This document shows, piece after piece, positions 1 to 24,861 of a DNA stretch of 24,861 nucleotides. Position 1 is the stretch's first letter; each line of letters starts with the position of its first letter. The notes under the pieces are model-generated. The model saw only the letters and a program-made list of their open reading frames with translations. It did no database searches and had not been told where the DNA came from. Both the position numbers and the translations under genes were made by a program. Source of the stretch: a virus (taxonomy: Duplodnaviria > Caudoviricetes); the IMG/VR virus record IMGVR_UViG_3300048578_000174, positions 1-24,861 of that record. One strand, written 5' to 3'.

Positions 1-161
1 GCCTGGAATCGCTTCACAGCCTACAGCGTGTCTGCGCCGAACGTTTTCCTGGTCACCGTCGTGATGTGATCGCCATAGAAACCTAGTTCCAAGAGCTTTT
101 GCTTACAAAAAAGCACGTCCTCGCCGGACGTGCCTTTCTTCAAAATGCGCGTAAATTCCAT
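1..161 (-). pseudogene. 5' end of a peptidoglycan-binding-domain (PG_binding_1-like) protein, probable endolysin, with an in-frame TAG at 23-21
   Basis: GGAGG RBS (171-167), ATG at 161; translates MEFTRILKKGTSGEDVLFCKQKLLELGFYGDHITTVTRKTFGADTL*AVKRFQ. LKKGxxGEDV..LLxLGF..FGxxTxxAVKxFQ is the PGBD signature and continues past the stop. Confidence 0.75.
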
Positions 162-223
162 TATTTCCTCCGTTTCGGATCAGATAAATTAATGGTTTCT
201 TCATGGTAATTCCGATAAGAATC

Positions 224-232
224 TGCTATGAT
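224..232 (+). promoter_or_regulatory. Candidate extended -10 promoter (TGcTATGAT), antisense to the late operon
   Basis: TG at 224-225, TATGAT at 227-232 in an AT-rich intergenic stretch; no clear -35. Confidence 0.45.
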
Positions 233-238
233 GCAAAT

Positions 239-385
239 ACATCAAGCTTGCATGGTATACACAACCTACCTACCCGGGTATGTCCCAATCCCTAACAAGA
301 TTTACCATGCAAATTAGAAAGGCACTCTCCCCCCCGGCTGAGTGCCTTTCGCTATTTTGGGCGCTCCATTAGGAGTGCCTTTTCT
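239..385 (+). ncRNA. Candidate small structured RNA
   Basis: Stem TTGCATGGTA (248-257)/TACCATGCAA (303-312) around a C-rich loop, hairpin GAAAGGCACTC/GAGTGCCTTTC (317-350), hairpin GGCGCTCC/GGAGTGCC plus T-run (359-385). Confidence 0.45.
317..385. terminator. Tandem hairpins; the second has a T-tract on + (intrinsic terminator), the first may terminate minus-strand transcription after the tail-tip gene
   Basis: 11-bp perfect stem at 317-350; 8-bp stem (one G-U) at 359-379 followed by TTTTCTATGTTT. Confidence 0.65.
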
Positions 386-397
386 ATGTTTCAACCC

Positions 398-2476
398 TTA
401 CACTGTTCTTTTCCAGAAATAACAAGTGATGTATGGCTGCAAATTGTTGTGCGCCGCACCGCTACCGTTGCTGCCAACCGAGCCAGAAACGGAACCCGTA
501 TGGTCATGCGACCCACCGGAACCGGTCGTCTGTCCGCTCGTTGATCCGCCGTTCGTCATATAGTAATAAGTAGAAGCCGATCCGCTTCCAACCTTATACG
601 AACCCGAAGATGCTTGGTGGGTATGCGCGCCATTGGCGTTCACCGTTACCGAACCACTGAACGAGTGATTGTGCGACGGCAACTCAGCTATCGCCAAAGT
701 ATGCGTGTTCGCACCGCCTGTTTTCTCCACTGTGTTAAAGTTCGTATCCGAGGTATTCACACCCACCGGCACGCGACCCGTTCCCCAGCGCACCCAGGTA
801 CCTCCGAGGAACGCGCTTTCATCCGCGGCGGATACCGTCATGCGAATGCTGCCAACCGGGAAGATCAGATTTGCCAGCCACAGAACGCCTGAAAACGTGA
901 CTGCATCGTCAAACTGCACATTCTCGCGGAACCGTGCCGGCCAGCCGACATCGAAGCTGTCCTCTTCGGCGACCTTCCCGACTGCCAATCCCATTCCGGT
1001 ACTGCGCACAGAGAGGATAACTTCCGCTGTGCTGAGATCGATATATCCGTATGCTTCGCCGAAATAGTCGCCGAGCGTTACGCGAATGTCGTAGGTATAC
1101 TGATTCGAGAGGCTTCCGCCGATGCGATAACTGCCGTTGACAGCATACGTGGAAAGTGTGAACGTCGTATCCGTGTAATATGCCTCGCTCTTGCGCTTAT
1201 ACCCGACCCTGAGTATGCGGGTGTTCTTGTTATTCACAGAGGAGATCGCGCCGGTTACCGCCACCATGGCGTATGTTCCCGTATTGCTGGCGTTGCCTGC
1301 AGCGTCGCACCGAAAGACCGCAACGGACTGCACGGACAGCGCGTCATACGCCACGACATCAAACGTTCCTGTCAGCACCGTCGATCGTCCCCGGCTGTCC
1401 GTGATCGTCGTGCGTATTGTGTTCGCGCCTACAGTTGTCAACTCATTTGTCGTGAAGGAGTTACCCGAATACGTCGCTCCGTTTACCGTGGTCGAAGTCG
1501 ACGAAATGGACGAACCGTAGACACCCGAAGCAGATATGCTGACGCTTAATTTGCTCTTTCGCTGAACAAAGCACACGAATTGCGTCGCCAATTCTTCCTC
1601 AGCTTCGGAGAACCAGATCGATCCCGTTGGCACGACGGAAGCGGGAATCGCGGCGTTAATGCTCGTCTGTGTCGTGCCAAGAAGCACCCCGTTGGAGTAG
1701 GTGTCGCAATAGAGCGTCCCAGCGACACTCGTCGCATTCGGCGCGGCGTTGGCCTCGTCGAGCGAAGATGTCCATGAAATGTTCGTTGCCGAGGTCTGCG
1801 TCGCGATCGTCGTCTCGGCGCGCGAGCCAAACTTCGCCCGAAGGGTATGCAGGAACGCGCTCGACGCCGGAGCGAGCGCGATCGTTGCTAAGCTACCAAG
1901 CGTGACGCCCGGTACACTCGGAGTCGTGACCCGTGGGATCGCCGGTAACGTGATACTCAACGAACCGCTGACAGAACCTATTGCCGACGAATACGTACAG
2001 TTCGCAACAAATGAGATTGTCGTTTGCCTGGTTCCGTCCGAGTTGTGAGTTACCGTACATTCACCGTATGCTTCGCTCTCTATGCTCGCATTGTCAGTCA
2101 GGATCATAAGGTACTGGTAGCCCAGCGCCGTATCGTATGGCTCCTGATACTGCGTGATGTATTCATCCCGGTAAGGGATGCGTGAGATTGCGAAGCCTCT
2201 GCCTGTGCGGTTGTAGACAACGCTTCCGTCGACCGATACGCTCATTGCGCCGCGCGAATTCGAATCGACATTGTTGCAGTAAACGTCGTACTGCGAAGTG
2301 TTACCAGAGGTCGCCAAAAACACATAGAACCGGATGATTGAAGCATTGCTGGCGGCTGACTGTGAAATGATCTTGTATTCCAGCCAGCAAGAAATCTTGC
2401 TGGCTGCGGTACCAGAAAGAGAACCGTTGACGATCGTATATCCGTCATGAATCGACTCATATGGCCAATTTGCCAT
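398..2476 (-). CDS. Tail tip/baseplate (receptor-binding) protein, DUF859-like N-terminus with gp10-C-like C-terminal domain
   Basis: 692 aa, S/T/G rich; LPAIPR..P linker; C-terminal FPVGSI..GGTW..GRVPVGV..TGG..HTL...ELPSHNH...HNNLQPYITCYFWKR with HxH motifs; directly after Tal. Confidence 0.8.
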   Translation of the reverse strand: MANWPYESIHDGYTIVNGSLSGTAASKISCWLEYKIISQSAASNASIIRFYVFLATSGNTSQYDVYCNNVDSNSRGAMSVSVDGSVVYNRTGRGFAISRIPYRDEYITQYQEPYDTALGYQYLMILTDNASIESEAYGECTVTHNSDGTRQTTISFVANCTYSSAIGSVSGSLSITLPAIPRVTTPSVPGVTLGSLATIALAPASSAFLHTLRAKFGSRAETTIATQTSATNISWTSSLDEANAAPNATSVAGTLYCDTYSNGVLLGTTQTSINAAIPASVVPTGSIWFSEAEEELATQFVCFVQRKSKLSVSISASGVYGSSISSTSTTVNGATYSGNSFTTNELTTVGANTIRTTITDSRGRSTVLTGTFDVVAYDALSVQSVAVFRCDAAGNASNTGTYAMVAVTGAISSVNNKNTRILRVGYKRKSEAYYTDTTFTLSTYAVNGSYRIGGSLSNQYTYDIRVTLGDYFGEAYGYIDLSTAEVILSVRSTGMGLAVGKVAEEDSFDVGWPARFRENVQFDDAVTFSGVLWLANLIFPVGSIRMTVSAADESAFLGGTWVRWGTGRVPVGVNTSDTNFNTVEKTGGANTHTLAIAELPSHNHSFSGSVTVNANGAHTHQASSGSYKVGSGSASTYYYMTNGGSTSGQTTGSGGSHDHTGSVSGSVGSNGSGAAHNNLQPYITCYFWKRTV

Positions 2477-2480
2477 TTCC

Positions 2481-4124
2481 TCACCCTCCGATCTTCTTAA
2501 AGTTCAAGTTTCCACTCTCGGGCACCCAAGCGTAACCGCCAATCCGCAGCGAAGAAAGCACTTGAACATCGTTGACGTACAATTTGCCGGAAGAGAAATA
2601 GGCTATCGCGCTAACGGTGGTCACGCTATTCTCGCTTCCGGAGAAGAAATAAAGCACATCGTTTTCCAGCTTGAGCTTGATTGCGGACGTGCTCTTCCCG
2701 ATCACAATACCGGAGGAAATCAGCCGAATGAAACTGCGCACCGACTCGAACTGCTGCGACGTTTCACCGTTCAAGGTTGAGATTCGGCTCGCAGTTTCCG
2801 TAAAGTTCGCCTCGATCGTCCCTGCCATGATGGAAAGCGACGTCTGTATCGTATTCTGCAACGCGACGAAGTCCTGCGTTCGGACATAATCCTCCAGCGC
2901 GGTTATGATAATCTGCTGCGCGGATTGCAGGATCGAGGTGTTCTGGGTGATCTGCTCCTGCACAATCTCTTTGATCTCACCGTGCGTGGTGTAATCCGCC
3001 TCGATCGTTTCAATGCGATTCTTCACCGACGAGTTTTGCTGGATCTCCTCACCGATCAATGATGGGCGGGAATCCCCTAACACAATCCCAGTGCTAGCCG
3101 GGTTATTCAGCGGAATGGTCACTTCGGACAGAATGTACATCTCTTCTGGGCAGAGCGTGCCACAAGAGACAACAACTTTATCCAGAAATTGGAACGACTC
3201 TAGATTCGCGTCCGCGTTGTGCAGATCGACCGCCGAGAGTTTGATCGTCTGCTTGAATCGCGCACCAGTTCCGCTCAGCCAATCATGGCCTTTGTTCATG
3301 AGGATCGTCACGTCGGTGATTTCGTCCCACGTGGTCAAGCCAGATGGTGCAAAGATCACCCCATACTCCGCCGCAAGCGCCGAATCAGTGAGGTAATCCT
3401 GCCCATCGTTCACGCTCGCAATCGTGAGACGTGCATCGCTCTCCGATTCCGGGTCGATGTCCTTCAGCGCCGCGCCAAGTGGAACGCAGGCGGTGTAAGT
3501 TTCGGACGCGTTCTTGATCAGCACAAGATCGATCAGGTTCTCGCCGAATTCAATTCGCTGCGTCGATGTATCAGGCACATCTGAGAGATAGTTCAGAATC
3601 GGATCCTCGTTTTCGTCGAAACGAACAATCAAGTAGCCACCGAATATGTCAATAAGGTAAGTCTTCAGTACCTGCCATACGGAGAGATAGTCTTTTGTAG
3701 CAATGCTGACCGAGCCAGCAAGATCGCAGTTCCCTATGCCAAGTCGCTGATTCACGTTCATCTGCGCGTTGTGTAGGGTTAGAATATGTGTCCAAATATC
3801 CGTCGCCGTTCCATCTATAGCAAATGGACGGAGGATGCTGTCTAGTAAAAACGCCAGCGTCCCTTCTACAACCACCTTGCGGTTCTCGTACAGATCCCGC
3901 TCGTCTTCGATCGCTCGTCCAACCCAGACCAGAACATCGTCTCGATAAACCTTGATGCGACTCTTGAGCTTTTCCAATACACCGTAGTTTGGGTGTTCCT
4001 TCGGAATCTTGAACGACAGCTCACCCGGCTCGTTTTTCTTCTGCGTCAACTCCGGCTCGAACACGAACAAATCCGGCAAACGCGGATCGTAGAGCACATA
4101 CGAATCACAGAGTATTCGGTACAT
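2481..4124 (-). CDS. Tail-associated (Tal / prophage tail endopeptidase-like) hub protein
   Basis: 547 aa; N-terminal NEPGELSFKIPKEHPNY, WVGR, IEFGENLIDL motifs typical of Prophage_tail proteins; coiled-coil C-terminus; follows Dit with TGATG overlap. Confidence 0.8.
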   Translation of the reverse strand: MYRILCDSYVLYDPRLPDLFVFEPELTQKKNEPGELSFKIPKEHPNYGVLEKLKSRIKVYRDDVLVWVGRAIEDERDLYENRKVVVEGTLAFLLDSILRPFAIDGTATDIWTHILTLHNAQMNVNQRLGIGNCDLAGSVSIATKDYLSVWQVLKTYLIDIFGGYLIVRFDENEDPILNYLSDVPDTSTQRIEFGENLIDLVLIKNASETYTACVPLGAALKDIDPESESDARLTIASVNDGQDYLTDSALAAEYGVIFAPSGLTTWDEITDVTILMNKGHDWLSGTGARFKQTIKLSAVDLHNADANLESFQFLDKVVVSCGTLCPEEMYILSEVTIPLNNPASTGIVLGDSRPSLIGEEIQQNSSVKNRIETIEADYTTHGEIKEIVQEQITQNTSILQSAQQIIITALEDYVRTQDFVALQNTIQTSLSIMAGTIEANFTETASRISTLNGETSQQFESVRSFIRLISSGIVIGKSTSAIKLKLENDVLYFFSGSENSVTTVSAIAYFSSGKLYVNDVQVLSSLRIGGYAWVPESGNLNFKKIGG

Positions 4125-4765
4125 CAGAGCGCCCCCTTCCGATATGTGAACGTGATCGAGCCGATACCCGTAATCTCAACTTGCGTATCGCCCTGCATGA
4201 GAACAAGCGAAGAAACAACATGAGATCCCGGAGCGAGATGAATCGTATGAACGACTCCTGCGATAGTGAACGCAAGCGTCATTTCGGCGGAGACGGTGAT
4301 TGTCGGTACGACGGGCATACGCGTGTTGGCTAATGTTATGGTCACGCTGCCTGTTGGAAGTACTGTAATCGTAGTATCGAAGTGCTCCATCTTGTACGGT
4401 CTTGCACGACATTCCAGCGATAGTTCGCAGTATCCTGCGTGCCGCTCGACGTCCTCCAGCGTAACTCGGGCATCATAGTAGAATGTCGGGTCGCGATCGA
4501 AGATCAAATTCATACGTCGCCCGTGCAAATCCGCTGCAAATGCGGAAATCAGTGTATCGAATGGTGCGCGGGCATATAACGTGAGCGGGATGATCCTGTC
4601 GGTGTATCGCACCGTACCGAACGCTTCCGACAGATCGAGCGCGCCGTCGCGTCCCGGGATCTCAACAAAGTTCGTCTGCGGCTCCGGCATGGGGATGGCG
4701 TAGGGCGCGACGATCAGGCCGTAGTCTGCATGTGCCCACTTGGGTCCGAATCGGATATCGCTCAC
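4124..4765 (-). CDS. Distal tail protein (Dit)
   Basis: True start probably GTG 4765 overlapping the TMP stop (GTGA), 213 aa; VEIPGRDGALDLS..YTDR, DPTFYYDAR, CRARPYK Dit-like motifs. Confidence 0.8.
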   Translation of the reverse strand: MSDIRFGPKWAHADYGLIVAPYAIPMPEPQTNFVEIPGRDGALDLSEAFGTVRYTDRIIPLTLYARAPFDTLISAFAADLHGRRMNLIFDRDPTFYYDARVTLEDVERHAGYCELSLECRARPYKMEHFDTTITVLPTGSVTITLANTRMPVVPTITVSAEMTLAFTIAGVVHTIHLAPGSHVVSSLVLMQGDTQVEITGIGSITFTYRKGAL

Positions 4766-7101
4766 GTCAGCCGCTCCTTTCGTCTGCGAATCGTACCGAG
4801 CGCGTCGTCCATAGCAGGTGCTAGCCAACCGATCGTTGCCCCCGTGTCCGCGACCAACTGCATCCCGGCTAGCTGCGGCAGATATCGCCGCACTTCACCG
4901 ATCAGCACGTCCAGTTTCTGAGAAAGTAGATCGCTCGTGCCGTCGATACCGATGCTATTCGGTAAGTTCGTCAGGACATCGATCGCGCCGACGTCAACAC
5001 TGGTCGGGATCGCGCTCTTGATCTGATTGTTCACGTCCTCCATGGCGTCGGTAAATCCAACGCCAACGCCCTGGCCCATGTTCTCGCCGATTCCGGCGAA
5101 CACCTTGGATGGCGACGCGATGCCGAGCGCTTTCTTCGCGCTTTTCACGATGTTGGAGAAGAAGTCGCGCACTTTCGAAGCCAGCCAAGAGGCCATGCTC
5201 TTGATGCCTTCCCAAAGGCCGCTGACGATGTTCTTGCCAATCTCCACCACCGAGGATACCGACGACCCGAACCCGTTCAGAATTGCGGAAACAATCTGCG
5301 GCAAGGCCGCAACCAGCTGCGGAAGAGCCTTGATCAGGCCAATCGAAAGCTGAATCGTGAACTCGATGCCCATGGCCATGAGGGTCGGGAGATTGTTCAT
5401 GAAGAAGTTAATGATCCCAGTAATGAGCTTCGGCAACGCTTCAATCAGCTTCGGTAGCGCGCGGATGATGCCCTCCGCCAGCCCTTTCACAATCGAAAAC
5501 GCCGCGTCCAGAATCTTGTCCATGTTGTCGAACAGCGTTTCGCAGATCAGCAGCACCGCTTCGATGATCGCGGGAATCAGCGTCGGAAGCGCATCGCCTA
5601 TACCTTGCTCCAGCGATGCGACCATTTGAATCGCCGCCTCCACCAATGCTGGCAGCATGTCGACAATCCCCTGCGCAAGCGTGGTGATCAGTTGCACCGC
5701 ACCGTCCGTAAACTGCGGAAGTGCCGTGATTACACCCTGCAGCAGCGTCATAACGATCTCGGAAGCGGCGGAGATCAACGTCGGCAAATTCGCCGCCAAC
5801 GCGCCGCCGATCGCGCTCACAATGCTCATGCCCACCTGCACGAACTGCGGCAGGCTGCCGAGAATCATGTTTGCGATTCCGCCGACTGTCTCACCGAGTA
5901 CGACAGTGATCTTGTCGAAATCGCCGCCCGCCGCGGCAAGCCCCGATGTGAAATCGCCAAGCAGAGAAACGCCATCGTCCGCGAGCGTCTGTAATTGCGG
6001 GAGTAGTACCGTACCCATGACCCGCTGCGCCGCTTCCGATCCCTGCTTGAGCCGTTGTACGGAATCATCGAACGCGCCGAACTTCGCGATCGTATCCTCG
6101 CTCAGCACCGCACCCATTCGCTTGGCTTCATCGGTCAGCGCCGCGATACCCTCACTGCCCTGCGCAATCAACGGATTCAAATCCTGCGCGCTCTTGCCAA
6201 ACAGCTGCATGGCCAGCGCGTCGCGCTCCGTTTCGTTCGATACTTTACCGAGCGCGTCGATGGCGTCCCAGTAAACATCTTCGCTGTTTCGAAGCGTTCC
6301 ATCCGCGTTAGTCACCGAAACGCCAAGCCGATCATATGCTTTGGCAAACTGCTCGCTGCCGCCAGCGGCGCTGGACATGGACTTGACGTTCTTCGCCATG
6401 GAGCCGGTCAACGTCTCGAGCGACACATCTACGAGGTCGGCGGCGTAGGAATACGCCTGTAGTCGTTCCACGCTCATGCCGGTAATGGAACTCTGCGTCA
6501 GCATTTCATCCGCATATGCCGCGGTGTTGACCGTCATGGCGACGAGCTCTTTGCCAGCAGCCACTGCCGCCGTTCCGATTGCCACCATTGCCGCGCCGAG
6601 CGCTACCCCAATCCCTTTGACGACCGAGCCGAGCTTGTCAAAGCGCCCGCCCGCGTCATCCGCTTGATCGGCGGACTGCTTGATCTCGTCCCCGAACTCG
6701 TCCGCCTGTTTGCCAGCTGAATCCAGATCACTCGCCGTACTTTCCAGCGCGGTTTCGTTTGCGCCAAGCTCGCGCTCCATTCCGTTGAGGGCTGCTTTCG
6801 CGTTGTTGAGCTGCACCTGCCAAGACTGGGTGCGCTTATCGTTCTCTCCAAAAGAAGAAGCCGCGTTCTGCAACGCGGCTTCGAGGGTTTCTACCTTATC
6901 TTTTTGAGCGTCAATCTCTTTGCGCAGGACTTGGTTTCGCGCGGTCAGAGCACCGACCGATTTGTCCTGTTTTTCAAATTGGGAGGTAACGAGATTCATC
7001 TCGCTTCCAAGCACCTTGAACGACTGGTTGATCTCGGAGAGGGCTTTCTTGAACTCTTTTTCGCCCTCAATTCCAATCTTGAGTCCGAAGTCGGACGGCA
7101 T
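4762..7101 (-). CDS. Tail tape measure protein
   Basis: 779 aa; MPSDFGLKIGIEGEKEFKKAL start, coiled-coil N-terminus, repeated LPxL/F amphipathic segments, ALGIASPSKVF C-terminal motif. Confidence 0.93.
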   Translation of the reverse strand: MPSDFGLKIGIEGEKEFKKALSEINQSFKVLGSEMNLVTSQFEKQDKSVGALTARNQVLRKEIDAQKDKVETLEAALQNAASSFGENDKRTQSWQVQLNNAKAALNGMERELGANETALESTASDLDSAGKQADEFGDEIKQSADQADDAGGRFDKLGSVVKGIGVALGAAMVAIGTAAVAAGKELVAMTVNTAAYADEMLTQSSITGMSVERLQAYSYAADLVDVSLETLTGSMAKNVKSMSSAAGGSEQFAKAYDRLGVSVTNADGTLRNSEDVYWDAIDALGKVSNETERDALAMQLFGKSAQDLNPLIAQGSEGIAALTDEAKRMGAVLSEDTIAKFGAFDDSVQRLKQGSEAAQRVMGTVLLPQLQTLADDGVSLLGDFTSGLAAAGGDFDKITVVLGETVGGIANMILGSLPQFVQVGMSIVSAIGGALAANLPTLISAASEIVMTLLQGVITALPQFTDGAVQLITTLAQGIVDMLPALVEAAIQMVASLEQGIGDALPTLIPAIIEAVLLICETLFDNMDKILDAAFSIVKGLAEGIIRALPKLIEALPKLITGIINFFMNNLPTLMAMGIEFTIQLSIGLIKALPQLVAALPQIVSAILNGFGSSVSSVVEIGKNIVSGLWEGIKSMASWLASKVRDFFSNIVKSAKKALGIASPSKVFAGIGENMGQGVGVGFTDAMEDVNNQIKSAIPTSVDVGAIDVLTNLPNSIGIDGTSDLLSQKLDVLIGEVRRYLPQLAGMQLVADTGATIGWLAPAMDDALGTIRRRKERLT

Positions 7102-7131
7102 TTCATCACCACCCTAGGAGAAAATGGGCAT

Positions 7132-7153
7132 AAAAAAACGACCCGAAGGTCGT
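7132..7153 (-). terminator. Intrinsic terminator of the AT-rich moron
   Basis: Minus strand ACGACC-TTCG-GGTCGT followed by T7 (cUUCGg tetraloop). Confidence 0.85.
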
Positions 7154-7181
7154 AAGTTATATTTTAGCTGTCTTTCAGTTT

Positions 7182-8057
7182 CTAAGTATCACTATCATCG
7201 CTTACACGCTCGTTTGCTTGAAAATCCAACCGCGTTCGCTTTTGGAAATGCTCTTCTGTGAGCGAAACATCATCACTAATTCTCATGTAGATATTACCAT
7301 GATCAAACCATTTACTTCTATCAGGTTCACAATAGTAATCATACAACCGATAAAAGCACTCGGATAGAAGCATGTTTTCTTTTTTATGCCTAGTAGCATC
7401 TTCCTCGTTACTCATGATTACCATATCAATTGGCAGTAAAAAAGTATATAAAAAATAATTGCTGCTTCGTTTGTAATCTTCTGCAAGCAAGGGAAAATCT
7501 AATAACTCAGCTAAGTCTGAAATTAGCTCTGGACATCTGTATAGATGTAAAAAATAACCCGCTTTTTTTATTCTGTCTGCGAAAGCAAATCCATTAATAC
7601 ATTGATCAATTTGTGTATAGTCAGACTGTCCTAGTCTGATCTTGATTCGCGAAGATGCTGGTGATTGAAATTCCGGTACTATCTCAATTCCATTATGATA
7701 CATGTGTATTATCTTTGCATCTTTTGCGAAAAAAATACCGTGTTCTTTCAGGAAATTGGCTACTGGCGAATTACTAAGAAGTAGCTCTGCTAAGTTACAA
7801 CATACATTTTCTTCATCCATGGAACCAACTAACCGGCGCGATAAATGGTGCAAACAAACACTATCTATTTGCTGTCTAGCACGTATAATTGTGAACTCCG
7901 ATACTTTCTGCTTAATGCGCACCCCGTCGATTATTCCATTCTCAAAGCATCCGTCATATAGAGAGCGAGAAAACTCCTCTATCTCTGAAGAATGGCAGTC
8001 AAATAACTCAATAATCGATGTCTCAATGGATTCGATCGTGTCAGTGCTAATATACAT
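7182..8057 (-). CDS. Hypothetical protein, moron between tail chaperone and tape measure genes
   Basis: 291 aa ORF, visibly AT-richer than flanks, own candidate promoter and terminator; no family recognised. Confidence 0.8.
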   Translation of the reverse strand: MYISTDTIESIETSIIELFDCHSSEIEEFSRSLYDGCFENGIIDGVRIKQKVSEFTIIRARQQIDSVCLHHLSRRLVGSMDEENVCCNLAELLLSNSPVANFLKEHGIFFAKDAKIIHMYHNGIEIVPEFQSPASSRIKIRLGQSDYTQIDQCINGFAFADRIKKAGYFLHLYRCPELISDLAELLDFPLLAEDYKRSSNYFLYTFLLPIDMVIMSNEEDATRHKKENMLLSECFYRLYDYYCEPDRSKWFDHGNIYMRISDDVSLTEEHFQKRTRLDFQANERVSDDSDT

Positions 8058-8088
8058 TCAATTATACTCGCCTTCGCTCATTAAATGA

Positions 8089-8116
8089 ATACTAGCACAT
8101 TTGGCAACTTGCTCAA
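8089..8116 (-). promoter_or_regulatory. Candidate sigma-A promoter for the moron
   Basis: TTGAGC (8116-8111), 16-nt spacer ending in TGc, TAGTAT (8094-8089). Confidence 0.45.
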
Positions 8117-8120
8117 AGCT

Positions 8121-8695
8121 CTACAATCCAACTGGTATCAAGTTTTCAATTGACATTTCTGATTTACCTTTAGACAACCCATAGAATTGCCGATACACCT
8201 CCCACTGATCAAGCAGAGCACCAAGCGGTATTAACCAGACTTCGCGCTCTGGCCTGCCCAGCAAGGTCACCCCGTAGAAGATCAGTCGGGCAAACAGCTC
8301 TTCGTCGCTTGCCCGACCGATACGTTTTTTGAGGGCTCCTCCTCGCTTTCGACATAGCGCTTCGTACCCTTGACCATCGCTTCCATGATCGCGGCTTTAT
8401 AGCCAGACAGATCCAGCGGCGTGGTGAGCAACTCGACCGCTTCCTCGGTTAAAAGCTCACGCTTATCGTCTGGTTCGAGCAAGTTATGTACGAGCGTGCT
8501 CTGGTTCGCGAGCAGCGTAATCAGCCACACCACTTCATCCAGCGCTAGCTCGAAGTTCTCCGCTTTCATGAGCTTATCGCCAAGGTGCTCCAAACCGCCG
8601 TAGCGCTTCGCAATCTCCTTTGTCGCGCGGGTAGTCAGGAGCATTTCATACTCCCGATTTCCGATTCGGATCATCGCGCCTCTGTCGTTTTCCAT
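8121..8695 (-). CDS. Tail assembly chaperone gpGT, -1 programmed frameshift product
   Basis: Slippery A-AAA-AAC at 8330-8324; -1 frame open to TAG at 8123-8121: RIGRASDEELFARLIFYGVTLLGRPEREVWLIPLGALLDQWEVYRQFYGLSKGKSEMSIENLIPVGL. Confidence 0.8.
8282..8695 (-). CDS. Tail assembly chaperone gpG
   Basis: 137 aa between major tail protein and TMP; ends shortly after a ...PSKN slippery site. Confidence 0.85.
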   Translation of the reverse strand: MENDRGAMIRIGNREYEMLLTTRATKEIAKRYGGLEHLGDKLMKAENFELALDEVVWLITLLANQSTLVHNLLEPDDKRELLTEEAVELLTTPLDLSGYKAAIMEAMVKGTKRYVESEEEPSKNVSVGQATKSCLPD

Positions 8696-8698
8696 GTG

Positions 8699-9289
8699 TT
8701 ATCCCTCCGCCGCAAATGTCGGCTCGTAGACCTGCGTGTACCAACCCGAGATCGTCGCCGCCGATACGCTCGTATCGTCCTCGTTGACCTCCGCTTTCCA
8801 CGGATGCTTGCCCTGTCCATCCAGCTTGTTGCGCCGGATGATCGTTCCCTCAATCGACGGGGTCGAGAACGTAATGTTGTCGCCCTTCGTCTGTAGGTTC
8901 GTCGCGGGAATGCCGAACACGACGCGGTACAGCCAGAAGTAACGGTACTTGCCGTTGCTTTTCTTCGCACGAAACCCAATCGCGACAGGCTGACCGCCAT
9001 TTTCACTCTGGGATACCAGCACCTTGTTATCGTCGATCTGCGATCCGGTTAGATCGCTTGCGACCGCCGCACCGATGTTGTCGATCCCAAGCGTAAGTGT
9101 TCCGCTCTTGAACTCTTTGACCACCTCAGCCGCGCCATCGTCGGCGTAGAGCGTCGCTTCATTGATATCGATCTTTAATTCCGCGGACATCGCCTTGGCG
9201 AGCGATACGGGCGCGGCATAGGTCTCGTCGCCGTTTGCGCCTTCGGTGATCTTCGCATAATACAATTTATCCAACCCTATGGTTGCCAT
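8699..9289 (-). CDS. Major tail protein (phi13 family)
   Basis: 196 aa; MATIGLDKLYYAKI, LYADDG..E, VAIGFRAKKSNGKYRYFWLY, TKGDNITF. Confidence 0.92.
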   Translation of the reverse strand: MATIGLDKLYYAKITEGANGDETYAAPVSLAKAMSAELKIDINEATLYADDGAAEVVKEFKSGTLTLGIDNIGAAVASDLTGSQIDDNKVLVSQSENGGQPVAIGFRAKKSNGKYRYFWLYRVVFGIPATNLQTKGDNITFSTPSIEGTIIRRNKLDGQGKHPWKAEVNEDDTSVSAATISGWYTQVYEPTFAAEG

Positions 9290-9631
9290 CTAATCTTCCT
9301 CCATGTACTCCTTCGCCACGTCGATGGCAAAGTGGTGGTAACCCGTGTCTTCTTCCAGTCCGACATATCGCCGTTCCGATACTAAGAACCCCGCCGAAAG
9401 CAGCAGTCGAACGAGCAATCGTTTCTTCGCGCCGTAGTTCCCTTTCGAAAAGAGCGACAGCCGCGCCTCATCGATGTTCATGCTTGGCGCATTGTCCGAA
9501 AACAGCTCGAAGTGCTCTGCAATCGGCATGATCACGACGTATTCGTCCGGCGCGGCGACAGAGAAAACGCCGGTCTCCACAGGAAGTCCGGTGCTCTCGA
9601 CGATCGTATTCAGTTCTTCCAACATACTCAC
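9290..9631 (-). CDS. Tail terminator/completion protein
   Basis: Start GTG 9631 (overlaps upstream stop) or ATG 9625; PVETGVFS..APDEY, SDNAP, YHHFAID; position before major tail. Confidence 0.75.
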   Translation of the reverse strand: MSMLEELNTIVESTGLPVETGVFSVAAPDEYVVIMPIAEHFELFSDNAPSMNIDEARLSLFSKGNYGAKKRLLVRLLLSAGFLVSERRYVGLEEDTGYHHFAIDVAKEYMEED

Positions 9632-10056
9632 GGGAGATCCAGTTCCTCCTTCATTACGCGTTGCATCTCCTCGATGCACGGCTTCCGGCTCGAGGACTTG
9701 GTCTGCTTCAGAAACGGCTTTGGAGGCTGACCATGTTTTCCGTATTCCAATACGTTGGCGAGCATGGCGTTGCTCACTTCACCGCGTCCCTCCGAAAATC
9801 CTACTTTCACGTCGAGGTTTCCATCGCGATCCAGCTTTGCGGGTGATACACCAAGCGATGCTGCAAGCTTGCCGGTCGAGCGGGATTTTAACTTTGTGCC
9901 TCGCCCGATGGCCGCTTGCAGATTCGATTTCATCTTCGCCATGACGACCTTGCCGCCAGCCGCGAGCGCTTTCGGGATCGCCGCGTCGAGCGCGTTGTCC
10001 ATACCAGCGATCTGGTTGAGAAACTCGTCCGGCATCTCGATTTTCACCTTAGCCAT
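9628..10056 (-). CDS. HK97 gp10-like tail completion protein
   Basis: 142 aa; RSTGKLAASL, LEYGKHGQPPKPFLK. Confidence 0.88.
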   Translation of the reverse strand: MAKVKIEMPDEFLNQIAGMDNALDAAIPKALAAGGKVVMAKMKSNLQAAIGRGTKLKSRSTGKLAASLGVSPAKLDRDGNLDVKVGFSEGRGEVSNAMLANVLEYGKHGQPPKPFLKQTKSSSRKPCIEEMQRVMKEELDLP

Positions 10057-10381
10057 CCGGCGTCACCTTCTTTGCAAGCACTTCTAGATACATCCCTCTG
10101 CCCTTCACGTCCTCGACGGACGTGATTTCGAAGCGATCATCGCCGCAGAGGATCACATGCGCCGTGGTTACGTTCAGCCCCGGGATGACGCGAAAACGGA
10201 ACAAGTCCGTCGCCTCTGAAAAGGCGGCGCGGTTGACCCATTTCTGAGAACCGTGCCGCCCTTCCCGATAAGCGAATAACGAGGTTAATATCTGATCGGA
10301 CTTTGTCGCGAATCCTTCCGCGTCCATCGTCACAACTTCCCGCGCAATCGAAATCAGCGTGTTCATTCTGCCGAAACTCAC
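10049..10381 (-). CDS. Head closure / head-tail adaptor (SPP1 gp16-like)
   Basis: Start GTG 10381 overlapping upstream stop; DAEGF, FRFRVIPG, FEITSVEDVKGRGMYLEVLA. Confidence 0.85.
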   Translation of the reverse strand: MSFGRMNTLISIAREVVTMDAEGFATKSDQILTSLFAYREGRHGSQKWVNRAAFSEATDLFRFRVIPGLNVTTAHVILCGDDRFEITSVEDVKGRGMYLEVLAKKVTPDG

Positions 10382-10695
10382 GAACCCACCTTCCAATCTC
10401 GATCCAGTCGGAGCAGTGTATTCACTGTGTTCCAAACCTGCTGCCCCGCCTGCACGTTATCCGCAAAGAATCCGCCCGTGCTGCCGTCCCGGCTCTCGTA
10501 GAAATGAGATGCCAGCATGATCACCGCAGCTTCGGTCGTTGGCGGCATACCCGCCACTTCGTAGGTTCCGGCGGTCAGGTGCTGGTAACTTTCGGCATAT
10601 GCAACTGCGGCATCAATCAGTCTTTCGAGAAGTTCATCGTCCGCGTTGTGCGTCAGAATCAGATTCGCCTTGACCTTAGTCAGCAGCGTTGCCAT
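10378..10695 (-). CDS. Head-tail connector (HK97 gp6 / SPP1 gp15-like)
   Basis: 105 aa; VKANLIL..DDELL..LIDAA..YAE, AVIMLASHFYESR. Confidence 0.9.
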   Translation of the reverse strand: MATLLTKVKANLILTHNADDELLERLIDAAVAYAESYQHLTAGTYEVAGMPPTTEAAVIMLASHFYESRDGSTGGFFADNVQAGQQVWNTVNTLLRLDRDWKVGS

Positions 10696-10696
10696 C

Positions 10697-10993
10697 TCAC
10701 ATCGAACCCGGCTGGTCTGCCGCCATGATTCCGGCGTTCTTGAGTTTCAACAGAAGCGCGTTGAAATCGCTCTTCAGGTCGGCGATGGTCGTTGCGGCGC
10801 TCTCCGCTTGAATCGACGCCTGGTAAACGCTGCCAGCCGCTTGCTCGGTTGCGTATCCCGATTGCAGGCCGGTGACGGTGGCGGTATCCAGAACCTCCAG
10901 AGTACCGCCGATCACCAGTCGATCCCCACCGTCCGCGAGATAGTTTTTACAGTTGCGGGTCACATCTCCCGCCGGGGCATCAATGATCTCCAT
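10697..10993 (-). CDS. Small head decoration ('head fiber')-like protein
   Basis: 98 aa after capsid; KNY..GGDRLVIGGTLE and LKSDFNALLLKLKNAGIM. Confidence 0.65.
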   Translation of the reverse strand: MEIIDAPAGDVTRNCKNYLADGGDRLVIGGTLEVLDTATVTGLQSGYATEQAAGSVYQASIQAESAATTIADLKSDFNALLLKLKNAGIMAADQPGSM

Positions 10994-11004
10994 ATGCCCC
11001 TCCG

Positions 11005-12204
11005 TTACGCCTTTTGCTGTAGGACCTTGATCGCTTCCGGCAGGATCAGCTTACCGTCCAAACGCTGGGATGCGAGGTATCCGATCTGTCCGGTGGTGGC
11101 GTACAGCTCGTTTAGGCGCTTGAACGTGCGACCCTGACGAGCGGCAATCCAGTAGTATGAGAAGTCGCCAAACACGATGGATTTGTTCCCCGCGCTGACG
11201 CCCGGCATGAACTCACTGGTCACGATGCGATGCCCGAGGATCGTGTCCGGCGCGTTTTCCGTGATGCCCGGACGCCAGAGGTACTGACCGTCGCCGTCCT
11301 TGAGCTTTCGGAGCAGTTTCACGGTCGTGTCGTTGAGCACAAACACCGCACCCTTGCGGTACGGCGCGCGGAGCGAGTAAACAAGGTCGATCAGCTCGTC
11401 ACCCGTGATCGCGGCAGCGCCTGCCGTTGTCACGCCAATCTCAGCACCACCGGAGGAGTTGAGGATACCGATGGGCTTGCTGACGCCGTTGCCATTGAGG
11501 AACGCGTCCTCTTCCTTGTCACCGATACGCTTACCGAACTGCTCGGACACATAGCCTTCGATATCGAAGATGCTGTCAGAGAGCAGTTCTTCAGATACCT
11601 TGATCATGGTCGCGAGCTTGTACGCGCCGAGGACGACCTGCGAAAAAGAATCATCCGAGAGCGGATAGGTTCCCTCTTCGTCGACCCAGTCGGCGGTACC
11701 CTTCGACGCGACCACGGGAATCTTCCGATCGCCATAGCTAGTCTGGATCACATGGCAGAGCGGACGCAGTACGTTCGCTTCCGTCAACTTCTGCACCAAG
11801 GTACGTTCGAACTCGTCGGGAACGAGATATCCGCCCTCGCTATCGGTACCCTCTTGCAGCGCGTTCAGAATCTCCGTGCGGGGATTTTTGGAGCGGATCG
11901 CGTTCCAGAACGCCTTTTTGTACTCGGAGGTCGCGCGACCAGTCTTCTGTTCCGTATTGGTTTGCGCGGGCTTGCTCGTCAGCGGATCGGCGGTGGGCTT
12001 GTTCAGTTCCGCGTCCAACGCTGCCTGACGTTCGAGGCGTTCGACTTCTTTACCGAGCGCAACGACCTCGGCTTCCATCTTTTCGTATGCGCCGGCGTCC
12101 TCGGCGGAGAGCAGGCCGTCCGTGCCGCGTTTGACATCCAGAAACGCCTTCGCGGCGTCCCATTTCTTCGCGCGGTTCTCGCGCAGTTGCAAAATCGTAT
12201 TCAT
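11005..12204 (-). CDS. Major capsid protein (HK97 fold, N-terminal delta domain)
   Basis: 399 aa; coiled-coil N-terminus, EGGYLVPDEF, SEELLSDS, LRKLKDGDGQYLW, FGDFSYY. Confidence 0.96.
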   Translation of the reverse strand: MNTILQLRENRAKKWDAAKAFLDVKRGTDGLLSAEDAGAYEKMEAEVVALGKEVERLERQAALDAELNKPTADPLTSKPAQTNTEQKTGRATSEYKKAFWNAIRSKNPRTEILNALQEGTDSEGGYLVPDEFERTLVQKLTEANVLRPLCHVIQTSYGDRKIPVVASKGTADWVDEEGTYPLSDDSFSQVVLGAYKLATMIKVSEELLSDSIFDIEGYVSEQFGKRIGDKEEDAFLNGNGVSKPIGILNSSGGAEIGVTTAGAAAITGDELIDLVYSLRAPYRKGAVFVLNDTTVKLLRKLKDGDGQYLWRPGITENAPDTILGHRIVTSEFMPGVSAGNKSIVFGDFSYYWIAARQGRTFKRLNELYATTGQIGYLASQRLDGKLILPEAIKVLQQKA

Positions 12205-12215
12205 TCGTTTCCTCC

Positions 12216-12953
12216 TCAGTGTGAAATCAAAGAGAGCCGCTGATAAAGCGGCTCCGCAGGGTATCTCGGTTCGGTTGTTTGAGCGGCAGGTGTCTCCTCC
12301 GCATCAGCTGTTTTACTTGCCTGCTTCCGCTGCACTTTGTTCAGCAGCGAATTGGTCACCGCGCGGCGGGAAAAGCTGAACATCACATCGCCATGCGCCG
12401 TTTGCTTCTTTTCATCTGCCAGTACGCCATCCGCGAAGCCAAGCTCGATTGCTTTATTCGCGTTCATCCACGTCTCCGCGTCCATGAGGTGCGCGAGCTT
12501 CGCGCGGGACATCCCCGTTTTCAGCTCATATGCGTTGATGATGCTCTCTTTCACCTCATCCAGCATGGCGATCGCCTTCTGCATTTCTTCGCTGTCGCCA
12601 ATCGCGATGGTCAGCGGATTGTGGATCATGAGCAAACTCGTTGGCGCCATGAGCACCTCGGTACCCGCCATAGCGATGACCGACGCGGCGGAAGCCGCGA
12701 TACCGTCGATCTTGACCGTGATATGCCCTTTGTAATCCATGAGCATAGTGTAGATTTGACTCGCCGCTACGCAGTCGCCGCCCGGGCTGTTGATCCAAAT
12801 CACAACGTCACCCGTTCCGGCGTTCAGTTCGTCTCGGAACATCCTCGGGGTGACGTCGTCTTCAAACCAGCTCTCTTCGGCGATCGTGCCGTTCAGTGTC
12901 AATGTTCGGGTGCCGTCCTCATTTCGCACCCAGTTCCAGAACCTTCTATTCAA
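12216..12953 (-). CDS. ClpP-like prohead protease
   Basis: True start TTG 12953 (TTGA overlap with portal stop, AAGGAGG RBS), 245 aa; WINSPGGD, GIAASAAS, MIHNP, ETWM. Confidence 0.93.
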   Translation of the reverse strand: MNRRFWNWVRNEDGTRTLTLNGTIAEESWFEDDVTPRMFRDELNAGTGDVVIWINSPGGDCVAASQIYTMLMDYKGHITVKIDGIAASAASVIAMAGTEVLMAPTSLLMIHNPLTIAIGDSEEMQKAIAMLDEVKESIINAYELKTGMSRAKLAHLMDAETWMNANKAIELGFADGVLADEKKQTAHGDVMFSFSRRAVTNSLLNKVQRKQASKTADAEETPAAQTTEPRYPAEPLYQRLSLISH

Positions 12954-14206
12954 GCGGAATCCTCCTTTTTCGTTGCATTGGCAAACACCCCCGCATCCTC
13001 CAACTTGGTCATAGCGCCGTTGATCAAGTAAAGATCGCCGCCGAGATCGGGCGAGATTCGGTCGAGGTTTTCCAGTTCGCGGATGTCGTTCGCGCTCATC
13101 CAGCCGTTTTGCCGCGCGGTGGCGTACCCGCTCATACGGGACGCGTAATCGCCGCGTAGCAACCCGTCTACATTGAACTTGATGAAGTACGTCGGCTTCT
13201 CGCTCTCGCTGAACAGTACCCGGCACATACTCTGTTCCCAACGCACTACCCATGGATCGAGCGTATATTTCACAAATTCCAGGGACTGCTGTTCGATGTT
13301 GCTGAACGACGATTTCTCCAAGTCCGCCAGCATGTGCGGCGGCACGCGGAAGATCCGCGCGATCTCATTGATTTGAAACTTACGCGTCTCCAAGAACTGC
13401 GCCTGCTCCGGCGCGATCCCGATTGGCGTATACTTCATGCCCTCTTCGAGCACCGCGATTTTATGCGAGTTCGCGCTGCCCTGATATGCCGAGTTCCAGC
13501 TTTCCTTGACCCGCTGCGGGTCTTTGATCGTGCCCGGATGTTCCAGTACGCCGGACGGTGCCGCGCCGTTTGCAAAAAACTTTGCGCCATACTCCTCCGT
13601 CGCGATAGCCAAGCCGATCGCATTCTTCGCCATGGCGATCGGGCTGTAACCGATCAGGCCGTCGAACCCCAGTCCGGGGATGTGCAGCATGTCCGAGGGT
13701 GAAAGCGTCACCTGCGTCGATTTCCCGAGTGTGGTCGGATCTTCCGACCCGCGCTGATACAAATAAAAAAGCCGGCCGTTTTGATCACGGTCGACTGTCA
13801 TTTTGTTCGGCATGAGCGGGTAGAGTGCGATCACCTCGCCTCTTGCGTTTCGGATGATCTGCGCGTAGGCGTTACCCCATAGAAGCAGGTGGCTCATGAG
13901 CGTTTCCCGAAACGCGAAGCTCGTCATCTCGGGATTCGGTTCGTCGTGCAACAGCTGATAGAGCGGATGCTTGAACGCTTTCTCTTTCCCGCCGCTATCG
14001 TTATATCGATAGACGTTAAGCGGCAACCCCGCGACGGTTTCGGACAAGATCCTCACGCAGGAGTACACCGCCGTCATCTGCATGGCGGTCGTTTCGTTCA
14101 CCGGCTTCCCACTTGATGTGCCGCCAAAGAAGAAACTGTAGCGGCTGCCGTTCAGAGAATCTCTCGGTTTATCGCGAGAAAGAAAGAAACGTTTCGATGA
14201 AAGCGT
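12950..14206 (-). CDS. Portal protein (HK97 family); start codon anomalous (ACG at 14206)
   Basis: AVYSCVRILSETVAGLP, LLWGNAY, IARIFRVPPHML, SFSNIEQQ; frame open upstream of GTG 14101 through SRDKP..SFFFGGTSSGK to ACG, 8 nt after AGGAGGTG. Confidence 0.92.
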   Translation of the reverse strand, partial: TLSSKRFFLSRDKPRDSLNGSRYSFFFGGTSSGKPVNETTAMQMTAVYSCVRILSETVAGLPLNVYRYNDSGGKEKAFKHPLYQLLHDEPNPEMTSFAFRETLMSHLLLWGNAYAQIIRNARGEVIALYPLMPNKMTVDRDQNGRLFYLYQRGSEDPTTLGKSTQVTLSPSDMLHIPGLGFDGLIGYSPIAMAKNAIGLAIATEEYGAKFFANGAAPSGVLEHPGTIKDPQRVKESWNSAYQGSANSHKIAVLEEGMKYTPIGIAPEQAQFLETRKFQINEIARIFRVPPHMLADLEKSSFSNIEQQSLEFVKYTLDPWVVRWEQSMCRVLFSESEKPTYFIKFNVDGLLRGDYASRMSGYATARQNGWMSANDIRELENLDRISPDLGGDLYLINGAMTKLEDAGVFANATKKEDSA

Positions 14207-14475
14207 ATTTTTTTCACCTCCTAAAATGAATTCCTTATTTCTTAGAAACTTTAGCTATCCTTAACATAAGGCTATGTTCCTTGGTGCTCCATTGTTATAA
14301 CTGGTATTAGCATAATTAACGGTATTTCATTTCTCCCTTAGTACAATAGTGCTCACTAAATAGCGAATAAGCATACAAAGTGAAATCCCAACTCGTTTTG
14401 TATAATCGAGAAGAAACTAATACAAATGCATTCCATCCGGCATCCTTGACATCACGTTTTAGATAACCAAAATTA

Positions 14476-14519
14476 GTCACTATTTCAACAGTGACAATTT
14501 GTGCTAGAGATGTTAATAT
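14476..14519 (+). promoter_or_regulatory. Candidate moron promoter with an inverted-repeat operator over the -35
   Basis: GTGACA (14491-96), 17-nt spacer ending in TGt, TAATAT (14514-19); IR GTCACT-N8-AGTGAC (14476-14495); a second TTGACA at 14446. Confidence 0.5.
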
Positions 14520-14673
14520 ATTTCTATTACTAGTTTTGGTAGATTAGCGAAGGAAGTTCAACCACTCTCATTATGGAATAGACTCCTGCGGTTTACTAAA
14601 TGATTCTGCAAGTTAATATCAGTCGGCGCGAACAAATTAGTACGCACTAACCAAATCTTTTTTGAGGGTAAAT

Positions 14674-15927
14674 ATGACCATTAGATGGATAGTTTTCATA
14701 ATCTTGTTGATCTTAACTGTCATTGGTATCTTGTTTGCCGTTCGGAAACGAAATTTAGCTTCAATTGTCATTACTTTCATTTTTGGCTTTGCTACTTTTG
14801 CTGTAGTTTGGATAATTCCAGAAAGCATCCTTGATATACCCATCCCTTCTCTTTTCAAGCACACCATCACTGCTGAGAGTACACCAATACCCGAGTTCAC
14901 AATAACACCGGAAAATAGCCAAGACTCTGCTCCATTTATTAGTCCCACAATGGAAGTAGATACCGTTCAACCTAACAGCGAACAGAATTTGAATCAAGAT
15001 AAGGAAAATGAGGATATTTTCTTCATCAATAATGCTGAGGATCACAAGATATTTTCGTATAATCCGAACACATCAACTTCCATGATTGTTGTAAGCGACC
15101 CATGTTGTGAGATCATACGTGTGGATCAAGGGCGAATCTTTTATCAGAAAGCTGACTACAAAAACGATGGTGGTCTTTTAGCATGGACGCCCACTGGAAT
15201 TTATTCGAGTAATATCGATGGTACCAATGAGTTGATGTTGAATATACCTAAATACTCTGAAGTAGCAATGTTTTCTGATGATTATGTATTTTACAATAGT
15301 TCAGAGGATTCATACGCTCTACACATGTGTAACCTCGATGGAACAGATGACAAACAATTGGTATCCACTTCATGTGGCGGGTTGTTTTTGACTAGTGAAA
15401 AACTGTTTTATTCGACAGGTGCTGATGACGGTTACAAATTCTATTACCTGAACCTGAAAACGATGGAAAGGGTAAAACTATCTGACGAAACATTTACTAT
15501 CGGAGGTATAAACACTCTCAATGGAAAAGGGGAAAGTGAGTATAACGGCAGCCTATACCTAACGAAGATCAATTGGACCGATGGCCAAATTGGGCATCAG
15601 TGGTCATATGATTCACCATATGTGCTCGATCTGAGCTCGTACGAAATTAGTAAATATTCACCGATAAAGGACCCAGTAGAAACAATTTTCTCTGTGCAAG
15701 ATGGCTATATCTACTATCAGACAATGATGGGAGATATTTCTAGGACGAGCTTGTTAAATGGAGAAACGAATATCATTGCTACCGATCAGGGCGAAGTCTT
15801 GAAAATTTGCGACGATTCTCTTTATTATCTTCGATACGGTTCAAACAGTAGTGGTCAACGCGAGATAAGAGGCTTATATTTTGCTGCTCTTGATGGCAGT
15901 GTAAATAAAGCTTTATTACTTTGGTAA
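14674..15927 (+). CDS. Membrane-anchored beta-propeller protein (DUF5050-like), moron between terL and portal
   Basis: ATG 14674 after GAGGG; two N-terminal hydrophobic helices, P/T/E-rich linker, repeated blades (IYSSNIDGT, LHMCNLDGT, FAALDGS, DGYIYY); AT-rich, opposite strand. Confidence 0.8.
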   Translation: MTIRWIVFIILLILTVIGILFAVRKRNLASIVITFIFGFATFAVVWIIPESILDIPIPSLFKHTITAESTPIPEFTITPENSQDSAPFISPTMEVDTVQPNSEQNLNQDKENEDIFFINNAEDHKIFSYNPNTSTSMIVVSDPCCEIIRVDQGRIFYQKADYKNDGGLLAWTPTGIYSSNIDGTNELMLNIPKYSEVAMFSDDYVFYNSSEDSYALHMCNLDGTDDKQLVSTSCGGLFLTSEKLFYSTGADDGYKFYYLNLKTMERVKLSDETFTIGGINTLNGKGESEYNGSLYLTKINWTDGQIGHQWSYDSPYVLDLSSYEISKYSPIKDPVETIFSVQDGYIYYQTMMGDISRTSLLNGETNIIATDQGEVLKICDDSLYYLRYGSNSSGQREIRGLYFAALDGSVNKALLLW

Positions 15928-16035
15928 GTAACGGTCGAATGCTATCGACTTAATTCGATGTGCTTCCGACAGTTTCATTCGAATAAAGGCAAACCCTACT
16001 TGAGAAATTTCCCTGAAACTTCTAAACTTAATTTT

Positions 16036-17643
16036 CTAGAATAAAACAAAAAGGCCGCGGCTATCATAAACGCTCCCATTATCTACGCTACCCGCCCTCA
16101 ACGCCCGATCCAGTGCCATTATCGTCGCCACAGCACCGTCGATCTTCTCGGTGCTTTTTTCTTTGTCCGGCTTGATGTTCCCCGCCGGGTCGGTGCGGAT
16201 GTAGATGTTATCCATCATCCAGCGAAGCACCGGCTGCCCACCATGCGCAATCTTCTGCTCCAGTGTCAGCTTCATGAGCTCTTTCGTCGGCGGGGACATA
16301 TCCTTGAAGCCTTGACCAAATGGAACGACCGTGAACCCCATGCCTTCGAGATTCTGCACCATCTGCACTGCACCCCAGCGGTCAAACGCGATTTCGCGGA
16401 TGTTGTACTTCTGACCTAGTTGCTCGATGAACGTCTCGATGAACCCGTAATGCACGACGTTGCCTTCGGTGGTCAGCAGGCAGTCCTGCTTCTCCCAAAG
16501 GTCATAGTTCACATGATCGCGCCGCACACGCAGGTCGATGTTTTCCTCAGGAATCCAGAAGAAAGGCAAGACAAAGTACTTGTCATCTTCATCTACCGGC
16601 GGAAACACGAGCACAAATGCCGTGATATCCGTACTGGACGAAAGATCGAGGCCACCGTAGCAGACGCGACTTTCGAGTGATTTGGGGTCAACCGTGAATG
16701 CGCATTTATCCCACACGTCCATGGGCATCCAGCGGATCGCCTGTTTGACCCACTGGTTCAGCCGAAGCTGACGGAACGCATTCTCTTCGGCGGGGTTCTG
16801 CTGTGCGCTTTCACAAGCGGCTTTGACCTTGTCGATGCCCACCGTGATCCCCAGCGACGGATTCGCTTTCTTCCACACCTTCGGGTCAGTCCATGAATCG
16901 TTTTCTTCGGTGCCATAGATCACCGGGTAGAACGTCGGATCGGTTTTCCTACCGTCGAGGATATCCTTCGCTTTGGAATGCACTTCCCAGCAAATGGAGT
17001 TAGTGTTGTCACCTGCGGTGGTGATCAGGAAATAAAGGGGTTGCATCCGCGCATCACCGCTGCCCTTGGTCATAACGTCAAAAAGGCGTCGGTTCGGTTG
17101 TGTGTGCAGCTCGTCGAAGATAACGCCGTGCGTATTGAAGCCGTGCTTGTTGGCGACATCGGCGCTAAGCACCTGATAATAACTCCCGGTCGGCAGGTAC
17201 ACGAGCCGTTTCTGCGACGCGAGAATCTTTACGCGCTTCGCCAACGCCGGGCACATGGTGACCATGTCCTTTGCAACCTCGAACACAATCGAAGCCTGCT
17301 GACGGTCTGCCGCGCATCCGTATACTTCGGCACGCTCTTCGTTATCGCCGCAGGTCAGGAGCAGCGCGACTGCGGCTGCAAGCTCTGATTTTCCATTCTT
17401 TTTAGGAATTTCTATATACGCCGTGTTGAACTGGCGATATCCACTCGGTTTCAGCGTTCCAAACACATCACGGATGACCTGTTCTTGCCAATCGATCAGC
17501 AGAAACGGCTTACCTGCCCATGTACCTTTTGTATGCGCAAGACACTCAATAAAAGCGACGGCGTTATCCGCCGCCTGTTTGTCATATACCGAGTCCTTCG
17601 CTTTGAATGGAGTTGGCGTATACTTCTTGAGTTTTCGTAGCAT
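16036..17643 (-). CDS. terL: Terminase large subunit
   Basis: ATG 17643 after GAGGAGG; Walker A IPKKNGKSE, Walker B VIFDELH, ITTAG, GGLDLSS..D, KIDGAVA. Confidence 0.96.
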   Translation of the reverse strand: MLRKLKKYTPTPFKAKDSVYDKQAADNAVAFIECLAHTKGTWAGKPFLLIDWQEQVIRDVFGTLKPSGYRQFNTAYIEIPKKNGKSELAAAVALLLTCGDNEERAEVYGCAADRQQASIVFEVAKDMVTMCPALAKRVKILASQKRLVYLPTGSYYQVLSADVANKHGFNTHGVIFDELHTQPNRRLFDVMTKGSGDARMQPLYFLITTAGDNTNSICWEVHSKAKDILDGRKTDPTFYPVIYGTEENDSWTDPKVWKKANPSLGITVGIDKVKAACESAQQNPAEENAFRQLRLNQWVKQAIRWMPMDVWDKCAFTVDPKSLESRVCYGGLDLSSSTDITAFVLVFPPVDEDDKYFVLPFFWIPEENIDLRVRRDHVNYDLWEKQDCLLTTEGNVVHYGFIETFIEQLGQKYNIREIAFDRWGAVQMVQNLEGMGFTVVPFGQGFKDMSPPTKELMKLTLEQKIAHGGQPVLRWMMDNIYIRTDPAGNIKPDKEKSTEKIDGAVATIMALDRALRAGSVDNGSVYDSRGLFVLF

Positions 17644-17666
17644 CACCGCCTCCTCCTCATACAATC

Positions 17667-17692
17667 AAAACGGAGGCCCGCGTGAGCCTCCG
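17667..17692 (-). terminator. Intrinsic terminator-like hairpin just upstream of terL
   Basis: Minus strand CGGAGGCTC-ACGC-GGGCCTCCG-TTTT. Confidence 0.65.
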
Positions 17693-17796
17693 TGTCCGGC
17701 TTGGTTTGGTTATCGTGCGCCGATTGGGCAACCGCCCCATCCGCTTTTTGAACCGCTCAGGTGCGGTGACGTTGCGCGACGCGGCGTCGCAGTGAT

Positions 17797-18249
17797 TTAT
17801 CCGCCCGATGCGTTCGGATACTCATTCTGAACAGCCGCCCTCAGAATGTTCACGTCGAAGCCCGCTGCTCTGTATCCTTCCAGAAGCGTGCTGTAATAGA
17901 AAGCGCTCGGCCTGTTTCGCGGTTTGTTGGCAATCAGGATGTACACAAAAGCATCCATCGCAGCACCATTCAATCGTACCTTTACCGTTGTCTTTCGGTA
18001 CAGTTCCGGTACTCCAATCCATCGATCGAGCGCAGCTTCGTCTTGTGGACTTATCTCCCACAGAAGTGCGGGTACGCTTCCGCCTTTTTTCTTCTCAATC
18101 GTCGCAACCGCGCTGGCATTGCCGCCGCGAAACGCAAGCTTGAAATTCTTCAACTCTGTCGTGCCAATTGGCTTCGCAGTCGGGCAACGCTTCGCCATTT
18201 CGCTGCGGTTCAGACCAACGCCGTAAGTAGCAAACGCTCGATTACTCAT
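17797..18249 (-). CDS. Gamma-glutamylcyclotransferase (GGCT/AIG2)-like protein, probably inactive
   Basis: ATG 18249 overlapping DUF4314 end; YG..LN..EM..RCP.A, VPALLWEI...DEAALDR, PSAFYY. Confidence 0.8.
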   Translation of the reverse strand: MSNRAFATYGVGLNRSEMAKRCPTAKPIGTTELKNFKLAFRGGNASAVATIEKKKGGSVPALLWEISPQDEAALDRWIGVPELYRKTTVKVRLNGAAMDAFVYILIANKPRNRPSAFYYSTLLEGYRAAGFDVNILRAAVQNEYPNASGG

Positions 18250-18475
18250 TTTCCTCAATCCTCCGGCACTCATCTTCGCCGAATACCACCCCGAGCGAAC
18301 TACCACAATCCCAATTCACATGAATCGTCCCGATATCATCGACCATGGTGACCGTCCCTCGGTCACCCTGTCGCAGGTTGGTGTAAGGATCACTCATGCA
18401 AATCAGCATCACCCGAGTGCCGGCTTTGTAATACGCTTTGAGCTGTTTCAGCATCTCCGGATGAATGGCTGTCAT
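18242..18475 (-). CDS. DUF4314-family protein
   Basis: 77 aa; GTRVMLICMSDPY..GDRGTV..VDDIGTIHVNWDCGSSLG...GED. Confidence 0.85.
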   Translation of the reverse strand: MTAIHPEMLKQLKAYYKAGTRVMLICMSDPYTNLRQGDRGTVTMVDDIGTIHVNWDCGSSLGVVFGEDECRRIEENE

Positions 18476-19203
18476 TCTTCATCACCCGCTTCCCGCGTGG
18501 TGCGAAACGCCGCGTTACCGGTAAGGTTTTCCAGTAGAAGTTTCCTCGAATACTTGAACTCTTCCCCTATGAACCCCAACCGCAACAGGAAGCAGCGGAA
18601 GGCGTATTTCTCATTCTCAACTTCCTGTTCCGTCGCGCTTACACGCTTTTGTGTGCGCGCTAGTTCGCAAAGTCCCTGTACCAGTTGGGAGTAAGCAATG
18701 AGCTTCGCCTGATCGTCGGTCGTTCGGAACCAGCCGAATTCGATCCTGTCTGGATGATCTGTGATCGGCAGGCTGTCCGTGCCGAGCGCTTTCTTGAGCA
18801 GTGTCGACTTGCTCGCGACCAGTCGCTTCAAGTTCTCCATCGAAGTGGGAGTCATGCCTTCCTTCGGCAACTCAACTGCAAGGCGTTCAGGGTTGATCTC
18901 CCGAGGGGTTTTTTCAATAGGCGAAATCGCCTCGACCGCTTTGGGTTCAGCGGGCTTTACCACTTCGCCGATCCGTTCGCCGGCGAAACCGTCGTGCGCC
19001 AGTTCGCGGATCAGCATTTCAATCTGCGCCTCATCTGCGCCATCTGGGCAAGTAATCGTACCGTTCTTGTCGATCGTGTATGCACCGACCTGAAACGCGA
19101 AGCTCGGCGCGCCGAGGTATCGCGTCGTGTCCTGCAGCACATCCCTCATGACCGCGACCAGGGCCTTTCGTCTGTCCCCCGTAACGTTGTACTTGATTTG
19201 CAT
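18472..19203 (-). CDS. Conserved phage 'virulence-related' protein of unknown function
   Basis: 243 aa; RKALV..YLGAPSFAF, NEKYAFRCFLLRLGFIGEEFK..RKLLLENLTGNAAF; GAAAGGAAGG RBS. Confidence 0.75.
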   Translation of the reverse strand: MQIKYNVTGDRRKALVAVMRDVLQDTTRYLGAPSFAFQVGAYTIDKNGTITCPDGADEAQIEMLIRELAHDGFAGERIGEVVKPAEPKAVEAISPIEKTPREINPERLAVELPKEGMTPTSMENLKRLVASKSTLLKKALGTDSLPITDHPDRIEFGWFRTTDDQAKLIAYSQLVQGLCELARTQKRVSATEQEVENEKYAFRCFLLRLGFIGEEFKYSRKLLLENLTGNAAFRTTREAGDEE

Positions 19204-19234
19204 TGTGAATACCTTCCTTTCGATTTAGTAGTCA

Positions 19235-19266
19235 CATACATCACTCTTTCGGGTGTGAATATCAAG
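19235..19266 (-). promoter_or_regulatory. Candidate internal promoter for the virulence-related/DUF4314/GGCT trio
   Basis: CTTGATA-ttcacacccgaa-AGAGTGATGTATGT: TTGATA -35-like box overlapping the MTase stop codon; -10 atypical. Confidence 0.4.
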
Positions 19267-21055
19267 CTGTTTCGTCCAGATATACAGCGGATTCCGACAG
19301 GATCCCCGATAAAACAAACACAACGCACGGCAGCGCGACGCCGTTGCCCCAGAGTTTGTACTCCGCAGCGTCGGTGTAAGGGTCGTTCAGCCATTTCGCG
19401 ATTTGCTTTCTCGTCTTCGGTTTTATTGCCGAGCCTGTGATTCGGCGGTGTGTTTCGAAGACGTCCAGCCAGCATTCGATTTCCTGATCGGAAGGATGCT
19501 CTGTACCAAGATCCGCGCACCACCAATCGGGGAAGCCTTGCAACCGAGCGCATTCCTCGGGCGTCAATCTCCGCACCGCATATTTCGGTTCTTCCACGCG
19601 CCTTGCTGGAACGAGCATGTCGTTGGACGCATCCTGCCCGTTGAATCCGCCGGGGTGTGCGCCGGGTGAAATCGTACCGCAAACGCGCTGATACGGCTCC
19701 ACCACATATTTACTGTCTTCCACTTGCTGGTTCTGCGGGAATTTATAATCGCTCGCGCAAAGGCAGCCGACCCGATCGGGATAGCACACGACATGATGAT
19801 CGGAAGTGTTGAGCGTAAAACACACGCCTTCGTTCACGCCGTCGCCTTGCGGTCCGTTGCGGTCGCTTCGCCCGATCATACTGCCCTGCAGCGCATAGGT
19901 TTGCTGCTTTATACCAATATTCGCAGATAACGCTCCGGCGACACCACCGAGATCACGCGCCTCATCACGCTGGTTATGAGTAAACGCGACGACCGCGATA
20001 CCGCCCTGATTACAATCCGGCCTGCCGCCGTTCGCGTCAAGCGTACGTGCGGTAGCCGCTTCGTAAAATCCGCTTTCGGGGTTATCCGATCGCATGGCAT
20101 TGCTGCCATCGGAGCACACGCCGAACGCGCAATTCATAACGAGCGGGACGTTCATACCGCCAGTTCCCATGCGCGCCGCGAGCGTCTGAACTAGTCCGTC
20201 CTTTTCCAGCTTGTAACGTCCGTCGATCGGGTAATTCTCGATAGCTACCGCCGTTTGATTGTCGCCCATATCCGCGCGAAGGCATCCAGTGCTTTCCGCC
20301 CATGCATGACCGCCCATACGCCTCAGCGCGCCGGGTTCGAATCCAACTGACGCGATAGCGCCTCCTGAAGAATCTCCGGCAGGTGTTTGCCTCTGGTTTG
20401 CGCACGGCGTAAAATCCCTGCGCACGCCTTCGCGCTCAAATAGTATTTCTCCGGCGCGTTCGTCGATAAAACTTGCGACAAGGTAGATACGGCGGCGGCG
20501 TTGGGCGACTCCGAAATATTGCGCGTCGACAACGCGGTACGCCAAGCTCCATCCTGTTCCCAGATATACGTCGGCGTAAGGCCATTTGCAGTCATCAGGC
20601 GCAGACACCTCGGCTCCCGGCGCGACGATACTGACGATCGCGTCGAGTACCGCTTTGAAGTCCTGTCCTCCGTTACTGCTGAACGCGCCCGGGACGTTTT
20701 CCCAGACGATGTACTTTGGATATGCTCCATTCGTTACTTCCCTCATTTGCCGCACGATTCGGATCGCTTCATGAAACAAGACAGATTGCGATCCCGACAA
20801 TCCTGCGCGCTTACCCGCAACTGACAGGTCGGTGCAGGGCGAGCCGAACGTGATGATATCAACCGGCTCGATCAAAGCACCATCGATACGCGACACATCT
20901 CCTAGATGCCGGATGAACGGCATTCTCTTCGTCGTAACGCGGATCGGGAACGGTTCAATCTCTGATGCCCATACAGGGCGAATCCCGCTGAGCAGACCGC
21001 CGAGTGGAAATCCGCCGCTGCCGTCGAATAGGCTACCAAGCGTCAGTTCACGCAT
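19262..21055 (-). CDS. DNA (cytosine-5) methyltransferase with long variable region
   Basis: ATG 21055 after GGAG; motif I FDGSGG, IV FGSPC, VI ENV, VIII QRRRR, IX RRLTPEECARLQGFPD, X WGNGV. Confidence 0.95.
   Translation of the reverse strand: MRELTLGSLFDGSGGFPLGGLLSGIRPVWASEIEPFPIRVTTKRMPFIRHLGDVSRIDGALIEPVDIITFGSPCTDLSVAGKRAGLSGSQSVLFHEAIRIVRQMREVTNGAYPKYIVWENVPGAFSSNGGQDFKAVLDAIVSIVAPGAEVSAPDDCKWPYADVYLGTGWSLAYRVVDAQYFGVAQRRRRIYLVASFIDERAGEILFEREGVRRDFTPCANQRQTPAGDSSGGAIASVGFEPGALRRMGGHAWAESTGCLRADMGDNQTAVAIENYPIDGRYKLEKDGLVQTLAARMGTGGMNVPLVMNCAFGVCSDGSNAMRSDNPESGFYEAATARTLDANGGRPDCNQGGIAVVAFTHNQRDEARDLGGVAGALSANIGIKQQTYALQGSMIGRSDRNGPQGDGVNEGVCFTLNTSDHHVVCYPDRVGCLCASDYKFPQNQQVEDSKYVVEPYQRVCGTISPGAHPGGFNGQDASNDMLVPARRVEEPKYAVRRLTPEECARLQGFPDWWCADLGTEHPSDQEIECWLDVFETHRRITGSAIKPKTRKQIAKWLNDPYTDAAEYKLWGNGVALPCVVFVLSGILSESAVYLDETA
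20323..20730 (-). CDS. Nested +1-frame ORF inside the C5 MTase, candidate M.EcoHK31I-beta-like partner polypeptide
   Basis: 135 aa, ATG preceded by GAGGGAAG; protein-like C-terminal half STLSQVL...EKYYLSAKACAGILRRAQTRGKHLPEILQEAL. Confidence 0.65.
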   Translation of the reverse strand: MEHIQSTSSGKTSRARSAVTEDRTSKRYSTRSSVSSRREPRCLRLMTANGLTPTYIWEQDGAWRTALSTRNISESPNAAAVSTLSQVLSTNAPEKYYLSAKACAGILRRAQTRGKHLPEILQEALSRQLDSNPAR

Positions 21056-22277
21056 TGGCAATCTCCGAGTACGGCGCTTTTGTTCCGTCCCTAATCAGAA
21101 TTACGTCTTTCTCAGAGCCGACCTGTTGAATATACCGTTTCACAATCACATCGCAGTATTTTTCATCAATCTCGATCATGCGACAGACGCGATCGGTCTG
21201 CTCACAGGCAATCAGGGTGCTACCGCTGCCGCCGAACGGGTCGAGAACGACACAGTTCGCCATGCTGGAGTTCAGAATAGGATACGCCAACAACTCCACC
21301 GGCTTCATGGTCGGATGGTCGGCATTCTGTTTGGGTTTGTCGAACTCCCAGATGGTTGTTTGTTTACGATCGGCGTACCATTCGTGCTTACCTTTTTTCT
21401 TCCACCCGAACAACACCGGTTCATGCCGCCACTGATACGGACTTCGACCGAGTACCAGCGACTGCTTCTTCCAGATGCAGGTGCCGGAGAGATAGAATCC
21501 CGCTTCCGAGAACGCTCTTCGGAAGTTCAAACCCTCCGTATCAGCGTGGAACACATAGATCGACGCGTCGTTCGACATATAGACTTCCATGTTCTGAAAC
21601 GATGCGAGCAGGAAATCATAAAACGCGGAGTCTGTCATGTTGTCGTTTTTAATCTTTCCCGCGCTGCCTTCGTAGTTCACATTGTAAGGAGGATCGGTGA
21701 CCACGAGGTTTGCTTGCCCGCCGTCCATGAGAAGCTCGAACACATCACGCTTCGTGCTGTCGCCGCAGACAAGCCTATGTTTTCCGAGCAGCCAAAGGTC
21801 ACCCGGCTTTGTCATCACCGGCTCTTTCAGCGCGGCGTCCACATCAAAATCATCGTCATGAACATCGGCACGCTGAGTATCCTTAAACAACGCGTCGATC
21901 TCCGGCGCGTCAAAGCCCGTCAGCGAAACGTCGAAATCCACAAGTTGCAGATCGGAGATCAGAAGCGAAAGCTTCTCTTTATCCCATTCGCCGCTGATTT
22001 TGTTGAGCGCGACATTGAGCGCTTTCTCTTTCTCTTCGCTCATCTCCACAACAACACATTCAATCTCGGTCACACCTGTATCGACCAGCACTTTCAGCCG
22101 TTGGTGTCCGCCGACGACGTGGCCTGTGGTCTGATTCCAGATGACCGGCTCTACATATCCAAACTCCAATAGCGAACGCTTCAGCTTTTCGTATTCCGGG
22201 TCGCCGGGCTTCAGGTCTTTGCGTGGATTGTAATCCGCCGGAACGAGATTATCGACCGGCAGCGTTTGAATGACCAT
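21048..22277 (-). CDS. ParB-like domain fused to N6-adenine/N4-cytosine DNA methyltransferase (beta class)
   Basis: 409 aa; YNPRK..GYVEPVI..VGGHQR (ParB), TDPPYN (motif IV), HPTMKP, LDPFGGSGST (motif I). Confidence 0.93.
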   Translation of the reverse strand: MVIQTLPVDNLVPADYNPRKDLKPGDPEYEKLKRSLLEFGYVEPVIWNQTTGHVVGGHQRLKVLVDTGVTEIECVVVEMSEEKEKALNVALNKISGEWDKEKLSLLISDLQLVDFDVSLTGFDAPEIDALFKDTQRADVHDDDFDVDAALKEPVMTKPGDLWLLGKHRLVCGDSTKRDVFELLMDGGQANLVVTDPPYNVNYEGSAGKIKNDNMTDSAFYDFLLASFQNMEVYMSNDASIYVFHADTEGLNFRRAFSEAGFYLSGTCIWKKQSLVLGRSPYQWRHEPVLFGWKKKGKHEWYADRKQTTIWEFDKPKQNADHPTMKPVELLAYPILNSSMANCVVLDPFGGSGSTLIACEQTDRVCRMIEIDEKYCDVIVKRYIQQVGSEKDVILIRDGTKAPYSEIANA

Positions 22278-22431
22278 GTTGGATTCCTTTCGAGACGATT
22301 TTCCGTAAGCCGACCTGCGCCGCGGGAAGGTTTCCCGCGAGCGCTTGCCCGCGCAGAGTCTTTCGCTGTTGACTTGTCAGTCGGTAGTATCGGAGCGACT
22401 GGATAAAATCCTGCACATCGTCCATACTCAT
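22249..22431 (-). CDS. Small phage hypothetical protein
   Basis: 60 aa, ATGA overlap with terS stop; LTSQQRKTLRGQALAG. Confidence 0.7.
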   Translation of the reverse strand: MSMDDVQDFIQSLRYYRLTSQQRKTLRGQALAGNLPAAQVGLRKIVSKGIQHGHSNAAGR

Positions 22432-22970
22432 TTCCCCTTGCGCGCGGTCAGCAGGCGTTCCATAACGTCGTCCTGCGGATTCGTACCCGTATAGTCTGTC
22501 GCACAGTTCTCCTTCACGATCTGGAAGATCTCGTACCAGAGCCGGTTCGTCTGTGCCATGTAATTCTGGCTCATTGCCACATACGGAGACTGAATCGCGC
22601 TGCCGGTGGTCGGATGCTTCGCTAAGAAGCCGTACTCAGTCACCGCCTCTTCACACTGAATCCAGCGTGCTGCGCTCATGGCGTACCGCTCCAGCAACTG
22701 CGGAGAAACGATCCTTGCCGCGCCACGCTGGTCGAGCCAGCCCCATGTGATTGCGTAGATCTCCGCCGCCTCGAGGTTACGTCCATCCTTCTGTTGCGCA
22801 GAGAGCAGTTCTCTCGGCAGCGGCATATCATTGCCTAGTAGATTGGCGGTATTGGGAAACTCCACAACGGTCAGCTTCCGCTTACCCGGGTTACCGTCGA
22901 GCATCTTATCGGCGAGCGGCTTTTTCTTCTGACCCGCGCCCAATCTCGACCCGCCGTGACCGTTTGGCAT
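22428..22970 (-). CDS. terS: Terminase small subunit (P27 family)
   Basis: 180 aa; HGG.R.GAG.KKK, GNPGKRKL, LERYAMS.ARW..CE, HPTTG..IQSPYV; AGGAGG RBS. Confidence 0.88.
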   Translation of the reverse strand: MPNGHGGSRLGAGQKKKPLADKMLDGNPGKRKLTVVEFPNTANLLGNDMPLPRELLSAQQKDGRNLEAAEIYAITWGWLDQRGAARIVSPQLLERYAMSAARWIQCEEAVTEYGFLAKHPTTGSAIQSPYVAMSQNYMAQTNRLWYEIFQIVKENCATDYTGTNPQDDVMERLLTARKGK

Positions 22971-22989
22971 GTGAGTTTCCTCCTGCGAA

Positions 22990-23105
22990 AAAAATTAGAG
23001 GCCTATTCGACCTCTTGAAACCGCGAAAGTTTGTACGTGACCCGACCGCGTTGTCCGGTTGGAAAGGTCGCAGAGATTGAATTGCCCCCACAGGGTCATT
23101 TCGCG
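22990..23105. other. Probable cos/packaging initiation region
   Basis: Non-coding gap between HNH and terS, the usual cos position in HK97-like phages; GC-rich core ACAACGCGGTCGGGTCAC on minus; exact cut site not determinable. Confidence 0.5.
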
Positions 23106-23107
23106 TG

Positions 23108-23464
23108 CTATTTCTGTCTTGAGTTGGTGCTTCCGATCGTAATCTTCGAATGGCAACTCTTACATAACGCCATGAGGTTGCGCTCGTCGTGTGTTCCACC
23201 GTTTGCCAGCGGCAGGATATGATGCACTTCCTCGGCAGGCGTCAGCCTGCCTTCATTCCTGCACTGTTCACACAAAGGATGCTGCAAAAGAAATCGCGCC
23301 CGGAGTTTCTTCCACGCGCGACCGTAACGTTTGTTGGCATTCGGGTCGCGAAGGTATCGGTTGTACTGACGATCGATGGATTGTCTGTGCTCATCACAGT
23401 ACTGACCATCGGTCAGCCTGCCGCACCCCGGATAGGAGCATGGACGCTTGGGTTTTCTCGGCAT
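23108..23464 (-). CDS. HNH endonuclease (terminase-associated, HK97 gp74-like)
   Basis: Start ATG 23464 (MPRKPKRPC); CEQC, EVHHILPL..GG..NLMALCKSCH. Confidence 0.92.
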   Translation of the reverse strand: MPRKPKRPCSYPGCGRLTDGQYCDEHRQSIDRQYNRYLRDPNANKRYGRAWKKLRARFLLQHPLCEQCRNEGRLTPAEEVHHILPLANGGTHDERNLMALCKSCHSKITIGSTNSRQK

Positions 23465-23478
23465 CTTACACTCATCTG

Positions 23479-23517
23479 AAAACAAACAGAGACTCTCGCG
23501 TTTGCGAAAGTCTCTGT
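23479..23517 (-). terminator. Leader terminator at the start of the late operon
   Basis: Minus strand ACAGAGACTTTCGC-AAAC-GCGAGAGTCTCTGT then TTGTTTT. Confidence 0.75.
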
Positions 23518-23536
23518 CTATGTTTCTTGCAGTCTA

Positions 23537-23581
23537 ACAATATCAAACTTCCTTAGTGCGAAACAATGCGATTTAGTGCGG
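23537..23581 (-). promoter_or_regulatory. Candidate late promoter: extended -10 plus three phased activator repeats
   Basis: TGaTATTGT (23545-23537); CGCACTA/CGCATTG/CGCACTA starting at 23580, 23570, 23560 (exact 10-bp period) in place of a -35. Confidence 0.6.
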
Positions 23582-23585
23582 ACTT

Positions 23586-23984
23586 TTAGGAAATTTCTTC
23601 CAAAGCGCAATCGTGCAACTCGTACACCCTTCTGAGACTGTATCCCATGTCAACCGCAATCTCTTCCCAGCGCTTGAAGCACAGATACCGCAGTTCCAGT
23701 ATCGTCTGATACTCCGTGTTTCCCACACGCTTAATGCGACGCATGATCTCCGCCTTGAGGTCAACGAGCGCGTCGATGTCTTCGTTGATCTCGTTCTCCA
23801 AATCCACCATCTTGGCGATCGTGTCCTCCATGGAGTGCGGGTTGGGTGTCGCCGCCTTCGGCGCACCGGAAAGTGTTCCAGTCGCCTTACCCAATAGGTC
23901 ACGCAGTGACATCACCTGCGCCAGCTTGCTGTTGATCCGCTGGTCAATCCGGTATGCCTGCGAAAGGTAATCCTTGGTACTCAT
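23586..23984 (-). CDS. DUF1492/RinA/ArpU-like late transcriptional regulator
   Basis: 132 aa; KDYLSQAY.IDQRI.SK, ILELRYL..KRWEEIAVDMGYS.R.VY.LH..AL (C-terminal HTH); sits upstream of HNH-terS. Confidence 0.85.
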   Translation of the reverse strand: MSTKDYLSQAYRIDQRINSKLAQVMSLRDLLGKATGTLSGAPKAATPNPHSMEDTIAKMVDLENEINEDIDALVDLKAEIMRRIKRVGNTEYQTILELRYLCFKRWEEIAVDMGYSLRRVYELHDCALEEIS

Positions 23985-23999
23985 ATGAAACCTCCCTTG

Positions 24000-24293
24000 T
24001 CAAATGTCGATTCCCGCATATGCCCACAACACGGCTTTCACATCATCCACTGACCGAACCACATATGCGTGGCCCCCAGCGACTTTAATCCTGTGAATCG
24101 TGCGCTTCTGCAATTTCGTGACAACGCCATCCCGCGTCTTCACCTCGAAGGCAAAGAATCGTCCATCCAGGCAGCAGATCACATCGGGGATGCCCGCCGT
24201 CCCATACATCCCGCCATGTTCTTTCCAGGCAAAGCAACGTGGAACCATCTTTAAAACCCGCATAATTGCGGCGGTAATATCTCTTTCCAGCAT
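24000..24293 (-). CDS. VRR-NUC domain nuclease
   Basis: 97 aa; E.DI, GIPD, AFEVK, LQ, AGG.AYVVRSVDDV (PD-(D/E)xK). Confidence 0.9.
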   Translation of the reverse strand: MLERDITAAIMRVLKMVPRCFAWKEHGGMYGTAGIPDVICCLDGRFFAFEVKTRDGVVTKLQKRTIHRIKVAGGHAYVVRSVDDVKAVLWAYAGIDI

Positions 24294-24325
24294 GTTCGTT
24301 GAATGCTCCTTTCTGTACCTGTAAG

Positions 24326-24352
24326 AAAAAAGCCCTAAATTAGGGCTTTTTT
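24326..24352. terminator. Bidirectional terminator-like perfect inverted repeat
   Basis: AAAAAAGCCCTA-AAT-TAGGGCTTTTTT. Confidence 0.7.
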
Positions 24353-24356
24353 ACTC

Positions 24357-24447
24357 TGTAGCAGTTTGTAGCAGGTTTTTTAGGTCTTCTCTATACGAAG
24401 AGCGTTTTTACAAAGCACCTATTTTACCTGCTACAAGTTGCTACAAA
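24357..24447. repeat. Two pairs of inverted iterons, probable replication origin
   Basis: TGTAGCAG at 24357 and 24367; complementary TGCTACA at 24429 and 24439; 10-bp spacing, AT-rich centre, directly downstream of primase. Confidence 0.7.
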
Positions 24448-24450
24448 GAG

Positions 24451-24861
24451 TTACGCAAACGGTATGCTCCCCTTGTATTCGGTAAATCCGCTCATTTCAA
24501 AGCGCAGCCGAAACCCGATGAATACGGTCGTTTCATTGCCGCCGACGAACGGCCGCTTACGTTCCACGCGCCCGTACATCGCCAGAATCTGCTTGAAGTT
24601 TCGTGTGTTCTCCGGGAAACAACCATTTGAGTCGCACCATTTCTTGTACCGGTCATATACCGCGGATGTTCGCTCTTCGGCATTCGAAATCGGCTCCATT
24701 TCGTCCTCGATAAACAGACCGATCTTGTCACTCTCATGCCGGTACCGTTCCGTCGCAAAACGTACTGATTCCGGTATGGTTAGCCCTTCGCGTGTTAAAG
24801 CTCGATATCCATCTAGCAGCCAGTTTAGGATTGCACTTTGACTCTCCGTTTCGCTGAAGAT
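24451..24861 (-). CDS. P4/D5-family primase-helicase, C-terminal part (5' end outside window)
   Basis: Frame open from window edge: SAILNWLLDGY...PESVRFATERYRHESDKIGLFIEDE...VYDRYKKWCDSNG (D5 C-terminal winged-helix pattern). Confidence 0.85.
   Translation of the reverse strand: MFSETESQSAILNWLLDGYRALTREGLTIPESVRFATERYRHESDKIGLFIEDEMEPISNAEERTSAVYDRYKKWCDSNGCFPENTRNFKQILAMYGRVERKRPFVGGNETTVFIGFRLRFEMSGFTEYKGSIPFA

What the first reader, a model, noticed from the sequence alone, without database searches (positions are those of the whole stretch)
20323..20730. Overprinted gene in the +1 frame of the cytosine methyltransferase: candidate two-polypeptide MTase system
Seen: a 135-codon same-strand ORF starts at the ATG formed by the MTase Asn-Gly codons (AAT GGA) just before motif VI, has an SD-like GAGGGAAG, and spans MTase residues about 109-244. 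Its C-terminal half (STLSQVL..PEKYYLSAKACAGILRRAQTRGKHLPEILQEAL) looks like a real helical protein, while the overlapping main-frame stretch after motif VIII looks like a linker. I recall this motif in hypothetical proteins linked to C5 MTases (unverified). Known: M.EcoHK31I needs a beta polypeptide encoded in an alternative frame within its alpha gene, reported to supply motif IX. Here the main frame keeps its own motif IX, so the nested protein may be a structural or regulatory subunit of a multi-TRD phage MTase that standard annotation would miss.
Basis: partly seen in the sequence, partly recalled or inferred. Interest (0 to 1): 0.8.

Follow-up and report, generated by a model that had tools for sequence, protein, structure and literature searches.

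The report
Hidden beta subunit in phage methyltransferase
A second 135-residue gene is encoded one base out of step inside this phage's DNA cytosine methyltransferase gene, is kept by selection in relatives including phage P1, and likely supplies a structural piece of the enzyme that the main chain lacks.

Summary
A 135-codon ORF (20730-20323, minus strand) lies in the +1 frame of a 597-aa prophage C5 methyltransferase. It is a selected gene. The frame matches and is open in 80 of 80 loci picked by main-frame peptides (3 cut by contig ends). ATG or GTG sits at the same codon in 80 of 80 sequences. A Shine-Dalgarno site is conserved, and synonymous variation drops from 0.87 to 0.36 in the distal overlap. 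The product is homologous to the beta chain of a natural EcoHK31I-type locus (hhalign 98%, E 1e-14), also in +1. It lacks motif IX, which the main chain keeps. Its conserved core matches the post-motif-VIII 'LxDxLE..EKYYLS' segment of single-chain phage methyltransferases (26 of 28), which the main chains lack (0 of 45). It is most likely a separately translated subunit that completes the enzyme in trans. Binding and activity are untested. The same hidden frame is in P1 dmt, mycobacteriophage Omega and several proteobacterial phages, and none of the 11 annotations I opened lists it. This scan noted the layout earlier on other DNA (14 findings). Verdict: new variant of a known kind.

The parts
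20323..20730 (-). Nested gene in the +1 frame, 135 aa (beta-like chain)
   Evidence: homology to EcoHK31I-type beta
20737..20744 (-). Shine-Dalgarno-like GAGGGAAG for the nested start; relatives mostly read TGAGGTG
   Evidence: the Arg codon that forms it is AGG in 52 of 52 against 12% background; 10-mer counts
20344..20562 (-). Nested residues 57-129, the part aligned with EcoHK31I-type beta residues 37-110
   Evidence: BLASTP 36% over 74 aa, E 2e-12; predicted helices 84-90, 100-113 and 119-131
20428..20484 (-). Nested residues 83-101 (TLSQVL..EKYYLSAK), equivalent to the post-motif-VIII segment of single-chain C5 methyltransferases
   Evidence: placed on M.HhaI about 192-209 through
19262..21055 (-). 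Main-frame C5 cytosine methyltransferase (alpha-like chain), 597 aa
   Evidence: PF00145 E 4e-38, TIGR00675 above cut-off, PADLOC orphan methyltransferase model E 8e-218, fold match to M.HhaI over 192 columns
20834..20839 (-). Motif IV catalytic Pro-Cys (73-74)
20693..20701 (-). Motif VI ENV (119-121), inside the overlap
20477..20503 (-). Motif VIII QRRRRIYLV (185-193); its last codons also encode the start of the nested TLSQVL
19574..20425 (-). Main-frame variable region with several TL..GG-type target-recognition-like units; not confidently modelled without DNA or partner
   Evidence: sequence; pLDDT below 50; residues 383-427 align with the variable region of the EcoHK31I-type alpha chain, E 2e-5
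19529..19576 (-). Motif IX (VRRLTPEECARLQGFP) in the main frame
   Evidence: aligned to M.HhaI 271-291
19298..19360 (-). Motif X (YKLWGNGV...)
21048..22277 (-). Upstream ParB-N6/N4 methyltransferase gene, overlapping the C5 gene start (context)
   Evidence: near full length upstream in 73 of 80 related loci

Best explanation
The methyltransferase gene holds a second, selected gene in its +1 frame, and its product is likely translated from its own ribosome-binding site and likely works as the small subunit of a two-chain enzyme. Shown: the main chain has motifs I-VIII, a long variable region, and motifs IX and X, but lacks the LxDxLE..EKYYLS segment that follows motif VIII in single-chain phage relatives, and the nested chain carries that segment plus two helices. 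Inferred: the small chain docks on the large chain and fills the start of the small domain, beside motif IX, so that the target-recognition units are positioned on DNA. Without it, methylation would be lost or much reduced, as in M.EcoHK31I. Inferred: the enzyme protects phage DNA from host restriction at one or more sites.
For: Frame open and homologous in 80 of 80 loci chosen by main-frame peptides, 44-93% identity in the best segment; 3 are cut by contig ends. Start is ATG in 73 and GTG in 7 of 80 sequences at one codon, while the main-frame residue varies among N, D, H and G; 0 of 48 non-redundant N/D/H codons end in C against 49% elsewhere. Shine-Dalgarno conserved, with AGG in 52 of 52 and median duplex energy -9.2 against -2.5 kcal/mol at other out-of-frame starts. 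Synonymous observed/expected is 0.87 before, 0.61 and 0.36 in the two overlap halves, and 0.92 at IX-X. After motif VIII the main-frame first position varies most (0.41) and the third least (0.18), so the +1 frame dominates there; P1-like genes show the same shift. Homology to EcoHK31I-type beta in the same frame. A nested-only profile finds the post-VIII segment in 26 of 28 single-chain enzymes. The reverse profile hits 84 of 102 nested proteins, 0 of 45 main chains and 0 of 102 shuffles. The main-chain versus single-chain profile alignment ends at motif VIII. In 82 of the best 120 longer homologues the nested domain heads a chain that goes on to motif IX. In M.EcoHK31I both chains are needed, and deleting 41-50 N-terminal beta residues, which cuts into the shared region and leaves motif IX, weakens association and abolishes in vitro activity (PMC2836561 passages).
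Against: No expression, peptide or activity data exist for this locus; no sequencing run held half of the gene's words. The one function the literature assigns to EcoHK31I beta, supplying motif IX, is absent here. The match to the single-chain segment is short (about 18 residues), and against SPbeta MtbP alone it was weak (hhalign probability 10.7%). The single-chain set is small, mostly Firmicute, and was gathered partly with a peptide from that segment. The Caulobacter C2 relative has the open frame but no ATG or GTG start near the usual place. The window's own Shine-Dalgarno is moderate: 8% of other out-of-frame starts score as well. In PMC2836561 some in vivo protection remained with the 42-50 residue beta deletions.
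Confidence: 0.75

Rival explanations
1. The nested protein is made and binds the methyltransferase but is a modulator (inhibitor, specificity or stability factor) that the enzyme does not need.
For: The main chain has all ten canonical motifs, and its catalytic domain and IX-X region model confidently on their own. Motif IX, the part credited to EcoHK31I beta, is not on the nested chain.
Against: The nested core is a main-chain element in single-chain enzymes and is missing from all 45 main chains tested. It is fused ahead of motif IX in 82 of 120 longer homologues.
Confidence: 0.15
2. The +1 frame is reached by a programmed frameshift from the main frame and yields a fusion protein, not a separate chain.
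For: 24 of the best 120 longer homologues are N-terminal methyltransferase motifs fused to the nested sequence, some with tens of cluster members. One distant relative lacks a clear start.
Against: Start codon and Shine-Dalgarno are conserved. The nested TLSQVL overlaps the codons of motif VIII, so a shift early enough to include it would lose motif VIII. EcoHK31I beta has its own start codon and works from a separate plasmid (PMC2836561). I did not inspect the DNA of these 24; they may be indels or assembly errors.
Confidence: 0.06
3. The open frame is a by-product of main-frame conservation or of an RNA element, or a relic with no current protein function.
For: Synonymous resampling leaves the frame open in 10% of trials for the window and 14% on average.
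Against: 0 stops in 6,627 codons; codon-position variability follows the +1 frame; +1 amino-acid diversity (0.25) is lower than main-frame diversity (0.48) after motif VIII. Single-chain relatives have 6-14 stops in the same 107 codons, 19 of 19.
Confidence: 0.03

Closest known systems
M.EcoHK31I (E. coli HK31, YGGCCR), alpha/beta C5 methyltransferase
   Same: Beta lies wholly inside alpha in the +1 frame and starts just before motif VI (44 nt before ENV there, 29 nt here). The chains are homologous: beta residues 37-110 to nested 57-129, and alpha 32% over 234 columns. I tested this on natural loci L085 and L086. L086 matches the native part of a published primer exactly, and the L085 chains start as the published primers read.
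   Different: There beta is 176 aa and carries motif IX, and alpha (309 aa) lacks it. Here motif IX is in the main chain and the nested chain stops after the helices. EcoHK31I has a cognate endonuclease next to it; this is an orphan phage enzyme with a much longer variable region.
M.AquI (CYCGRG), two-polypeptide C5 methyltransferase
   Same: Two chains make one enzyme, split in the variable region after motif VIII (PMC3404938 passage). Relatives in which the nested domain heads a chain ending in IX-X (locus L186) divide the motifs in a similar way.
   Different: In M.AquI the small chain has the distal variable region and IX-X. Here these stay on the large chain. I did not compare sequences with M.AquI.
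Single-chain multispecific Bacillus phage methyltransferases (SPbeta MtbP; phi3TI type)
   Same: Orphan phage C5 enzymes with a long variable region, carrying the same LxDxLE..EKYYL segment after motif VIII.
   Different: The segment is in the main chain, and their +1 frame is closed (6-14 stops per 107 codons in 19 of 19).
Phage P1 Dmt
   Same: Its C5 domain has the same +1 nested ORF (162 aa), open in 80 of 80 P1-like loci, most of them near-identical to P1.
   Different: Dmt is fused to a Dam domain. The GenBank note says it 'perhaps' methylates C5 cytosine, and no nested gene is annotated.

Membership tests
C5 cytosine DNA methyltransferase (main chain) | Motifs I, IV (PC), VI (ENV), VIII, IX and X in order, with a Rossmann-type catalytic domain | tested here: met
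   model matches M.HhaI, E 4e-12
C5 cytosine DNA methyltransferase (main chain) | Methyl transfer to cytosine C5 at a defined site | not testable with these tools
   needs an assay or a methylome
M.EcoHK31I type | Small chain encoded wholly within the large-chain gene in another frame | tested here: met
   +1 frame in both
M.EcoHK31I type | Small chain homologous to EcoHK31I beta | tested here: met
   hhalign 98.4%, E 1.1e-14; BLASTP E 2e-12
M.EcoHK31I type | Motif IX on the small chain and absent from the large chain | tested here: not met
   Motif IX is at main-chain residues 494-509; the nested chain ends before the matching beta segment
M.EcoHK31I type | Both chains required and associated for activity | not testable with these tools
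   needs knock-out and complementation
M.EcoHK31I type | Cognate restriction endonuclease beside the gene | tested here: not met
   Neighbours are a ParB-N6/N4 methyltransferase and an unassigned 243-aa ORF; the record is about 52% complete, so a distant partner is not excluded
M.AquI type | Small chain carries the distal variable region and motifs IX-X | tested here: not met
   IX-X are on the main chain
Multispecific phage C5 methyltransferases (SPbeta/phi3T type) | Several target-recognition domains between motifs VIII and IX | tested here: inconclusive
   Long variable region with repeated TL..GG-like units, read from the sequence (the motif is recalled); one unit aligns with EcoHK31I-type alpha, E 2e-5; region not modelled
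Multispecific phage C5 methyltransferases (SPbeta/phi3T type) | Single chain with the post-VIII LxDxLE..EKYYL segment in cis | tested here: not met
   0 of 45 main chains have it; it is on the nested chain

The most novel reading that the evidence does not exclude
A large clade of phage, prophage and plasmid C5 methyltransferases, P1 Dmt included, are obligate multi-chain enzymes with a hidden +1-frame subunit, and M.EcoHK31I is just the one characterised member. Motif IX and the target-recognition units move between the two frames, giving two-chain layouts and, in mycobacteriophage Omega, a three-chain layout. Recoded or codon-optimised copies of these genes would lose the subunit and read as inactive.
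Probability: 0.6. Interest if true: 0.75.

Novelty: new variant of a known kind. Interest (0 to 1): 0.62.

Why it matters
If right, over a thousand viral loci (about 1,400 stored IMG/VR stretches by estimate) annotated as single-chain orphan methyltransferases make a second, usually unannotated subunit, including the much-studied P1 dmt. It would change what the EcoHK31I beta chain is thought to do: its conserved contribution would be the post-motif-VIII segment, with motif IX optional. It gives a natural series of split points for studying how overlapping genes and split enzymes evolve, and a practical warning that gene synthesis with recoding would silently remove the subunit.

Tried and rejected
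The nested protein has no Pfam, NCBIfam or PADLOC hit, and only a weak PHROG 16143 'DNA methyltransferase' hit, E 0.0016. A sequence search of the PDB with the nested alignment gave nothing below E 0.5. Its lone model is low-confidence (pLDDT 64, pTM 0.32) and fold searches were uninformative (best Z 2.6); this says nothing either way. Sequencing-run search: no run held half of the words; shares were small and I did not lay them. The primer search of plasmids found no EcoHK31I locus; E. coli chromosomes and GTDB genomes did. A tree of motifs I-VIII separates 20 nested-type from 9 single-chain enzymes by one branch (99/96), but it is unrooted, flagged for long branches, and samples only SPbeta-like single-chain enzymes, so one origin is not shown. 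I checked whether the C. thermocellum methylome paper (PMC6791906, passages) tested a family member. It assigns Cthe_1749 to GCWGC by elimination, the passages show no expression of it, and I did not establish that it belongs to this family. The antisense 446-aa ORF over the upstream gene is rejected as a GC-dependent shadow. Outside the overlap the +1 frame has a normal stop density, so the other short +1 ORFs in the gene were not pursued. Literature: ten searches showed no paper describing the nested frame in phage methyltransferases. The library lacks most subscription papers, Lee et al. 1995 was not held, and REBASE and SEA-PHAGES notes were not searchable.

Full report
Observation. The window is a linear, roughly half-complete virus record with terminase, portal, capsid and tail-like genes, named from the sequence and in part by Pfam. 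The C5 methyltransferase runs 21055-19262 on the minus strand (597 aa). The nested ORF runs 20730-20323 on the same strand, one base out of step, 135 aa. Its ATG is made by Asn109-Gly110 (AAT GGA), and GAGGGAAG lies 6 nt upstream.

Is it more than chance? Alone, not by much: resampling synonymous codons leaves the frame open in 10% of trials. I therefore took the best 80 of 719 IMG/VR loci found with main-frame peptides only. All 80 carry a homologous ORF in the +1 frame. Three are cut by contig ends, and in one (L023) the main frame is broken while the nested frame is whole. For codon work I used 79 loci plus the window (L023 dropped), reduced to 52 below 93% nucleotide identity. The start is ATG in 73 and GTG in 7 of 80, always at the same codon, although the main-frame residue there is Asn, Asp, His or Gly. 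None of 48 non-redundant N/D/H codons ends in C, against 49% elsewhere. The Arg codon that forms the Shine-Dalgarno site is AGG in 52 of 52 (12% elsewhere). Synonymous variation, observed over expected, is 0.87 before the overlap, 0.61 and 0.36 in its two halves, and 0.92 at motifs IX-X. The +1 frame has 0 stops in 6,627 codons in the overlap and 3.7% outside. After motif VIII, diversity by main-frame codon position is 0.41/0.20/0.18, the pattern expected when the +1 frame is the constrained one. These sequences are related, so the counts are not independent events. Controls behave as they should: single-chain relatives have 6-14 stops in the same span (19 of 19), and a long antisense ORF next door is open in only 8 of 73 loci.

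Spread. The nested protein has 449 database relatives of similar length, nearly all of the 120 listed unnamed, and matches 145 phage and 534 plasmid records. In 12 loci I opened, picked because they matched the nested or the beta sequence, the +1 frame is open across motifs VI-VIII. They are P1 dmt, Omega gp127, Vibrio K457, Bcep22, two Caulobacter phages, a Pseudomonas, a Roseobacter and a gut phage, a Bifidobacterium plasmid, and two EcoHK31I-type loci. None of the 11 annotation tables lists the nested gene (the plasmid table is known to be incomplete). In 80 P1-like loci the frame is open in all 80 and the core pattern is found in 77, but most are near-identical to P1. Variable sites shift from third position upstream (9/3/28) to first position after motif VIII (24/16/13). 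One relative, Caulobacter C2, lacks an ATG or GTG start at the usual place.

Relation to M.EcoHK31I. I read passages and supplement 1 of PMC2836561 (the figure with the beta sequence is a picture and was not readable) and passages of PMC3404938. They state that beta lies in another frame within alpha, carries only motif IX, and is required. A published primer located natural loci: 81 of 5,426 E. coli genomes and three GTDB genomes. L085 has a 309-aa alpha, a 176-aa beta in the +1 frame and a convergent gene, which in the E. coli locus L086 is annotated as a NotI-family endonuclease. The nested family aligns with beta at 98.4% probability, E 1.1e-14; pairwise 36% over 74 residues. The shared part is beta 37-110; beta then continues to motif IX, which the nested chain lacks. 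Progressive N-terminal deletions of beta into this shared part lower association and abolish in vitro activity although motif IX remains; some in vivo protection persisted.

What the nested chain supplies. SPbeta MtbP has LREILEDFVDEKYYL in its main chain after motif VIII, and this is where the nested profile lands, weakly. A profile built from 8 such segments, picked with a pattern I wrote, scores 84 of 102 nested proteins above 8 bits, against 0 of 45 main chains, 0 of 102 shuffles and 0 of 102 reversals; hhalign 89.8%, E 1.8e-6. In the reverse test a nested-only profile hits 26 of 28 unselected post-VIII stretches above the 99th percentile of shuffles. These came from 33 of 50 loci with a usable motif VIII, and one of the six search peptides lay in this segment. 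The single-chain profile aligns that segment to M.HhaI about 192-209, which I recall as the entry to the small domain that packs near motif IX. The main-chain and single-chain profiles align only up to motif VIII. The main-chain model is confident for the catalytic domain and IX-X, unmodelled between, and matches M.HhaI over 192 columns. Among the best 120 of 148 longer homologues, 82 have the nested domain at the head of a chain that reaches motif IX, 32 of them continuing into motif I as if permuted; 24 are N-terminal motifs fused to the nested sequence (motif calls by loose patterns; DNA context seen only for L186). In Omega the pieces are three ORFs: I-VIII, the nested chain, and variable region plus IX-X.

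Mechanism. Shown: a selected +1 gene with a conserved start and ribosome-binding site; homology to EcoHK31I-type beta; complementary presence and absence of the post-VIII segment. Inferred: internal initiation, association with the main chain, completion of the small domain, and a requirement for methylation (0.75). Rivals are a dispensable modulator (0.15), a frameshift fusion (0.06) and a by-product (0.03).

Known or new. It works like M.EcoHK31I and is related to it, but it fails one defining feature (motif IX on beta) and has no endonuclease beside it, so I file it as a new variant of a known kind. Ten literature searches and passages of PMC2884959, PMC11855218, PMC3706429, PMC12707154, PMC5944983 and PMC6791906 showed no description of the nested frame in phage enzymes. 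PMC11855218 describes a different out-of-frame gene, an HNH endonuclease in an insertion. Coverage is limited to open-licence papers, the original EcoHK31I papers were not readable, and supplements other than the one named were not read. This scan's own notes hold 14 earlier findings of the same layout in other genomes (8 shown; a search by sequence found none). I saw them after forming and testing my reading, and they are not independent support.

Noticed in passing
L081 2201-2689 (phage P1, AF234172, inside dmt): Unannotated 162-aa +1 ORF homologous to the nested protein; GenBank says Dmt only 'perhaps' methylates C5 cytosine.
   Followed up: partly
L082 2182-3486 (mycobacteriophage Omega gp127-128): The methyltransferase appears to be in three ORFs: motifs I-VIII (gp127), a nested +1 chain, and variable region plus IX-X (gp128); both called genes are annotated hypothetical.
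   Followed up: partly
L186 and proteins such as P0194, P0228, P0234: The nested domain is fused to variable region and IX-X, and in 32 of 120 listed proteins runs on into motif I, suggesting a split and circularly permuted layout.
   Followed up: partly
L086 2824-3354 (E. coli AR_0017) and 80 more E. coli genomes: An EcoHK31I-type restriction-modification locus; in the one record opened, RefSeq lists only the alpha chain, not beta.
   Followed up: partly
window 20832-22172 (+): 446-aa antisense ORF over the ParB-N6/N4 methyltransferase; open in only 8 of 73 relatives and tracking GC content, so a shadow.
   Followed up: yes
window 14662-15927 (+): 421-aa DUF5050 protein with an N-terminal hydrophobic stretch, on the opposite strand between the terminase-like and portal-like genes; looks like an inserted accessory gene.
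   Followed up: no
window 7182-8057 (-): 291-aa ORF with no Pfam hit, inserted between the tail assembly genes and the tape-measure-like gene.
   Followed up: no
window 17797-19203 (-): Small cluster between the methyltransferases and the large terminase-like gene: an unassigned 243-aa ORF, DUF4314, and a gamma-glutamyl cyclotransferase-like gene.
   Followed up: no
L219 (Bcep22): Locus tags jump from gp25 (the methyltransferase) to gp27; a gene call may have been dropped in this region.
   Followed up: no
L023: The main methyltransferase frame is interrupted after motif VI while the nested frame stays whole.
   Followed up: no
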